Source: an uncultured Acidimicrobiales bacterium
Lineage (GTDB): Bacteria > Actinomycetota > Acidimicrobiia > Acidimicrobiales > Aldehydirespiratoraceae
Assembly: GCA_958296055.1 (NCBI GenBank)
Contig: CATQHS010000001.1
Location: 1,396,277-1,460,276, forward strand
Length of the DNA: 64,000 nt
Direction: 5' to 3'
The position numbers were made by a program, and so were the translations under genes. Of this stretch, positions 1 to 64,000 are shown piece by piece (position 1 is the stretch's first letter; each line of letters begins with the position of its first letter). The notes under the pieces were generated by a model, which worked only from the letters and a program-made list of their open reading frames with translations, did not search any database and was not told where the DNA came from.

Positions 1-721
1 AGGTGGGCCGCGTTCCTGAGCCGGGGATTCTTCGTCGACTTGACCTCCACCGGCAGCAGGCTCCGCTGGTGCTCCACCACGAAGTCGACCTCCTCGCCGT
101 TGGCGGTGCGCCAGTGGAACACCTCGGTGGGAAGGGGGCTCACGTCGGAGAAGGCGAGCAGGTCGCACAGGATCAGGTTCTCCAGATGGGCGCCCCGCGG
201 CTCGGGCTCCCGGGACAGGAACAGGGCAACGCCCGGGTCGCCCCAATAGAGCTTCGGCGACTTGATTAGGCGCTTCGTTCGGTTGACCGCGTAGGCGGGA
301 ACCCGCACCACCAGGTACGAGGCCTCCAGCAGGTTGAGGTACCGCCCCGCCGTCGTGGCCGACATGGCCAGATCGCGGCCGAAGCCGGCGAGGTTGACGG
401 TCCGGCCGGCGCCGCCAGCAGCTCCCCCCAGACGCCGGGCCGGCCGGCGCCGGCCAGCTCCCGCCTGCTCATCGGGCGCACGGCCAGGTAGCTGGCCCGG
501 CCGGCCAGCGACTCCGAGACCCGGTGCATGAGCAGCAGGTTGGCCGACCCGGTGAGCAGGAACCTCCCGGCCCGCCGATCCTGATCGATCGACCGCTTGA
601 CCGCGCTGAGCAGGTCCGGCTCGTGCTGGACTTCGTCGAGGGTGAGGGGCTCCGATCCGGCCAGCAGAGAGTCCGGATCAGTGCGGGCCAAGCCGCGGAC
701 ATCCGGGTCGTCGAGGGTCAA
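1..721 (-). pseudogene. Degraded AAA+ ATPase with DUF4143 domain (5'-truncated, frameshifted or internally deleted; runs off the left window edge)
   Basis: The minus-strand frame 266-721 reads LDDPDVRGL..LTLDEVQHEPDLL..GRFLLTGSANLL (the Walker-B side). A different minus frame (1 to about 420) reads GRTVNLAGFGRDLAMSATTAGRYLNLLEASYLVVRVPAYAVNRTKRLIKSPKLYWGDPG..EEVDFVV (the DUF4143 core). There is no room for a Walker A segment upstream, because the next gene ends at 761. Confidence 0.65.
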
Positions 722-760
722 GAAGCGGCACTGATCCGCGTTGGGAAAAGGGACGGGAAT

Positions 761-1624
761 TCAGCGGGTGAACAGGAGCTGGAACTCGATGATCCCGTGG
801 TCCTCGACCGAGACGACGATCGGGGCCGAGGGGGCCTGCACGCCGTAGTCGTCGAAGCGCACCTCGGTCGAGCCGACCACCACGATCACATTGTCGACGA
901 GCTGGGCGTCGAGGGCGAAGACGGCCGGGTTGGTGACCCCTTTGATGGTCAGGTCGCCCGCCGCCGCCAGCGAGAAGGCGGCACCGTCGGCCGCGCCGGC
1001 GGGCAGGGCCACGGGCTCGGTCAGGACGAAGGTTGCGGTCGGGAACTGGTTGGTGGCCAGGGCCTGGCGGGTGCGCCCGTCCCGCAAGGGCCGGTCGGTT
1101 TCGATGGTGGACATGTCCACCGTGATCTCGGCTGCCTCCAGGCCCCCGGCGCCGAGCTGGATGAACCCGGACACCTCCCCGGTGCGGCCCACCGCGGTGA
1201 CCTCTCCGATGGTCAGCTCTTCGTCGACCCGGAAACCGGCGAAGCTGCCGGTGGCCTGCTCGTAGTCGAAGTCGCCAATGGAAGTGTCAACGGTCCAGGC
1301 GCCAGCGACGCCCGAGGCGACATCACCCGACCCGGCGGCATCGTCGGCGCCGCCGCCGTCGGCACCCGCAGCCGGCTCGGCGGTCTCTTCGGCGGCCCCA
1401 GACGGCTCCGCGGCTTCGTCCGGGGCCGCGGCAGGCTCGACAACACCCTCAGCCTCGGTGTCGGCCACCGCGGCCGGCGACGCCGTGGTGGTCGTGGCCA
1501 GTCCGGCCACCGCCGCGGAGAGATCGACCTCGGCCGGCTCGTCGCCAGCGAAGACCACCCACCACACCAAAGCCGCCACGACCACCGCGACCACCGCAGC
1601 GCCGAGCCAGAGAATCCTCTTCAT
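761..1624 (-). CDS. YceI-like family secreted/membrane-anchored protein
   Basis: 287-aa ORF with an N-terminal TM/signal segment (MKRILWLGAAVVAVVVAALVWWVV) and an Ala/Glu/Pro-rich linker. The C-terminal domain shows the YceI pattern (WTVD..S.I.F.V..........V.G......G.I........ITVDMSTIETD...RD..L). Confidence 0.75.
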   Translation of the reverse strand: MKRILWLGAAVVAVVVAALVWWVVFAGDEPAEVDLSAAVAGLATTTTASPAAVADTEAEGVVEPAAAPDEAAEPSGAAEETAEPAAGADGGGADDAAGSGDVASGVAGAWTVDTSIGDFDYEQATGSFAGFRVDEELTIGEVTAVGRTGEVSGFIQLGAGGLEAAEITVDMSTIETDRPLRDGRTRQALATNQFPTATFVLTEPVALPAGAADGAAFSLAAAGDLTIKGVTNPAVFALDAQLVDNVIVVVGSTEVRFDDYGVQAPSAPIVVSVEDHGIIEFQLLFTR

Positions 1625-1646
1625 CGGTCCGCGGCCGCTTCCGCGC

Positions 1647-1982
1647 TCAGCCGGGCCCGGCCGCGGCTATGAGCTCTTCGTCGCTGGGGATCTCCACCCC
1701 CGGGCCGTAGTAGGTGTGGAGGCCGGCGATGACCGCGCCCAAGTCCGCGCCGTCGGAGGAGTCCAGCTCCGCCGTCACCATCGAGGCGTACACGTGGACG
1801 GCTTTGACCTTGCCGGTGGCGATCAGCCTCCGGGCCAGCTCGTCCACCGGCCGGTTCCCGGCGATCTCGTCGCCGGCCCGGTAGCGCTCGTGGCCCATCC
1901 CGGTGAGGCTCCGGTTGAGCTCGAAGCGGACGATCCCCGGCCTCGGCGAGGTGGTGCGCAAGAAGGTGACGGGCTGGCCCAC
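1647..1982 (-). CDS. NifU N-terminal (Nfu_N)-like domain protein
   Basis: 111-aa ORF. Its size and pattern (SPRPGIVRFELNR...PVDELARRLIATGKVKAVHVYASMVTAEL) resemble small actinobacterial Nfu_N-domain proteins. The assignment is from recall only. Confidence 0.45.
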   Translation of the reverse strand: MGQPVTFLRTTSPRPGIVRFELNRSLTGMGHERYRAGDEIAGNRPVDELARRLIATGKVKAVHVYASMVTAELDSSDGADLGAVIAGLHTYYGPGVEIPSDEELIAAAGPG

Positions 1983-2042
1983 AGACCTGGCATCGTACCC
2001 GGCCGCCGACCGGGGGCGCCCCTACCCGGACGGCGGCGGCCG

Positions 2043-2750
2043 CTACAGATCGAGGCTCTGCTGGGCGGCGTCGATGGGGTCGGTCAGCCGGGGGACGCCG
2101 GTCCAGCGCAGCCCGTCCATGAACACCCAGCGCCGCCGGTGAATGGCGCTGGGGCCCCACGCGGCCAGCGCGGCCCGGTGCCGCGGGCAGGGGTAGCCCT
2201 TGTTGGACTCGAACCAGTAGCCGGGGTAACAGTGGGCCGCGGTCCGCATGATCCGGTCCCGGGTCACCTTGGCCACGATGGAGGCGGCGGCGATAGACAG
2301 GCTGATCGAGTCGCCTCGCACCATGGTGGTGGTGTTCCCGCCCCCCACGAAATCCCACGAGCCGTCGACCAGCACGTGACCGACGGCGAGGCCGAGGCCG
2401 TCGATGGCCCGCCGGGCGGCCAGGCGCTGGGCCGCGGCCATGCCCAGCTCGTTGCACTCGGCCACCTCGGCGTGGCCGACGGAGACGGCCCGGGCCCAGC
2501 GCCGGATGCGGTCGTGCATCGCCTCCCGCTCGTCGGGGGTGAGCATCTTGGAGTCCCGGACCTTGTAGATGCGGGCCACGGGGTCGGCCACCACCGCCCC
2601 CACCGTCAGGGGCCCGGCCCAGGACCCCCGGCCCACCTCGTCCACCCCGACCACCACGTCGGCCCCGGCCTCCCACAGGGCCCGCTCGGCCCGCAGCCCG
2701 GGCGCTTTGCCCTTGAGAGCCCGCCTCAGAGTCGGCGCCCTAGCCGTCAC
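2043..2750 (-). CDS. rnhB: Ribonuclease HII
   Basis: Motifs VVGVDEVGRGSWAGPLTVGAVV, VRDSKMLTPDERE, LVDGS and SIAAASIVAKVTRD are present. I place the start at GTG 2750 (VTARAPTLRRAL..). The longer ORF to 2921 adds a non-homologous extension. Confidence 0.9.
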   Translation of the reverse strand: MTARAPTLRRALKGKAPGLRAERALWEAGADVVVGVDEVGRGSWAGPLTVGAVVADPVARIYKVRDSKMLTPDEREAMHDRIRRWARAVSVGHAEVAECNELGMAAAQRLAARRAIDGLGLAVGHVLVDGSWDFVGGGNTTTMVRGDSISLSIAAASIVAKVTRDRIMRTAAHCYPGYWFESNKGYPCPRHRAALAAWGPSAIHRRRWVFMDGLRWTGVPRLTDPIDAAQQSLDL

Positions 2751-2825
2751 GGGCCACTGGCTACCACACTCCCCGCCCGCCAGGCCCGAATCGGCCAGTA
2801 TGAGGACGAGGAAGAGGAGGTCGAG

Positions 2826-3803
2826 ATGGAACTCGGTCGATTGGAGAGAGTCGAAGTGCGCACGGTATGGGAGAACGAAGCCCGAGATTTCACGCCGTGG
2901 CTGCTCGATCACCACGATCACCTAGCCGAGGCCCTGGGCATCGACCTTGAGATCGAGCAGTCAGAGCACCCGGTCGGCGATTTCTCCCTTGATCTCATCG
3001 GACGCGATCTGACCAACGACGCTGTCCTCATCGTTGAGAACCAGCTCGGGGGGACTGATCACAACCACCTCGGCCAGATTCTCACGTACGCGGCCGGTAC
3101 CGGCGCCTCGAGCATCGTATGGATAGCGACCTCGTTCCGAGAGGAGCATCGCCAAGCCATCGACTGGCTCAACGAGCAGACCCGGGAAAATGTCCGCTTC
3201 TTTGGAATAGAGCTTCAGGTGGTGCGGATCGGTGCATCACTCCCGGCACCCCTCTTCAAGCTGGTGGCGCAGCCCAACGACTTGCAGAAGCAGGTCCGCT
3301 CAGCAACCCGGCCAGATAGAACCGAAAGGGAAATCCAGAATCACAATTTCTGGACCAGATACTTAGAGCGATTGAGAGAAGAACATCCAGATTGGTCCAA
3401 AGGGGGGACACCCTCAATAAAGAACTGGATGGAGTTCAAATCACCGATCAACTGGATGAATTTAAAATTACCGATCAACTGGATAAATTTAAGAAGACCG
3501 GGTATCCGTCTGAATTTAACCCACAGGCGACTTCGACATGAGATCTATATCGATACCCTCGACAAGACTAGCAACGATAGTATCTTCGAGCATCTGTTAC
3601 AGCAGCGAAAACTATTCGAGACCGAGTATGGGCGACCGCTCCAGTGGGAGCCATTGCCCGATGCCAGAGCATGCCGAATCGCCGAATATCGGGAAGATGC
3701 GGATGTGGCCTCTGAAGGTCGGTACGACGAATTCATCGACTGGTTCTTCGACGCCGGCGTGCGGCTGCGCCGGGCCCTGTCAGCCGTAGTGCGGATGGCG
3801 TAA
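2826..3803 (+). CDS. DUF4268-type protein with an N-terminal restriction-endonuclease-like (NucS-like) module
   Basis: ATG 2826 follows GAGGAGG by 6 nt. The N-terminal part reads WENEARDFTPWL..HPVGDFSLDLIGRD..AVLIVENQLGGTDHNHLGQILTYAAG..IVWIA. The C-terminal half is typical of DUF4268 (FW..Y...L.......W). G+C drops in the 3' half. Confidence 0.7.
   Translation: MELGRLERVEVRTVWENEARDFTPWLLDHHDHLAEALGIDLEIEQSEHPVGDFSLDLIGRDLTNDAVLIVENQLGGTDHNHLGQILTYAAGTGASSIVWIATSFREEHRQAIDWLNEQTRENVRFFGIELQVVRIGASLPAPLFKLVAQPNDLQKQVRSATRPDRTEREIQNHNFWTRYLERLREEHPDWSKGGTPSIKNWMEFKSPINWMNLKLPINWINLRRPGIRLNLTHRRLRHEIYIDTLDKTSNDSIFEHLLQQRKLFETEYGRPLQWEPLPDARACRIAEYREDADVASEGRYDEFIDWFFDAGVRLRRALSAVVRMA
3443..3496 (+). 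repeat. 27-bp in-frame tandem duplication (2 copies) inside the DUF4268 gene
   Basis: accgatcaactggatgaatttaaaatt is followed directly by accgatcaactggataaatttaagaag. The two copies encode PINWMNLKL and PINWINLRR. Confidence 0.9.
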
Positions 3804-3936
3804 GCAGATCCCGTTCTCAGCGGTCACGGGCCGGGTCCTTACTCCGGCCTCTGTGTTCACCTGACCGGCCCGAGTATGAAACTTTCTGTAGGTATCTAAG
3901 AATTTCCCTCATATAGGCGTAGAATCTCTCATACTT

Positions 3937-5121
3937 ATGGATCCAGTGCAGAACCCTTACGCCCCCGGTGCCGGCCAGCGGCCTCCGGAGCTGGCCGGCC
4001 GCGATCACGAGAGGACGCGGTTCGGCGTGCTGCTCGGTCGCCTAGAGGCGGGCCGACCAGAGCGGGGGATGATCCTCACCGGGCTCCGAGGGGTCGGCAA
4101 GACCGTTTTGCTGAACGAACTCCGCTCGACGGCGGAGCAGCGGGGCTGGGTCGTTGCTTTCGTGGAAGCCGGGCCGGGCCGGAAGTTTCGCCTCCTGGCC
4201 ACACAGGCCCTGACCGGCTCGCTGCGGGCCGCGTCGCTGCGGCACCGAACGTCGGATCGGCTTCGAAAAGCGCTGAGGGTGTTCAAATCGTTCTCGTTGA
4301 AGGCAGCGGCCGGCGGATCCATGAGCCTCGGGGTCGCCGTCGATCCCGAGGCGGGTCGGGCCGACTCGGGATATCTCGAGCTGGACTTGACCGATCTGCT
4401 GGTCGACTTGGGCGAAGCCGCGGCCGACCTCGGCACCGGAGTCCTCCTGCTGGTCGACGAACTCCAGGAACTCCCGAAGCCCGATATCGCCGCCGTCGCC
4501 GGGGCGGCCCACCAGATGAACCAGTTGCAACTCCCGGTGGCCGTCGTCGGCGCCGGTCTGCCGAACCTTACCAGCGTGCTCGCCAAGGCCAAGCCCTACG
4601 CCGAGCGGCTCTTCGCCTACCACCGGATCGACATCCTCGAACCCGCCGCGGCCGGCGAGGCGCTGCACCGGCCGGTCGAGGCCCTCGGGGTGGCCTGGCA
4701 GCCGGAAGCGCTGGCCCACACCGTGGAGGCTTCCGGCGGATACCCATACTTCCTTCAAGCTTTCGGCAGCAAGATATGGGACTACGCGCCCGGGCCTCGC
4801 CGGATAACGATCGATAACGCCAGGGCGGGGATCGAGGCGGCCCGAGGCGAACTGGACGAAGGGTTCTACGGATCGCGGTGGGGGCGGACCACCCCGGCCC
4901 AACGCGCCTATCTCGCGGCCATGGCCGCCGAAGCCGGCACCGCCAACGGCGGCTCCGTTTCGAGCGGGCAGGTGGCGGACCGCCTCGGCAAGACCCACCG
5001 AGACCTCGGACAACACCGGGACCAGTTGATCCGCAAGGGCCTGATCTTCGCCCCCGAACGGGGTCGGGTGGCCTTCACCGTCCCCGGCATGGGCGCCTAT
5101 ATCGAGCGGCTTGATTGCTGA
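3937..5121 (+). CDS. AAA+ ATPase, Orc1/Cdc6- or archaeal-ATPase-like, with a C-terminal winged-helix-like tail
   Basis: Walker A is GLRGVGKTVLLNEL and Walker B is VLLLVDELQEL. The C-terminal part reads SGQVADRLGKTHRDLGQHRDQLIRKGLI. An AT-rich upstream region carries TAGAAT at 3920-3925, only 11 nt before the ATG. Confidence 0.75.
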   Translation: MDPVQNPYAPGAGQRPPELAGRDHERTRFGVLLGRLEAGRPERGMILTGLRGVGKTVLLNELRSTAEQRGWVVAFVEAGPGRKFRLLATQALTGSLRAASLRHRTSDRLRKALRVFKSFSLKAAAGGSMSLGVAVDPEAGRADSGYLELDLTDLLVDLGEAAADLGTGVLLLVDELQELPKPDIAAVAGAAHQMNQLQLPVAVVGAGLPNLTSVLAKAKPYAERLFAYHRIDILEPAAAGEALHRPVEALGVAWQPEALAHTVEASGGYPYFLQAFGSKIWDYAPGPRRITIDNARAGIEAARGELDEGFYGSRWGRTTPAQRAYLAAMAAEAGTANGGSVSSGQVADRLGKTHRDLGQHRDQLIRKGLIFAPERGRVAFTVPGMGAYIERLDC

Positions 5122-5167
5122 GTCGAGTCGCTGAAGCCCCTCGCTCCGAAGAACCAGCGATTTGAGG

Positions 5168-6163
5168 TCAGCGGACCTCGGTGGTGAGAGGTCTTTCCAG
5201 CAGGACCCGGTAGACCTCGGCCACGGTCCGGCCGTCGGTGACCACCGCGGTGACCTCCTCGGAGATGGGCATGTCCACCCCCAGCGCCCGGGCCAAAGCG
5301 GCCACCACCGGGGCGGTCTTTACCCCCTCGGCCACCTGGTCCATCTCGGCCACGATCTCGGCCAGGCGCCGGCCCTGGGCCAGCAGCTCGCCCACGTGGC
5401 GGTTCCGGCTCTGGGGGCTGACGCAGGTGGCGACCAGGTCGCCCACCCCGGCCAGCCCCGCGAAGGTGGCGGGCTCGCCGCCCATGGCCACCCCCAGGCG
5501 GGTCAGCTCGGCCAGGCCCCGGGTGATGAGCGCGGCCCGGGCGTTGTCACCCACCCCCAGCCCGTCAGCCATGCCCAGCGCCAGGGCGATGACGTTCTTG
5601 AGGGCCCCGGCCATCTCGCTGCCCACCACGTCGGTGTTGGTGTACACCCGGAACCAGCCGGTGGTGAACAGGCGCTGGAGCCGCTCGGCCCCTACCGGGT
5701 GGCTCATGGCCAGCACCGCCGCGGCCGCCTTCCCGGCCAGGATCTCCTTGGCCAGGTTGGGCCCGGTCAGCACCCCGGCCGGGTGATCGGGCAGTTCGTC
5801 GGCGATGACCTCGGTCATCCGCTTGTTGGTGCCGCGCTCTAGGCCCTTGGCCAGCGACACCACCGGCACCCCGGCCCGGAGGTGGGGGCGCAGCGACCGC
5901 AGCGTGGCCCGGAACCCGTGCGACGGCACCCCCATCACCACCACGCCGGCCCCGGCCGCCGCGTCGCCGATCTCGTTCGTCGCCCTCAGCCCGGGGTGGA
6001 GCCGGTAGCCAGCCAGGTAGCGGGGGTTCTCCCCGGTCCGGTTGACGGCGTCGGCCACTTCTGGGTCGCGGGCGTACAGAACGGTGCCGGCATTGTGGGC
6101 GCACAGATGGGCCATCGTCGTGCCCCAGGAGCCTCCGCCCACCACGGCGACCCGGATGTCCAT
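5168..6163 (-). CDS. gpsA: NAD(P)H-dependent glycerol-3-phosphate dehydrogenase
   Basis: The N-terminal Rossmann motif is VAVVGGGSWGTTMA. The ORF shows full-length GpsA-like conservation (GPNLAKE, GALKNVIALA, RN...G). Confidence 0.92.
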   Translation of the reverse strand: MDIRVAVVGGGSWGTTMAHLCAHNAGTVLYARDPEVADAVNRTGENPRYLAGYRLHPGLRATNEIGDAAAGAGVVVMGVPSHGFRATLRSLRPHLRAGVPVVSLAKGLERGTNKRMTEVIADELPDHPAGVLTGPNLAKEILAGKAAAAVLAMSHPVGAERLQRLFTTGWFRVYTNTDVVGSEMAGALKNVIALALGMADGLGVGDNARAALITRGLAELTRLGVAMGGEPATFAGLAGVGDLVATCVSPQSRNRHVGELLAQGRRLAEIVAEMDQVAEGVKTAPVVAALARALGVDMPISEEVTAVVTDGRTVAEVYRVLLERPLTTEVR

Positions 6164-6324
6164 GGCACAACCCTAGAGCAGCCCCGGGCCACCAGCCGGG
6201 CCGAGCCGCCTTCGCAGCCTTCCTCTAGTCCGGCATCGGGGTTTCGCTGGTTCGCTCTGGCGTGATAACCAGTGACCTGGCAGGATGAGCGGCTGGCAGT
6301 CCAACACACGGAGGGAGGTTGGAC

Positions 6325-7515
6325 ATGGCCGGTCTCAGGCTCGCATGCGGCGTGCTGGCAGTCGTCGCGGCTGCGGCCTGCGCCAGTGCGCCCGAGCCCT
6401 CCAGCTCGGCTGCGCCGGCTGCGCCGCCGTCGGTTTCGCCGGTGGAGCCGTCTGTTCCGCCGGCTACGCCGTCGGTTGCGCCTGTGACTTCGTGGGTCTT
6501 GCCCACCGCGCCGGCTGCGCCGGTGATGTCGTCGTTAGCGCCGACGGCGATAGTCGAATGCGATGTAGCACCGCTGGGGGAGGCGGCCGGATCTGGCGAT
6601 AACACGGCGACGGTGAGGTTCGTGGCCTATGGCGACGTAGGCCGCGGCAGCGGCTGCGCGATGGCACCCGATGTCAGGTTGGCTGTCGTCGTCGGCTATG
6701 ACGACATCATCGGTTGGTGGGAGCTGATCGGCGACGATCTGGGCATTTTCGAGCAGGCCCCCCCGGGGCTGCAGATCCCCGTCAGCGGTGAGGATCTTTC
6801 GGCCGCGCCGGCGTTCTTCGTGACCACGGGCCCGGACGGGACCGCCGAGGCGGACATCGCCGGGATGAGGGTATTCGATACCGAAATGTCGGTGATATGC
6901 GCGATGTCTCCGATCTCGGAGGATCTGATAGCTGGATGCAGCCATGAGAGGATCCGATTGGAAGACGGCGATGTCGTCTATGTGTATTTCAGCCACGGTC
7001 ACGCCATCGTTGAGACAGGACCCCAAGGCACCGAACGCTACGAGCGATTCCTAGACGGCGAAGACATCTCAAACCAGCCTATGGCCACAGTATATCTTGT
7101 ATCCATTACTCACTATGACTATGGCCCCCCTCGTCACTTAGTTCCTGGCGTACAGGTAGCCGTCATTGAGGACGCCTATGTCGATGCCTGGTGGTCTGAA
7201 ATCTCCAAGGGCGAACGCGTCTACTTGGACGTATTCGGAGTATATCTAGATCCAGAAGTGCTCAGAGACGAACGGGTGCATATCATCAAAACGGGATCCG
7301 CTGGGGTGGCTAGGATCGCCTTGCCGCCCGGCGGGGACTACCTGTTCTGTGTCAGTGGAACAGGTTGCGATCATGAAGACATATCGGGTTCATACGACCA
7401 CGTCATCGAAATTGATGTGAGCAGCGGAGAAGCCGGCCCTGGCGGGGTAAGAATGCTGACAGAGGGCCAAGGGAGAAGCCTCTTGGAACACGCAAAGACC
7501 ATGCCCATCGCATAA
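6325..7515 (+). CDS. Hypothetical lipoprotein
   Basis: ATG 6325 lies downstream of GGAGGGAGG. The lipobox-like signal is LAVVAAAACAS, followed by a Pro/Ser/Ala linker. I recognise no domain. The 3' half is visibly lower in G+C. Confidence 0.6.
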   Translation: MAGLRLACGVLAVVAAAACASAPEPSSSAAPAAPPSVSPVEPSVPPATPSVAPVTSWVLPTAPAAPVMSSLAPTAIVECDVAPLGEAAGSGDNTATVRFVAYGDVGRGSGCAMAPDVRLAVVVGYDDIIGWWELIGDDLGIFEQAPPGLQIPVSGEDLSAAPAFFVTTGPDGTAEADIAGMRVFDTEMSVICAMSPISEDLIAGCSHERIRLEDGDVVYVYFSHGHAIVETGPQGTERYERFLDGEDISNQPMATVYLVSITHYDYGPPRHLVPGVQVAVIEDAYVDAWWSEISKGERVYLDVFGVYLDPEVLRDERVHIIKTGSAGVARIALPPGGDYLFCVSGTGCDHEDISGSYDHVIEIDVSSGEAGPGGVRMLTEGQGRSLLEHAKTMPIA

Positions 7516-7593
7516 CGCCCATCCGCTCAACGACAAGCCCTGGTCTACTGGCCCTAGACTCGCCCGGTCCCCTAGCCGGGCCGGAGCTGCCTC

Positions 7594-8232
7594 GTGCCCA
7601 CACGCCGCGCCAACGACGCCACGACCGCCGTGGTGGTGCCAGTCCGGTCCTTCGACGGCGCCCTGTCCCGGCTGGCCGGCGTCTTGGACCGATCCCGGCG
7701 GCGCGACCTGATGCGCGAGTTGGCCGGCCGGGTGGTGGCTGCGGGCCGGCCCCGACCGGTGCATGTGGTGACCGACGACGGCGAGGTCGCCGGATGGGCC
7801 GAGTCGGTCGGGGCCTCGGTGATCGAGGTCCGCGGGCCCGGCCTGACCGCCGCGGTGACCGCCGCGATCGAGCGCCTGGCCGCGGCCGGGGTGCAGCGAG
7901 CGGTGGTGGCCCACGCCGACCTCCCGCTGGTGGAGTCGCTGGAAGCGGCGGTGGGCCCGGGGCTGACCATCGCCCCCGACCGTCACCGCGACGGCTCCAA
8001 CGTGGTGTGCGTCCCGGCCGGAGCCGGGTTCCGGTTCTCCTACGGCCCGGGCTCGTTCCGGCGCCACGTGGCCGAGGCCGGGCGTCTCGGCCTGCCCGTC
8101 ACCGTCGTCGACGATCCCGCCCTGGCCTGGGACCTCGACCATCCCGACGACCTCGCCGCCCTGGGCGGGCCCTGGCGGGCCGAGGCCGGCGGTCTCGCCG
8201 TCGGCTGCGCCCGCCTCGAGGGCCGGGCGTGA
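7594..8232 (+). CDS. cofC: 2-phospho-L-lactate guanylyltransferase (F420 biosynthesis, CofC/FbiD)
   Basis: The pattern VVVPVRSF..A.SRLA..L....R..L..........DLP...........APDR...G.N....P...F.F.YG.GSF..H is typical of CofC. The size (212 aa) also fits. Confidence 0.75.
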   Translation: MPTRRANDATTAVVVPVRSFDGALSRLAGVLDRSRRRDLMRELAGRVVAAGRPRPVHVVTDDGEVAGWAESVGASVIEVRGPGLTAAVTAAIERLAAAGVQRAVVAHADLPLVESLEAAVGPGLTIAPDRHRDGSNVVCVPAGAGFRFSYGPGSFRRHVAEAGRLGLPVTVVDDPALAWDLDHPDDLAALGGPWRAEAGGLAVGCARLEGRA

Positions 8233-8978
8233 CCAGCCTCGACCTGGACCGCCCGGGCCGGGCCCTGGCCATCGCCGCCCACCCCGATGACATCGAGTTC
8301 GGCTGCGGAGCCACGCTGGCCAAGTGGTCGGCCGCCGGCTCGGAGGTGAGCCTGCTGGTGCTCACCGACGGGTCCAAGGGCACCTGGGACGCCGCCGCCG
8401 ACATCGCGGCCCTGGTGGACCGGCGCCGCCAAGAGCAGCGGGACGCGGCCCGTCGCCTGGGCGCCAGCGGCCAGGTCCTGTTCCTCGACCAGACCGACGG
8501 AGAACTCGGCGCCGGCATGGGGCTCCGGAGCCGGGTGGCCCGGATCATCCGGGAACTCCGTCCCGACGCGGTGCTGGGCCATGACCCATGGCGGCGCTGG
8601 CGCCTCCACCCCGACCACCGGGCCGCCGGGTTCCTGGGCACCGACGCGGTGGCCGCGGCCCGCGACCCCCACTTCTTCGCCGAGCACGGCCTGCCCGCTC
8701 ACCGCCCCGACCACCTGCTGTTGTTCGAGTGCGAGGAGCCGAACCACGTGGAGCGGGTCGAGGCCGCCCACGTCGAGGCCAAGATCGAGGCCCTGCTGGC
8801 CCATGAGAGCCAGTTCGAGAGCACCCACGACATCCCGGCCGGCGACGACGGCGCTGCCGTGTCGGCCTTCCGGGCCGGAGTCACCGACGAGTGCCGCCGG
8901 GCCGGTCAGTTGGTCGGATCTGCCTACGGCGAGGCGTTCCGGCTGATGCCGACCGGAGGCCGGATCAGAACGCTGTGA
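8229..8978 (+). CDS. PIG-L (LmbE-like) family deacetylase
   Basis: GTG 8229 overlaps the cofC stop (GTGA). Motifs are AIAAHPDDIEFGCGATLAKW, LLVLTDGSKG and HPDHRAAG. Confidence 0.85.
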   Translation: MTSLDLDRPGRALAIAAHPDDIEFGCGATLAKWSAAGSEVSLLVLTDGSKGTWDAAADIAALVDRRRQEQRDAARRLGASGQVLFLDQTDGELGAGMGLRSRVARIIRELRPDAVLGHDPWRRWRLHPDHRAAGFLGTDAVAAARDPHFFAEHGLPAHRPDHLLLFECEEPNHVERVEAAHVEAKIEALLAHESQFESTHDIPAGDDGAAVSAFRAGVTDECRRAGQLVGSAYGEAFRLMPTGGRIRTL

Positions 8979-11353
8979 CCGCCCCCGACAACCCGGCCGC
9001 CCCCGGCGACCAAGTGGCCTACCGCCCCGGCGACCCGGCCCCGGCCGGGCTCACCGCGGCCGAGGTGGCCGAGCGGGTCGCCGCCGGGCGGGTCAACTTG
9101 GCCCCGGTCCCGCCGGTGCGGACCGTCGGCCAGATCGTGCGGGCCAACGTCTTTACCCCCGTGAACGCCATTATGGGCACGCTGCTGGCCGCCATCCTGG
9201 CCGCCGGGTTTCCCGGCGACGCCCTGTTCGCCGGGGTGATCGTCTGCAACAGCCTCATCGGCATCGGCCAGGAGCTGCACGCCCGCCGGGTGCTCAACCG
9301 GCTGGTGGTGATGTCAATGCCCCGGGCCCGGGTGGTGCGAGACGGCCGGTCCGAGGAGGTGGCCACCGAGGCGGTGGTGGCCGACGAGATCTGCGAGCTG
9401 AGGCCCGGCGACCAGGTGGTGGTGGACGGCGAGGTGGTGCAGTCGACGGGGCTGGAGATCGACGAGTCGCTGCTCACCGGCGAGAGCGACCCCGTCGAGA
9501 AGGCCCCGGGCGACGCCGTGCTGTCGGGCTCGTTCGTGAGCGCGGGCGCGGGCCACTACCGGGCCACCGCCATCGGGGGCGAGTCCTACGCGGCCCGCCT
9601 CGCCGCCGAGGCCCGGCGGTTCAAGCTGGCCGGCAGCGAGCTGCGCCGGGGCGTGAACGCCATCCTGCGCTGGCTGACGGTGATCATCCCCCCGGCCGCG
9701 GCCCTCCTCGGGTTCCGCCTCCTGGGCACCGAGGATCGCTGGCAGGAGGCGCTGCGGGGGACGGTGGCCGCGGCGGTGGCCATGGTCCCCGACGGCCTGG
9801 TGCTGCTCACCAGCCTGTCGTTCATCACCGGGGTGCTGGCCCTGGCCCGGCGCCGGGCCCTGGCCAAAGAGCTGGCCTCGGTGGAGCTTTTGGCCCGGGT
9901 GGACACGCTGTGCCTGGACAAGACCGGGACCATCACCACCGGCGAGATCTCGCTGGCCGGGGTCGAGCCCCTGGGTTCGGCCACCGAGGCCGAGACGGCC
10001 GCCGCCCTGGGGGCCCTGAGCCGGGCCGACCCGGCTCCCAACGCCACTCTGGCCGCCGTCGCCGCCGCCTTGGAGGCGCCGGAGGGCTGGACGCCGGTCC
10101 GGGTGCAGCCGTTCTCGTCGGCCCGCAAGTGGGCCGCGGCATCCTTCGAGGGCCGGGGCGTCTATCACCTCGGCGCCCCCGACGTGCTGCTCGCCGCCGA
10201 GGACTCCCAGGCCCGGGCCCGGGTGGCGGCCCACGCTGCGGCCGGGGCTCGGGTGCTGGCGGTCACCCGGTCGCCGGAGTGGGGCGGCGACGAGCTGGCC
10301 GGGCCCCGTGAGCCGGTGGGTCTGGTGCTGCTGGCCGACACCGTCCGCGACGACGCCGCCGAGATCCTGGCCTTCTTCCGCGAGCAGGGGGTGGAGCTGA
10401 AGGTGATATCGGGTGACCACCCGGCCACGGTGGGCGCGGTGGCCGAGCGGGTGGGGATCGCCGGCGCCGACCGCTGGGTGGACGCCCGGGAGCTGCCGGA
10501 AGACCCCGAGGACTTGGCCGACGCGGTGGAGCGGGCCTCGGTGTTCGGGCGGGTCACCCCCCACCAGAAGCGGGCCATGGTCCATGCCCTGCAGGCCCGG
10601 GGCCGCACCGTGGCCATGACCGGCGACGGCGTCAACGACGTGCTAGCCCTCAAGGACTCCGACATGGGGATCGCCATGGGCGCGGGGTCGTCGTCCACTA
10701 GGGCGGTGGCCCAGCTAGTGCTGCTCGACAACCGCTTCGCCACCCTGCCCCGGGTGCTGGCCGAGGGCCGCCGGGTCATCAACAACATCGAGCGGGTGGC
10801 CAACCTGTTCATCACCAAGGCCGCCTACGCGGTTCTGCTCACCGCGCTGATCGGGCTGGTCGGCTCGCCCTTCCCCTTCCTGCCCCGCCAGCTCACCCTG
10901 ATCGGCACCTTCTCGATCGGCCTGCCCGGGTTCTTTCTGGCCCTGGCCCCGAACCACCGCGTGAACGAGCCCGGCTTCCTGAAGCGGGTGCTGCGGTTCT
11001 CCCTGCCCGCCGGGGCCGCGGCCGGGATCGCCACCTTCGGGCTCTACGAGACGGTGCGCCGCATCGACGCCGTGGACCTCGGCCAGGCCCGCACCTGCGC
11101 GACCGTGACCCTGCTGGGGGTGGGGCTGGTCATCTTGGTGCTCATCAGCCGGCCGCTGCGGCCGTGGAAGATCGGCCTGGCCGCGGCCATGGCCGGCCTG
11201 TACGCCGCGGTCATGGGCTGGACCCCGCTGCGGGACTACTACCACCTCCACCCGCCCCCGGCGGTGGGCTGGTGGTGCGTGGCCGGCGCCGTGGCCATCG
11301 GCGGGCTCGGCGTCTGGCTCGGACCCCGGCTGGCCGCGGCCCGGAACCGCTGA
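8975..11353 (+). CDS. Cation-transporting P-type ATPase (HAD-IC family)
   Basis: GTG 8975 overlaps the upstream stop (GTGA). Motifs are TGESDPVEK, the phosphorylation site CLDKTGTITTGE, and MTGDGVNDVLALKDSDMGIAMG. There are multiple TM segments. Confidence 0.92.
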   Translation: MTAPDNPAAPGDQVAYRPGDPAPAGLTAAEVAERVAAGRVNLAPVPPVRTVGQIVRANVFTPVNAIMGTLLAAILAAGFPGDALFAGVIVCNSLIGIGQELHARRVLNRLVVMSMPRARVVRDGRSEEVATEAVVADEICELRPGDQVVVDGEVVQSTGLEIDESLLTGESDPVEKAPGDAVLSGSFVSAGAGHYRATAIGGESYAARLAAEARRFKLAGSELRRGVNAILRWLTVIIPPAAALLGFRLLGTEDRWQEALRGTVAAAVAMVPDGLVLLTSLSFITGVLALARRRALAKELASVELLARVDTLCLDKTGTITTGEISLAGVEPLGSATEAETAAALGALSRADPAPNATLAAVAAALEAPEGWTPVRVQPFSSARKWAAASFEGRGVYHLGAPDVLLAAEDSQARARVAAHAAAGARVLAVTRSPEWGGDELAGPREPVGLVLLADTVRDDAAEILAFFREQGVELKVISGDHPATVGAVAERVGIAGADRWVDARELPEDPEDLADAVERASVFGRVTPHQKRAMVHALQARGRTVAMTGDGVNDVLALKDSDMGIAMGAGSSSTRAVAQLVLLDNRFATLPRVLAEGRRVINNIERVANLFITKAAYAVLLTALIGLVGSPFPFLPRQLTLIGTFSIGLPGFFLALAPNHRVNEPGFLKRVLRFSLPAGAAAGIATFGLYETVRRIDAVDLGQARTCATVTLLGVGLVILVLISRPLRPWKIGLAAAMAGLYAAVMGWTPLRDYYHLHPPPAVGWWCVAGAVAIGGLGVWLGPRLAAARNR

Positions 11354-11428
11354 CGCCGCCACTCCGATGGCCGCCCAACCCGACGCCCGGCCCGCCGATG
11401 GCGGACCGAGCCGCTGACCCCGCCTGAG

Positions 11429-12340
11429 ATGGCCACCGTCTGTCTGCTCGCCCGACCCGAACCCGAGCGGCACCGGGGTCGGAGCCGGGGCCGGACTGCG
11501 GCTCAGAGGGTGGCGGACCTGATCGAGGCGGCCGGTCACGACGTGATTGACGTCAGCCACTCAGCGGCTACCGACCCTCAGAGGATGATCGACGTCAGCC
11601 ACTCGGCGGCCGCGGCCCCCCGGGCGCTGGCCGCCGAGGGGGCCGAGCGGCTGGTGGCGGTGGGCGGCGACGGCACCGTGCACCTCGCCCTCCAAGCCGT
11701 CGCGGGCACCTCGGTGGTGCTGGGGATCGTCCCGGCCGGCACCGGCAACGACTTCGCCCGGGCCTTCGGCCTGAAACCAGACGCCGATCTTGCCGCGGCC
11801 GTGGCTCGGGCCTTGGGGCCGCACCGGGAGGTGGACGCCATCTCCACGCCCCGGGGCTGGGTGGCGACGTCGGTCACCGGCGGGTTCAGCGCCGACGTCA
11901 ACCGGCGGGCCGCGGCCATGAGGTTCCCGGCCGGGTCGAGCCGCTACACCGCGGCCACGCTGGCGACATTGCCCCGGCTGAGGACCCGCCCGGTCGCCGT
12001 AACCGCCGACGGCGAGACCCGCCGCTTCGACGCGACGATGGTGGTGGCGGCCAACACCGCCTTCTTCGGGGCCGGGATGGCCATATGCCCCGAAGCCGAC
12101 CCCGGCGACGGCCTGCTCGACGTGCTGGTGGTCGGGGCCGTGGGCCGGGTCGAGTTGCTGCGCCTGTTCCCCAGGGTGTTCAAGGGGACCCATGTCTCGC
12201 ACCCCGAGGTGAGCCAGTCCCGGGGCCGGGTCGTGGAGATCGACGGCGCCGGGATCGAACTGTGGGGCGACGGCGAGCCGCTGGGCCCGGCCCCGCTGAG
12301 GCTGGAGTCCGCGCCCGGCGCCGTCCGGCTGGCCTTCTAG
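11429..12340 (+). CDS. Diacylglycerol kinase family lipid kinase (YegS/BmrU-like)
   Basis: Motifs are VAVGGDGTVH and PAGTGNDFARAFG, with a C-terminal beta-sandwich pattern. Confidence 0.85.
   Translation: MATVCLLARPEPERHRGRSRGRTAAQRVADLIEAAGHDVIDVSHSAATDPQRMIDVSHSAAAAPRALAAEGAERLVAVGGDGTVHLALQAVAGTSVVLGIVPAGTGNDFARAFGLKPDADLAAAVARALGPHREVDAISTPRGWVATSVTGGFSADVNRRAAAMRFPAGSSRYTAATLATLPRLRTRPVAVTADGETRRFDATMVVAANTAFFGAGMAICPEADPGDGLLDVLVVGAVGRVELLRLFPRVFKGTHVSHPEVSQSRGRVVEIDGAGIELWGDGEPLGPAPLRLESAPGAVRLAF
11545..11610 (+). repeat. Diverged 42-bp in-frame tandem duplication inside the lipid kinase gene
   Basis: gattgacgtcagccactcagcggc (11545-11568) recurs as gatcgacgtcagccactcggcggc (11587-11610). 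The peptides are IDVSHSAATDPQRM and IDVSHSAAAAPRAL. Confidence 0.85.
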
Positions 12341-12418
12341 GGGCGGATTCCGGGCACCGGGCGCCCCGATGCGAACGGTTCAGGGGCGGCCGCCCGGAGG
12401 CGGCGACCGCGACGCGAA

Positions 12419-12503
12419 TGGTGGGCCGGGGAGGATTTGAACCTCCGTAGGCAACGCCGACGGGTTTACAGCCCGTTCCCTTTGGCCGCTCGGGCACCGA
12501 CCC
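12419..12503 (-). tRNA. tRNA-Tyr (anticodon GTA), long variable arm, encoded CCA
   Basis: The reverse complement reads GGGTCGGTGCCCGAGCGGCCAAAGGGAACGGGCTGTAAACCCGTCGGCGTTGCCTACGGAGGTTCAAATCCTCCCCGGCCCACCA. The acceptor stem is GGGTCGG/CCGGCCC, the anticodon stem is ACGGG/CCCGT with loop CTGTAAA, and the T arm is GGAGG-TTCAAAT-CCTCC. Confidence 0.93.
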
Positions 12504-12567
12504 TGAGCGGGCAACGCTACCGGGCGCGGGCGGCGATCGGTCACCTCTCGAAGCTAGGGTCGGGGCC

Positions 12568-13056
12568 ATGCCAACCTTCGACGTGGTCAGCGAGATCGAC
12601 CTCCAGGAAGTGCGCAACGCGGTGGATCAGGCCCGGCGCGAGATCAAAACCCGGTTCGACTTCAAGAACACCGGCTCGACTGTCGAACTCGGCGACGGCG
12701 CCATCGCCATGGCCTCGGCCACCCCGGACCGCCTGGCCGCCCTGCGCCAGGTGCTGGAGGAGAAGCTGGTGAGGCGCAAGGTCTCCCTCAAGGCCCTCGA
12801 CTACGGCCGGGTCGAGGACGCGGCCTCCGCCACCGTCCGCCAGACCGCCCGGCTGCAGGCCGGGATCTCGGCTGAGAAGGCCCGGGATCTGAACAAGTTC
12901 GTCAAGGGGCTCGGCCTCAAGGGGGTGCAGTCCGCCACCCAGGGCGACCGGCTGCGGATCCAGTCCAAGAAGCGAGACGACCTGCAGGCGGTGATCGCGG
13001 CGCTGAAGGAGCGGGATTTCGGCATCCCCCTCCAATACGTCAACTTCCGCGACTGA
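12568..13056 (+). CDS. yajQ: YajQ family cyclic-di-GMP/nucleotide-binding protein (UPF0234)
   Basis: MPTFDVVSEIDLQEVRNAVDQARREIKTRFDFK is the canonical YajQ N-terminus. The size is 162 aa. Confidence 0.9.
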   Translation: MPTFDVVSEIDLQEVRNAVDQARREIKTRFDFKNTGSTVELGDGAIAMASATPDRLAALRQVLEEKLVRRKVSLKALDYGRVEDAASATVRQTARLQAGISAEKARDLNKFVKGLGLKGVQSATQGDRLRIQSKKRDDLQAVIAALKERDFGIPLQYVNFRD

Positions 13057-13080
13057 GGGGCCCCTCGGGACTCCGTCGCC

Positions 13081-13932
13081 TTAGGACCAGTCGCGGCCCC
13101 GGAGGCGGCGGACCCGCTCGGTGGTGGGCGGGTGGGTGCTGAACAGCTTGCCCCCGCCCCCGGCCGCCTGGGCCTTGAGCGGGTTGACGATGTAGGCCGA
13201 CGCTTGGTTGGGGTTCACCCCCGACGGCACCCGGCCGGCGTAGGCCTCCAGCCGCTCCAGCGCCCGGGCCAGCGGCTCGCCGGTGCCGATGAGCTTGGCC
13301 GCGGAGGCGTCGGCCTGGAACTCCCGGCTGCGGCTCACCGCGGCCTGGATCAGGGCGGCGGCGATGGGGGCCAGCAGGGCGAAGAGGATCTGCCCGAACG
13401 GGTTGCCCTCCCGGTCGTCGCGCCCGCCCGCGAAGATGGCGGCCCACATGGCCATCTGGGCCGCGAAGGTGATGGCCATGCCGATGGCGGCCGCCACCGA
13501 GCCGATCAGGATGTCGCGGTTGCGGATGTGGGCCAGCTCATGGGCCAGCACCCCTCTGATCTCGCGCCAGTCCATCACCTCGATCAGTCCGGCCGTCACG
13601 CACACCGCCGCGTTCCGGGGATTGCGGCCGGTGGCGAAGGCGTTGGGCTGCGGGTTGGGCGAGACGTAGAGCCGGGGCACGGGCAGGTCGGCCCGCTCGG
13701 CCAACTCGGCCATGATCCGGTGGTACTCGGGGAACTGCTCGGCGGTGACGAGCTGGGCCCGGGCCGAGGCGATGGCCAGCTTGTCGCTGAACCAGTACGA
13801 GCCGCCCGCCAGGGCCAACCCGATCACCAGGCCGATCATCAGGCCGTTCGATCCGCCGAACACACCGCCGGCGGAGATGATTATCCCGCCGAGCGCAGCC
13901 AGCAGGACGAAGGTTTTGGCCGTGTTGACCAT
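13081..13932 (-). CDS. htpX: Zinc metalloprotease HtpX
   Basis: The HExxH motif is [10 protein letters not shown]. The ORF has a four-TM topology, and THPPTTERV lies near the C-terminus. Confidence 0.9.
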
Positions 13933-14001
13933 GGTCTCACCTCCACGGGCCGGGACAGTCGAACGCTACGCGGGCCTGGCCCGAATCGCACGGCCGATCC
14001 A

Positions 14002-14508
14002 TCAGCGTTCGTAGTAGCCGGAGTGCACGTACAGGGCGAGCACGCCCTCGGCCCGGTACATGGCGACGATGCGCTCGTCGTCGTCGATGGCCGCGGCGAT
14101 CTCGTAGCCGGCGGCCCGCAGCCGGCCCAGCTCGTGGCGCTTGAAGCTGGCCGCCGGGCGGCGGTCTTCGGGCGGGCGCAGTATCAGCAGGTCGCAGCGC
14201 ACCCGGTTGGCGGTCAGCCAGTCGAGGGTCGGGGCGGCCAGCCAGGAGGGGCGGGCAGTGAGGATGACCGCGGCGTGGTCGGCGGCCGTGGCCCGGGTCA
14301 GCCCGACCCCGGCCGGTATGGGCGGGTCGTCCACCGCGGCGGCGAAGAAACCCTCCCAGTCCAAGGCGGGGCCTCGCAGGAGCGGCTGGCGGTGCGAAGC
14401 GTCGGAGATCACCCCGTCCAGGTCGAACACGACCGCCGGGCCCGGCACCGGCGCGCCCGGCCGGGGGTGCCAGTTGGCGGGCCGGCGGCGGTCCCGGTGG
14501 CGGTCCAC
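14002..14508 (-). CDS. HAD-superfamily phosphatase-like protein
   Basis: HAD motif I is VVFDLDGVISD. There is also ILTARP and a terminal acidic motif, AAIDDDER. The start codon is uncertain. Confidence 0.55.
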   Translation of the reverse strand: MDRHRDRRRPANWHPRPGAPVPGPAVVFDLDGVISDASHRQPLLRGPALDWEGFFAAAVDDPPIPAGVGLTRATAADHAAVILTARPSWLAAPTLDWLTANRVRCDLLILRPPEDRRPAASFKRHELGRLRAAGYEIAAAIDDDERIVAMYRAEGVLALYVHSGYYER

Positions 14509-14555
14509 GCCGGCCTGTCCCGGTCGGTTGGCGGGCGGGTCGCGGCGGGCCCGGA

Positions 14556-16553
14556 TCAGTCCTCGTCGTCGGCGGCCGCGGCCCGGTCTCGGATCTCGGC
14601 CACCACCCCGGGATCGGCCAGGGTGGTGGTGTCGCCCAGGTCACGGCCGTCGGCCACGTCGCGCAGCAGCCGCCGCATGATCTTGCCCGACCGGGTCTTG
14701 GGCAGGTCGGGGACGATGAAGACGGCCTTGGGCCGGGCGGTGGGGCCGAGCTTGACCCCGACATGGGCGCGGATCTCTTGGCGCAGCTCCTCGGAGGGCT
14801 CCACTTTGCCCACCAGGATCACGTAGCCGACGATGGACTGCCCGGTGATCTCGTCTTTGGCCCCCACCACCGCGGCCTCGGCCACGGCCGAGTGGTCCAC
14901 CAGCGCCGACTCCACCTCGGTGGTGGAGATGCGGTGCCCCGACACGTTCATCACGTCGTCCACCCGGCCCAGCAGCCAGAAGTAGCCGTCGTCGTCCACC
15001 CTGGCCCCGTCGCCGGCGAAGTAGCGGCCCTCGTAGGTGGACCAGTAGGTCTGGCGGTAGCGGTCGGGGTCGCCCCAGATGCCCCGCAGCATCGACGGCC
15101 AGGGCCGGGTGACGGTGAGGTGGCCGCCGCCGCCGGCGCCGACGGGGGCGCCGCCAGCGTCCACCACCTCGGCGAAGATCCCGGGCAGGGGCCGGGTGGC
15201 CGAGCCCGGCTTGGTGACGGTGGCGCCGGGCAGCGGGGAGATCATGTGGCCGCCGGTCTCGGTCTGCCACCAAGTGTCCACCACCGGGCAGCGCTCGCCG
15301 CCAATGTGGCGGTGGTACCACATCCACGCCTCGGGGTTGATGGGCTCCCCCACCGTGCCCAGCACCCGCAGGGTGGACAGGTCGTGGCCGGCGGGCCACT
15401 CCTCGCCCCATTTCATGAAGGTGCGGATGGCGGTGGGGGCGGTGTAGAGCTGGGTCACGCCGTAGCGCTCGACGATGTCCCACAGCCGGTCCTTGGGCCA
15501 TCCGCCCCGGTCATCGCCGCGGAACAGGGGCCGGGGGGTGTCGGGGGTGCCCTCGTACATGACAGAGGTGCAGCCGTTGGCCAGCGGGCCGTAGACGATG
15601 TAGCTGTGGCCGGTCACCCAGCCGATGTCGGCCGCGCACCAGAAGACGTCGGTGTCGGGCCGGAGGTCGAACACGTACTTGTGGGTGAAGCAGACCTGGG
15701 TTAAGTAGCCGCCGGTGGTGTGCATGATGCCCTTGGGCTTGGCCGTGGTCCCCGACGTGTACAGCAGGTACAGGAGCTGCTCGGAGTCCATGGGCTCGGC
15801 CGGGCAGTCGGGGGCCGATTCGGCCATCAGGTCGGCCCACCAAAGGTCTCGGCCGGGGGTCATGGCCGGGTCGGTGCCGCAGCGGTCCACCACTATCACG
15901 TGCTCCACGGTGGGGCCCCCGGCCGCCAGGGCGGAGTCGACGTTGGGCTTGAGCGGCGACGGCGCCCCCCGCCGGTAGCCGGCGTCGGCGGTGATGACCA
16001 GCTTGGCCTCGGCGTCCTCGCAGCGGTCGGTGATGGCGTCGGGCGAGAACCCGCCGAAGATCACCGAGTGGGCCACCCCGATCCGGGCGCAGGCCAGCAT
16101 GGCCACCGGCAGCTCGGGGATCATCGGCATGTATATGGCCGCCCGGTCGCCCCTGCGCAGGCCCAGCTTCAGCAGCGCGTTGGCGAACCGCTGCACGTCG
16201 GCCAGCAGCTCCCGGTAGGTGATGGTTCGGGTGTCGCCCGGCTCGCCCTCCCAGTGGATGGCCACCTTGTCGCCCCGGCCCGCGTTCACATGGCGGTCGA
16301 GGCAGTTGTGGGAGACGTTGAGGGTGCCGCCGACGAACCACTTGGCGAAGGGCAGATCCCACTCCAGGGTGGTGTGGAAGTCGTCGTGCCAGTCGAGGAG
16401 CGCCCGGGCCTGACGGGCCCAGAACGCCTCGAAATCGGCCTCGGCCTCGGTGTACAGCGAGTCGTCGCCAGCCAGGGCAACGGCCGCGAAGTCGGCCAGC
16501 GGCGAGAAGGTGCGGTCCTCGCTCTCGTAGACCTCGATCGACCCTTGGGACAT
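14556..16553 (-). CDS. acs: Acetyl-CoA synthetase (AMP-forming)
   Basis: 665 aa. Motifs are YTSGTTAKPKG, WWQTETGG, GRVDDVMNVSGHR and LPKTRSGKIMRR. Confidence 0.95.
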   Translation of the reverse strand: MSQGSIEVYESEDRTFSPLADFAAVALAGDDSLYTEAEADFEAFWARQARALLDWHDDFHTTLEWDLPFAKWFVGGTLNVSHNCLDRHVNAGRGDKVAIHWEGEPGDTRTITYRELLADVQRFANALLKLGLRRGDRAAIYMPMIPELPVAMLACARIGVAHSVIFGGFSPDAITDRCEDAEAKLVITADAGYRRGAPSPLKPNVDSALAAGGPTVEHVIVVDRCGTDPAMTPGRDLWWADLMAESAPDCPAEPMDSEQLLYLLYTSGTTAKPKGIMHTTGGYLTQVCFTHKYVFDLRPDTDVFWCAADIGWVTGHSYIVYGPLANGCTSVMYEGTPDTPRPLFRGDDRGGWPKDRLWDIVERYGVTQLYTAPTAIRTFMKWGEEWPAGHDLSTLRVLGTVGEPINPEAWMWYHRHIGGERCPVVDTWWQTETGGHMISPLPGATVTKPGSATRPLPGIFAEVVDAGGAPVGAGGGGHLTVTRPWPSMLRGIWGDPDRYRQTYWSTYEGRYFAGDGARVDDDGYFWLLGRVDDVMNVSGHRISTTEVESALVDHSAVAEAAVVGAKDEITGQSIVGYVILVGKVEPSEELRQEIRAHVGVKLGPTARPKAVFIVPDLPKTRSGKIMRRLLRDVADGRDLGDTTTLADPGVVAEIRDRAAAADDED

Positions 16554-16589
16554 GGCGCCTCCCTGATCTGAGTGCGTCGAGACTTTATC

Positions 16590-17756
16590 TCACCGGCGCA
16601 ACACGTACGGCCGCTCGTTCGGCTCCAGTGAGACCCTGGCGCTCGCAGCGTCGAAGCCGCGGCGGTCGAGCTGCTCGCCGTCCTGGGAGACGGTGAAGGA
16701 CTCGCCCACCCAATCGGCCGGCAGGTCGAACAGGATGGTCAGTGGCTGGTCGAATATGGCGTTGTCCAGCCCGTCGGAGACGGTTATCTCGATTCGGTCT
16801 GGGTCGTCGATTTTGTTTTCACCGAAGGTTTCAACTTTGATGGAAGCTTTTTCTCTTTCTCGAGCGTAGAGGGTTATATCGTTCATGGGCGCTGTCCAGA
16901 AATCTCGCCTGGCTACCGACTGGATGTCCTTTTGGAACTCTCCCCAGTCATACCACCCGAATCCCTTGGGGTTACCGATATTATGGTACACTAATATCAC
17001 CCATGCCGTCCGGTTCAGCGCCTCGTCCAAGACGGGCTCCAGTTCGTTGTTGTCGTTCACGCACTCTCGGCAAGGATCGAATGAATCGGTGGAGAACTCG
17101 ATGCTTTGCATCGGGACCGCCATAAGTGCAAACCAGTCATCAGGGGCCTTCGAGTCGCCAGGAATGTTGTAGAAACGATCAGTTTCGTAAGTCTGAAGCC
17201 TGCCGCTCAGAAAGCCCGACGCCTCCAGGGCCCGTTGCGTCTCTTCGTCCTTGCCGGCGTTTCTGGGGTAAGAGTAGGCCACTGGCTTCAGGCCCCAGTC
17301 TTTCATGGTCTCATAGTTGGTTCGAAACGATTCGAGCGCATCGTCATAGGACAGCAAATCGTGGTCAATGTGGTCATGCCCATGACCGAAATAGCCGAAT
17401 CCCTTGGGGACCAACTCTTCAAACAAATAGACAAGCCGGGCATCATTGGCCCCGCTATAGAGGGGCTGACCCCAATAGGTGCTTCCGGTCACCAGCTCAT
17501 AGCCAAGAACGAGGCCCTGTTCTATCATATAATCATTCACATCCGGCTCACCCCATGGAAATAAAGGAATATCATAGGTTATGGACACGGCGGCGGTACG
17601 GTTGTCATGCCACTTGGCCACCGAGGCATTCAACGGACCCGAAGTCGCGGCCGGAGCGTCAGCAACGTCCGGTGAGGCCGATCGGCAGGCTGCGGCCATG
17701 AATACGCACCCCAGGCCCGCAGACAATGCGAACACCATGGCCGCCGTCCTAGACAT
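16590..17756 (-). CDS. Lipoprotein, polysaccharide-deacetylase (NodB)-like
   Basis: The lipobox is VFMAAAC. NodB-like elements are AVSITYD, GHGHDHIDH and AYSYPRNAG. The gene is visibly lower in G+C. Its ATG at 17756 overlaps the 3' end of bioD. Confidence 0.5.
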   Translation of the reverse strand: MSRTAAMVFALSAGLGCVFMAAACRSASPDVADAPAATSGPLNASVAKWHDNRTAAVSITYDIPLFPWGEPDVNDYMIEQGLVLGYELVTGSTYWGQPLYSGANDARLVYLFEELVPKGFGYFGHGHDHIDHDLLSYDDALESFRTNYETMKDWGLKPVAYSYPRNAGKDEETQRALEASGFLSGRLQTYETDRFYNIPGDSKAPDDWFALMAVPMQSIEFSTDSFDPCRECVNDNNELEPVLDEALNRTAWVILVYHNIGNPKGFGWYDWGEFQKDIQSVARRDFWTAPMNDITLYAREREKASIKVETFGENKIDDPDRIEITVSDGLDNAIFDQPLTILFDLPADWVGESFTVSQDGEQLDRRGFDAASARVSLEPNERPYVLRR

Positions 17757-18417
17757 GCTCAGCCAGGTTTTCGAGCGAGGTTACCGCGGTCAGTCCCCGG
17801 ACCTCCGTCAGCCAGTTGAGGTTGAGGGTGTGGACCTCGACGCCGGGGTCGAAGCGGTTTAGGAACACCACCGGCCGGCGGCCGCCCAGACCGGCGGCGC
17901 AGGCGACGACGCCGTGGATGGCACCGAGGCCGGCCGGGGCCACCACCACCACCCGGTCAGGGTCGAGCCGCTCGATCAGGCCCAGGTTGTCGCCGTCGGC
18001 CCCCAGCGGCGAGTAGAGGCCTCCCGCCCCCTCCACGATGCACAAGTCGGCGCCATCCGCGCTCGCCTCTGCACCTCTCCCGCCGGGGCCTCCCGGGTCC
18101 GGGCCGGACCGGCAGATCCGAGCCAGTTCGTCCAGTCCGGGACAGGCCTGGCCCAGTTTTGCGGCGGCCATGGGCGGCGCCAGCGGAACCGGGTAGGTGC
18201 GCTCGGGCGGGCACACGTCGGCAGGGCTCTGACCGGTGGCGGCGGCCAGGACTTCGGCGTCGGTGGGGGCGGTCTCAGCCGGGTCGTGGGACTGGACCGG
18301 CTTGCAGGCTCGAACGGTCCGGCCCCGATCCCGCAGCATCCGGGCCAGGCCAGCCGCGGTCCAGGTCTTGCCGATCTCGGTGCCGGTCCCGGTGAAGAAC
18401 ACAACTCTCTCAGCCAC
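17749..18417 (-). CDS. bioD: Dethiobiotin synthetase
   Basis: The P-loop reads VFFTGTGTEIGKT. I prefer GTG 18417 (VAERVVFFTG..) as the start. An alternative upstream start lies at 18486. Confidence 0.85.
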   Translation of the reverse strand: MAERVVFFTGTGTEIGKTWTAAGLARMLRDRGRTVRACKPVQSHDPAETAPTDAEVLAAATGQSPADVCPPERTYPVPLAPPMAAAKLGQACPGLDELARICRSGPDPGGPGGRGAEASADGADLCIVEGAGGLYSPLGADGDNLGLIERLDPDRVVVVAPAGLGAIHGVVACAAGLGGRRPVVFLNRFDPGVEVHTLNLNWLTEVRGLTAVTSLENLAEHV

Positions 18418-19591
18418 AGCCAGCCGCCGGGATCGATCCGCTGGCGCCCCCCGCCCCCGACGTTCCGTCCTCGGCGCGGAGGACACCAGCCTGGTCCAAA
18501 GCGTCGAGGAGGCGGTCGAGGTCGGCGGCAGTGTGGGAGGCCGAGACCGTGACCCGCAGCCGGGACGTCCCGGCCGGGACAGTGGGGGGCCGGATGGCGG
18601 GCACGAGAATCCCAGCCCGGGCCAGGGCGTCGGAGGCGGCCACCGCCGCGGCCTCGTCGCCGAGGACGACGGGGATTATGGGGCTGGGGTGACCGGGCCG
18701 GATCCGGTCGATGTTGGCCCTCAGCCGGGCTTTCAGCTTCGTCCCCTCGGACGAGTCGATGACGTCGATGGCGGCCAAGGCGGCCGCGGCCGCGGCCGGG
18801 GTGAGCGCGGTGGTGAAGATGTAGGAGCGGGCCTTGTTCACCAGCAACTCAGCGTAGGCCCGGGGCCCGCACACGTACCCGCCCAGGGCACCGACCGCTT
18901 TGGACAGGGTCCCCACCCTCAGGGTCCGGCACTCCGGGTGCGGGGCCTCGGGGTGGCCGAGCACGGCGTGGGCGTCGTCGAGGATCAGCAGGGCCCCGCG
19001 GGCTGCGCACACCTCCGACAGTTCGGCCACCGGGGCCAGGTCGCCGTCCATGGAGAAGACCGAGTCGCTGACCACCACCCCCCGGCCGTCGGAGCCCTCG
19101 AGCAGGTCGTCCACCGCGGCGGCGTCGCCGTGGGGGTAGACCCGGGTGGGGGCCCGGGCCAGCCTGCAGCCGTCGATTATGGAGGCGTGGTTGAGCTCGT
19201 CGGAGCAGATCAGCGACGCCTGCTGGCCGAAGGTGGCGACGACGCCCAGGTTGGCCGCGTACCCGGTGGTGAACAGCACGGCCGCCTCCGCCCCCCGCCA
19301 GGCCGCGATGCGGGCTTCCAGCTCGGTGTGGACCGGCCGCGACCCGGCGATGAGCCGGGCCGACCCCGATCCGGTCCCGTAGGCCCGCACGGCGGCGGCC
19401 GCCGCGGCCCGCACCGCCGGGTGGACGGTGAGCCCCAGGTAGTCGTTGGCCGCGAACACCAGGACTTCCCGGCCGGACTCCGAGGCGTCCGGGCCGGGCC
19501 CGTCGAGGTCGCGGGGCCGGCGCAACTGGTTGGCGGCGACCACCGCGCCCAGGGCCTCGGCCACCGCTTTGTCCCAGCCGTTCCCGGTCAC
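18410..19591 (-). CDS. bioF: 8-amino-7-oxononanoate synthase
   Basis: Motifs are FAANDYLGL, GSGSARLIAG, and DDAH..G together with GTLSKA (the PLP lysine). I prefer GTG 19591 as the start. The longer ORF overlaps bioA. Confidence 0.88.
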   Translation of the reverse strand: MTGNGWDKAVAEALGAVVAANQLRRPRDLDGPGPDASESGREVLVFAANDYLGLTVHPAVRAAAAAAVRAYGTGSGSARLIAGSRPVHTELEARIAAWRGAEAAVLFTTGYAANLGVVATFGQQASLICSDELNHASIIDGCRLARAPTRVYPHGDAAAVDDLLEGSDGRGVVVSDSVFSMDGDLAPVAELSEVCAARGALLILDDAHAVLGHPEAPHPECRTLRVGTLSKAVGALGGYVCGPRAYAELLVNKARSYIFTTALTPAAAAAALAAIDVIDSSEGTKLKARLRANIDRIRPGHPSPIIPVVLGDEAAAVAASDALARAGILVPAIRPPTVPAGTSRLRVTVSASHTAADLDRLLDALDQAGVLRAEDGTSGAGGASGSIPAAGCG

Positions 19592-19620
19592 GGAACCACC
19601 CCAGTCACGACCGTCACGGC

Positions 19621-20955
19621 TCAGCCGTCCGACTCGGCTTCGGCCACCTCGTCGATGGCGGCGGAAAGGACGGCGGCGATGAGGTCGATCTCGTCGTCGG
19701 TGATGGTCAGCGGGGGCATGACCACCACCACATCGCCGAGGGGCCGCAGCAGCACCCCGGCCCGCACCGCCGCCGCGCACACCTTGCGACCCCACCGGGC
19801 CGCGCCGGGCGGCGGGGCCAGCTCGACGCCGGCCATCAGGCCCCGGCGGCGGATCTCGGCCACCCCGGGGCGGGCGGCCAGCGGGGCCAGGGCCGAGCCG
19901 AGATGCTCGGCGGCCGCCGCGGCGCGGTCGAGCACGCCCCGCTCCTCGATGAGCTGGAGGTGGCGGGCCGCCACCGCGCAGGCCAGGGCGTTGCCGCTGT
20001 AGGAGTGGCCGTGGTAAAAGGTCCGCGGCCCGAGGTCTTCGCCCAGGAACGCCTCATGCACCTGAGCCGAGGCCGCGGTGGCCGACAGGGGCAGGTAACC
20101 GCCGGTGATGCCTTTGCCCAGGCACATCAGGTCGGGCCGGACGCCGCAGAGGTCGCCGGCGAACAGGGCGCCGGTGCGGCCGAACCCGGTGGCCACCTCG
20201 TCACAGATCAGCAGCACCCCCCGGGCCCGAACCGCCTCGGCGAAGGCCGCCACCTTGTCCGGGTTGGTGACCAGCATCCCGGCCGCCCCCTGGACCAGGG
20301 GCTCGATCACCGCCGCGGCCAGCCGGCGCCGGTTGCGGTCGAGGGCGGCCACCGCCTTGGGCACCCAGTCCGGATCGTCGTAGCCGGGGGTGCGGACCAC
20401 CGGGAACCGCAGCGGGTCGAACAGGTCGGTGCCGAAGCCGCCGTCGCCCACCGACAGCGACCCGACCGTGTCGCCGTGGTAAGCCTGCCCGAGGGCCAGA
20501 TAGGCGGTGCGGCCGGTGACCGACCGGTTGCGCCAGTACTGGAAGGCGATCTTGAGGGCCTGCTCCACCGCGGCCGCCCCGTCGGAGGCGAACAGGAAGC
20601 GGGCGTCGTCTACCGGCACCGCTTCCCGCAGGGCCTCGGCCAAGGCGACGGCGGCGGTGTTGCCGTTGCCGAGCAGGGTGGAGTGGGCGATCCGGTCGAG
20701 CTGGTCCCGGGCGGCCCGGTTCAGGTCGGGGTCGTTGTGGCCCAGCGTGGTGACCCACAGCGATGAGATGGCGTCGAGGTAGCGGCGGCCGTCCACGTCG
20801 TAGAGGTAATGCCCCGCTCCCCGCTCCACGATGACCGGCGCCGAGTCCTCGTAGCAGGACATCTGGGTGAATCCGTGCCAGAGGACGGCCGCGTCCCGGC
20901 GGGCCCAGAGCGGGGCCTTCGGGCTCTCGAAGCCCATGTCGCGGGATGCCTGCAT
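19621..20955 (-). CDS. bioA: Adenosylmethionine-8-amino-7-oxononanoate aminotransferase
   Basis: The class III aminotransferase pattern is present (WHGFTQM, GDTVG, DEVATGFGRTG, LGKGITGG). I prefer ATG 20955 as the start. Confidence 0.9.
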   Translation of the reverse strand: MQASRDMGFESPKAPLWARRDAAVLWHGFTQMSCYEDSAPVIVERGAGHYLYDVDGRRYLDAISSLWVTTLGHNDPDLNRAARDQLDRIAHSTLLGNGNTAAVALAEALREAVPVDDARFLFASDGAAAVEQALKIAFQYWRNRSVTGRTAYLALGQAYHGDTVGSLSVGDGGFGTDLFDPLRFPVVRTPGYDDPDWVPKAVAALDRNRRRLAAAVIEPLVQGAAGMLVTNPDKVAAFAEAVRARGVLLICDEVATGFGRTGALFAGDLCGVRPDLMCLGKGITGGYLPLSATAASAQVHEAFLGEDLGPRTFYHGHSYSGNALACAVAARHLQLIEERGVLDRAAAAAEHLGSALAPLAARPGVAEIRRRGLMAGVELAPPPGAARWGRKVCAAAVRAGVLLRPLGDVVVVMPPLTITDDEIDLIAAVLSAAIDEVAEAESDG

Positions 20956-21035
20956 GCCGGTGGCTCCTTCGTATCGAGATGTTCGAGGAGGGTAGCGTTC
21001 CTGATTTGCCCGACCGGAACGGAGGCACGGAGACA

Positions 21036-22115
21036 ATGATGTCGAGTCGGCCGCGATCAGGAGGAGTCAGCTTCTACCCATCCCGGGAGCGGCGAGAGTC
21101 GAGCAACGGCGACAGCCGCGAGCGGTCGAGCCCAGCCGACGGCCCGGCGCCCGGCGAGGAGCCGGCCCCTCCCGGCGGCCCGAGCGCCGGCGGCGGCCCG
21201 GCGTCTGGCGAAGAACTCGGGCTGGGGCCCGGCGAGCCGGCCGCCCACGAGCACCCCGCGCAGAGCCCGATCTACTACGCCCAGCACGTCAACCGATACC
21301 AGCGCCAGCACCTGATCCGGGCTTATGAGGCCAAGATCGGCGCCCGCCTGATCGTGGTCATCGACGTAATCGACTCCGACATCGTCACCAACCTGGAGGA
21401 GCACCTGTTCGGGATCGACCCCGACTGCGATCTGCATCTGCTGCTCCGCTCCCCCGGCGGCAGCGCCGAGCAGGCCATCCGGGCCGTCCGCTCGCTCCAA
21501 AGCCGCTGCAACCGGCTGTCGGTGGTCATCCCCGACCTGGCCAAGAGCGCGGCCACCCTCCTGGCCCTGGGCGCCGACGAGATCCGGCTGGGCCCCACCA
21601 GCGACCTGGGGCCGGTGGACCCCCAGATGTTCGCGGGCGGGCGCTGGATACAGGCCAAGAGCATCTTGATGGCGATCGAGCAGGCCGAGAACGCGGTCCG
21701 GGCCAACGGCGCCCTCACCGAGCTGTGGGCCGCGCTGCTGGCCGACGTGAGCGCCATCGACGCCCAAGAGGCCAAGTCGGCGCTGGACCGCACCGCTCCC
21801 ATGATCCGCCAAGTGGTCGGCTACCGGTCCGACCCCCCGACTCCCGATCAGGCCGAGACGTTCGTGACCGCTCTGGTGGAGGCGCTGCAGGAGCGGAACA
21901 TCTCGCATGGGCACACCCTCGGTGCCGACGAGCTGATCGAGATGAACCTGCCCATCGTCAAGCTGGACCCCAATTCCTGGGAGTGGGAGTGCATCTGGCG
22001 CCTGTGGACCCTCTACAAGGTCCAGATCAACGGCCCGATCTACGAGTCGGCGGTCAAGAGCTTGATCCCCGATGCCGGGCCTGACGCCCCGGCCGACATC
22101 CTCCCCATGGTGTGA
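21036..22115 (+). CDS. SDH-family Clp-fold serine protease (serine dehydrogenase proteinase family)
   Basis: The start is ATG 21036. A disordered Pro/Gly/Ser N-terminus of about 90 aa is followed by RLIVVIDVI...DLHLLLRSPGGSAEQAIRAV..VVIPDLAKSAATLLALGADEIRLGPTSDLGPVDPQ. Confidence 0.7.
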   Translation: MMSSRPRSGGVSFYPSRERRESSNGDSRERSSPADGPAPGEEPAPPGGPSAGGGPASGEELGLGPGEPAAHEHPAQSPIYYAQHVNRYQRQHLIRAYEAKIGARLIVVIDVIDSDIVTNLEEHLFGIDPDCDLHLLLRSPGGSAEQAIRAVRSLQSRCNRLSVVIPDLAKSAATLLALGADEIRLGPTSDLGPVDPQMFAGGRWIQAKSILMAIEQAENAVRANGALTELWAALLADVSAIDAQEAKSALDRTAPMIRQVVGYRSDPPTPDQAETFVTALVEALQERNISHGHTLGADELIEMNLPIVKLDPNSWEWECIWRLWTLYKVQINGPIYESAVKSLIPDAGPDAPADILPMV

Positions 22116-22117
22116 GG

Positions 22118-22132
22118 GCCCGCCGGCGGCGG
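22118..22132. terminator. GC hairpin between convergent genes (possible bidirectional terminator)
   Basis: cccgcc-ggc-ggcggg is followed by ttggtt. It lies between the protease stop (22115) and the OsmC stop (22146). Confidence 0.35.
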
Positions 22133-22145
22133 GTTGGTTCGCGGG

Positions 22146-22598
22146 TCAGCCCACGAACACCGTTTCGGTGGTGAACGCCACCCCCCGATCCAGAGTCTTG
22201 TGGACCGGGCAGCGCCGGGCGATCCCGGCCAAGGCGTCGCGCTGGGCGTCATCGAAGTCGCCCTCGATGAAGATCTGGCTGCGGACCCGGTCGATGTAGC
22301 CGGCGGAGGGGTCCTCGCAGTCGTCGCAGTCCGACGAGTGAACCCGGTCGTGTTCGTAGCGGGCCGACACCGAGTGCAGGGGCCAGTTCTTGCGCCGGCA
22401 GTACGCCGACACGGTGATGCAAGTGCAGGCGGCCACCGCCGACAACAGCAGCTCGTAGGGGTTGGGCCCGGTGTCGGCTCCGCCGACGTCGGCCGGCTCG
22501 TCGGCTCGCCAGGTGTGGGTCCCGTCCCGCAGCTCCACGGTGAAGCCGGTTCCCTCGGAGACGGCGAGATCAGCGGTGACAGTGGCCATAACCCGCAA
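22146..22598 (-). CDS. OsmC/Ohr family peroxiredoxin-like protein
   Basis: The OsmC core is GPNPYELLLSAVAACTCIT, followed by C-terminal RCPVHKTL. Confidence 0.85.
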   Translation of the reverse strand: MRVMATVTADLAVSEGTGFTVELRDGTHTWRADEPADVGGADTGPNPYELLLSAVAACTCITVSAYCRRKNWPLHSVSARYEHDRVHSSDCDDCEDPSAGYIDRVRSQIFIEGDFDDAQRDALAGIARRCPVHKTLDRGVAFTTETVFVG

Positions 22599-22619
22599 GT
22601 GTAGGACCCAGAGCGACGA

Positions 22620-22934
22620 GGCCTGGGTGGGCCATCGTCACCGGGGCGGGGTCGGGCCTTCTGCGCCGGGGTGGACCTGACCATCGACGCCGAGCGGGCC
22701 CGCCAGACCGGCCTGGCCTGGCGGGTCGTAGTCCACGACGATCCGCTGGGCGAGGCCCGGGCCCGGGCCGAGCGCCTGTGCGCCGGGGCGCCCCTGGCCG
22801 TGCGGGCCACCAAGGAGATGGCTTGGCGGGGGCGAAGGATGCCCTGGTCCGACGCGGTGCGCATGGGCGAGACCATGCGGCGGGTGGCGTCGGGCCCAGA
22901 GGAAGACCCTGCTGGGAGTCCAGACCGCCCATAG
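22620..22934 (+). pseudogene. Enoyl-CoA hydratase/isomerase (crotonase) remnant
   Basis: AIVTGAG lies in one frame and RAFCAGVDL in the next frame, shifted by 1 nt. RAFCAGVDL joins directly to the C-terminal helices (AERARQTGLAWRVV..EA...A..L....PLAVRATKE). The N-terminus is missing and the middle of the fold is deleted. Confidence 0.65.
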
Positions 22935-22959
22935 GCCCTGACAGGTTGACGGCCGGTGG

Positions 22960-23793
22960 TCAGCCCTGCTGCAGGCTCTTGACGTAGGCCGCGACCGCCT
23001 TGATCTCCTCAGGCGTCAGCCGGTCCTCCCAGGGTCGCATGAACGTCCCGTCCCGGCCGTTGATGATCACCCGGGCGATCTCTTCCGCATCCAGATAAGA
23101 CCACTGGAGGTTCGCGCCCGAGCGGCCCTCACTGTGGCAAACCGTGCACTCCATCTCAAAGATCGCCGCCCCGTCCACCGGCGGCGAGGTGGCGGCCGGC
23201 GGCTCCGGCTCCGAAGTCGGCGGCGGCTCCGGCTCCGGCTCCGAAGTCGGCGGCGGCTCCGGCTCCGGCTCCGAAGTCGGCGGCGGCTCCGGCTCAAGCT
23301 CCGAAGTCGGCGGCGGCTCCGGCTCGAATTCTGTGGTGGGAACGTCAGGAACCGAAGCAACCGGAGCTTCGGTCGTTGCCGAGGCGCTTGTGGAGGGAAC
23401 CTGTCTCGTGGGCGTGGTATCGGCGATGCCCGGGCCGTCATGGTCGACTGTCTCCAGCCCCGGCTCGGAAGTGGCAGGGGCCTCAGTGGTAGCCGCCATC
23501 TCGGTTGTGGCCGGAGGCCCAGCCGCGATCTCCACCTCCGGCACCGATGTAGCCGGGCCCTCAGGAGCGGCGACCTCTGCCCCAGTCACCGCCGCCGGAG
23601 CAGTCGTGGCCTGATCCGTCGAGCTGACGGCGCTCGGCGAAGCCGTCACCGGGTCGTCCGACCCGCAGGAGGCGCCGATGAAAAGAACCGGGGCGGCGAT
23701 AAGCGAGAGACGCCTTGCTCGGGTCGCCCGGACCGAGCCAGACCGAACCCCGCATCTTCGCCGCGCCACCCCCACAAAGTAGTGACGACTCAC
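22960..23793 (-). CDS. c-type cytochrome lipoprotein with a long Pro/Glu/Thr-rich repeat linker
   Basis: The lipobox is FIGASC. The repeat linker is (EPEPEPPPTS)n. The C-terminal class I cytochrome c domain has the heme motif CTVCH and a downstream Met (GTFMRPW). Confidence 0.8.
   Translation of the reverse strand: MSRHYFVGVARRRCGVRSGSVRATRARRLSLIAAPVLFIGASCGSDDPVTASPSAVSSTDQATTAPAAVTGAEVAAPEGPATSVPEVEIAAGPPATTEMAATTEAPATSEPGLETVDHDGPGIADTTPTRQVPSTSASATTEAPVASVPDVPTTEFEPEPPPTSELEPEPPPTSEPEPEPPPTSEPEPEPPPTSEPEPPAATSPPVDGAAIFEMECTVCHSEGRSGANLQWSYLDAEEIARVIINGRDGTFMRPWEDRLTPEEIKAVAAYVKSLQQG
23191..23326. repeat. 30-bp tandem repeat, about 4.5 copies, coding
   Basis: The unit cggcggctccggctccggctccgaagtcgg recurs at 23221, 23251 and 23281, with variant copies on both sides. 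It encodes the decapeptide repeat of the cytochrome c linker. Confidence 0.9.
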
Positions 23794-23831
23794 CCTCGCA
23801 AGGAGGACTCATGGCCTATGCCGCCGGCGCG

Positions 23832-24420
23832 CTATCCGCCACCGGCGTCGCGCTCGGTGAGCCGATCGACGTAGCGCCCGGCGAAGGTGAAGAGCCGGTC
23901 GGCGGCGCGGCCCTCCGGCACCGCGGCACCGTCCGGTTTGGCCGGCATGGAGAACAGTCCCAGGTAAGGCTCAGAGTCATGACGGAAGTCCTGCGAGGCG
24001 AGCCGTCGTCCCACTTGACGCCGTCGCGGACCCGGCCCGCCCCCAGGATGGCGGTCGAGTCGGTCGGCGTGGCGGATCACCGGCACGATCAGGCCCCCGT
24101 CCAGCGCCACCGCCATGCCCACATGGATGTCGGGCAGCAGCGCGATCTGATCGCCGGTGATCTGGCTGTTGGCGTAGGGGTGAGCCCGGAGAGCGGCGGC
24201 GGCGCCTGGGTCCTGACCACGGCGGCCTGGGCGTCTCCCCCGAGGAGGGCGCGGCCATTGAGGCGACCCTGACCCGCTGCCAGGCACCCCGCGGCTTCGA
24301 CTTCGTAGGCCGGGTGCTGGTGGCACCCTGCATCAAGAGGTTCGACAACCCCGAACAGAAACTTTATGCTGGCCGACATCACCTGCAATCCGCACCCACT
24401 GGTGCCAGCTCTTCTCCGAG
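23832..24420 (-). pseudogene. 2-oxoacid dehydrogenase E2 acyltransferase catalytic-domain remnant (frameshifted)
   Basis: One minus frame reads AAAALRAHPYANSQITGDQIALLPDIHVGMAVALDGGLIVPVIRHADR, which is E2 catalytic-core-like. Neighbouring E2-like segments fall in other frames. I found no lipoyl domain and no intact C-terminal DHR..DG segment. Confidence 0.55.
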
Positions 24421-24696
24421 CCGGGATCGGGATCGGACTTGCCGGTCTGTCCACCCGGGCCGAGTCCAACGGCGACATCTGGGTCGGGCCCGGCCCGGTC
24501 GACAGGGTCATCGACGAGGCCCGGGCCCGGGCGACTCGCTGGTCCGGGACCGGCTCATGGGGCTGTGGTGCCGGGAGCGGGCGCTGTAGATGACGGCCCC
24601 TGCGAGGGGCATCGGCGAACGGGGGCTCGGCCTGCCCCGGGAGCCCGACCCCTACAAGGGCACCCCAAAGGCCGACATCCCCCGCTGAGTGCGCCC

Positions 24697-25872
24697 ATGA
24701 ACAGCTCCAAGCGGAGCCCAGCCCTATTGCTGGCTGTAGGCATTTTCCTGGCGCTTGTGGTTCGCTACCGTTTTATATTTTTCGAGACTAATGACTATTC
24801 TAATTACCTTTCTACTTGGTATAATTTTATTAAAAATCGTGATAACATAGAGGCTTTACGTGACCCATTTTCCAACCACAACATGCCGTATTTATACTTG
24901 TTAACGATGAGTGTGGTTCTCTTTCCTGTTCGCGAGGCCTACACCGTCATCGTCATAAAAGTTATATCTATTATCTTTGACATTATGATGGCCTCTTTCG
25001 CTTATGAATGCGTGCGCATGAAATACCATGAATCTAAGATGATACCGATTATGGCCGCGCTGGCAACGCTCTTTGCACCTACAGTCATACTCAACAGCGC
25101 CGCGTGGGCCCAGTCAGACGCCATATATACCACCTTCCTTGTAGCCTGCCTTTACGCCCTGCTTGCCCGACGCCAAGCATGGGCCTTCATCGCCTTTGGA
25201 TTAGCCTTCTCCTTCAAGCTGCAAGCCCTCTTTCTGGCACCACTATTCCTGTGGCTGTTAATCAAAAAGACAGTTAACTGGCGCTGCTTCTTTTTGAGCC
25301 CTCTAGTTTACCTCATCACTCTCATCCCAGCCTGGCTCATCGGTAGACCCTTAGGCGATATGTTGTTAATCTATATCAGACAGTCCCAACAATACGAATT
25401 CCTCACTCATCAGGCTCCTAATCTGTACCAATGGATCCCCAACGCATACTATGATTTGTATCCACTAGGTGTAGTATTCACGGTGATAGTAGTGTTAATT
25501 ATAGCTTGGCTTCTATCTAAGAGCCGAGTGAAGGTGACCGAAGACTTGTTGGTTCATCTAGCGACTTTCTCTGTCCTCCTCTTGCCCTATATTCTGCCCA
25601 AAATGCATGATCGATACTTCTTCTCCGCTGATGTAATCGCCATTATCTTTGCCTTCTATTTCCCAAAATACTGGTATATACCTATAGGTATTGGTCTAGC
25701 GTCTCTCAATAGTTACCTCGCATTTCTGTACGGAGTGTTGATCGTTCCACTGGAGTTGATGGCTATCATTCCGGCGACGCTCATTGCTGTTCTAGGGTGG
25801 CAACTCCTGCGGGACTTCAACACCCCCCCGGCAAACACTCTGGTGCAATTTCACAGCTCAGAGCGCCCGTAA
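24697..25872 (+). CDS. GT-C fold integral-membrane glycosyltransferase (PIG-V/DUF2029-like mannosyltransferase family)
   Basis: ATG 24697 marks the point where composition switches abruptly to AT-rich. There are about 11 hydrophobic segments, an acidic first loop (FFETNDYSNY), and AWAQSDAIYTTFLVACLYALLARRQAWAFIAFGLAFSFKLQALFLAPLF. Confidence 0.7.
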   Translation: MNSSKRSPALLLAVGIFLALVVRYRFIFFETNDYSNYLSTWYNFIKNRDNIEALRDPFSNHNMPYLYLLTMSVVLFPVREAYTVIVIKVISIIFDIMMASFAYECVRMKYHESKMIPIMAALATLFAPTVILNSAAWAQSDAIYTTFLVACLYALLARRQAWAFIAFGLAFSFKLQALFLAPLFLWLLIKKTVNWRCFFLSPLVYLITLIPAWLIGRPLGDMLLIYIRQSQQYEFLTHQAPNLYQWIPNAYYDLYPLGVVFTVIVVLIIAWLLSKSRVKVTEDLLVHLATFSVLLLPYILPKMHDRYFFSADVIAIIFAFYFPKYWYIPIGIGLASLNSYLAFLYGVLIVPLELMAIIPATLIAVLGWQLLRDFNTPPANTLVQFHSSERP

Positions 25873-25909
25873 GCCAAGATGGCGTTCGAAGAAGGGTAGC
25901 TGCCCTCCA

Positions 25910-26911
25910 TCATCGGCCCCCGGCCGGAGAGGACCCGGCGGACGCGCCAGCGAGGAGTTCCGACGCGATCAGGCGGGTCGCCGCTGCCGGAGACATCTCC
26001 CCGGCCGCGACGGCGGCCACCGTCGCGCCCGCCGCCTCCGAGTCGAGGCATTCGGCGACCGCCCGGTCGAACCGGCGTCGCAGCTTGCTTGCGATCTCGA
26101 AGCGGGCCCGGCGGCGGCGGCGCTCGACCCCGGATCCCGAAGAGGCCAAATGGCGGCGGTGGGCAGCAACCGCCTCGCCCACTTCGTCGATCCCGGCCCC
26201 GGAAGCGGCGCTGACCGTCAACACGGGGGGCCGCCAGTTGGGGTCCCCGTATCCGGTCACATGGCTCAGGTCGACCATGAGCTCGAGGTCGCGGCGGGCG
26301 TGGTCGGCCCCGTCCAGATCCGACTTGTTGACCGCGAAGACATCGGCCACCTCGAAAAGCCCGGCCTTGTTGGCCTGCACCGCGTCCCCCAAGCCCGGCG
26401 CGGTGACGACCACGGTGGTGTCGGCCGCGGCCGAGACGTCCACTTCGAGCTGCCCGGCGCCCACCGTCTCGACCAGAACCGGGCAGTAGCCGGCCGCGTC
26501 TAGAACCCGGACTGCGCCGGGCACGGCCAGGGCCAGCCCGCCGGTGTGGCCGCGGGTGGCCATCGAGCGCACGAAAACCGAGGCGTCGACCGCGGCCATG
26601 CGCACCCGGTCGCCGAGGATGGCACCGCCGGTGATGGCCGAGGACGGGTCCACCGCCAGCACCGCGGGTCGGGCCCCGCCCGCGGCCAGGGCCGCGACCA
26701 AGTCCGCGACCAGGGTCGACTTGCCCGCCCCGGGCGGCCCGGTCACCCCCACCACGTGGGCGCCGCCAGCCCGAACCCAGGCCGCCTCGGCGATCCGCTC
26801 GGCGTCGCCGCCGCCCCGCTCCACCCGGGTCAGCAGCCTGCCGGCGGCCCGGCGGTCGCCGGCCGCGGCCCGCTCCAGAAGATCTTCGACAGAACCGGCT
26901 CGGGCGATCAC
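25910..26911 (-). CDS. meaB: Mutase-associated G3E GTPase (MeaB/ArgK family)
   Basis: The P-loop is GPPGAGKSTLV. Other motifs are ETVGAGQ and the NKSD-like AVNKSD. GTG 26911 overlaps the upstream stop (GTGA). Confidence 0.9.
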   Translation of the reverse strand: MIARAGSVEDLLERAAAGDRRAAGRLLTRVERGGGDAERIAEAAWVRAGGAHVVGVTGPPGAGKSTLVADLVAALAAGGARPAVLAVDPSSAITGGAILGDRVRMAAVDASVFVRSMATRGHTGGLALAVPGAVRVLDAAGYCPVLVETVGAGQLEVDVSAAADTTVVVTAPGLGDAVQANKAGLFEVADVFAVNKSDLDGADHARRDLELMVDLSHVTGYGDPNWRPPVLTVSAASGAGIDEVGEAVAAHRRHLASSGSGVERRRRRARFEIASKLRRRFDRAVAECLDSEAAGATVAAVAAGEMSPAAATRLIASELLAGASAGSSPAGGR

Positions 26912-27350
26912 CGGCCGAGCACGACCCCCCGCACGGTGGCCACAACCTCCTCGGTGGAGGCGCCGGGCCCCAGCACGGCCGCGACGCCGGCCCGTTCCAG
27001 CTCGAGCCGGTCCGGCTCGGGCACGATCCCGCCGACGACCACCGGGACGTCTAGGCCAGCCTCGCCCAAGGCGGCCAGCATGGCCGGGCCCAGGGTGAGA
27101 TGGCCGGCGTTGTGCATCGAGAGGCCGATCACGTCGGCGTCCTCCTGCTCCACCGCGGCCACGATGCTGTCGGTGGTCTGGCGGAGCCCCAGGTAGATGA
27201 CCTCCATGCCCGCGTCTCGCAGCATCCGGGCCACCACCTTGATGCCGCGGTCGTGGCCGTCGAGGCCGAGCTTGGCCAACACGGCCCGGATCGGGGGCTC
27301 ATCCGGCCCAGGCCCGGCGTCCCCGAGCGGGGGCTCAGCCGCCTCGGGCA

Positions 27351-27351
<1 letters not shown>
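26908..27351 (-). CDS. Acyl-CoA mutase small subunit (cobalamin-binding domain)
   Basis: The B12 DxHxxG motif is GLDGHDRGIKVV. The ORF also contains IGLSMHNAGHLTL. It is 147 aa. ATG 27351 overlaps the large-subunit stop (ATGA). Confidence 0.9.
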
Positions 27352-28955
<1,604 letters not shown>

Positions 28956-28957
28956 GT

Positions 28958-29995
28958 ATGCCCGGCACCGGCCCGGCCGTAGAATCCGAGGCTCTTGTGA
29001 TCCCCCTGGACGGCCCCTTCTACGACCAACTCCGAGTGGGCGAGGAGCTGCCCTGCCAGCCCCCGGTCGTCATCGACGAGGGCATGGCCGCGCTCTACCA
29101 GTCGATCGTGGGCGAGCGGCTCCCGATGGCGCTCGACCCCGGGACCGCCCGGGCCGTCACCGGCCGGACCGGCAAGCTGGCCAGCCCCGGCCTGGTCATG
29201 CAGCTCTCGATCGGGCAGAGCACCACCGTCAGCCGGCGGGTGATCGCCAACCTCTTCTACCGGCGGGTGCGGCTGCTGCGGCCAGTGTTCGTCGGGGAGT
29301 CGATCGCCACCGCCGTGACCGTCGCCGCCCTGTCCGACAGCCGGGCTCGCCCGGGCCGGGCCCACCGGGGCAAGGTGCTGGTGGACGTGGTCACCACCGC
29401 CGACGGAGAGCCGGCCGTCACTTACCAGCGGGCCCCGATGCTGCCCCAGAGCGGCGACCGCCGGCCCGGTCACGCCGACGACTTGGGCGGGCACCCCGAA
29501 CTCGACTTGGCCGACTACGCCGGGCTCGTTCCCGCAAGCTGGAACTTCGAGCCGCTCGGCCCGGCCACCGGCTGGGAGGTGGGCACCACCGTGGTCGACC
29601 CGACCCGGGACGTGATCGACGGCGCCACCGCGCTGGTCCGCCTCACCCACAACCTAGCCATGGCCCACCGCGACGCCGCCCGCTCCCCCTACCCGCGGCG
29701 ACTGGTGTACGGCGGCCACGTGGTGGGCCTGGCTCAGGCCTCGCTGTCGCGGGTTCTGACGGGCATGGCCACCGTGGTGGGCTGGCACGCCTGCGACCAC
29801 ACCGGCCCCGCCTTCGAGGGCGACCAGGTGTGGTTCCGCCACACCCTGTTGGGTGCGGCGGAGGCCGAAGCGGGCCGGGCCTACGCCGTGCGGGTCGAGG
29901 GCTTCGCCTGCCGAGAAGAAGCCACCGAGTCCGATACAGAGGCCGAGGCCGATCCAAAGATTCTCGACTGGACCGTCATAGCCGCCGCCCCCTGA
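28958..29995 (+). CDS. MaoC-like double hot-dog (enoyl-CoA) hydratase/dehydratase
   Basis: 345 aa. The two-hot-dog arrangement resembles mesaconyl-CoA/itaconyl-CoA hydratase-type proteins (..NLFYRRVRLLRPVFVGESI.. and ..RLVYGGHVVGLAQASL..). The start is uncertain. Confidence 0.6.
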   Translation: MPGTGPAVESEALVIPLDGPFYDQLRVGEELPCQPPVVIDEGMAALYQSIVGERLPMALDPGTARAVTGRTGKLASPGLVMQLSIGQSTTVSRRVIANLFYRRVRLLRPVFVGESIATAVTVAALSDSRARPGRAHRGKVLVDVVTTADGEPAVTYQRAPMLPQSGDRRPGHADDLGGHPELDLADYAGLVPASWNFEPLGPATGWEVGTTVVDPTRDVIDGATALVRLTHNLAMAHRDAARSPYPRRLVYGGHVVGLAQASLSRVLTGMATVVGWHACDHTGPAFEGDQVWFRHTLLGAAEAEAGRAYAVRVEGFACREEATESDTEAEADPKILDWTVIAAAP

Positions 29996-30028
29996 CCGGC
30001 CCAGCCGCCCGACGGTCCGGCCGGAGCC

Positions 30029-30430
30029 TCAGTCCGGGCTCGTCACCGTCCAGCCCCGGGCCTCAGCCGCCCGCGAGAGCCGATGGTCGTAGCACACGAA
30101 GCGGGCGAGGCTGTCACCCAGCAGTGAGGCGCTGGCCAGGTGGACGGCATCGAGGGAGCGGATCTCCGCCGGCTCGAGCGTTGCCGCCTGGGCGAGGACC
30201 TGGTCGCTCACCCGGATGAGGTCGATCCGGCTCAACGCGTCGGCCGCGGCTCGCAAGGCCCCCGACCCCAGGTGCAAGACGGCCCGGGCCACCTCGACTC
30301 GGGCCAGCGCGCTCGACGCCAGGGGCTGCCGGAGCCTCAGATGCCGGCGAAGCGCCTCCGACTCCGGTTCGCGCACTACCAGCTTCACGATGGCCGACGA
30401 GTCGAGATAGGCGACCCGCTCAGCGCTCAT
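30029..30430 (-). CDS. vapC: VapC-type PIN-domain toxin (module 1)
   Basis: PIN acidic residues appear in context: YLDSSAIVKL, ..E.. and LDAVHLASA. The C-terminal part reads YDHRL. The gene overlaps the antitoxin by 11 nt. Confidence 0.88.
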   Translation of the reverse strand: MSAERVAYLDSSAIVKLVVREPESEALRRHLRLRQPLASSALARVEVARAVLHLGSGALRAAADALSRIDLIRVSDQVLAQAATLEPAEIRSLDAVHLASASLLGDSLARFVCYDHRLSRAAEARGWTVTSPD

Positions 30431-30695
30431 CGGCCCTCAGGGCCGCGAGGATGGCCGAGGGCAGCTCCTGGCCCAGCTCGATCTCGAGCGGTTCGCCCAA
30501 GTCGTCCAGCCCGGCGGTCGCCGATTCCAGCCCGTTGGCGGCGCGGAGTTTCTCCAGCGGGGTGGCGTCGGGCATCGGGCTCAACAACGCCACCGGCCTG
30601 CCCCGGTCGGTCACCTGGATCGTCTCGCCGGCCTCAACCCTTCTCAGAAACTCGCTCGCTCGCTGACGGAGCTCGCGCACACCAATCGAGTCCAT
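30420..30695 (-). CDS. Phd/YefM-family antitoxin (module 1)
   Basis: MDSIGVRELRQRASEFLRRVEAGETIQVTDRGRPVALLSP is a canonical Phd/YefM N-terminal domain. Confidence 0.88.
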   Translation of the reverse strand: MDSIGVRELRQRASEFLRRVEAGETIQVTDRGRPVALLSPMPDATPLEKLRAANGLESATAGLDDLGEPLEIELGQELPSAILAALRADER

Positions 30696-30714
30696 GTGCT
30701 ACTTATAGCACATG
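30693..30714. promoter_or_regulatory. Perfect 9-bp inverted repeat (4-nt spacer) overlapping the -10 box and the antitoxin ATG; putative TA operator and leaderless promoter
   Basis: The sequence is catgtgcta-ctta-tagcacatg. On the minus strand it reads TATAAG-N6-ATG, where the ATG is the antitoxin start at 30695. Confidence 0.55.
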
Positions 30715-30746
30715 GATTCATGTGGGCGGCGCGCCTTGTCCGGGCG

Positions 30747-31403
30747 TCAAGCGGGCCCATTCCGTCGGGCTGCTGCTTCAAGGACGGCTTCGTAGAAAAC
30801 TTGGAAGCTACGAGAGGTCGACCGATTCGGATCTATTCGTTCACCGATCTTGCGGGCGGCCTCACGTTTGCGCAACCCTCCGGGAAACTCCGATCTCATT
30901 ACTTTTTCAAAGGCTTCCCAGGTACCTTCTTTGATGGCATCAGGATCTCGAAACTTCGGGCGTTTTGATGGATCTGCAGGTGCGTTCTCGTAAGCAGCAC
31001 GAACCGCCTCCCAGTCACCGAAGTACCATGCCTCCAGCTCTTCAATCACGATACGATTGACAAGCTGCCAATTGTCGCTAGTAGAGGTACGAGTGATGAG
31101 ACCAGCCTCCTTGGCGATGCCTTCAAGCTCACCTTTTAGAACATGGCAATCTTCGGAGTCCCGATCCAAAACAACGAAGAGCCGGTGCCCAGAGAGTAAG
31201 GATCGTTTAAGGCCGTACAAGCGCTCAAGCAACTTCTTCTTAAGATCGCGTTTACCTGAGAACGCTATAATATCAAATGTGGCATCTTCAGGCAAATAAC
31301 GAGGGAGTAGGCCGTTTAGGAAGTCTTTCATTGACGGTTCTTCTACCAAGAATCTCAAATGCCGCATTGTGTCCGATGTGACACCTCTTGTCGCTGGCGT
31401 CAT
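30747..31403 (-). CDS. DUF4276-like protein with Toprim-type acidic motifs (putative nuclease partner of the upstream ATPase)
   Basis: Motifs are LRFLVEEPSMKDFLNGLL (conserved Glu), LFVVLDRDSEDC (DxD-type) and VIEELEAWYFGDWEAV. ATG 31403 overlaps the ATPase stop (ATGA). The alternative start ATG 31367 gives MRHLRFLVEE. G+C is low. Confidence 0.7.
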   Translation of the reverse strand: MTPATRGVTSDTMRHLRFLVEEPSMKDFLNGLLPRYLPEDATFDIIAFSGKRDLKKKLLERLYGLKRSLLSGHRLFVVLDRDSEDCHVLKGELEGIAKEAGLITRTSTSDNWQLVNRIVIEELEAWYFGDWEAVRAAYENAPADPSKRPKFRDPDAIKEGTWEAFEKVMRSEFPGGLRKREAARKIGERIDPNRSTSRSFQVFYEAVLEAAARRNGPA

Positions 31404-32620
31404 AGGCGCGTCAACGGGTCTCCGACACCAAACCATCCTTCGGTCCACAGGTTGCCGAGCAGACCACCCGCCGTCATCAGGTCTGAAATGCCCTCAATAT
31501 CAGAGGCTCGGCGCACGTTAGTGTAACCGTTGTCATCGCGCCACAGGATGCGCACCTCTTCGGGCCTGAGGCCGTCGATAAAGAACGGCGAGTGAGTGGT
31601 TACCAACAGTTGCGTGGAGCCCAAAACGGAGCGGCACTCCTCCGCTAGAACTGGCAGCAGGCTAGGGTGCAGGAAGTTTTCAGGTTCCTCAATACCTATG
31701 AAAGGATATGAGTGAGATCCGTGTAGAAGAATGAGGTAGGCAAGCATTTTAAGAGTACCATCTGACGCATACTTAGCCAGAATTGGTTCGTCAAATGGAG
31801 CGTCAACAAACTGCAAAAGCAGGCGTCCATCCTTCATCGGTTCGGCCATCACATCGGAGATGAGTGGTACCCGCTTGGCTAGTTTTTCGATTATACCACC
31901 GAGAAGAAGTGGCTCTCTCTCTCGAAGATATTGAACAACGTTGGCCAGATTGTCACCCGCGCGCGTAAGCTTCTCGTTCGGCCCGCTCTCAGGCTGATCG
32001 CGACCTGCTTCCGCAGCCAGATAGGAAGTATGCCAGCCTGTGATGAAGTCACGAAGCCCTGCCACGCGCGGATGAGTGGAGAATTGGCCCAAGGCATTAA
32101 CAGCCAAAAGATCAGGGGACTGAAGCTTGAAGGGAACGCGTTCACCCATCTCGTCTGGTAGTTCGCCGCTGATAGCTTTTCCGCTGCCCCCATGAAATTC
32201 AAGAAATCCAAACGGTGCCCCCCATTGCTTCCGTCTCCAGCCCAGCCATTCATGCACTACCACCGGTCTGCCCCTGATCTCGTCGAGTTCAAGGCGATAC
32301 GTGATCCGAGGACTTACAGTGCTATCTGGCTCTGGAGGTCGCTCGCGGTACTTGATCTTAATCTCTATGGGGCCAGACGAGCCTCGCGATTTGATCTCTC
32401 GCACCCGTCCCCGCCTGTCCCAAGCGCGGCGCAGGTCATCTTCAAAACACTCGGACAAGAACGCGAACACGTCAAAGACAGTGGACTTGCCGCTGCCATT
32501 CGGGCCGACCAGAACGGTCAGCGGAGTCAGCTCTTTGAGATCAATTCTCTTTAGCGCCCGGAAATTGCGGACGCTGAGCGACTCGATCCGAGGTGGACCT
32601 TCGGGGTTCGGCCTCGCCAT
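31400..32620 (-). CDS. ABC-type (AAA_21/OLD-like) ATPase
   Basis: The start is ATG 32620. Walker A is VGPNGSGKST, the signature-like motif is ASDGTLKML, Walker B is FIGIEEPENFLHP, and the H-loop is LLVTTHSP. The gene is 406 aa and visibly lower in G+C than the flanks. Confidence 0.85.
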   Translation of the reverse strand: MARPNPEGPPRIESLSVRNFRALKRIDLKELTPLTVLVGPNGSGKSTVFDVFAFLSECFEDDLRRAWDRRGRVREIKSRGSSGPIEIKIKYRERPPEPDSTVSPRITYRLELDEIRGRPVVVHEWLGWRRKQWGAPFGFLEFHGGSGKAISGELPDEMGERVPFKLQSPDLLAVNALGQFSTHPRVAGLRDFITGWHTSYLAAEAGRDQPESGPNEKLTRAGDNLANVVQYLREREPLLLGGIIEKLAKRVPLISDVMAEPMKDGRLLLQFVDAPFDEPILAKYASDGTLKMLAYLILLHGSHSYPFIGIEEPENFLHPSLLPVLAEECRSVLGSTQLLVTTHSPFFIDGLRPEEVRILWRDDNGYTNVRRASDIEGISDLMTAGGLLGNLWTEGWFGVGDPLTRL

Positions 32621-32658
32621 TTCGGTCAGCGTACTGACGTTTCGAACCCGGCTTGACG

Positions 32659-33342
32659 CTACTCGCGGCTGCCGATCTCGGTGTTGAGCCAGGCGACGAG
32701 CTGCTGCTGGTTGCGGGTCTGCACCAAGACGTCGCCGGGGCCGCTGAAGTGGAACACGAACCCCTCGCCGGACTTGGCCGACTGGATGGAGCGGCCCTCC
32801 ACCGCCCGGCGCAGCTCGTAGCTCACGGTGTCGACGAAGGCCAGCATGTGGTTGGTGTCCACCACCACGGTCTCGCCCGCGGCCAGCGACATGACCTCGA
32901 TGGCGCCGTACGACGCGGCCAGGGCCTTGCCCACCCCGGTGGCGTGGATCATGAACCCGCCCTCGCCGCCGATCAGCGACTTGAACCCGCCCCACTTGGT
33001 GTCGATCTCCACCGACGCGTCCGAGGCCAGCCAGTTGCCCCGCTCGATGATCCAAGACCTCGAGCCGTCCAGCTCCAGGACGCAGACGTCGCCGGGCAGC
33101 TTGGCCGCCACGTCCACCCATCCCCCGCCAGCCGGGGCGGTGTAGGTGGAGACGAACAGGGACTCGCCCCCCAGCACGCTGCGCTTCAGTCCCTTGAAGA
33201 GACCGCCCTCCATCTTGGCCTCGAGATGCATGCCGTAGGAGTGGGCCATCATGGCCCCGGCCTCCACCTTCACCTGCTGGCCCCCGTTCAGGGTGCATCT
33301 GGCCACCCCGAAGCTGGGTGCATGTCTGATGTCAACTTCCAT
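32659..33342 (-). CDS. TIGR00266/AIM24 (DUF124) family protein
   Basis: 227 aa with an AIM24-like pattern (..GAMMAHS....LEAKMEGG..KGLKRSVLGGESLF...Y.A....V..A...PG.....L.). Confidence 0.7.
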   Translation of the reverse strand: MEVDIRHAPSFGVARCTLNGGQQVKVEAGAMMAHSYGMHLEAKMEGGLFKGLKRSVLGGESLFVSTYTAPAGGGWVDVAAKLPGDVCVLELDGSRSWIIERGNWLASDASVEIDTKWGGFKSLIGGEGGFMIHATGVGKALAASYGAIEVMSLAAGETVVVDTNHMLAFVDTVSYELRRAVEGRSIQSAKSGEGFVFHFSGPGDVLVQTRNQQQLVAWLNTEIGSRE

Positions 33343-33436
33343 GGCCGCACCCTAACAGCCCCGGCCGCCGCCGCCGAAAGCCGGGAACCGGCACCGGCTC
33401 GGCCGGCGGCCGGGCAGGCGAACCCGACCGTGTGGT

Positions 33437-33456
33437 AACTTTGACCTGATCAAACT
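33437..33456. promoter_or_regulatory. Operator-like site AACTTTGACCTGATCAAACT (TTTGA-N5-TCAAA)
   Basis: It lies 52 nt upstream of the ABC binding-protein ATG. It matches the site at 43799-43818 at 17 of 20 positions. Confidence 0.5.
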
Positions 33457-33507
33457 ATTCGGCCCGCCAGGCCCGGTGGGACGACCACCATGGAGGGGAT
33501 TAATCGA

Positions 33508-34617
33508 ATGACCGACAACCAGTACTCACGGCGCAGGTTCCTGGGCGGGACCGCGGCCGGCACCGGCCTGCTCCTCGGCGGCGGGGGCATTCTGGCCGCG
33601 TGCGGCAACGACGACGACGAAGCCCCGGCCGCCACCACCGCCGCCCCGGCCGCCACCACCGCCGCGGCGGCGCCCGCCGCCACCACCACTACCGCGGCCC
33701 CGATGAAAAGCGTCAACTTCCAGTTGAGCTGGCTCGACTCGGTCCAGTTCGGCGGCTCCTACATCGCCGACGAGCGGGGCTACTACAACCGCTTCGGCCT
33801 CGACGTCAGCCTCACCCCCGGCGGGCCCGGCGCCCCGGTCGATCCCCCGGTGATCGCCGGCCAAGCCGTCATGGGCATCTCGGCCGCCAACTTCGCCGGC
33901 GCTTCGGTGGCCCAGGGGGCGCCGTTCAAGATCGTGGGTGTGGCCATGCAGCAAAACCCGTTCGTGATCGCCTCCCTGACCGAGAACCCGGTGACCCAGC
34001 CCAAAGACCTGGAGGGCAAGAAGCTGGGGATGGCCTTCAACAACCAGCTCGACCTCGACCTGCTGGCCAGCCTCAACAACGTCGATCTGAGCCGGGTGGA
34101 GGTCATCCCCAGCGACTACGACCCGGCCCCGCTGGTGAACGGCGAGGTCGACTGCCTGCTGTGCTGGCTCACCGACCTGCCCGTGGCCATGACGGTCAAG
34201 GGCATCGACAACACCACCATGCTCTTCGCCGACTACGGCTACGCGGTGCACAGCCAGACCTACATCGTGCTCGAAGACACCCTGACCAACGACCGGGACA
34301 CGGTCCTCGGGCTGCTCAAAGGCGAGATCCTGGGCTGGCAGGAGCACAAGGTCAACCCCACCGCGGCCGCGGTGCGAACCGTGAACCGGTTCCCCGACGC
34401 CGGTCTCGACCTGGAGACGGAGACGCTCAAGGCCTCGGAGTTCCTCAAGCTCATGTTCAGCGAGGTCACCGACGCCAACGGGTTCCTGTGGTGGACCGAC
34501 GAGTCCGTCCAGGACAACATCCAGACGCTGCAGGCGCTCGGCGTGGAAGTGACCGCGGACCTGTGGGACCGGTCGCTGCTGGAGGAAATATTCGCCGACG
34601 GTCCGGTGCTGGTGTGA
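33508..34617 (+). CDS. ABC transporter substrate-binding protein, NMT1/THI5 (SsuA/TauA-like) family, Tat signal
   Basis: The twin-arginine motif is YSRRRFLGGTAAG. An Ala/Thr linker follows, then NFQLSWLDSVQFGGSYIADERGYY. An alternative start lies at 33490. Confidence 0.8.
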   Translation: MTDNQYSRRRFLGGTAAGTGLLLGGGGILAACGNDDDEAPAATTAAPAATTAAAAPAATTTTAAPMKSVNFQLSWLDSVQFGGSYIADERGYYNRFGLDVSLTPGGPGAPVDPPVIAGQAVMGISAANFAGASVAQGAPFKIVGVAMQQNPFVIASLTENPVTQPKDLEGKKLGMAFNNQLDLDLLASLNNVDLSRVEVIPSDYDPAPLVNGEVDCLLCWLTDLPVAMTVKGIDNTTMLFADYGYAVHSQTYIVLEDTLTNDRDTVLGLLKGEILGWQEHKVNPTAAAVRTVNRFPDAGLDLETETLKASEFLKLMFSEVTDANGFLWWTDESVQDNIQTLQALGVEVTADLWDRSLLEEIFADGPVLV

Positions 34618-34636
34618 CGGGCCGCCCGGCGCGCCG

Positions 34637-35512
34637 GTGACCCGGCGGGGGGCGCCGGTCGACGTCGTCGGGGTCGGGCGCACCTTCGCCCTCGGCGCCG
34701 GGGAGGTCACCGCCCTGCGGGGCTTCGACCTGCATGTGCCCCCGGGCGGGTTCTGCGCCCTCATAGGCCCCTCGGGCTGCGGCAAGTCCACCGCCCTGCG
34801 GCTGGTGGCCGGGCTGGACTGGCCCGACGAGGGGTCCATCGACATGGCCGGCGCCTCGCCCGACGAGTTGCGCCGCCAGCGGCGCATCGGCGTGGCCTTC
34901 CAAGACCCCTCGCTGCTGCCCTGGCGGTCGGTGGCCGCCAACATCCGGCTGGCCCTTGAGCTGGTCGGCCGCCGCCACGAGCACGCCGCCGTCGCCGAGC
35001 TGATCGAGCTGGTCGGGCTCGGGGGGTTCGAGAAGGCCCGGCCGGCCCAGCTCTCGGGGGGAATGCGCCAGCGGGTGGCCATCGCCCGGGCCCTGGTCAC
35101 CGAACCCGACCTGCTCCTGCTCGACGAGCCCTTCGGCGCCCTCGACGCCCTGACCCGCCAGCAGCTCAACGACGAGCTCCAGCGGATATGGACGGCCCGG
35201 GGCACCACCACCCTGCTGGTGACCCACTCCATACCCGAGGCGGTGTACGTCGCCGACGAGGTGCTGGTCATGTCGCCCCGCCCGGGCCGGGTGGTGGCCC
35301 GCCACCCGGTGGCCTTCGAGCGGCCCCGGACCCGGGAGCTGCTGCTGGCCGACGAGTTCCACTCGGCGGTGCAAACGGTGTCGGCCAGCCTGCACCGCTC
35401 CGAGGGCCAAGTGGTGCAACTCGACGCCGGGGCCGACGCCGAGGCCGAGGCCGACGAAGCCGACGAGACCGGGACGGTCCCGCCCGGTGCCGACGAGGCC
35501 GGGACGGCCTGA
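34637..35512 (+). CDS. ABC transporter ATP-binding protein (NitT/TauT family)
   Basis: Walker A is GPSGCGKST, the signature is LSGGMRQRVAIARAL, and Walker B is LLLLDEPFGALD. Confidence 0.92.
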   Translation: MTRRGAPVDVVGVGRTFALGAGEVTALRGFDLHVPPGGFCALIGPSGCGKSTALRLVAGLDWPDEGSIDMAGASPDELRRQRRIGVAFQDPSLLPWRSVAANIRLALELVGRRHEHAAVAELIELVGLGGFEKARPAQLSGGMRQRVAIARALVTEPDLLLLDEPFGALDALTRQQLNDELQRIWTARGTTTLLVTHSIPEAVYVADEVLVMSPRPGRVVARHPVAFERPRTRELLLADEFHSAVQTVSASLHRSEGQVVQLDAGADAEAEADEADETGTVPPGADEAGTA

Positions 35513-35518
35513 GGCCTC

Positions 35519-37099
35519 ATGGCAGAACCGGCCGCTCGGCGCGGCCTCCCGCCGCAGGCGCTGGGCCTGGTGGTCGGCGCCGGTGTGATCCTGGCCTGGG
35601 AGCTGGCCGCCCGCACCGTGTACGCCGGCACCTACCGGCTGTCCCCGCCCACGGCGGTGACCGCCGAGTTCTTCGAGAACCAGGGCCTGTACCTGCGCAA
35701 CCTGTGGCACTCCACCCGCAGCGCGGCCTGGGGGTTCATGTGGGGGAACCTGGCCGCCATCGCCCTGGCTGTAGCCACCTCGCTGGTGCCGTGGCTGCGG
35801 CGCAGCATCGGCGCGGTGTGCCTCACCGTCTTCTGCCTGCCCTTCATCGCCTTGGCCCCGATCCTGCGGGTGATCACCGGCCCGGGCACCGGCACCCCCA
35901 TCGCCCTGTCGGCTCTGGCCGTGTTCTTCACCACCTACGTGGCCGCCCTCTTGGGCTTCGACTCGGCTCCCGGCAGCGCCCTCGACGTGATCCGCTCCCT
36001 GGGCCGGGGCCGGCTGAGCGGCTTCCGCAAGGTCCGGGTCCGGGCCTCGGTGCCGGCCATGTTCGCCGGCCTGCAGATCGCGGCCCCGGCCGCCTTCCTG
36101 GGCGCGGTGGTCGGCGAGTTCACCGGCGCCCACAAGGGCTTGGGCATTCTCACGGTCCGGGCCCTGGGGGCCCTGGAGACCGACCGGATCTGGGTGATCG
36201 CGGTGTTGTCCACCGCAGTGTCCTCCGGCGCCTACCTGATCGTGGGGGCGCTGGGGCGGCGCCTGTGCCCGTGGGCCCCGGCGCTGGATTTGGCCTCGGC
36301 CCCGGCCGCCCGCCACGAGCCCGGCCTCCTCAACCGGCTGGCGGCGCTGGCCGCCCCCATCCTGGCCGTGTTCGTGTTCTGGCTGGCGTTCCTGTGGGTG
36401 TTCCAGCTCGACCCCTACTTCGCCAAAACCCCCCTCGACGTGTGGTCGGACCTGTTCACCGAGCCCGACGCGGCCGAGACCCGGGCCTACGTGTTCGGGG
36501 CCCTGGGAACCACCCTGTGGACCACCGCATTGGGGTTCGCGCTGGGCTTGGCCGGGGCGGTGGCCGCCGCGGTGGTGTTCGTGTTGGTACCGTGGCTGGA
36601 GCGGGGCCTGATGCCGGTGGCGGTGGCGCTGCGGTCGATCCCCATAATCGTCACCACGCCGGTGATCATCGTGTTCGTGGGCCGGGGCCTGCTGACCACC
36701 ACCGCCATAGTGGCGGTCATGTCGTTCTTCCCCACCCTGGTCAACTGCTTCGCGGCCATGCGCCGCGTCCCGGACGGGATCCTCGACGTGCTCCGGTCCT
36801 ACGACGCCCGGCCCGGCGCCCAGGTGCGCAACGCCTACCTGCCCTCTGCGGTCCCGGCTCTGCTGGCCTCGGCCCGCATCGCCGTGCCCACCTCGCTGCT
36901 GGGGGCCACCGTGGCCGAGTGGCTGGCCACCGGCGACGGGATAGGGGCCATCATGATCATCGCCTACACCCAGAACAACTACGGCGTGCTGTGGGTGTCG
37001 GTGACGGTGCTGACCCTGGTGGCGGTGGTGGGCTACTGGCTGGTGGCCGCGCTGGAGCTGCGCACCCTGGAGCGCATGGCCCCCACCATGTCGCGATGA
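35519..37099 (+). CDS. ABC transporter permease (fused double permease)
   Basis: 526 aa with about 12 hydrophobic segments. The two halves each have a BPD-type permease pattern. Confidence 0.8.
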   Translation: MAEPAARRGLPPQALGLVVGAGVILAWELAARTVYAGTYRLSPPTAVTAEFFENQGLYLRNLWHSTRSAAWGFMWGNLAAIALAVATSLVPWLRRSIGAVCLTVFCLPFIALAPILRVITGPGTGTPIALSALAVFFTTYVAALLGFDSAPGSALDVIRSLGRGRLSGFRKVRVRASVPAMFAGLQIAAPAAFLGAVVGEFTGAHKGLGILTVRALGALETDRIWVIAVLSTAVSSGAYLIVGALGRRLCPWAPALDLASAPAARHEPGLLNRLAALAAPILAVFVFWLAFLWVFQLDPYFAKTPLDVWSDLFTEPDAAETRAYVFGALGTTLWTTALGFALGLAGAVAAAVVFVLVPWLERGLMPVAVALRSIPIIVTTPVIIVFVGRGLLTTTAIVAVMSFFPTLVNCFAAMRRVPDGILDVLRSYDARPGAQVRNAYLPSAVPALLASARIAVPTSLLGATVAEWLATGDGIGAIMIIAYTQNNYGVLWVSVTVLTLVAVVGYWLVAALELRTLERMAPTMSR

Positions 37100-37737
37100 C
37101 CGCGGCCAGCCCCGCCGGCCCCCCCGCCGCGGCCGCGACCGCCGCCGCCGTCCGGTCCCGCTACGACGAGCTGGCCGAGTTGGTGGCTTGGGTCGAAACA
37201 AGGCCCGCGGCCGACCCGGTCCTGGTGGCCGAGGTCGCCCCCCATTTGGCGCGCGAGGCCCGCCTGCTGGACTCGGGCCGGTTCGAGGAGTGGCTCGAGG
37301 GGTGGACCGACGACGCCGCGGTGTGGGCCCCGCTGTCGGTCCCGGCCCACCCCGGCCGGGACCAGGCCCTGTTCCTCGACGACCGCCGCCGCCTGGGCGA
37401 GCGGGTGAGCTGGCGGCGGGACCCGTCGGCCTGGGGCCAGCAGCCGCCGTCGCTCACCGTGCGGGCCGTCGCCGGGGTGGAGGCCTGGGCGGATGGCGGC
37501 CGGGTGGTGGCCCGATCCTCGCTGGTGGTCCACGAGCAACGCCACGGCCTGAGCCAGCAGCTCGCCGGCTACCAGATCCACGAGCTGGTCTGGGACCCGG
37601 CCCTCGCCCGCGGCCGGGATTCGGACGGAAGCCCCCGGACCGGCGAGCCCGGCGGCGGCCCGCCCCGGTTCCGGTCCAAGATCATCGTCGTGCCCGCTCT
37701 GAGCCTGGGGGTGCGAAACCCCAGCTTCCTTCTCTGA
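37096..37737 (+). CDS. Aromatic-ring-hydroxylating dioxygenase beta subunit-like (SnoaL fold)
   Basis: ATG 37096 overlaps the permease stop (ATGA). The pattern reads ..LLDSGRFEEWLEGWTDDAAVW.P....DDRRRLGERV.W......PPS.T.. and ends in ..NPSFLL. Confidence 0.7.
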   Translation: MTAASPAGPPAAAATAAAVRSRYDELAELVAWVETRPAADPVLVAEVAPHLAREARLLDSGRFEEWLEGWTDDAAVWAPLSVPAHPGRDQALFLDDRRRLGERVSWRRDPSAWGQQPPSLTVRAVAGVEAWADGGRVVARSSLVVHEQRHGLSQQLAGYQIHELVWDPALARGRDSDGSPRTGEPGGGPPRFRSKIIVVPALSLGVRNPSFLL

Positions 37738-37746
37738 GGCCGCGCC

Positions 37747-39006
37747 GTGCTGTCCCCGCCTCCTGATTTCGAGCGCTTGGTACAGACCGACCGAGTACAC
37801 CGGCGCATCTACACCGACCCCGGGATCTTCGAGCTGGAGATGACCCGGGTGTTCGCGGCGTCGTGGTGCTACCTCGGCCACGAGAGCGAGATCCCCAACC
37901 CCGGCGACTACCGGACGGTGACGGTCGGGCGGCGGCCGGTGCTGATGACCCGATCGTCCGACGGCGAAGTGCACGCCCTGCTCAACCGCTGCGCCCACCG
38001 GGGCACGGTCATCGCCACCGAGGAGAAGGGCTGCGCCAAGCGGCTCACCTGCCCCTACCACGGCTGGACCTACACCCTCGACGGCAGGCTGGCGGCCATC
38101 CCCTTCCCGGCCGGCCACCCGGTGCAAGACCGGTCTGCCCTGTCGCTGGGTCGGATGGAGGCGGGCCGCTACCGGGGGTTCGTGTTCGCCACCCTCAACC
38201 CCGACCCCGAGCCGCTCCAGGAATGGCTGGGGCCGGCCCGGGCGGCGCTCGACGCCATCATCGACCGCCATCCCGGCGGCGAGATGGCGGTGGTGCCCGC
38301 ACCCCAGCGGCTGGAGTTCGCCGGCAACTGGAAGCTGTCGTGGGACAACGCCTCCGACGGGCTCCACGCCACCTTCGCCCATCACTCTTACAACACCCTG
38401 GGCCAGACCGCGGAGGTGGAGACGGTGCTGGACCGCGACCCCGGCGCCACCCCGATGGTGTCGCTGGCCCTGGGCAACGGCCACATGGTGGTGGACCAGC
38501 GGCCGGGGATACCCCGGGGCCCGTGGGCCACCATGCGCAACGTGCCCTTCCGCGAGCCGCTGGAGTCGGCGCTGATCGAGGCGGGCGCGGGGGACCGGCT
38601 CGACCTGGCCACCGGGAGCATGTTGAACCTGTCGCTGTTCCCCAATCTGATCTTCGTCGGCAACCAGTTGCTGGTGGTCGAGCCGGTGGCGGTGGACCGG
38701 ACCCGGCTGTGGCTGTGGCTCACCTCGGCGCCGGGCGCGCCGGCCGAGATCGACCTGCTGCGGCTGCGGGTGGACGAGGACTTCGTGAACTTTGGCACCC
38801 CCGACGACCTCGACATGTTCGAGCGGGTCCAGCGGGGCCTGTCCATCCCCGAGATGGAATGGATCGACGTGAGCCGGGGCCTGCCCGACGACGTCGACGG
38901 CGCCGGGGTGGTGACGGGGCCGATCACCTCCGAGGCCCCCCAGCGGGGCTATCTGGCCCATTACGCCAAGCTGATGTCGACCCCGGAGGCCGCCCGTGCC
39001 CGCTGA
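37747..39006 (+). CDS. Rieske [2Fe-2S] ring-hydroxylating oxygenase alpha subunit
   Basis: The Rieske motif is CAHRG...(17)...CPYHGW. The catalytic domain contains DN..D.LH..F.H. Confidence 0.88.
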   Translation: MLSPPPDFERLVQTDRVHRRIYTDPGIFELEMTRVFAASWCYLGHESEIPNPGDYRTVTVGRRPVLMTRSSDGEVHALLNRCAHRGTVIATEEKGCAKRLTCPYHGWTYTLDGRLAAIPFPAGHPVQDRSALSLGRMEAGRYRGFVFATLNPDPEPLQEWLGPARAALDAIIDRHPGGEMAVVPAPQRLEFAGNWKLSWDNASDGLHATFAHHSYNTLGQTAEVETVLDRDPGATPMVSLALGNGHMVVDQRPGIPRGPWATMRNVPFREPLESALIEAGAGDRLDLATGSMLNLSLFPNLIFVGNQLLVVEPVAVDRTRLWLWLTSAPGAPAEIDLLRLRVDEDFVNFGTPDDLDMFERVQRGLSIPEMEWIDVSRGLPDDVDGAGVVTGPITSEAPQRGYLAHYAKLMSTPEAARAR

Positions 39007-39044
39007 CAACGATCCGACCCCGGAGGCCACCCGTGCCCGCTGAC
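38979..39044 (+). repeat. 37-bp-offset tandem duplication of the 3' end (including the stop) of the Rieske alpha gene
   Basis: gaccccggaggccgcccgtgcccgctgac (38979-39007) recurs as gaccccggaggccacccgtgcccgctgac (39016-39044). Confidence 0.9.
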
Positions 39045-39047
39045 CCC

Positions 39048-39857
39048 ATGCCGTCTGAGCGCCGAGCCGAGCTAGAGGCCCGGGGCGTGGTGGTGGTGCC
39101 TCATCTGCTGGACGAGCAGTGGTGCCGGAGGCTGCACGCCGCCATCGACCGCTGCCGCACCAGCCCCAGCCAGTTCTACGGGGTGCTGTCGGGACCCGAT
39201 GAGCTGCGGGTGGACAGCGATCTGTTCCGCTGGTTCGACGACCCCGACCTGGCCGAGGTCACCCGGTCCTCTGAGCTGCCGGGCTTGGCCGCCGAGCTGG
39301 TGGGCAGCCACTCGGCGGTGCTGATCGAGGACCAGTGGTTCGCCTCCGAGCCGGGAGCGGTGTCGGCCAGCCCCTGGCATCAGGACCACCCCTACTACAA
39401 CCTGGACCGGCCCTTCGTCACCATCTGGGTCACCCTCGACGACGTGGACGCCGATGCCGCCCTGCGGGTGGTGGCCGGCTCGCACGCCGCCGGGGTCACC
39501 TACGCCCCCATCGAGTTCTCGGCCACCTCCGCCACCATCGGCGGGCAGTCGGACCTGGAACCGGTGCCGGACGTGGACGCCGACCCGGAGCGGTTCCCGG
39601 TCACCACCTGGGACCTGCGGGCCGGCGACGCGGTGGCCATCGACTCCCGCACCCTGCACGCCACCGGGGTCCGGGAGTCAGCCGACCGCGACTTCCGCCG
39701 GATCTCCACCCGCTGGGCCCATCCCAACACCCGCTACCTCGACTTGGGCGAGCAGGCCGCCGTCTTCTGGAAACGGCTCCCCCACGGCCTGGCCACCGGA
39801 GACCCGGTGGCCGGCGAGGTCTTCCCCCTCATCACCCCCGGCCAAGCGCCGGCCTAG
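39048..39857 (+). CDS. Phytanoyl-CoA dioxygenase (PhyH) family Fe(II)/2-oxoglutarate oxygenase
   Basis: The facial triad context is WHQDHPYY (HxD) ... SRTLHAT. The gene is 269 aa and starts at ATG 39048. Confidence 0.7.
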   Translation: MPSERRAELEARGVVVVPHLLDEQWCRRLHAAIDRCRTSPSQFYGVLSGPDELRVDSDLFRWFDDPDLAEVTRSSELPGLAAELVGSHSAVLIEDQWFASEPGAVSASPWHQDHPYYNLDRPFVTIWVTLDDVDADAALRVVAGSHAAGVTYAPIEFSATSATIGGQSDLEPVPDVDADPERFPVTTWDLRAGDAVAIDSRTLHATGVRESADRDFRRISTRWAHPNTRYLDLGEQAAVFWKRLPHGLATGDPVAGEVFPLITPGQAPA

Positions 39858-39886
39858 ACGTGGTGATCAGGGCCGGAGCGAGCCAT

Positions 39887-40909
39887 TCAGCGCCCGAATA
39901 GATCGGTGGCGAGTTGGAGGGTTCGGTTGAGCACGCGGCGGCGGCCGTCGTTGCCCACCACTAGGGCGGCTCGTTCCCGCTCGTGGTCTAGAAGCGCGGC
40001 GGAGGCCCACATGGTGTTGGAGCCCTGCATGGAGTATGAGGTTCCCCGCAAATAGGGGGGTTTGACCCAGCCCATCGACATGCGAGTGCCGCGGCCCGGC
40101 GGCTGAGCGAGGAGACGCTCGATCGTGTCAGGGTGCAGGAGGTCGCCGCCTTCGATGAGGAAGATCCGGCAGAAGGCGGCCCAGTCTTCGACGGTGAGGT
40201 GCAGTCGCCCCGCTGAGGCGTACACCGCGGGGTTGTCGCTTTTGGGTTCGGCCGGGTCGGCCGGCGGGCCGCGGAACAGGTCGACGACACCGAGTCGGAG
40301 CCGGGCCGGGTGTCCCCATATCTCCGGGGGCGCGCCGAAGCCGGCCGAGCTGATGCTGAGGGGCTCGAGGACTTGGTCGTGCAGGGCCTGTTCGAATGGC
40401 GTTCCAGCCAGTCGGTCGATGGCGGCGCCGACGACGATGTAGCTCAGGTTCGAGTAGACATACCGGCCCGGCCGCCGGGGCGGCGCCTGCAGCGCCCACC
40501 GGGCGGCGTCGGTGCGCTGCTCGTCGAGGGGCCGGGTGTCGAGCCAGGCCGGCTGCATCCGAGTGAGGCCTATGTTCGGAGCGAAGCCGGCCCGGCAGCG
40601 CAGCGCGTCGTCGATGGTCAGACCGTCCCACCCCGGATGGACGTCTTCGAGGTCGGCGAAGACCGCGGCAATGGGCAGGTCCCACTCGGCGTCGCCCCCC
40701 TCGACCAGGCGGGCCCACAGCACGGCGGTGAAGGTCTTGGTACACGACCCGATGTGCCACCGGTCCGACGCCAGCGCCGGAGCGTCTGAGCCGCGCCGAC
40801 GGGTCCCGGCCACCTGCACTTCAACCGAGCCGTCGGCCCGAACCAGCGCCGCGGCCACGGCCGGAACCCGATGCCGCCGAACGAAGCCCTCCAACAACTC
40901 TGCTCGCAT
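39887..40909 (-). CDS. Serine hydrolase, beta-lactamase/transpeptidase-like family
   Basis: The SxxK motif is HIGSCTKTF and a YSN motif (YVYSNLSY) is present. Confidence 0.8.
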   Translation of the reverse strand: MRAELLEGFVRRHRVPAVAAALVRADGSVEVQVAGTRRRGSDAPALASDRWHIGSCTKTFTAVLWARLVEGGDAEWDLPIAAVFADLEDVHPGWDGLTIDDALRCRAGFAPNIGLTRMQPAWLDTRPLDEQRTDAARWALQAPPRRPGRYVYSNLSYIVVGAAIDRLAGTPFEQALHDQVLEPLSISSAGFGAPPEIWGHPARLRLGVVDLFRGPPADPAEPKSDNPAVYASAGRLHLTVEDWAAFCRIFLIEGGDLLHPDTIERLLAQPPGRGTRMSMGWVKPPYLRGTSYSMQGSNTMWASAALLDHERERAALVVGNDGRRRVLNRTLQLATDLFGR

Positions 40910-40924
40910 GGCTGAGCCTCTGGA

Positions 40925-41527
40925 TCAGCCGGGCACGGAAACGTGTACGAACTTGGTGGTGGAGTCGCCCAGGTGGCGCCATCGGTGGCGGGCGTCGGTG
41001 GAGTAAACCATGGTGTCGCCCGCCGCCAGATGGTGGGCGGTGAAGCGGCCGTCGCCGGTCTCGATCTCCACGATGAGCCGGCCGGTGGTGACGTGGATCA
41101 TCTCCCGCCCGGCCGATGAGAAGACGCCCCCGAGGTCCGAGCCCGGCGCCACCACGTACTCCGCCGCGCTGAACGGCTCGCCCAGGCCGGTGAGCTGGCG
41201 GCGGAAGGCGCCCCGGGCCGCGTCGGTCACCGCGTAGCGCTGGCCCTCGCCCCGGGGGGTGACCACCACCTCGGCCGAGACCGGCCCGGCCAGGAGCCGC
41301 TCCGGAGTGGTGTCGAGGACCCGGGCGATGGCGAACAGCGACACCAGGCTGGGAGCGGCGAAGCTGGTTTCCACCTGGCTCAGGAACGGCGCCGACAACC
41401 CGGAGCGCTCCGCCACCTGGCTCAGGGTGAGGCCGAGCTGAGCCCGGCGGCTCCGCACCGCCTGGCCCAACTCCCGGAGGGCCCGCCGGTCGTGGTCCTC
41501 GCGCCGATCGGTCTGCGCGTCGGCCAT
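40925..41527 (-). CDS. XRE-family HTH transcriptional regulator with a C-terminal cupin domain
   Basis: The HTH_3 region reads LGQAVRSRRAQLGLTLSQVAERSGLSAPFLSQVE. The cupin strands follow (..GREMIHVTTGRLIVEI...). Confidence 0.85.
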   Translation of the reverse strand: MADAQTDRREDHDRRALRELGQAVRSRRAQLGLTLSQVAERSGLSAPFLSQVETSFAAPSLVSLFAIARVLDTTPERLLAGPVSAEVVVTPRGEGQRYAVTDAARGAFRRQLTGLGEPFSAAEYVVAPGSDLGGVFSSAGREMIHVTTGRLIVEIETGDGRFTAHHLAAGDTMVYSTDARHRWRHLGDSTTKFVHVSVPG

Positions 41528-41589
41528 CGGCGGTCAAGCTACCCGACGATCCCGCGAGCCGGTCCCGCTGGCCCCCTGGGGCGGGCCGC

Positions 41590-42765
41590 CTACGAGACGA
41601 CCGCGGTCCGGCCCGACTCGTGCTCGGGGAACAGCTCGACGTAGGTGTCGCCCTCGCGGTAGGGGTGGCGGGCCAGGGCCTCCTCGTCCACGTCCACGCC
41701 CAAGCCCGGCCCGGACGGGGCGGTGATCACCCCGCCGGCCAGGTCGGTCAGGGCCAGGCCCGGGTTGTGGCCGATGTCGGTGATCATGGGCTGGTGGGGG
41801 TCGATGTCGTACTCGCACAGGCGCACCCGGGCCGCGGTTGACCAATGGAGGTTGGCGGCCAGGCCCACCGCGGTGGGGCCGCCCACGTGGGTGATGACCT
41901 CCACCGAGGAGCGGGCCGCGATGTCGGCGATCTCCAGACAGGCCAGGATGCCGCCGGCCAGAGCGGCGTCGGGCTCGAACACCCGGGCCGCGTCGCGGCG
42001 GGCCAGCTCGGCGTACATGCGGGGCGAGTAGACCCGCTCCCCCACCGCCACCCGCACGGGCGAGTTTCGCTGCAGCCGCTCCAAGCCCTCGATCTGGTAC
42101 TGGGGCACCGGCTCCTCGAAGAAGTGGATGCCGTAGGGGGCGATCCGGCGGACCAGCTCGATGGCCGTGTCGGGGTCGTGGAACCAGTAGGAGTCGACGC
42201 CCATCAGCCGGTCGGGGCCGATGTGGTCCCGCACCGTCTCCACCACCTCCGCGTCCTCGGCCACGGTCCGGCCCAGCCGCACCTTCACCCCTTTGAACCC
42301 GAGGGCCAGGCATTGGTCGAAGTAGCGGGCGTGCCACTGGGGGGTCTGGTCGAACATGGTGGTGCCGGTGCCGTACAGCGGGATCGGGTAGGCGTCGCCG
42401 CCCAGCAGCCGGTACACCGGGGCGCCCAGGTGCTTGCCCAGCAGGTCCCACAGGGCCATCTCCACCGCGCCGATGGTCTGGCTGCTCAGGCCCTCCCAGC
42501 CCAGGTAGCCGTCGAGCGCCACCCGCAGGTCGGCCACTCGGTCCCGGATCGCCCGCGGGTCCCGGCCCACCAAGTGCCGGGAGCAGACGTCGTCGACCAC
42601 GGCCCGGAACACGGTCGGGTAGGAGTGGCCCCAGTTGGTGGAGGCCTCGCCCCAGCCGACGGTTCCGTCGTCGGCCTCGACCCGCACCAAAGCGAAGCTG
42701 CGCTCCATGTCGGGGTCGGTCTTGCGGTAGCCGGCCAGCACGGCCCGGACATTGTCGATTCTCAT
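41590..42765 (-). CDS. Enolase-superfamily enzyme (mandelate racemase/muconate lactonizing family)
   Basis: The start is ATG 42765. The capping domain reads VRVEADDGTVGWGEAS. Barrel motifs are KVRLG, MGVDSY, FFEEPV and AVGER. Confidence 0.85.
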   Translation of the reverse strand: MRIDNVRAVLAGYRKTDPDMERSFALVRVEADDGTVGWGEASTNWGHSYPTVFRAVVDDVCSRHLVGRDPRAIRDRVADLRVALDGYLGWEGLSSQTIGAVEMALWDLLGKHLGAPVYRLLGGDAYPIPLYGTGTTMFDQTPQWHARYFDQCLALGFKGVKVRLGRTVAEDAEVVETVRDHIGPDRLMGVDSYWFHDPDTAIELVRRIAPYGIHFFEEPVPQYQIEGLERLQRNSPVRVAVGERVYSPRMYAELARRDAARVFEPDAALAGGILACLEIADIAARSSVEVITHVGGPTAVGLAANLHWSTAARVRLCEYDIDPHQPMITDIGHNPGLALTDLAGGVITAPSGPGLGVDVDEEALARHPYREGDTYVELFPEHESGRTAVVS

Positions 42766-42827
42766 GGTTCGCTCCCAGCGGTCGATGATGGTCAGGCCCC
42801 CCGGCAGGCGGTTCGCGGTCCTCGCCG

Positions 42828-43796
42828 TTAGCCCTCGGGCATATCGACGAGGCCGGCATCGTGCAGATCCGACCACAGATCGGCCGGTACTGAGGCCGCG
42901 GCCGCAGCCAGGTTCTCGTCCACCTCGGCCGGGGCGGCCATGCCCACGATCACCGAGGCCACGCCCGGGTGGGCCAGCGGGAAGGCCAGGGCGGCGGCGG
43001 CCAGGCTCGCCCTGTGGCCGCGGCACACCGACTCGATGGCCCGGGCCCGCTCCAGGCGCTCCGCCGAGACCGGGCCGTAGTCGTACCAGGCGCCCTCGGC
43101 GGGCCGGGCCAGCACCCCGCTGTTGAACACCCCGGCGGCCAGGTAGGCCACCCCCCGGTCGGCGCAGGCCGCGATCAGCGGGGCCGCGGACTGGTCGAGC
43201 AGGGTGTAGCGCCCGGCCACCAGCATGCAGTCGAGGTCGCCCCTCTCCAAGAAGGCGGAGGCCGTGGCCACCGTGTTGGTGCCCACCGATACGGCGTCGA
43301 TCATCTTCTGGGACCGCATCTCCACCAGGGCCCGATGGGTCCCCTCCAGCGCCTCGTCGAGGTGGTCGTCGGGGTCGTGGACGTGGACGATGCCGACCCG
43401 GCTGGCGCCGAGCCGCTCCAGGCTCGACTCCACCGAGCGCCAAGCCGCGTCGTAGCCGAAGTCGAAGACGGCCTCCATCGATCCATCCCGCCCCGCCTCC
43501 AGCAGCCGCCCGGCCTTGGTGGCGATCACCACCCGGGCCTCGTCGGCCCCGTCGCCGGCGTCGGCCGCGGCCGCTCGCAGCCCAACGCCGAGGCGGCGCT
43601 CCGACTCGCCTAGGCCGTAGAAGGGGGCGGTATCGAAGAACCGGACGCCGCGCTCGAAGGCCCGCCGCACCGCGGCCACCGCCGTCGCCTCGTCGTTGCC
43701 CCAGAAGACCGAGGCCAGCGGGGCGGTCCCCAGCGCCAGGCGGCCCACCTCCAGCCCGGCTCGGGGAAGACTCACTCTCTCCAGCGGATCGACCAC
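42828..43796 (-). CDS. Aldo/keto reductase
   Basis: Motifs are LALGTAPL, FFDTAPFYGLGESE and KAGR. The exact start is uncertain (GTG 43796 or GTG 43775). Confidence 0.85.
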   Translation of the reverse strand: MVDPLERVSLPRAGLEVGRLALGTAPLASVFWGNDEATAVAAVRRAFERGVRFFDTAPFYGLGESERRLGVGLRAAAADAGDGADEARVVIATKAGRLLEAGRDGSMEAVFDFGYDAAWRSVESSLERLGASRVGIVHVHDPDDHLDEALEGTHRALVEMRSQKMIDAVSVGTNTVATASAFLERGDLDCMLVAGRYTLLDQSAAPLIAACADRGVAYLAAGVFNSGVLARPAEGAWYDYGPVSAERLERARAIESVCRGHRASLAAAALAFPLAHPGVASVIVGMAAPAEVDENLAAAAASVPADLWSDLHDAGLVDMPEG

Positions 43797-43798
43797 GA

Positions 43799-43818
43799 AA
43801 CTTTGACCGTATCAAACA
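43799..43818. promoter_or_regulatory. Operator-like site AACTTTGACCGTATCAAACA (TTTGA-N5-TCAAA)
   Basis: It lies in the divergent region between the aldo/keto reductase operon and the PanB-like operon. It matches 33437-33456 at 17 of 20 positions. Confidence 0.5.
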
Positions 43819-43844
43819 TCGCCGGACCGCGCCTTGGCCGGGCG

Positions 43845-43865
43845 TTGTTTGATTGCATCAAACAA
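43845..43865. promoter_or_regulatory. Perfect 9-bp inverted repeat TTGTTTGAT-tgc-ATCAAACAA (same TTTGA-N5-TCAAA core)
   Basis: Read directly from the sequence. It sits about 45 bp (centre to centre) from the 43799 site, in the same divergent region. Confidence 0.55.
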
Positions 43866-43883
43866 ACGTGGTTGTCTGATGGG

Positions 43884-44735
43884 GTGAGCCGGGCCAAGCC
43901 GACCGTGGCCGACCTGCTGGCCGGCAAGGGCGTCCGGCAGCGGACCAACATGTTCGTGACCAGCCTGGAGGAGGCCCGGGCCGCCGAGGAGGCCGGGCTC
44001 GACATGATCTGCATCCCCGACGACGCTATGAGCGAAGCGGTTCGGGAGGCGGCCCCCACCACCTTCATCACCGCGGCCCTGGCCTACGGGATCCGGGTCA
44101 CCGCCGAGGACTACCTGCGGATGGGGTTCGCTATGTACCGACTGCGGGCCGACGCCGTGTACTGCGCGGCCAGCCTCGACACCGTGGCCCGCCTGGCCGC
44201 CGAGGGGCTGCCGGTGATCGGCCACATCGGCTTCATCCCCACCCACGCCACTTGGACCCGGGGGTTCAGAGCGGTGGGCAAGACGGCCGACAGCGCCCTG
44301 CGGGTGTGGCGGCAGGCCCGGGCCCTGGAAGCGGCCGGGGCGTTCGGGGCCGAGATCGAGCTGGTGCCCGAGCCGGTGGCCGCCGCCATCGCCCGCCGCA
44401 GCCCGCTGTTTTTGATGTCGATGGGGTCGGGGGCCGGATGCGACGCCCAGTACCTGTTCAGCATGGACATCCTCGGCGCCCACACCGGCCACTACCCGCG
44501 GCACTCCAAGACCTACCGGGACTTCAACGCCGAGTACGAGCGCCTCCACGCCGAGCGGGTGGCCGCCTACCGGGAGTACCGGGCCGACGTGGAGACCGGG
44601 ACCTACCCGGCCGCCGGGCATAAGTTGGAGCTGCCCGACAACGAGATGACCCGCTTCTTGGCGGCCTTGGAGGCCGGCGGGGGTGACGACCCAGGGGGTG
44701 TGCCGTGGATGGAGATAGCAACGCCGGACGGCTGA
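43884..44735 (+). CDS. 3-methyl-2-oxobutanoate hydroxymethyltransferase (PanB)-like, ICL/PEP-mutase superfamily enzyme
   Basis: PanB-like segments are present: ..DMICIPDD.., LPVIGHIGFIPTH and GAFGAEIELVPEPVAAAI. I choose GTG 43884 as the start because the upstream part of the ORF (from TTG 43803) is occupied by the operator palindromes. Confidence 0.6.
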   Translation: MSRAKPTVADLLAGKGVRQRTNMFVTSLEEARAAEEAGLDMICIPDDAMSEAVREAAPTTFITAALAYGIRVTAEDYLRMGFAMYRLRADAVYCAASLDTVARLAAEGLPVIGHIGFIPTHATWTRGFRAVGKTADSALRVWRQARALEAAGAFGAEIELVPEPVAAAIARRSPLFLMSMGSGAGCDAQYLFSMDILGAHTGHYPRHSKTYRDFNAEYERLHAERVAAYREYRADVETGTYPAAGHKLELPDNEMTRFLAALEAGGGDDPGGVPWMEIATPDG

Positions 44736-44755
44736 CCGAGCGGGAGGCCTCGGCC

Positions 44756-46198
44756 ATGACCGGACCGCGGGCCGAGCCGGTGGCGGCCGGGCCGGTGTCG
44801 CTGCTGGTGGAGGGCACGGTGGTGACCATGGACCCCGACCGCCGGGTGATCGCCGACGGGGCGGTGGCCGTGGCCGGGGATCGCATCGCCGCGGTGGGCA
44901 AGGCGGCCGACCTGTGCCGGCGCCACCCGGAAGCCCGCCGGATCGGCGGGGCCCGGCGCTACGTGGTGCCGGGGTTGATCGACTGCCACAACCACATCGC
45001 CCAGGCCCTGTGCCGAGAGAGCACGGTGGAGGACTTCCCCAACATCTACCGCATCTACATCCCGGCCGAGGCCGTCCAGAGCACCGACGACGTGAGGGTC
45101 AGCGCCCAGGTGGCCTTCGCCCAGCTTCTGCGGGCCGGGGTGACCACCATGGCCGAGACCACCTGCACCGAGGCCCATGAGGAGCCCATCGCCGAAACGG
45201 TGATGGAGACCGGGATCCGCTGCGCCCTGGCCCGGGGCGGCTGGGACCGGGAGTCCCGGCTGGCCGGCAACTACGAGCAGATCACCGAGAAGTCGTGGTA
45301 CCGCGACGACCCGGCCGCGCTGGCCGAGGACCTGGCCCGCACCGAGGAGTTCTTCGCCCGCTGGTTCGACCGGGGCGGGGGCAGGCTGCGGCCCTGGGTC
45401 CACAACCTCGGGGTGCCGTCGTGCTCGGACCAGCGCTTTCTGGCCACCGACGAGCTGGCCCGCAAGTGGGGCACCGGGGTGATGACCCACATCAACCGGG
45501 ACCGCGAGGAGATCGAGCTGGCCGTTTCGCTGTTCGGCCGCCGGCCCCTAGAGCACCTGGCCGCCGTCGGGGCCCTGACCGAGCGGCTGGTGGCCATCCA
45601 CGCCATGCTCACCACCGACCGGGAGATCGACCTGATGGCCTCGGCCGGGGCCAAGCTGGCCCACGCCCCGGTGGTGTGCACCGACATCATGTCCGCGGTT
45701 ACCCGGGTGCCGCTGATGCGGGCCCGGGGCGTCACCGTCGGCCTGGGCTGCGACACCGTCATCAACGACGTGCTGAAGCTGATGCGGATCGCCTTCATCA
45801 TGCACAACCAGGCCGCCATGCCGCTGTTCGACCCCTACGGGTTCTCCACCGCCGACGCCTTCGAGATGGGCACCATCGACGCGGCCCGGCTGCTGCTGTG
45901 GGACGACGAGATCGGGTCGCTGGAAGCGGGCAAGGCCGCCGACATCACCGTGATCGACGCCAACAACGTCCGGCTCACCCCCTCCACCGACCCGGTGGCC
46001 ACCCTGGTGCGCTACGGGACGGGCACCGACGCCGAGTCGGTGCTGGTGGCCGGCGAGCTGGTGATGCACGAGGGGAGGCTGCTGACCATCGACGAGGAGG
46101 CGCTGCTGGACGAGGCCGAGCGCCTCGGGGCCCGGATGATCGCCGAGATGGCCCCCCGCCGCTACGTGCAGCTCGGCACCAACGTCAACTACCTGTGA
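44756..46198 (+). CDS. Amidohydrolase (ATZ/TRZ, cytosine/guanine-deaminase-like metallo-dependent hydrolase)
   Basis: ATG 44756 follows GGGAGG. The metal motif is PGLIDCHNHIAQ. The ORF also contains HINRDREE, LGCDT and IGSLEAGKAADI. Confidence 0.85.
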   Translation: MTGPRAEPVAAGPVSLLVEGTVVTMDPDRRVIADGAVAVAGDRIAAVGKAADLCRRHPEARRIGGARRYVVPGLIDCHNHIAQALCRESTVEDFPNIYRIYIPAEAVQSTDDVRVSAQVAFAQLLRAGVTTMAETTCTEAHEEPIAETVMETGIRCALARGGWDRESRLAGNYEQITEKSWYRDDPAALAEDLARTEEFFARWFDRGGGRLRPWVHNLGVPSCSDQRFLATDELARKWGTGVMTHINRDREEIELAVSLFGRRPLEHLAAVGALTERLVAIHAMLTTDREIDLMASAGAKLAHAPVVCTDIMSAVTRVPLMRARGVTVGLGCDTVINDVLKLMRIAFIMHNQAAMPLFDPYGFSTADAFEMGTIDAARLLLWDDEIGSLEAGKAADITVIDANNVRLTPSTDPVATLVRYGTGTDAESVLVAGELVMHEGRLLTIDEEALLDEAERLGARMIAEMAPRRYVQLGTNVNYL

Positions 46199-46276
46199 GC
46201 CCCCCGAGCACCGCCCGATGACCGAGCCCGCCAGAGCCGAATGGGAAGTTGCGGTCACCGCGGAGAGAGCCGCCCG

Positions 46277-47812
46277 ATGACCGCATCTGAGCTGTTGATC
46301 AAAGGGGCGGTCGTCCTCGACGTCGAGGGGCCGCTGCGCCAGGCCGACATCCGGGCCGAGGGCGGAGCCATAACCGAGGTCGGCCCCAACCTGGCCGCGG
46401 GGTCGGCTGAGGTGATCGACGCGGATCAGATGGTGGCGATGCCGGGGCTGATCAACGCCCACACCCACTCGGGCCAGAACCTCGACCGGGGGGCGGCCCC
46501 CAACCTGCCGCTGGACCTGTGGCTGATCTGGGCGGTGTACGGCAACGTGGCCCGCGACGCCGAGGACCGCTACACGCTGGCCATGGCCGGGGCCCTGGAG
46601 ATGCTCGAGTCGGGCTGCACCGCGGTGCTGGACCACGCCTGGATGCCGCCGTGGGACTTCGAGGCCCATGCCGAGGCGGTGATGAGCGCCTACGCCGACG
46701 CCGGGATGCGGGCCGGGCTGGCCCCCATGATCCAGGACCTGGACATTTTCGAGTCGATGTCGTTCGCGGCCGCCTCGGGGCCGGCACCCGAGCCCATGGC
46801 CGACCCGGTGGACCCGGCGCTGCTGCTGGGCGCCATGGCCGATTTCTTCGACCGCTGGCAGGGCACCCACCCCCGCCTCACCCCCATGGTGGGGCCCTCG
46901 GCCCCCCAGCGCTGCAGCCACGAGCTGATGGAGGGGCTGGCCGGGCTGGCCCGCGGCCGGGGGGCGCTGTTCCACACCCACGTGCTGGAGACCCGGACCC
47001 AGATCGCGGCCAACCGGGAGCGCTACGGACGCTCCAGCGTCGACTACCTCGACGACCTGGGGCTGCTGTCGACGGCCGCCAGCCTGGCCCACTGCGTGTG
47101 GATGGACCCCGACGAGTTCGCCGCGGTGCGGCGCCGGGGGGCCACCGTGGTGCACAACCCGGTCTCCAACTTGCGGTGCGGGTCGGGGCTGCTGCCGGTG
47201 GCCGATCTGCTGGAGGCCGGGGTGAGCGTGGCGGTGGGGGCCGACGGGGCCGCGTCCAACGACAACCAGAACATGTTCGAGGCCATGAAGTTCGCCTGCC
47301 TGATGCAGACCCTGCACGGGTCCCATCAGCGCTGGCCCCAAGCCCCGGCCGTCTGGGAGATGGGGCTGCGGGGCGGGGCCGCGGCCCTGGGGCAGCCGAT
47401 CGGCTCGCTGCGGCCCGGCAGCCGGGCCGACGTGGTGCTGTTGAGCACCAACCGCCACGTGCCGGTGAACCGGGACGGCTTGGTGACCAGCCTGGTGCTG
47501 GCCGAGCACGGCCAGTCGGTTCACACCGTGATCGTCGAGGGCGAGGTGGTGGTCTCCGCCGGGGCCTCCACCCGGGTGGATGAGGCCGAGGCCGGCCGGC
47601 GGTCCCGGGCCCTGCAGCAGCGCATCCACTCGGCGCTCCCCGAGCGCCAAGCCCTCTACGACAAGTACTCGGGCGTGCTCACCGAGGTCCACGACGACGC
47701 CATGGCCCAGCCCGCCCCAGTCGAGCGGCTGGCCCACATCACCCCGGCCTTCGGGCCTCGGGAGGCGGCGGCAGCGGGCGCCGGGCCGGACCCGGGCCCC
47801 GGAGGCCCTTGA
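46277..47812 (+). CDS. Amidohydrolase (second ATZ/TRZ-like paralogue)
   Basis: ATG 46277 follows GGAGAGAG. Motifs are PGLINAHTHSGQ, HTHVLET, VGADGAASND and IGSLRPGSRADV. Confidence 0.85.
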   Translation: MTASELLIKGAVVLDVEGPLRQADIRAEGGAITEVGPNLAAGSAEVIDADQMVAMPGLINAHTHSGQNLDRGAAPNLPLDLWLIWAVYGNVARDAEDRYTLAMAGALEMLESGCTAVLDHAWMPPWDFEAHAEAVMSAYADAGMRAGLAPMIQDLDIFESMSFAAASGPAPEPMADPVDPALLLGAMADFFDRWQGTHPRLTPMVGPSAPQRCSHELMEGLAGLARGRGALFHTHVLETRTQIAANRERYGRSSVDYLDDLGLLSTAASLAHCVWMDPDEFAAVRRRGATVVHNPVSNLRCGSGLLPVADLLEAGVSVAVGADGAASNDNQNMFEAMKFACLMQTLHGSHQRWPQAPAVWEMGLRGGAAALGQPIGSLRPGSRADVVLLSTNRHVPVNRDGLVTSLVLAEHGQSVHTVIVEGEVVVSAGASTRVDEAEAGRRSRALQQRIHSALPERQALYDKYSGVLTEVHDDAMAQPAPVERLAHITPAFGPREAAAAGAGPDPGPGGP

Positions 47813-47829
47813 GGACAGGAGGCGGACCC

Positions 47830-48840
47830 ATGACGGCATGGTTCGACAACGAGAACCCGGCGCTGCGCCACTGCTGGCACCCGGTGGCCCGCAGCGCTGA
47901 CGTCGGCGACGACGGGCCGGTCGGGGTGGAGTTGCTGGGAGAGCACTGGTGCCTGGTCCGGCTGGGCGGCGAGCTGGCCGCTTTCCGCGACGCCTGTCCC
48001 CACCGGCTCTCGCCGCTGAGCGCCGGGTCGGTGGAGGGCGCCACCCTGCGGTGCGCTTACCACGGCTACCGGTTCGCGGCCGACGGCGCCTGCGTGGAGA
48101 TCCCGGCGGTGGATCCCAGGCTGCCGGTGCCCAAGCGGGCCCGGGCCACTAGCGCGGCCGGGGTGGCCGAGCATCTGGGCCTGGTGTGGCTGGCCCCGTG
48201 CGATCCGGTGACCCCGCTGCCGGAGGTCTCCGAGCACGACGACCCGGAGTTCGTCATCTGCCCGCTGGACCCGTCGGACTGGAACGCCGGCGCGGCCCAG
48301 ATGGCCGACAACTTCTTGGACTTGGGGCATCTGCCCTTCCTGCACCTGGGCACTTTCGGCGAGGAGGACGACAAGATCGTCGCCGACTACTCCCTGGACC
48401 GCGACGGCTGGCGGTTCACCGCCTCGCACCGCCATCTCACCAAGGCCCTGTCCGACTCGCTGGAGCCGGGCGCCGACTACCGGACGGTGGAGCGGGAGCT
48501 GCTGTTCGTGTTCACCGCCCCCCACCACGTGTACCTGCGGATCACCTACATCGAGGAGGGGGTGGTGCTCACCATCAGCTTCTGCCACCAGCCGGTGAAC
48601 GCGGCCACCACCCGGCTCTACTGCACCGACTATCGCAACGACATCGCCGACGAGCCTGAGGCCCGGGCCGAGGCGGTGGCCTTCCAGGAGGCGGTGGCGG
48701 CCGAGGACAAGGCCCTGCTGGAGCGGATGCACGCCAAGGCGGTTCCGTTGGACGCCACCGCCGAGTACCACTCTCGGGCCGACCGGATCACCCTGGAGAT
48801 GCGACGGATGCTGGCCGACCTGGTGTCGGAGGCAGGTTGA
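47830..48840 (+). CDS. Rieske [2Fe-2S] oxygenase, single-component alpha (VanA/PaO-like)
   Basis: ATG 47830 follows AGGAGG. The Rieske motif is CPHRLSPL...CAYHGYRF. The non-heme iron region reads DNFLDLGHLPFLH. Confidence 0.85.
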   Translation: MTAWFDNENPALRHCWHPVARSADVGDDGPVGVELLGEHWCLVRLGGELAAFRDACPHRLSPLSAGSVEGATLRCAYHGYRFAADGACVEIPAVDPRLPVPKRARATSAAGVAEHLGLVWLAPCDPVTPLPEVSEHDDPEFVICPLDPSDWNAGAAQMADNFLDLGHLPFLHLGTFGEEDDKIVADYSLDRDGWRFTASHRHLTKALSDSLEPGADYRTVERELLFVFTAPHHVYLRITYIEEGVVLTISFCHQPVNAATTRLYCTDYRNDIADEPEARAEAVAFQEAVAAEDKALLERMHAKAVPLDATAEYHSRADRITLEMRRMLADLVSEAG

Positions 48841-48906
48841 GGCGCCGCGGGTTCGGGGGTGGTGGCTCCGTGAAGGCGGAGCGAGTTCGGTGGCGGTGGT
48901 AAGCCG

Positions 48907-49485
48907 GTGACGGCGGAGCGGGTCGAGGCGGGGGTGGTGTCGGGCCCCGACCAGTGGGGCTACTGGCACTGGCGGCCGAAGAAGGGCGGGGAGTCCCAAC
49001 CGCTCGACCCCGATCGGGTGGACCCGGGCTGGTTCAGCGGGCAGACGGTGGAGATGCGGGTGCGCCGGACCTTCAAGGGCATCGAGGTGGTCGGCCCGGC
49101 AACCGAGTCGGCCGGGGCGGCCGCTGGCGGAGACGACCCGGTGCTGTTGAACGGCCAGCCGCTGAACCTGCCCCCGAGCCGAGATCTGGAGCCGGGCGCG
49201 GTGGTGACCGCCGAGATCCCGTACTCGGCCCGAGACCCCGGCGACCCCGACCGCGAGTCCAAGCGGCGGCCCGTGGTGGTGGTGCGGACAGAGGAGGAGA
49301 TCGTGGTGGTGAGAGCCGTGTACAGCCGCAACACCGCCGGCCGAGGCCGCCGCCTGCAAAACCCCGGGCCGGCCGGCCTAGCCTCCGGCTCGGCTCTGAG
49401 CCACGACGACACCCTGGTGGCCCGAACCGAGATCAGCGCCCCCCAAGGCTTCCTCACCCCCGCCGATTTGCATCTGCTCCGGTGA
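48907..49485 (+). CDS. Hypothetical protein with a PemK/MazF-like C-terminal domain
   Basis: The C-terminal half reads PGAVVTAEIPYS....SKRRPVVVVRTEEEIVVVRAVYS......L.N....GL...S.L..D.....TEI. This follows the PemK/MazF SH3-like pattern. I cannot assign the roughly 95-aa N-terminal part. Confidence 0.45.
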   Translation: MTAERVEAGVVSGPDQWGYWHWRPKKGGESQPLDPDRVDPGWFSGQTVEMRVRRTFKGIEVVGPATESAGAAAGGDDPVLLNGQPLNLPPSRDLEPGAVVTAEIPYSARDPGDPDRESKRRPVVVVRTEEEIVVVRAVYSRNTAGRGRRLQNPGPAGLASGSALSHDDTLVARTEISAPQGFLTPADLHLLR

Positions 49486-49843
49486 CCCCGGCTTGGGCCA
49501 GTCTCCGCGAGCCCGAGAAAATCACAAGACCCGGACGATTCACTTCATCGGCTGGTTGGATTAGTCATCTTCCTGGCGGCTACTGTCTCGTTCTCGACCA
49601 CTATCGCGGTCGTTTCCAGCAACGGAGAGGGCGTTAATCTCGACGCCGTGATCCGCGAGATCGGCATTCCCACTCTGGCCGCGTCCGCTGGCGGTGGCGT
49701 TGTCGTCGCGGTCATCACTGCAGTAATCGCGGTCCCCGTCCTCAGATGGGCCGACTCACTTGTCATCCGGTCCCAATCGAAGGATCACCAAGACAGCCTG
49801 ACTCGACTCACATGAGGCGAACCGGTAATCAGCTCGTCTCGGT

Positions 49844-51019
49844 ATGACTGATACAAGCCGGGGTGGGTCGGCCAAGTACGGCGGGTATCCGGGGATTGTG
49901 GTCGGGGCGACGGTCATGGCCACGGTGTCGACCATCTTCCCCGGTTTTCTGGTCGGCGCGCTATCGGTGCAGATCAGCGGGGAGATGGGGGTGTCCGAGG
50001 CCGTCTACGGGTGGGGCCTGGGGTCGTTTTTCTTAGCCGCCACCGTGGGATCGATACTGCTGGGGCGGCTGGCCCAGCGGATCGGGCCCGGCAACCAGAT
50101 GACGGCGGCCCTGGCCGTCACCGCCCTCGTCCAAGTCGCCTTGGCCGCCACCGCCCGATCGTTCCTGACGGTGATCGGCTTCCTAGTGGTGGCCGGGTTG
50201 GCCAACGCGGCCAACCAGACTGCGGTCAACCTGGCCCTGGCCCGGGCCGAGCTGCCCCGGCTGGGCCTGGCCGTGTCGGCCAAGCAGTCCGGGATGCCGG
50301 CCGCCTCGCTGCTGGCCGGGTTCGCAGTGCCCGGGCTGGCCCTGACCGTCGGCTGGCGATGGGCGTACGTCACCGGGGCAGCCCTGGCCGTGGCCGCAGT
50401 GCCGGTGGTGCGGGCCGCGGTCGAGTCGGCGCCGACCGGGCCTCGAGCCCGGGCCGCCGCCCAGCCGGTCTCCTCGTTCCGGTCCCTGGTGATGGCCGCG
50501 GTGGCCGGCGGTTTCCTGTCATTCAGCGCCGGAACGCTCAACGCTTGGACCGTCGGCTCCGGCGTCGACGCCGGCCTGGACCCCGGCTCGGCCGGTCTGT
50601 TCCTGGGGATCGGAGCGGGCGCGGGGATAGTCCTCAGGATGGCCGGCGGCTACTGGTCCGACACCATGCGCCTGCGGCCGTTCCGGATGGCCGGGCTGAC
50701 CGGGCTCATCGGCGCCGCTTCCATCGCCGCCCTGGCCCTGCGGGCCACGGGGCCGCACGTGGCCTTCACCCTGTTGGCCTTCGGCGGCGGCTGGATCTGG
50801 CCCGCCTTCACCAACTTCGGAATCGTCCGCACCAACCCCGACGCGGCCGGGGCCGCCACCGGCGTCACCCAGATGGGCATCTACGTCGGCGTGTTCCTAG
50901 CCCCGCTGGTCACCGGCGTGCTGATCGAACAGTCCGGCTATCCGCTGATGTGGTTGACGACGGCCGCCTCCGCCGCCATCGGCTCAGTCATTGCCATCCG
51001 CATAGCCAACGAGTTCTGA
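49844..51019 (+). CDS. MFS transporter
   Basis: 391 aa with about 12 hydrophobic segments. An MFS motif-A-like sequence, GRLAQRIGP, is present. Confidence 0.85.
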   Translation: MTDTSRGGSAKYGGYPGIVVGATVMATVSTIFPGFLVGALSVQISGEMGVSEAVYGWGLGSFFLAATVGSILLGRLAQRIGPGNQMTAALAVTALVQVALAATARSFLTVIGFLVVAGLANAANQTAVNLALARAELPRLGLAVSAKQSGMPAASLLAGFAVPGLALTVGWRWAYVTGAALAVAAVPVVRAAVESAPTGPRARAAAQPVSSFRSLVMAAVAGGFLSFSAGTLNAWTVGSGVDAGLDPGSAGLFLGIGAGAGIVLRMAGGYWSDTMRLRPFRMAGLTGLIGAASIAALALRATGPHVAFTLLAFGGGWIWPAFTNFGIVRTNPDAAGAATGVTQMGIYVGVFLAPLVTGVLIEQSGYPLMWLTTAASAAIGSVIAIRIANEF

Positions 51020-51049
51020 TCCCCGGCGCACCCTCGTCGGACCGACCGG

Positions 51050-51463
51050 TCACACAACGACGACCTCGATCAGGCCAGTGAGCCCAATGAAGTCGTCGCC
51101 GTTGCGGGTATAGAGAGGCAAACGGGCGGCGAGCGCGGCGGAGGCGATGAGGAGATCAACGGCTCGGGCGCCTCGAGGTTTCCTCCCGGCCGCGGCGACC
51201 GCGCTGAAGACTCGGCCGTAGGCGCGGGCCGCGTCGGCATCGAAAGGAAGCGGGTTAAAAGTGGCTTCGGTGCGTTGGAGTCGGTCCTGCCGACGGCTGC
51301 GCTCGTCGAGATCGCTGGTGGCACCAGGACCGGCTGAGAGTTCGGCGAGAGTGATGGCGCTGATGGCCACTTCAGCCGGCAGGTGCGCGGGGTCGATCGT
51401 CTCGAGATCCACGACCACCGAAGTGTCGAGCAGTCCCCGTGGCGGCCTAGTTCGCTCAACCAC
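51050..51463 (-). CDS. vapC: VapC-type PIN-domain toxin (module 2)
   Basis: Motifs are LLDTSVVVDL, ..TLAEL.., VDLLIASAA and LYTRNGDDF. The gene overlaps the antitoxin by 8 nt. Confidence 0.88.
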   Translation of the reverse strand: MVERTRPPRGLLDTSVVVDLETIDPAHLPAEVAISAITLAELSAGPGATSDLDERSRRQDRLQRTEATFNPLPFDADAARAYGRVFSAVAAAGRKPRGARAVDLLIASAALAARLPLYTRNGDDFIGLTGLIEVVVV

Positions 51464-52031
51464 GGGGCGTCGGATCCTGGTCGGCTACGGCCTCAAGGTC
51501 GGCTCGAAAATCGTGATAGTCCATGCTCGGCGCCGACTGGAACAATCTCACGGCTGTTTCGGCCGCGACGAACTGGTGCCGCAACGGCACGAGCTCCCCA
51601 ACGGGAACGCCGTTGCGGGTCACGAGGAACATCTGGCCCTTGCCGAGCTCACTCAAGATCTTCCCGCTGTCATTGCGGAACTCTCGCGGGGTGATCTCCT
51701 TGGGGCCAGCAGGCGAAGCGACGCTCATAGTGCCGTCAAGGGCGGGCGCACCGTTGCCGTCGACACCGGGCGGGGGCGAGACGACGACGAAACCATCGAG
51801 ATGCTCCTCCACCTCGCAGCCCAACTCCCGCAAGAACTGCACGGCTGGAGATGGATCCGAACCCGCCTTCACGATCCCCACTCGCGAATCACCAGGGTCT
51901 CGGTGGGTCGCCACCTTGACGCCCTGCGGGTTGCGAGTTCCTCGGGACAACGGCTCGTTCGTCTCCGGGTCATACTCGGCGTGGAATCCGTTGGCCCGAA
52001 GTCGCTTGCCTAGCTTACGCTGAAAAGACAT
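51456..52031 (-). CDS. Extended Phd/YefM-family antitoxin (about 100-aa unknown N-terminal domain plus a C-terminal Phd/YefM domain)
   Basis: ATG 52031 follows GGAGG by 6 nt. The C-terminal 90 aa (ITPREFRNDSGKILSELGKGQMFLVTRNGVPVGELVPL) form the antitoxin domain. An internal ATG at 51728 would give a conventional 90-aa antitoxin. Confidence 0.6.
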   Translation of the reverse strand: MSFQRKLGKRLRANGFHAEYDPETNEPLSRGTRNPQGVKVATHRDPGDSRVGIVKAGSDPSPAVQFLRELGCEVEEHLDGFVVVSPPPGVDGNGAPALDGTMSVASPAGPKEITPREFRNDSGKILSELGKGQMFLVTRNGVPVGELVPLRHQFVAAETAVRLFQSAPSMDYHDFRADLEAVADQDPTPRG

Positions 52032-52219
52032 CAAAAACCTCCATAGGTCAATGTACTGAGAGATTGCCAATTCGGCAATTTCTTATGTAGCACTTCCGCT
52101 ACACAAATTCAACCTAGCAGCAGTCCTTGGGCCGCGCAACCCGCGCCGATCTGACCCGGCGATCTGACTGGCGTCTCCGGGGGGTTGCGGCCGGTGCGGG
52201 AGCGGGGCTATCGTCCCGC

Positions 52220-52233
52220 TGTAATCGATTCCA
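52220..52233. promoter_or_regulatory. LacI-family operator TGTAATCGATTCCA
   Basis: It fits the LacI/GalR consensus TGnAAnCGnTTnCA. It is the exact reverse complement of the site at 58867-58880. It lies 77 nt upstream of the binding-protein ATG. Confidence 0.6.
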
Positions 52234-52310
52234 CGCGACTCGGCGGGTTCACCGGCGGGCCGGTTGGCTGACTACGGCCCCGCCGACGGGCGGGAGAGGG
52301 GGCACTTCTC

Positions 52311-53792
52311 ATGAGCCGGTTCAACAAGTCCCGATTCCTGGCGCTGCTACTCGCGCTGACGCTGGTCGCCGCGGCCTGCGGCGGCAACGACGACTCGGGC
52401 GGCGACACCGCGCCCGATGCGTCGGGCGGCGACGACTCCTCAGGCGCCGCCCCGGCCCCCGACTCCGACGACGCGTCGACCGACGACGCCATGGCGACCG
52501 ACAGCGCCACGGCGACCGACGACGACATGGCGACCGACAGCGCCACGGCGACCGGCTCAGGCGACGACTCCTCGTCAGAGATGAGCGGGCCCGAGCCCGG
52601 GTCGGTCGAACTCGACTTCTTGGTGTTCGAGACCCCCAACCTGCCCGCCGAGTTCTGGGACGACGCCATCGACCGCACCGTCGCCGACTTCCCGCAGTTC
52701 TCGGTCAACAAGCTCGTGGCCCCCGACCTCAACATCGCCGAGTACCTGACCCAGCTCGCAGCCACCGACCAGCTCCCCGACGTGATGATGAGCAACTTCC
52801 CGACCGCGGACTTCATCGCCGAGGGCCTGCTGCTGCCCTTCGAGGAATCCGACCTGGAGCGGTTCATAGACCCGATCGGGCTGGGCTTCACCAACGGGGC
52901 CCAGTACGCCCTGCCCATGTTGACCGTTTACGAGTCGGGCGTCTTCTACAACAAGGACATGTTCGAGCAGGCCGGCATCGCCGAGGAACCCTCCACCTGG
53001 GAGGAGTTCATCGCCGCGGCCGAAGCCATCGAGGCCTCCGGCAACGCCCCCTTCGTCATCGGCGGGGGCGGCGACGATCGCTTCGCGGCGGGATGGCCGC
53101 TCATGAACCTGGTCACCCTCAACACCACCGGCGTCGACTCGGCCTTCAACGCCGGCCTGCGCTCCGGGGAGAGCAAGTTCACCGACCCGGAGTTCATGGT
53201 GGCGCTGGAGCGTTACGAGGACTTCGTGGCCCGGGGATGGATCTCGCCCGACGCCTTGAGCCTCGGCTACGCCGAACTCCAGCAGACCTTCCTCAACGGG
53301 GCGGCCGCCATGTACCCCATGGGCAGCTTCTTCGCCGGGGCCGTGCCTCTCGACCATCCCTTCGAGATAGGCATCTTCCCGATGCCGACGCTCGACGGCG
53401 CCAACCGCCTGGCCACCTACACCTCCGGCGGCCCCGCCATCTCCGCCGTCACCGAGAACCCCGAGCAGGCCCGGCTGTTCGCGGTGGAGTTCGCCACCAA
53501 CGTCGAGACCAACCTCGACGACCTCATCCGCGACGCCCACATCCCCAACAACAAGAACTTCGTGCTCCCCGACGACGTGGAGCTGCACCCGCTGATCACC
53601 GAGGTCATCGAGATCCTGGCCGACCCGACCGCCCAGCAGGTGGCGTTCTTCAGCTTCGAGGTGGGCGATGCCGCTCTGGTGGGCGGCTTCCAGAACGAGC
53701 TGTGGGTCCAGTCCCAGGAGCTGCTGGCCGGCAAGTCGGCGGCCGAGGTGGGCCAGGCCCTCCAGGACGCATGGGACGACCTGTCAAGCTGA
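52311..53792 (+). CDS. Sugar-type ABC transporter substrate-binding lipoprotein (family 1 solute-binding protein)
   Basis: The lipobox is LVAAAC. An acidic Asp/Ser/Thr linker follows, then a family-1 SBP pattern (..FNAG..G..KFTDPEF...). Confidence 0.85.
   Translation: MSRFNKSRFLALLLALTLVAAACGGNDDSGGDTAPDASGGDDSSGAAPAPDSDDASTDDAMATDSATATDDDMATDSATATGSGDDSSSEMSGPEPGSVELDFLVFETPNLPAEFWDDAIDRTVADFPQFSVNKLVAPDLNIAEYLTQLAATDQLPDVMMSNFPTADFIAEGLLLPFEESDLERFIDPIGLGFTNGAQYALPMLTVYESGVFYNKDMFEQAGIAEEPSTWEEFIAAAEAIEASGNAPFVIGGGGDDRFAAGWPLMNLVTLNTTGVDSAFNAGLRSGESKFTDPEFMVALERYEDFVARGWISPDALSLGYAELQQTFLNGAAAMYPMGSFFAGAVPLDHPFEIGIFPMPTLDGANRLATYTSGGPAISAVTENPEQARLFAVEFATNVETNLDDLIRDAHIPNNKNFVLPDDVELHPLITEVIEILADPTAQQVAFFSFEVGDAALVGGFQNELWVQSQELLAGKSAAEVGQALQDAWDDLSS
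52481..52552 (+). repeat. 36-bp in-frame tandem duplication in the linker of the binding protein
   Basis: gacgacgccatggcgaccgacagcgccacggcgacc is followed by gacgacgacatggcgaccgacagcgccacggcgacc. The peptides are DDAMATDSATAT and DDDMATDSATAT. Confidence 0.9.
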
Positions 53793-53810
53793 GCTCGAGC
53801 TGAGCCCCGG

Positions 53811-54782
53811 TTGAGAGCGGCCGGCCTCCCCGACCGGATCGGCCTCCGGCGGGGAGGCCCCTCGGCCGCCGCGCCGGCGGCCGAGGGCCGCAAGCGGCGG
53901 CGATGGAGGGCGGGCCTGCGGAGCCGCCGCTCGGGCGTCCTGATCATGGGACTGCCGGCCACGGCGCTGTTCGCGGCCTTGGTGGTAGTGCCGATAGGCA
54001 TCACCGCCTTCTACAGCTTCAACGACGTCAACTTCCTGCGAGACGAGATCTCCTGGGTCGGGCTCTCCAACTACACCAGGCTGTGGGGCAACGACGACTT
54101 CCGCCACTCGGTGTGGATCACCGCGGCCATCGCCGCCGCGGCCGCGGTGGTCCCCAACGGGCTGGGGCTGATGTTCGCGGTGCTCCTCGACGCCAAGTCC
54201 CGGCTGAACACCGCCCTGCGGGTCGCTTTGTTCGCGCCGTTCGTGCTCAGCCCGGTGGTGGTGGGCCTCACCTTCGGGTCGATCCTCACCGACAGCGGGC
54301 TGGTGAACGCCACGCTCAGCTCGATCGGCATCGACGGGCCGAGCTGGATAGGCGACCCGAACCTGGCGGTGGTGTCGGTGGCGGCGACGCTGATCTGGCA
54401 GCTCGTCGCCTTCGCCACCGTGATCTACGTAGCCGCGCTGCGGGCCATACCGACCGACCTGTACGAGGCGGCCGCCATCGACGGGGCCTCCGAGGGGCTG
54501 CGGTTTCGGCTCATCACCTGGCCGCTGGTGGCGCCGGCGGTCACCATAACCACGCTGGTCTCGCTGATCTCGGCCCTCAAGCTCTACGACCACGCCGTCG
54601 CCCTGACCGGCGGAGGCCCGGGCCGGGCCACCGAGACGGTGGGGCTGGCCATCATCCGCACCGGGTTCTCCCAGAACCGGGCCGGGATCGCGTCGGCCAT
54701 GGCCGTGCTGCTGCTGGTGCTGACCGCGGCGGCCACCGCCGTCTCGCTGAGCCTGCTGAGACGGCGCGAGGTGGCGCTGTGA
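53811..54782 (+). CDS. Carbohydrate ABC transporter permease (MalF/UgpA-like)
   Basis: There are six TM segments and an EAA-loop region (YEAAAIDGASEGLRFRLITWPL). The start codon is uncertain (TTG 53811). Confidence 0.85.
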   Translation: MRAAGLPDRIGLRRGGPSAAAPAAEGRKRRRWRAGLRSRRSGVLIMGLPATALFAALVVVPIGITAFYSFNDVNFLRDEISWVGLSNYTRLWGNDDFRHSVWITAAIAAAAAVVPNGLGLMFAVLLDAKSRLNTALRVALFAPFVLSPVVVGLTFGSILTDSGLVNATLSSIGIDGPSWIGDPNLAVVSVAATLIWQLVAFATVIYVAALRAIPTDLYEAAAIDGASEGLRFRLITWPLVAPAVTITTLVSLISALKLYDHAVALTGGGPGRATETVGLAIIRTGFSQNRAGIASAMAVLLLVLTAAATAVSLSLLRRREVAL

Positions 54783-55588
54783 AGCGCCAGATCCGAGCGC
54801 TGGTCGCGGTCGTCGCCTCGGCGCTGTTCCTGTTTCCGCTCTATCTGGTGATAGCCAACGCCTTGAAGGCCGACGAGGAGATCGTCAACCAGCCGGCTAA
54901 GCCGCCGCTGCCGCCGACGCTGGCCGGCTTGAGCGCGGTGGTCGAGGGCGGCGAAGTGACCGCCGGCCTGCGGAACTCGGTGCTGATCACCGGCTCGACC
55001 ATCGCGCTCATAATGGTGGTGGCCTCGATGCTGGCTTTCGCCCTGCACGTGTCCAACAGCCGGCTCGGCAACGCCCTGAACGCCGTCATCCTGTTCGGGC
55101 TGATCCTGCCCACGCCGGTGATCCTGATCCCGGTGTTCAGGGTGCTCAAGTTCCTGAGCCTGCAGAACAGCTTTCCGGGCCTGGTGCTGTTCTTGTGCGC
55201 CTACTATGCCCCGTTTGCGGTGCTCGTTTACCGGGGGTTTCTGCGGTCGGTTCCCAAGGACCTGATAGAGGCCGCGCTCATGGACGGGGCTTCGTACCGG
55301 TTCATATATTGGGCGGTGGTGCTGCCGCTGCTGCGGCCGGCCACCGCCAGCGTTTTGGTCATCACCGGTGTATGGGTGTGGAACGACTTCCTCAACCCTC
55401 TCGTGCTCCTCGGCCCCTTGCAGGGCAACACCGTCACGGTGGGCCTGTATCGGTCGGTCGGCCAGTTCAGCATCAATTTCGGGGAGTTGTTCGCCTACAT
55501 GCTGGTGGCGTCGGCCCCCGTGCTCGGGTTCTATCTCGTCCTCCAGCGCCACTTCGTTCGGGGCCTGATCGCGGGCGCGACCAAGTGA
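54779..55588 (+). CDS. Carbohydrate ABC transporter permease (MalG/UgpE-like)
   Basis: GTG 54779 overlaps the upstream stop (GTGA). The EAA loop reads IEAALMDGASYRFIYWAVVLPL. Confidence 0.88.
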   Translation: MKRQIRALVAVVASALFLFPLYLVIANALKADEEIVNQPAKPPLPPTLAGLSAVVEGGEVTAGLRNSVLITGSTIALIMVVASMLAFALHVSNSRLGNALNAVILFGLILPTPVILIPVFRVLKFLSLQNSFPGLVLFLCAYYAPFAVLVYRGFLRSVPKDLIEAALMDGASYRFIYWAVVLPLLRPATASVLVITGVWVWNDFLNPLVLLGPLQGNTVTVGLYRSVGQFSINFGELFAYMLVASAPVLGFYLVLQRHFVRGLIAGATK

Positions 55589-55631
55589 CCGCCCGAACCT
55601 AGAATCCGCCGTCCGACCGGGAGACCGCCCC

Positions 55632-56777
55632 ATGGCGTCAGTGCAGCTCGCCAACGTGACCAAGGAGTACGTCTCCGGGACGGCGGCGGTGAGCCGGCTC
55701 ACCCTGGACGTGGCCGACGGAGAGCTGGTGGTGCTGGTCGGCCCGTCCGGGTGCGGCAAGTCCACCGCGCTGAGGATGATCGCCGGGCTCGAGTCGATCA
55801 CCGAGGGCGACCTCTTCATCGGGGGCGAGCGCATGAACGACGTCGCCTCCCACGAGCGCGACATCGCCATGGTGTTCCAGAGCTACGCCCTGTACCCGCA
55901 CCTCACCGTCGGGGAGAACATGGGGTTCTCGCTGCGGGTGGGCCGGGTCCCCAAGCGGGAGCGGGCCGAGCGGGTCCGGGCCGTGGCCCGCACCCTCGGG
56001 CTCGACGAGCTGATCGACCGCAAGCCCCGCGAGCTCTCCGGCGGCCAGCGCCAGCGGGTGGCCATGGGCCGGGCCATCATCCGCGAGCCCCAGGTGTTCC
56101 TGATGGACGAGCCGCTCTCCAATCTCGACGCCAAGCTGCGATCGGAGATGCGGGCCGAGATCAGCGACCTCCAGGCCCGCCTGGGCGTCACCACCATCTT
56201 CGTGACCCACGATCAGGTGGAGGCCATGACCATGGGCCACCGGGTAGCGGTCCTGCGGGAGGGCGAGCTTCAGCAGGTCGCCGCCCCCTATGAGCTCTAC
56301 CGCCATCCGGCCAACCTGTTCGTGGCCTCGTTCATCGGGAACCCGTCGATGTCGATCCTTCGGTTCGCGGTGGAGGCCGAGCACCGCCGGCTGGCCGCGG
56401 GACCGGCTCGGCTGGACATCCCCGAGCCGGTCCTGGCCCGGCGGCCGGGACTGCTCGGCACCGCCGAGGCGCTGGTCGGCCTGCGGCCCGAACACCTGCG
56501 CCTCGCCGGAGACGCCGAGTCCGGCAACGCTCTCGACGGGGTGGTGCGCGGGGTCGAGGCGCTGGGTTCTGACACCTTCGTGCGGGTCGAGTGCGCGGGC
56601 AGCGCCGAGAGCGCCAGCGATGCGGCCGCCGGAGGGGAGTCGCCGACGCCGGGCGGCCCCATGGTTACCGTCCGGGCGCCCGGCTCGGCTTCGGCCCGGC
56701 CCGGCCAGCATTGCCGGGTGGCCGTGGACTTGGACGAGGCCCACTTCTTCGACCCGGCCGGGGACCCGATCCGCTGA
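55632..56777 (+). CDS. Sugar ABC transporter ATP-binding protein (MalK/UgpC/MsiK-like)
   Basis: Walker A is GPSGCGKST, the signature is LSGGQRQRVAMGRA, and Walker B is VFLMDEPLSNLD. A C-terminal regulatory (TOBE-like) domain is present. Confidence 0.93.
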   Translation: MASVQLANVTKEYVSGTAAVSRLTLDVADGELVVLVGPSGCGKSTALRMIAGLESITEGDLFIGGERMNDVASHERDIAMVFQSYALYPHLTVGENMGFSLRVGRVPKRERAERVRAVARTLGLDELIDRKPRELSGGQRQRVAMGRAIIREPQVFLMDEPLSNLDAKLRSEMRAEISDLQARLGVTTIFVTHDQVEAMTMGHRVAVLREGELQQVAAPYELYRHPANLFVASFIGNPSMSILRFAVEAEHRRLAAGPARLDIPEPVLARRPGLLGTAEALVGLRPEHLRLAGDAESGNALDGVVRGVEALGSDTFVRVECAGSAESASDAAAGGESPTPGGPMVTVRAPGSASARPGQHCRVAVDLDEAHFFDPAGDPIR

Positions 56778-56835
56778 GAGGCGGCGGTCCCGGTTGGGGC
56801 GGGCCCGGCAGCTCCGTCTGCGGCCCGCAGGGCGG

Positions 56836-57816
56836 TCAGTGGTGGGGCGGGACCAGCAGCTCCGTGGGCAATACCACCTCTCGGGGCTCGTCGCCGTCGA
56901 TGGCCCCCAGCAGCAACTCGGCCGCGGTCGCGCCCATCAGGAACGGGTCCCGGGCCACGAAATGGGCGGCCGGCTCCAGTAGCCGGAGGGCGATGTTGGT
57001 GTCGCAGCCCAACACGTCAAGGCCGCTCTCGCGTTTGAGGCCGAGCTGGTGCAGAGCCCGGTACAGCCCGATGGTGAACAGCAGGCCGCCGCAGACGACC
57101 GCCGTCGGCCGATCCGGGGTGTCGAGCAGCCGCTGGGCCGCCGCGGTGGCCGCGTCGTAGTCGTTGTCGAGGCACAAGACGGTGCGGTCGACGATCCCGG
57201 CCCGGTCCAGGGCCTCCTCGAAGCTGCATCGACGCTCCCGCATGGGACGGATCTCGTCGGTGCCGACCAGCATGGCGAAACGCTCGTGGCCGAGGCCGAT
57301 CAGGCGCTCGACCCCGGCCCGCACCCCGCTGCGGTGGTCGGAGACGACGCGGTTGACCGGCCGGCCGTCGACCCGGCGGTCGATGAGAACCACCGGCCGG
57401 TCCTCGGCCGGTAACTCAGACGACGCCTCGTCCACCAGCGCCAGGATCAGCCCATCCACCCGGCGCTGTGCGAAGTTGTCCACCAGCGCCGATTCTCGGG
57501 CCGCGTCGCCGGCCGCGTCGCTGACGATCAGAGCTATGTCGTCGAGGGCCAGACGGCGCTCGACGCCCTGGGCGATGTTGGCGAACAGCGGGTTCATGAG
57601 GTCGCGGATGACCATCCCCACCGTTCTCGTCCGGCCGGTGCGCAGACTCTGGGCCACCAGATCCCGCCGGTAGTTCAGCCTGGCCGCGGCCTCCTCCACC
57701 CGCTTCCGAGTGGCGGGGTCGACCCCGGCGCCGGCCAGGGACCGAGAGGCGGTGGCTACCGAGACGCCCGCCTCGGCGGCCACGTCTTTCATGGCTGGTC
57801 GCTTCTTGGCCGTCAT
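56836..57816 (-). CDS. LacI-family transcriptional regulator
   Basis: The N-terminal HTH reads MKDVAAEAGVSVATASRSL. It is followed by a periplasmic-binding-protein-like sugar-sensing domain. Confidence 0.9.
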   Translation of the reverse strand: MTAKKRPAMKDVAAEAGVSVATASRSLAGAGVDPATRKRVEEAAARLNYRRDLVAQSLRTGRTRTVGMVIRDLMNPLFANIAQGVERRLALDDIALIVSDAAGDAARESALVDNFAQRRVDGLILALVDEASSELPAEDRPVVLIDRRVDGRPVNRVVSDHRSGVRAGVERLIGLGHERFAMLVGTDEIRPMRERRCSFEEALDRAGIVDRTVLCLDNDYDAATAAAQRLLDTPDRPTAVVCGGLLFTIGLYRALHQLGLKRESGLDVLGCDTNIALRLLEPAAHFVARDPFLMGATAAELLLGAIDGDEPREVVLPTELLVPPHH

Positions 57817-58823
57817 CGGGCTTCGACTTCGACGGCCATGCCGAGGCGATGGCTGGCCTCCACCGCCTCGAGGAGCAGCAGCGTCTCCACCGCGTCTGCC
57901 CCCGAGGTTTCCGGCTCGCCCCCTCCGGCGATGGCCGCCATCAGCGACCTCATCGGTCCGGCAAAGGCGTCGGGGAACCAGTTCCCCTCCAGTTCCCTCT
58001 CCTGCGGGCCCGCGCCGGTCCGGGCGAAAAGCCGGATGGCGTCGGGTACTTCGCCGGGGTGGCCGATCATGTCCCCGACCCGGCCCTCGACCAGCAGGTC
58101 GGTCCCTTCGATGGTGAACTCCGCCGTCCAGGACAGCGGCGGCTTGGGCGAGTCATGGCCCACCTGCACCGATCCGGTCACCCTGCCGGGATGGCCGGCG
58201 ACGATCACCGCCCGGGTGGGCCTGTCGATCCCGCTCGTCTGATGGGCCCCCAGTCGGGCGTACACCGTGGCCGGGGTGCCGAACCAAAACCGGGCCGCGT
58301 CGAGGTAGTGAATCGAGTTGTACCAGAGCTCGGGGTATGCCAGCTCGGCCAGCCACGGCCACGCCGACCAGTCGGTGCGGCGGTTGAACCGCATGGAGTA
58401 GTCGATGACCTCCCCGAAGGCGCCCTGGCGCAGCAGTTCGGCGGCGGCCCGCACCGACGGCGCCCAGCGCATCTGGTGGTTGACCGCCACCAGCCGCCCG
58501 GCCCGTTCGGCTGCCTCGACGATGGCCCGGGCCCGGGCTGAATCCGGGGCCATGGGCTTTTGCAGCAGGACGTGCTTGCCCGCCTCGAAGGCCCGAGACG
58601 CGATCGGAAGGTTGTGCTCGGCCGGCACCGCGACGTCGACGACGGCCACTTCGGGAAGGCTCAGCAGCTCGCCGAGGCTGTCGCAGACCCGGCCGATCCC
58701 GAAGCGCTCGGCCAGGGCCTGGGCCGCGGCCGCGTCAACGTCGTACACGGCCTGCACATCGAACCCGGCCCGGCGGTAGGCGGGCAGGTGAGCGGTGGCG
58801 GCGATGGCCCCGGCGCCCACCAA
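57813..58823 (-). CDS. Gfo/Idh/MocA family oxidoreductase
   Basis: The Rossmann region reads GLVGAGAIAATAHLPAY, with EKP-like LLQKPMA. The only listed start is TTG 58823, which cuts into strand beta-1, so the true start is unclear. Confidence 0.8.
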   Translation of the reverse strand: MVGAGAIAATAHLPAYRRAGFDVQAVYDVDAAAAQALAERFGIGRVCDSLGELLSLPEVAVVDVAVPAEHNLPIASRAFEAGKHVLLQKPMAPDSARARAIVEAAERAGRLVAVNHQMRWAPSVRAAAELLRQGAFGEVIDYSMRFNRRTDWSAWPWLAELAYPELWYNSIHYLDAARFWFGTPATVYARLGAHQTSGIDRPTRAVIVAGHPGRVTGSVQVGHDSPKPPLSWTAEFTIEGTDLLVEGRVGDMIGHPGEVPDAIRLFARTGAGPQERELEGNWFPDAFAGPMRSLMAAIAGGGEPETSGADAVETLLLLEAVEASHRLGMAVEVEAR

Positions 58824-58866
58824 ACCGATCGGAGAGTCGGCGGTCGGATCGATGGGACGAGGCTAG

Positions 58867-58880
58867 TGGAATCGATTACA
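58867..58880. promoter_or_regulatory. LacI-family operator TGGAATCGATTACA
   Basis: It is a perfect match to TGnAAnCGnTTnCA. It lies in the divergent region between the Gfo-LacI operon and the MlrC-like gene, 13 nt upstream of ATG 58894. Confidence 0.6.
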
Positions 58881-58893
58881 CTCTACCTTCGCA

Positions 58894-60402
58894 ATGGCTT
58901 CAGCTCCCCGAATCGCCGTAGGCGGAATCCTCACCGAGTGCAACGACTTCGGGGGGGTGCCGATCGACTTGGAGGCCTTCGAGCGGTTCGAGTTGCGCCG
59001 GGGCGACGAAGTGCTCGGCGCCCGCAGCGGCGTGATGGGTGGGATGCTCGACGCGCTGTCGGGCCGAGGAGCGACGGCCGCGCCCCTGCTGTTCGGCTCG
59101 ACTAGCCCGGGCGGGCCGGTGACCACGGAGTGCTACGAGGCGCTGCGCCGAGAGCTGCTGGACCGGCTCCGGGCCGTCGGACCGGTCGACGGAGTGCTGC
59201 TGGCCCTGCACGGCGCGGCGGTGGCCGAGACGGTAGATGACGTCGAGGGCGACCTCCTCGAAAGGGTGCGGGGCCTGGTCGGGCCCGAGGTCCGGGTGGT
59301 GGCCACGCTCGACCTCCACGCCCACGTCACCGGGGAGATGGTTCGCTTCGCCGACGGGCTGCTGGGCTGGGAGACCTACCCCCACGTCGACACCTACACC
59401 ACCGGCCGGCGGGGCGCCGACCTGCTGCTCGACGCCGTGTCCGGCTCGGTCCGGCCTTGCATGGCCCTGGCCAAAGTGCCGGTGCTGACCGGGGCGGTGA
59501 ATGGGTCCACCGAGGGCGACGGGCCGTTCGCGACGCTGATGCGCCGGGCCAAGGCCCTGGAGGCCCGGCCCGGAGTCCTGTCTACCAGCATGTTCTTGGT
59601 GAATCCCTTCCTGGACCGGCCCGGGATGGGCAGCGGGGGCCTGGTCATAACCGACGGCGATCCGGACACGGCCCGACGCGAGGCCGCCGCCCTAGCGGCC
59701 GAGTACTGGGAGCGCCGCCACGACCTCGAGCCCGAGATGTCGAGCCCCCGCGACGCGGTGCGGGCCGGGCTAGGGATCGAGGGCGGGCCGGTGCTGCTGC
59801 TCGAGACGGCCGACGCCTGCGGAGGCGGAGCGGCCGGCGACGGCGTCGCCTGCGTGGCCGCCCTGATCGAGTTGGCCCCCGACGCGCCGTCGATGGCGCC
59901 AGTGGTCGATCCCGACGCCGCCGCCGCCTGCCATGCGGCCGGGGCCGGGGCGCCGGTGGACCTGCGGCTCGGCCATCGGGTGGACCCCCGGTGGGGCGAG
60001 CCCGTCGAGATCAGCGGCGTAGTCGAGACCCTCGGCGCCGGCCGGTTCGCCTACCGGGGCGGGATCTGGGAGGGCACGGTCGGCGAAATGGGCCCGACCG
60101 CGGTGGTCCGGGCCGGCGGGCTGCGCATCCTCGTCTCCACCCACCCGACCTATGAGTGGCAGGGCGAGCAGTTCGAGTCGGTCGGCCTCGACGCGGACGG
60201 GGCCAAGTTCGTGGTGGTTAAGAACCCCATGAACTACCGGATCGCCTACCCCGGCGCCCGGGCGGCGATCGTGGTGGACTCGCCCGGCCCGACGCCGGCG
60301 AGCTGCCGGGCTCTGCCCTATGTCAGGATGGCCCGGCCGTTCTTCCCGTTCGACGACGACATAAAAGGCCTGCAGCCGGAGGTGTTCGCCTCAAGCGAGT
60401 GA
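58894..60402 (+). CDS. M81 family metallopeptidase (MlrC-like; DUF1485 plus MlrC C-terminal domain)
   Basis: Motifs are RIAVGGILTECNDF, DGVLLALHGAAV, DDVEGDLLERVR, LDLHAHV and YPHVDTYTTG. Confidence 0.8.
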   Translation: MASAPRIAVGGILTECNDFGGVPIDLEAFERFELRRGDEVLGARSGVMGGMLDALSGRGATAAPLLFGSTSPGGPVTTECYEALRRELLDRLRAVGPVDGVLLALHGAAVAETVDDVEGDLLERVRGLVGPEVRVVATLDLHAHVTGEMVRFADGLLGWETYPHVDTYTTGRRGADLLLDAVSGSVRPCMALAKVPVLTGAVNGSTEGDGPFATLMRRAKALEARPGVLSTSMFLVNPFLDRPGMGSGGLVITDGDPDTARREAAALAAEYWERRHDLEPEMSSPRDAVRAGLGIEGGPVLLLETADACGGGAAGDGVACVAALIELAPDAPSMAPVVDPDAAAACHAAGAGAPVDLRLGHRVDPRWGEPVEISGVVETLGAGRFAYRGGIWEGTVGEMGPTAVVRAGGLRILVSTHPTYEWQGEQFESVGLDADGAKFVVVKNPMNYRIAYPGARAAIVVDSPGPTPASCRALPYVRMARPFFPFDDDIKGLQPEVFASSE

Positions 60403-60421
60403 GGTCAGGCCGGGGCTCTGA

Positions 60422-60442
60422 ATGTGCTACAATGAAGCACAT
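60422..60442. promoter_or_regulatory. Inverted repeat ATGTGCT-acaatga-AGCACAT overlapping a TACAAT -10 box and the antitoxin ATG; putative TA operator and leaderless promoter
   Basis: TACAAT (60428-60433) lies 7 nt before ATG 60441. The half-site GTGCTA/TAGCAC is shared with module 1 (30693-30714). Confidence 0.55.
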
Positions 60443-60704
60443 GGCCGAAGTGGGAATCCGGGCCCTCAAGCAAAATGCCTCGGCGGTGGTGGCGGAGGCG
60501 GCCGCGGGCGAGACTGTCACCATCACCGACCGGGGGCACCCGGTCGCCCAGATGACGCCAATACCGACGTCGCGATTGCGTGAGCTGATCGAAACGGGTC
60601 GGGCCCGGCCCGCCCGCCGCCGAATCGAGGATCTGCCGCCGCCCGAGCCGGGTCCCAGCCTGACCGCGGCGCTGCTCGCCATGCGCGGCGAAGAGCGGTA
60701 TTGA
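60441..60704 (+). CDS. Phd/YefM-family antitoxin (module 3)
   Basis: The N-terminal domain reads MAEVGIRALKQNASAVVAEAAAGETVTITDRGHPVAQMTP. I choose ATG 60441 from the promoter geometry. The ORF is open from 60399. Confidence 0.85.
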   Translation: MAEVGIRALKQNASAVVAEAAAGETVTITDRGHPVAQMTPIPTSRLRELIETGRARPARRRIEDLPPPEPGPSLTAALLAMRGEERY

Positions 60705-60705
60705 G

Positions 60706-61098
60706 GTGGCGTTCTACATCGACACTTCGGCCTTGGTGAAGCTGGTGGTAGCCGAGACCGAGACCGCGCCGCTGCAGGACTGGGCGGAACGAGAGCAGCG
60801 GGATCTGATCGCATGCGATCTCGCTCGCACAGAGCTACGCCGAGCGGTTCGCCGAGTTGCGCCCGATCGGGTGACCCGGGCCCGGGCCGTCCTCGACTCG
60901 ATCACGCTCACCGCGGTCACGCTTGCGATATTCGAAGAGGCGGGACGGCTCGACCCGGCCGCTCTGCGCACTCTCGACGCGATTCACCTGGCGTCCGCTC
61001 TCGACCTGGGCGACGACCTAGAGGGCTTGGTCACTTACGACGACCGACTGGCGGCCGCGGCCCAAGCCAACGGAGTGACCGTCGTAGCACCAGCCTGA
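60706..61098 (+). CDS. vapC: VapC-type PIN-domain toxin (module 3)
   Basis: Motifs are FYIDTSALVKL, ..E.., LDAIHLASA and TYDDRL. The start is GTG. Confidence 0.88.
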   Translation: MAFYIDTSALVKLVVAETETAPLQDWAEREQRDLIACDLARTELRRAVRRVAPDRVTRARAVLDSITLTAVTLAIFEEAGRLDPAALRTLDAIHLASALDLGDDLEGLVTYDDRLAAAAQANGVTVVAPA

Positions 61099-61149
61099 CC
61101 CAGCGGCCCTAACCCCCGGGTTTCGGGGAGGCCTATCGAGCTCTCATGC

Positions 61150-61611
61150 TCAGGCCGGGGCCGGGACCCGAGCCATCTCGAGTACTTCGATAGTGAGGCC
61201 TTCGGGATCGCGGAAATAGCAGACATGGCGGCCCTGGTTGGGCCCGGAGGTGATGCGGACCGGCGCCGGGCTGCGGGCGGTGGCCCCCAGGGCGATCATG
61301 CGGTCGTAGGCGACGTGCAGATCGTCGGTCCGCAGGCACAGGTGGGCGGTGCCGGGGTTCTTGGTCTCGATGTCCACCGGCGCGCCCCGGGGGTCGAGGT
61401 ACTCGATCAGTTCCAGGCGCATCTCCGAGCCGGGGATCTTGAATATGGCCACGTCGAGCCTCGCCCCCGGATAGCCGACCTGCTCGCCGGTATAGGGGGC
61501 CTCGTAGACCCGGCGGACCTCGGGCTCGGCCTCGAACAGAGCCCGGTAGAACTCGGTGGCGGCCTTGATGTCGCGGACGGTGAAGCCCACGTGAACCGCT
61601 CCGCTCAACAT
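61150..61611 (-). CDS. VOC (glyoxalase/bleomycin resistance/dioxygenase) family protein
   Basis: The paired beta-alpha-beta-beta-beta modules read VHVGFTVRDIKAATEFY.. and ..GTAHLCLRTDDLHVAYDRM. Confidence 0.85.
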   Translation of the reverse strand: MLSGAVHVGFTVRDIKAATEFYRALFEAEPEVRRVYEAPYTGEQVGYPGARLDVAIFKIPGSEMRLELIEYLDPRGAPVDIETKNPGTAHLCLRTDDLHVAYDRMIALGATARSPAPVRITSGPNQGRHVCYFRDPEGLTIEVLEMARVPAPA

Positions 61612-61639
61612 GTCGCTCTCGCTTTCGTCTTCGCTTCGG

Positions 61640-62419
61640 TCAGTCTCGCTCCAGCCCGCCGCAGACGTTGATGGACTGCCCGGTGACGTGGCCGGCCTCG
61701 TCGGAGAGCAAAAAAGCGATCACCGAGGCGACCTGCTCGGGAGTGGCCATGGCCCCCAGCGGGATGCGGCCGGTTATCTCGTTCATCGACTCCTGCACGG
61801 TCAGGCCCGTCTCGGCGGACCGGTGGGAGTGTATGGCTTCGGTCATGGGGGTATCGACCACGCCGGGGCACACCGCGTTGACCCGGACGCCAGGGGCCAA
61901 GGCCAGGGCCAGCGACCGGACCACGCTGATCACGCCGGCCTTAGACACGGCGTAGTCCACCACGTCGGTGCGACCGGACCGGCCCGCCACCGACGCCACC
62001 GCCACCAGCCGGCCGTCGGTCCTGCCCGCCCGGAACCGGCGGGCCAGCTCCTGGAGCACGAAGAAGGTGCCCTTGAGGTTCACCCCCAGGGTCCGGTCCC
62101 ACTGCCGCTCGCTCAGCTCCAACGCGGCGGCCACCTCGATCACCCCGGCGCAGGTCGCCCCCAGCGACAGCTCCCCGAGACGCTCGGCCGCGTCGTCTAG
62201 AGCCTCGGCGATCCCGTCGGGCCGGGACACGTCGAGTACGTGGGCGGAGGCGGCCACGCCTAACTCCCGGGCCTCCGCCGCACTGTCCTCGGCGGCGGCC
62301 TCGGAGAGGTCGGCAGCGGCCACGTTGGCGCCCGCGGCCGCCAGCGCCCTCACTACCGCCCGGCCTATGCCGCCGCCCGCCCCGGTGACGAAGGCGTTCC
62401 GTCCATCCAGGCCAACCAT
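61640..62419 (-). CDS. SDR-family oxidoreductase (FabG-like)
   Basis: The start is ATG 62419. Motifs are TGAGGGIGRA, NAAC-like GVIE, the catalytic YAVSKAG, and PGVVDTPM. Confidence 0.9.
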   Translation of the reverse strand: MVGLDGRNAFVTGAGGGIGRAVVRALAAAGANVAAADLSEAAAEDSAAEARELGVAASAHVLDVSRPDGIAEALDDAAERLGELSLGATCAGVIEVAAALELSERQWDRTLGVNLKGTFFVLQELARRFRAGRTDGRLVAVASVAGRSGRTDVVDYAVSKAGVISVVRSLALALAPGVRVNAVCPGVVDTPMTEAIHSHRSAETGLTVQESMNEITGRIPLGAMATPEQVASVIAFLLSDEAGHVTGQSINVCGGLERD

Positions 62420-62474
62420 GCCATCTCTCCGTCCGGTTCGGCCGGGCCGCTCGAAGGAGGCGATGCTACCGTTC

Positions 62475-62488
62475 GGCAATCGATTACG
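62475..62488. promoter_or_regulatory. Degenerate LacI-type operator-like site GGCAATCGATTACG
   Basis: It shares the 10-mer AATCGATTAC with the site at 58867-58880. It lies in the divergent region between the SDR and lyase genes. Confidence 0.4.
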
Positions 62489-62534
62489 GGTCTCGATGCG
62501 GCGCCGCGGCCGGTCCGGCCAGAGCGGTTCTTCC

Positions 62535-63908
62535 ATGACCTCGCACACCGGTCTCATCGATTCGCGCCTGTTCCGGGACCAGTTCGGCACCCCCGAGATG
62601 CGGGCCGTCTTCTCCGATGACGCCATGCTGGGCGGCTGGGCGGCGGTGGAGGCAGCCCTGGCCGGGGCCCAGGCCGAGCTGGGGATGATCCCGGCAGAGG
62701 CCGCGGCTGAGATCGGGCGGGCGGCCGAGGGGTTCGCGGTCGATGACTACGAGCCGCTGCGCCGGCGCCTGGCCGATTCCGGCCACCCGCTGATCCCCTT
62801 CCTCGACGAGTTCGGCCGCCGGCTGTCGCCCGACGCGGCCGGGTGGCTGCACTGGGGCGCCACCACCCAGGACATAACCGACACCGCCGTCGTGTTGATG
62901 CTGCGCGACGCCTTCGCCTGCCTCGGCGAGGACCTGGCCGCGCTGGAGGGCACGCTGGAGGATCTGGCCCGGCGGCATCGGGACACGCCGATGAGCGGGC
63001 GCACCCACGGCCAGCACGCGGTGCCGATCACGTTCGGGCTCAAGCTGGCGGTGATGCTCGACGAACTGGGCCGCCACCGGGGCCGCATCAACGAGATCGG
63101 GCCCCGGGTGCTGGTGGGCCAGCTCGGCGGGGCGGCCGGGACCATGGCGTCGTTCGGGGACCGAGGGTTCGAGCTGCAGGAGCGGTTCTGCCGCCGGCTC
63201 GGGCTCGGCACCCCGGCCACCCCGTGGCATGTGGCCCGGGATCGCCTGGCCGATGCCGGCTTCGCCATGGCCGCGGTGGCCGCCACCTGCGGCCGGATGG
63301 CCCGCGAGGTGATCGAGCTGCAGCGCACCGAGATCGCCGAGGCGGCCGAGCCGAGCACCGACCGCAGCGTCGGCTCCTCGACCATGCCCCAGAAGGCCAA
63401 CCCGATGATGGCCGAGGTGGTGATGGCCCTGAGCCGGGCGGCCCGCCAGCACCCCGCGGTGCTGCTCGACGCCATGACCGGCAGCCACGAGCGGGACATG
63501 TCCACCTGGGCCGCGGAGTGGCTGGCGCTGAGCGAGACGGCGATACTGACCGCCGGAGCGCTCCGCCACACCGTCCGGATCTACGCCGGGCTGGCCGTCG
63601 ATCCCGAGCGCATGGCCGCCAACCTGGGCCTGACCGCGGGGGCGATCAACGCCGAGCAGGTGATGATGGCCCTAGCCCCCGCTCTGGGGCGGGCGAGGGC
63701 CCACGAGCTGGTCACCGAGCTGGTGAGATCGGCCCAGGCCTCAGGCCGCACCCTCGAGCAGGCTCTGGGCGACAACGAGACCGCCGCCGGGCTGCTAACC
63801 GCCGCCGAACGGGCCGAGATGCTGCGGCCCGAAAGCTACCTGGGCCTCTCCGCGGCGATCGTCGACCGAGTGCTGGCCGACAGCCACCACATGGAGGCAG
63901 ACAACTGA
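62535..63908 (+). CDS. Class II fumarate-lyase superfamily enzyme (3-carboxy-cis,cis-muconate cycloisomerase/adenylosuccinate lyase-like)
   Basis: The start is ATG 62535. The signature loop is GSSTMPQKANP. The ORF also contains WGATTQDI and TH.Q.A.P. Confidence 0.85.
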   Translation: MTSHTGLIDSRLFRDQFGTPEMRAVFSDDAMLGGWAAVEAALAGAQAELGMIPAEAAAEIGRAAEGFAVDDYEPLRRRLADSGHPLIPFLDEFGRRLSPDAAGWLHWGATTQDITDTAVVLMLRDAFACLGEDLAALEGTLEDLARRHRDTPMSGRTHGQHAVPITFGLKLAVMLDELGRHRGRINEIGPRVLVGQLGGAAGTMASFGDRGFELQERFCRRLGLGTPATPWHVARDRLADAGFAMAAVAATCGRMAREVIELQRTEIAEAAEPSTDRSVGSSTMPQKANPMMAEVVMALSRAARQHPAVLLDAMTGSHERDMSTWAAEWLALSETAILTAGALRHTVRIYAGLAVDPERMAANLGLTAGAINAEQVMMALAPALGRARAHELVTELVRSAQASGRTLEQALGDNETAAGLLTAAERAEMLRPESYLGLSAAIVDRVLADSHHMEADN

Positions 63909-64000
63909 AGCACCGACCTTGACAAGGCTCGATTTCTATAGAGGTGAATTTCAGTCGCGGAGGCGGTCGATGGCCTTTTGGAGGTCGCGGCTGTAGGGCT

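Follow-up and report, generated by a model that had tools for sequence, protein, structure and literature searches.

An islet of low G+C content within the window, a stretch of 64,000 nucleotides of chromosome from an uncultured Acidimicrobiales bacterium, holds two adjoining genes, one encoding an ABC-type ATPase and the other a protein of the DUF4276 family, and raises the question of what kind of system the pair constitutes, how it reached this site and whether the neighbouring genes take part in it. An earlier note on this DNA proposed to place the pair in the OLD/PARIS/AbiL class of conflict systems, as a split ATPase/nuclease module that had been taken up horizontally and lay in a small defence-islet-like setting beside a VapBC module. 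The results of the current analysis indicate that the locus is probably a defence cassette of the HEC-01 type, which consists of two genes, is self-contained and was acquired horizontally. The features on which this reading is based are collected in Table 1.

Table 1 Positions of the features of the gene pair in the window
Feature	Position	Strand	Remarks
Low-G+C islet	30700..32660		Holds exactly the two genes; G+C 0.50-0.58, against 0.68-0.74 on either side
ABC-type (AAA_21/AAA_15) ATPase gene, matching HEC-01A	31400..32620	minus	406 aa, ATG start
Walker A / P-loop GPNGSGKST, residues 39-47	32480..32506	minus	G39, N41 and S43-T47 invariant (34 homologues)
Mosaic ATPase segment, codons ~73-172	32103..32402	minus	Insert following the P-loop helix, predicted to be beta-rich; candidate specificity region
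ABC signature-like motif SDGTLK, residues 286-291	31748..31765	minus	Invariant (34 homologues)
Walker B and catalytic Glu, IGIEEPE, residues 308-314	31679..31699	minus	E311-E314 invariant (34 homologues)
H-loop TTHSP, residues 341-345	31586..31600	minus	Invariant (34 homologues)
ATGA stop/start overlap, ATPase TGA with in-frame ATG of DUF4276 gene	31400..31403	minus	Read from the sequence
DUF4276 / Toprim-like putative nuclease gene, matching HEC-01B	30747..31403	minus	218 aa from the ATGA-overlap start; 206 aa if the start is 31367
Toprim-type Glu pair E9, E10 (206-aa form)	31338..31343	minus	Right after strand beta-1 (E2-8); invariant (33 homologues)
DxD motif D68-R69-D70	31158..31166	minus	End of strand beta-3 (E62-68); D68 and R69 invariant, D70 >=90% (33 homologues)
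Second acidic cluster EELE (E109, E110, E112)	31032..31043	minus	After strand beta-4; within invariant EELEAWYFxDW

Layout of the gene pair and its neighbours

The same-strand ATGA overlap between the two genes, pointed out in the earlier note, is borne out by the sequence and suggests that their translation is coupled. Of 80 related loci, 49 could have an NTGA overlap, three more could overlap by 1 nt and 27 are spaced by 3-21 nt; the NTGA overlap is the called gene structure in the locus of a sister species (L083) and in a Meiothermus plasmid. The start of the DUF4276 gene has alternatives, since most homologues use the start equivalent to MRHLRF (31367) and the source genome's own annotation calls a protein of 229 aa. 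Exact-sequence look-ups with the ATPase and with the 218-, 206- and 229-aa forms of the DUF4276 protein returned no match. Upstream of the ATPase gene there is no recognisable promoter or Shine-Dalgarno sequence, and the scan for promoters and terminators returned one promoter-like and two terminator-like sites, none of them above the shuffle expectation and none sensibly placed.

The pair is flanked by a gene for an AIM24 protein (1.4e-62) and by genes for a Phd/YefM-type antitoxin and a PIN toxin. The stop codon of the AIM24 gene lies exactly 38 nt from the ATPase start and its composition is native (GC3 0.95), both as the earlier note had stated, and the note had left its membership of the module unsettled. 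As third components, AIM24 and VapBC were both rejected, being present in none of the 80 loci of other species. The VapBC genes have native G+C (0.69-0.72) and are absent from the sister-species locus, which retains the pair, so that the defence-islet context suggested for them is weak. We conclude from these comparisons that AIM24 and VapBC are not part of the system.

The two proteins

All four motifs of an ABC-type ATPase, namely Walker A, the signature, Walker B with its catalytic Glu and the H-loop, are present in the product of the upstream gene, and each of the motifs from which the earlier note had recognised an ABC/AAA_21-like protein is invariant or nearly so across homologues. In Pfam, the ATPase matches AAA_21 (6e-28) and AAA_15 (1.9e-21); the label of AAA_21 includes the words 'putative AbiEii toxin'. 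The AF2 model (pLDDT 81.7), with predicted strands at residues 85-165, points to an OLD/PtuA-like fold, as the top fold matches in the PDB are the OLD protein of Thermus scotoductus (6p74, 1.6e-13) and PtuA of Septu/retron I-A, and the Smc4 head also matches. The best sequence match among solved structures is PtuA (8ee4, 2.6e-13). In the clade of the locus, the ATPase carries a small extra insertion near residues 95-105.

The assignment of the small protein to DUF4276 (PF14103), originally made from motifs of the FLVEEPS, VVLDRDSED and IEELEAWYFGD type, all of which are present, is confirmed by a match of 3.7e-26 (93.0 bits, against a gathering cut-off of 30.2) over profile positions 1-190 of 192. 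Since DUF4276 is its sole Pfam match at E<=0.01, there is no match to RloB, and a PDB sequence search with the DUF4276 profile gave no meaningful match (best E 0.32). Representatives of the family are nearly all stand-alone proteins of ~200 aa, and DUF4276 has been placed in the Toprim superfamily (PMC12065111). The AF2 model of the small protein (pLDDT 89.4, pTM 0.88), a prediction that the earlier note had proposed, has a beta-alpha-beta-alpha-beta-alpha-beta core with elements E2-8, H11-23, E29-35, H39-56, E62-68, H74-87 and E102-108, which corresponds, at modest similarity, to the three-layer alpha/beta core with four parallel strands of the Toprim superfamily. Foldseek matched the model to the C-terminal Toprim region of BpOLD from B. 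pseudomallei (6nk8; prob 0.99, TM 0.49/0.51) and, as the best viral match, to an RloB-like protein (prob 1.0, TM 0.50); both matches are modest (TM ~0.5, Foldseek E 2e-3 to 6e-3), yet clearly apart from the next ones. The Toprim Glu after beta-1 and the DxD motif after beta-3 are both found, at positions that fit the predicted strands. Together, the model and the motifs argue, at modest strength, for a Toprim-like fold with an intact catalytic motif set.

Assignment to HEC-01

The profile matches identify the pair as an instance of an already catalogued candidate anti-phage system, HEC-01 (Hma-embedded candidate 01, PADLOC-DB v2), which was found embedded in Hma systems (bioRxiv 10.1101/2024.01.29.577857). 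Searches with Pfam and PADLOC profiles, suggested in the earlier note, recovered HEC-01 at full length in addition to the Pfam families given above: the ATPase matches HEC-01A (PDLC04182) at 1.2e-146 and 486.9 bits, with residues 10-401 aligned to profile positions 2-404 of 406, and the small protein matches HEC-01B (PDLC04202) at 5e-69 and 230.4 bits, with residues 15-210 aligned to positions 2-200 of 204. In PADLOC, the small protein matches HEC-01 models only. As in the published system, the same two families occur in the same order (ABC ATPase, then DUF4276/TOPRIM-like), adjacent and co-oriented, and the predicted beta-rich Insert 1 of the ATPase and the alignment to the Toprim metal site of BpOLD are shared as well; the B protein of HEC-01 had already been called TOPRIM-like (bioRxiv 10.1101/2024.01.29.577857). 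The present copy differs in its host, a high-G+C Acidimicrobiia-like genome, and in its surroundings, as it stands between AIM24 and a VapBC-like pair and outside Hma or any other defence system; such embedding was a criterion for the discovery of HEC-01, not a rule for its detection.

The view that the DUF4276 variant had no experimental characterisation has to be given up, as HEC-01 has been tested in two studies, with conflicting outcomes. Payne et al. found their HEC-01 unable to protect E. coli from any of the phages tried (bioRxiv 10.1101/2024.01.29.577857). A cold-seep HEC-01, cloned alone, is reported to have conferred protection on E. coli B against one or more of the phages T7, T5 and T4 (PMC12881386), and the accessible portion of that source gives neither the magnitude of the protection nor mutant controls.

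Distribution and horizontal acquisition

The ATPase gene followed by the DUF4276 gene on the same strand was intact in 80 of 80 loci of other species, which answers positively the question of co-occurrence raised in the earlier note, and the pairwise protein identities of the two partners are correlated (r = 0.71, reached in 0 of 999 Mantel permutations). These comparisons show the ATPase and the DUF4276 protein co-evolving as an obligate functional unit. The distribution of the pair, which counts more than 489 loci in a set of 185,579 species representatives, is patchy and crosses phyla. Approximately 85% of the 80 related loci, including the present one, lie in housekeeping surroundings with no defence neighbour. 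Elsewhere, the immediate neighbours of the pair include HsdS (6/74), HsdR (3/76), PifA, Cas6 and QatA, and on the Meiothermus plasmid the pair adjoins a DUF4433/macro-domain gene pair and a DUF262 gene. These neighbours, the placement between hsdS and hsdR seen in several species and the need for mad3 and mad4 in MADS defence link the family to defence.

The sharp drop in composition from about 30720 to about 32650, relative to both flanks, that had first drawn attention to the locus is confirmed by the G+C profile, in which values of 0.50-0.55 between about 30.7 and 32.6 kb stand against 0.68-0.74 on both sides. The pair has a G+C of 0.54, against 0.70 for the window, and a GC3 of 0.49-0.58, against the 0.95 of AIM24; across hosts with a G+C of 0.41-0.73 the G+C of the pair keeps to 0.48-0.68, and is thus nearly independent of the host. 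The genomic context in relatives was recovered via the AIM24 protein. Downstream of AIM24, one relative (L086) has an empty site and another (L085) an AAA_14/DUF4143 gene, whilst the pair has been kept at the same site across species-level divergence, as in the sister species. By its foreign composition and its variable insertion site, the cassette is horizontally acquired, in agreement with the earlier note.

The search for cassette boundaries was negative. No direct repeats bracket the islet, and a comparison of 76-78 loci found no conserved border motifs, the matches between loci being due to related genomes or to conserved hsdS 3' ends. A 12-nt inverted repeat at the ends of the islet (30744-30755 / 32648-32659) was rejected as an att site or terminal repeat, as 2.7 kb of sequence contains 20 similar pairs, itself included, at chance level.

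Allelic variation between strains

Between conspecific strains, dS is 0.64 for the ATPase gene and 0.17 for the DUF4276 gene, compared to 0.03-0.04 in the flanks, with dN/dS values of 0.14 and 0.28, respectively. A dS of 5-17 times that of the flanks together with a dN/dS below 0.3 is not what simple positive selection would produce, and this explanation of the strain divergence was rejected; the two values indicate allele replacement or mosaic recombination. Within the ATPase, the divergence is concentrated in the mosaic segment, where the allele of the window has a nucleotide identity of 0.69-0.74 with the conspecific strain, compared to 0.97-1.00 in the flanks, and is nearer to the sister species (0.79-0.83); dS reaches 1.5-1.9 in codons 51-150. 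These substitution patterns show a pair under purifying selection with mosaic allele turnover.

Comparison with other systems and alternative explanations

The broad class proposed in the earlier note, a split ABC-ATPase/Toprim-like conflict module, is upheld by the HEC-01A and HEC-01B matches, by the predicted Toprim and OLD/PtuA-like folds and by the invariable pairing, with a defence phenotype suggested by analogy. The individual systems named there, and others of similar architecture, resemble the pair to differing degrees. OLD and Gabija GajA share with it the predicted fold, since the ATPase has OLD 6p74 as its top match and the small protein resembles BpOLD 6nk8, and the same Glu and DxD chemistry would be expected; in those proteins, however, a single chain carries both ATPase and Toprim domains, whereas here two ORFs encode them, and the locus has no GajB-like helicase neighbour as in Gabija. 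PARIS is likewise split into an ABC ATPase (AriA) and a Toprim effector (AriB, DUF4435), and the PADLOC AriA models match the ATPase partially (3e-28 and 8e-25). Nevertheless, the effector here is a DUF4276 protein of ~205 aa with no AriB match, the ATPase is far nearer to HEC-01A, and solved AriA structures are absent from its top 50 fold matches; moreover, PARIS is often carried on phages and satellites, whereas HEC-01-type pairs are almost absent from phage records. In Septu and retron I-A, PtuA resembles the present ATPase and regulates a separate small nuclease, PtuB, which is however an HNH nuclease rather than a Toprim-like DUF4276 protein, and the PtuA matches are weak (PADLOC 1e-15; NCBIfam 47 bits against a cut-off of 500). 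AbiL likewise has a small partner of the Toprim superfamily; its AbiLi model matches the ATPase at 1.1e-22, more than 120 orders of magnitude weaker than HEC-01A, and PADLOC gave no AbiLii match for the small protein.

Two further systems, MADS and the Type I restriction-modification (R-M) operons, bear on a different reading, in which the pair serves as an accessory nuclease module and works only with a DNA-modification system, and a solo copy is an orphan, either helped by an unlinked methyltransferase or R-M system or idle. Mad3-Mad4 of MADS, listed as an ABC ATPase + TOPRIM module (PMC11464382), combines an AAA_15/21 ATPase with a DUF4276-family protein; deletion of mad3 or mad4 weakens MADS defence, both genes being needed for full defence, and mad5 can be deleted only jointly with mad2 or mad3. 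AAA_21 + RloB pairs of Type I R-M also have a small partner of the Toprim superfamily, and relatives of the present pair recur between hsdS and hsdR, several of them overlapping the hsdR gene by 4 nt. The discovery of HEC-01 inside Hma and its failure to defend E. coli when alone (bioRxiv 10.1101/2024.01.29.577857) fit this reading too. The pair is nonetheless distant from MADS itself: the match to NCBIfam antiphage_MADS3 reaches 106 bits where the cut-off is 420, the PADLOC mad3 match is only 7e-18, there is no mad4 match, and the rest of the MADS genes, among them the mandatory mad6-8, are missing from the vicinity, where the flanking genes are metabolic or toxin-antitoxin genes. Type I R-M operons surround ~10-15% of copies, the majority standing alone as at this locus, and most of the 80 closest loci stand among housekeeping genes yet keep all the catalytic residues. 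With purifying selection on the alleles found here, and with HEC-01 cloned alone reported as protective (PMC12881386), we consider dependence on a modification system unlikely.

That the pair is instead a selfish addiction or competition module, resembling a toxin-antitoxin system and kept by post-segregational killing or inter-element conflict rather than by phage protection, appears improbable. Its host-independent composition, wide cross-phylum spread, mosaic allele exchange and variable insertion site adjoining a toxin-antitoxin pair could all be read in this way, as could the Pfam label of AAA_21. However, neither mobility genes nor conserved cassette borders were found, and carriage on phages or plasmids was rejected as the typical context, as there were four weak phage matches and eight plasmid records; PHROG has no family for the small protein. 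The pair is also stable at this site across species-level divergence, and its architecture is that of sensor-effector defence, not of a labile antitoxin with a stable toxin.

A housekeeping factor in DNA repair or recombination, composed of a RecF/SbcC/Rad50-like ATPase and a Toprim nuclease, would account for the weak matches of the ATPase N-terminus to SMC_N, RecF, Rad50 and SbcC models, but these cover the P-loop region only, at 1e-3 to 1e-9 against 1e-146 for HEC-01A, and the patchy distribution, the foreign G+C, the empty site in close relatives and the allele replacement among conspecific strains make such a role highly unlikely. That the pair is what is left of a transferred cassette, in decay and no longer functional, to which the unameliorated composition and the lack of a recognisable promoter or Shine-Dalgarno sequence might point, is scarcely credible for two intact ORFs that are full length relative to their family profiles, keep all catalytic motifs at dN/dS 0.14-0.28 and are retained in the sister species.

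Proposed model

We return to the reading of the locus as a two-gene defence cassette. The published mechanism of PARIS, in which an ATPase scaffold senses the trigger and releases a nuclease that cleaves tRNA, is the best available working model for the pair, and it is by analogy with this and related systems that we infer complex formation, trigger, substrate and phenotype. The ABC ATPase would oligomerise and serve as both sensor and regulator, keeping the small Toprim-fold protein inactive; an invariant C-terminal tail, LWxEGxFGVGDPL, is a candidate part of the interface between the two proteins. Infection could be signalled by a phage protein (an anti-restriction factor, for instance), by foreign nucleic acid or by altered nucleotide pools, and the signal would shift the state of the ATPase. 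The putative metal-dependent Toprim nuclease, with its Glu and DxD site, would then be freed to cut nucleic acid, the target being phage or host DNA as for OLD and Gabija, or tRNA as for PARIS. As a result, phage replication would be blocked or the infection aborted.

The mosaic segment invites an extension of this model, which we put forward as doubtful: HEC-01 may work on its own as a sensor-effector immune cassette and derive its specificity from the ATPase's beta-rich insert, which homologous recombination would shuffle between alleles within populations, giving a repertoire of trigger specificities, and the embedding between hsdS and hsdR would then serve to guard Type I R-M systems against anti-restriction proteins by means of the DUF4276 Toprim nuclease.

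Significance

For annotation, both genes can be labelled as an HEC-01-type ATPase/Toprim candidate defence pair, from which AIM24 and VapBC are excluded. The value for the field is incremental. HEC-01 is abundant in environmental genomes, but its experimental record is conflicting. The locus nevertheless provides a clean example of a solo HEC-01 copy, under purifying selection, at a demonstrably variable chromosomal site, and the mosaic, deeply diverged alleles of conspecific strains, with their divergence concentrated in one ATPase segment, mark that segment as a candidate trigger-recognition surface. Should the extended model be true, populations would hold a repertoire of triggers comparable to that of the variable pores of AriA, and DUF4276 would represent a new subfamily of Toprim nucleases, released when anti-restriction proteins strike Type I R-M systems.

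Organisation and family identity of the gene pair

The ATPase and DUF4276 genes form one unit. When one genome per species was scanned, more than 489 loci were found, in many bacterial phyla and in Methanosarcina, and each of the 80 loci retrieved had, directly upstream and on the same strand, a gene for an ATPase homologue (54-78% identity), so that the co-occurrence expected for a two-gene module is borne out. Pairwise identities of the two proteins over 75 loci are correlated (r = 0.71, reached in none of 999 Mantel permutations). Phage and plasmid collections contain almost no members of the family.

The gene coordinates of the earlier note were exact and the motifs it quoted were all found in the translations. 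The position of the DUF4276 start is not fully settled: most homologues begin at the equivalent of MRHLRF, and the window protein shares a 12-residue MT... extension with its closest actinobacterial homologues. An NTGA overlap is possible in 49 of 80 related loci, and is the called gene structure in the sister species (L083) and on a Meiothermus plasmid.

Coordinates of the gene pair and of other features in the window
Feature	Position	Strand	Basis
ATPase ORF, 406 aa	32620 (ATG) to TGA 31400-31402	-	sequence
Second gene (DUF4276)	in-frame ATG 31403, end 30747	-	sequence
ATGA common to both genes	31400-31403	-	sequence
Start equivalent to MRHLRF	31367		homologues
Low-G+C stretch over the pair	~30.7-32.6 kb		composition profile
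Perfect 11-nt palindrome	30690-30715
28-nt imperfect inverted repeat	30674-30733
Other low-G+C islet	24650-25870		composition
Membrane protein gene, 391 aa	24697-25869	+
Low-G+C patch	~3000-3800		composition
ORF with DUF4268 domain	1278-3803
ORF, 388 aa, low G+C	16590-17756	-

As the earlier note had proposed, both proteins match their Pfam families: the ATPase AAA_21 (6e-28) and AAA_15 (1.9e-21), and the small protein DUF4276 (3.7e-26; 93 bits, cut-off 30.2). At 50% identity this family falls into about 1,970 clusters, nearly all of them stand-alone proteins of about 200 aa. A search of NCBIfam with the small protein gave no match, and exact look-ups of the two window proteins returned no result. 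In PADLOC-DB both are essentially full-length matches to HEC-01 models (HEC-01A 1.2e-146, HEC-01B 5e-69), and other defence families are far weaker (AriA 3e-28, partial; AbiLi 1e-22; mad3 7e-18; PtuA 1e-15). The labels of two PADLOC-DB models look swapped relative to other HEC-01 models, as PDLC04144, named HEC-01B, matches the ATPase (5.9e-107) and PDLC04143, named HEC-01A, matches the DUF4276 protein (9.6e-34).

Predicted structures

The AlphaFold2 model of the small protein (206-aa form) is confident (pLDDT 89.4, pTM 0.88), with four beta-alpha units and, after them, a C-terminal part made of helices. In this model the invariant residues occupy the positions of Toprim catalytic residues: E9/E10 come directly behind strand 1, D68-x-D70 closes strand 3, and strand 4 is followed by another acidic cluster, EELE. 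A sequence search of solved structures with the small protein detected none. Its best two PDB fold matches, clearly set apart from the remainder, are PH0156 (2p62) and BpOLD (6nk8; prob 0.99, TM about 0.5), the latter through its Toprim-containing C-terminal region; among viral models there is one good match, an RloB-like protein (prob 1.0, TM 0.50). The predicted similarity to Toprim structures, which the earlier note had anticipated, is modest but specific. For the ATPase model (pLDDT 81.7), fold matches are Thermus scotoductus OLD and a large number of PtuA structures (1e-13 to 1e-10). Across 34 homologues there is no variation in its Walker A, signature, Walker B and H-loop, or in the C-terminal LWxEGxFGVGDPL tail.

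Acquisition and genomic neighbourhood

The G+C profile shows the sharp drop reported earlier, with 0.50-0.55 over the pair and 0.68-0.74 outside; the pair has a G+C of 0.54 and a GC3 of 0.49-0.58, against a GC3 of 0.95 in the adjoining AIM24 gene. Over 71 loci the pair ranges from 0.48 to 0.68 and host flanks from 0.41 to 0.73, the pair lying below its flanks in high-G+C hosts and above them in Methanosarcina. The site downstream of AIM24 varies among relatives with shared upstream synteny or a close AIM24 orthologue: it holds the HEC-01 pair in the window, the sister species, the conspecific genome (L082) and a further locus (L081), an AAA_14/DUF4143 ATPase in L085 (6846-8048), and is empty in L086 (6684-6710), where acyl-CoA dehydrogenase genes directly follow AIM24. 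Foreign composition and the empty or otherwise occupied site argue for the horizontal acquisition that the earlier note had suggested. Searches around the pair for flanking repeats and conserved cassette border motifs, and promoter and terminator scans at it, were unproductive.

The site resembles a small hot spot of integration; mobility genes are not visible there. In the AIM24 neighbourhood of another relative (L087:1024-3778), two FitA-like-RHH/PIN toxin-antitoxin pairs flank an AAA_14/DUF4143 ATPase of the L085 type, beside an ISL3 transposase fragment. The window contains another sharp low-G+C islet (0.40-0.51), encoding a polytopic membrane protein with no Pfam match, inside a segment of about 23.8-30.7 kb with almost no nucleotide counterpart in the sister species. 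Two other low-G+C patches may be further foreign insertions; one covers the 3' part of an ORF, which carries a DUF4268 domain (1.3e-19), and the other is an ORF with no Pfam match.

By Pfam, the neighbouring genes encode AIM24, a Phd/YefM antitoxin and a PIN toxin. Homologues of these were found near the pair in none of 80 loci, and we therefore place all three outside the module, including AIM24, whose membership had been left open. The proposed 'defence islet' with VapBC is likewise not supported, because VapBC is native in composition and absent from the sister-species locus, where nucleotide homology to the window covers 40471 to 30764 and breaks off at the end of the DUF4276 gene. A perfect palindrome, TCCATGTGCTA-TAAG-TAGCACATGGA, enclosed by a longer imperfect inverted repeat, overlaps the antitoxin start codon; it is probably an autoregulatory operator of the toxin-antitoxin pair, and another possible role is as a terminator hairpin of the HEC-01 pair upstream.

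Elsewhere the immediate neighbours are mostly unrelated housekeeping genes, and the suspected proximity to defence genes holds for a minority only: 6 of 74 loci have HsdS on the upstream side and 3 of 76 have HsdR on the downstream side, with single occurrences of PifA, Cas6, QatA and some PDC candidates. Seven loci (L009, L019, L021, L037, L040, L041, L075) carry the pair between hsdS and hsdR, and an eighth (L061) has hsdR directly downstream, with hsdM and hsdS further upstream. An example crowded with embedded cargo is the Type I R-M operon of the Meiothermus taiwanensis plasmid pMtWR-220 (L084; record 47.8-59.7 kb), where the one-strand gene order is hsdM, DUF262, hsdS, DUF4433, macro-domain, AAA ATPase, DUF4276, hsdR; DUF4276 and hsdR each overlap the preceding gene by 4 nt.

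Discussion

Full-length HEC-01 matches, Toprim and OLD/PtuA fold matches and the invariable pairing indicate that reading the pair as a split ATPase/Toprim-like nuclease was essentially right. The DUF4276 variant is not uncharacterised, as had been supposed. The definition of HEC-01 is an ABC ATPase plus a TOPRIM-like protein, found inside Hma systems, and its authors reported an alignment of HEC-01B to the OLD metal site of B. pseudomallei (Payne et al., bioRxiv 10.1101/2024.01.29.577857), and the Toprim superfamily assignment of DUF4276 is published (PMC12065111). Two experimental tests of HEC-01 disagree: in one it did not protect E. coli (Payne et al., bioRxiv 10.1101/2024.01.29.577857), whereas in a later study a cold-seep HEC-01 reportedly gave E. 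coli B protection from one or more of T7, T5 and T4 (PMC12881386).

On the model of OLD, Gabija, PARIS and Septu, the pair is most likely an ATPase-regulated Toprim nuclease, in which an ATPase oligomer would hold the nuclease under control and, upon an infection cue, license it to cut DNA or tRNA. We infer all four of the complex, its trigger, its substrate and its phenotype from these analogues. The main rival is that the module requires a partner modification system, as Mad3-4 does within MADS; MADS3-4 is listed among the ABC-ATPase/TOPRIM systems (PMC11464382), and the window ATPase differs in scoring 106 bits against the NCBIfam MADS3 equivalog, with a cut-off of 420. Less likely readings are an addiction module, against which stand the rarity of the pair on plasmids and phages and the lack of visible mobility genes; a DNA-repair factor, against which stand the strength of the HEC-01A match, the foreign G+C and the empty site in a relative; and a pseudogene, against which stand the retained catalytic motifs and the low dN/dS.

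Divergence between strains is concentrated in the pair. Flanking genes of the window and the conspecific genome have a dS of 0.03-0.04 and 97-100% identity, whereas the ATPase alleles (window 31400-32620, L082:6725-7945) differ with a dS of 0.64, 85% amino-acid identity and dN/dS of 0.14, and the DUF4276 genes with a dS of 0.17, 91% identity and dN/dS of 0.28. The divergence is highest in ATPase codons ~51-200, a predicted beta-rich insert; over 32103-32402 the window allele has higher nucleotide identity to the sister species (0.79-0.83) than to the conspecific (0.69-0.74), and L081 and L082 share the same ATPase with a different DUF4276 gene. These comparisons point to replacement or mosaic recombination of functional alleles, in favour of which decay and simple positive selection were rejected. 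The variable pores of AriA have been proposed as a trigger-recognition surface (PMC11464382), and by analogy the mosaic insert of the ATPase is a candidate for such a surface in HEC-01.
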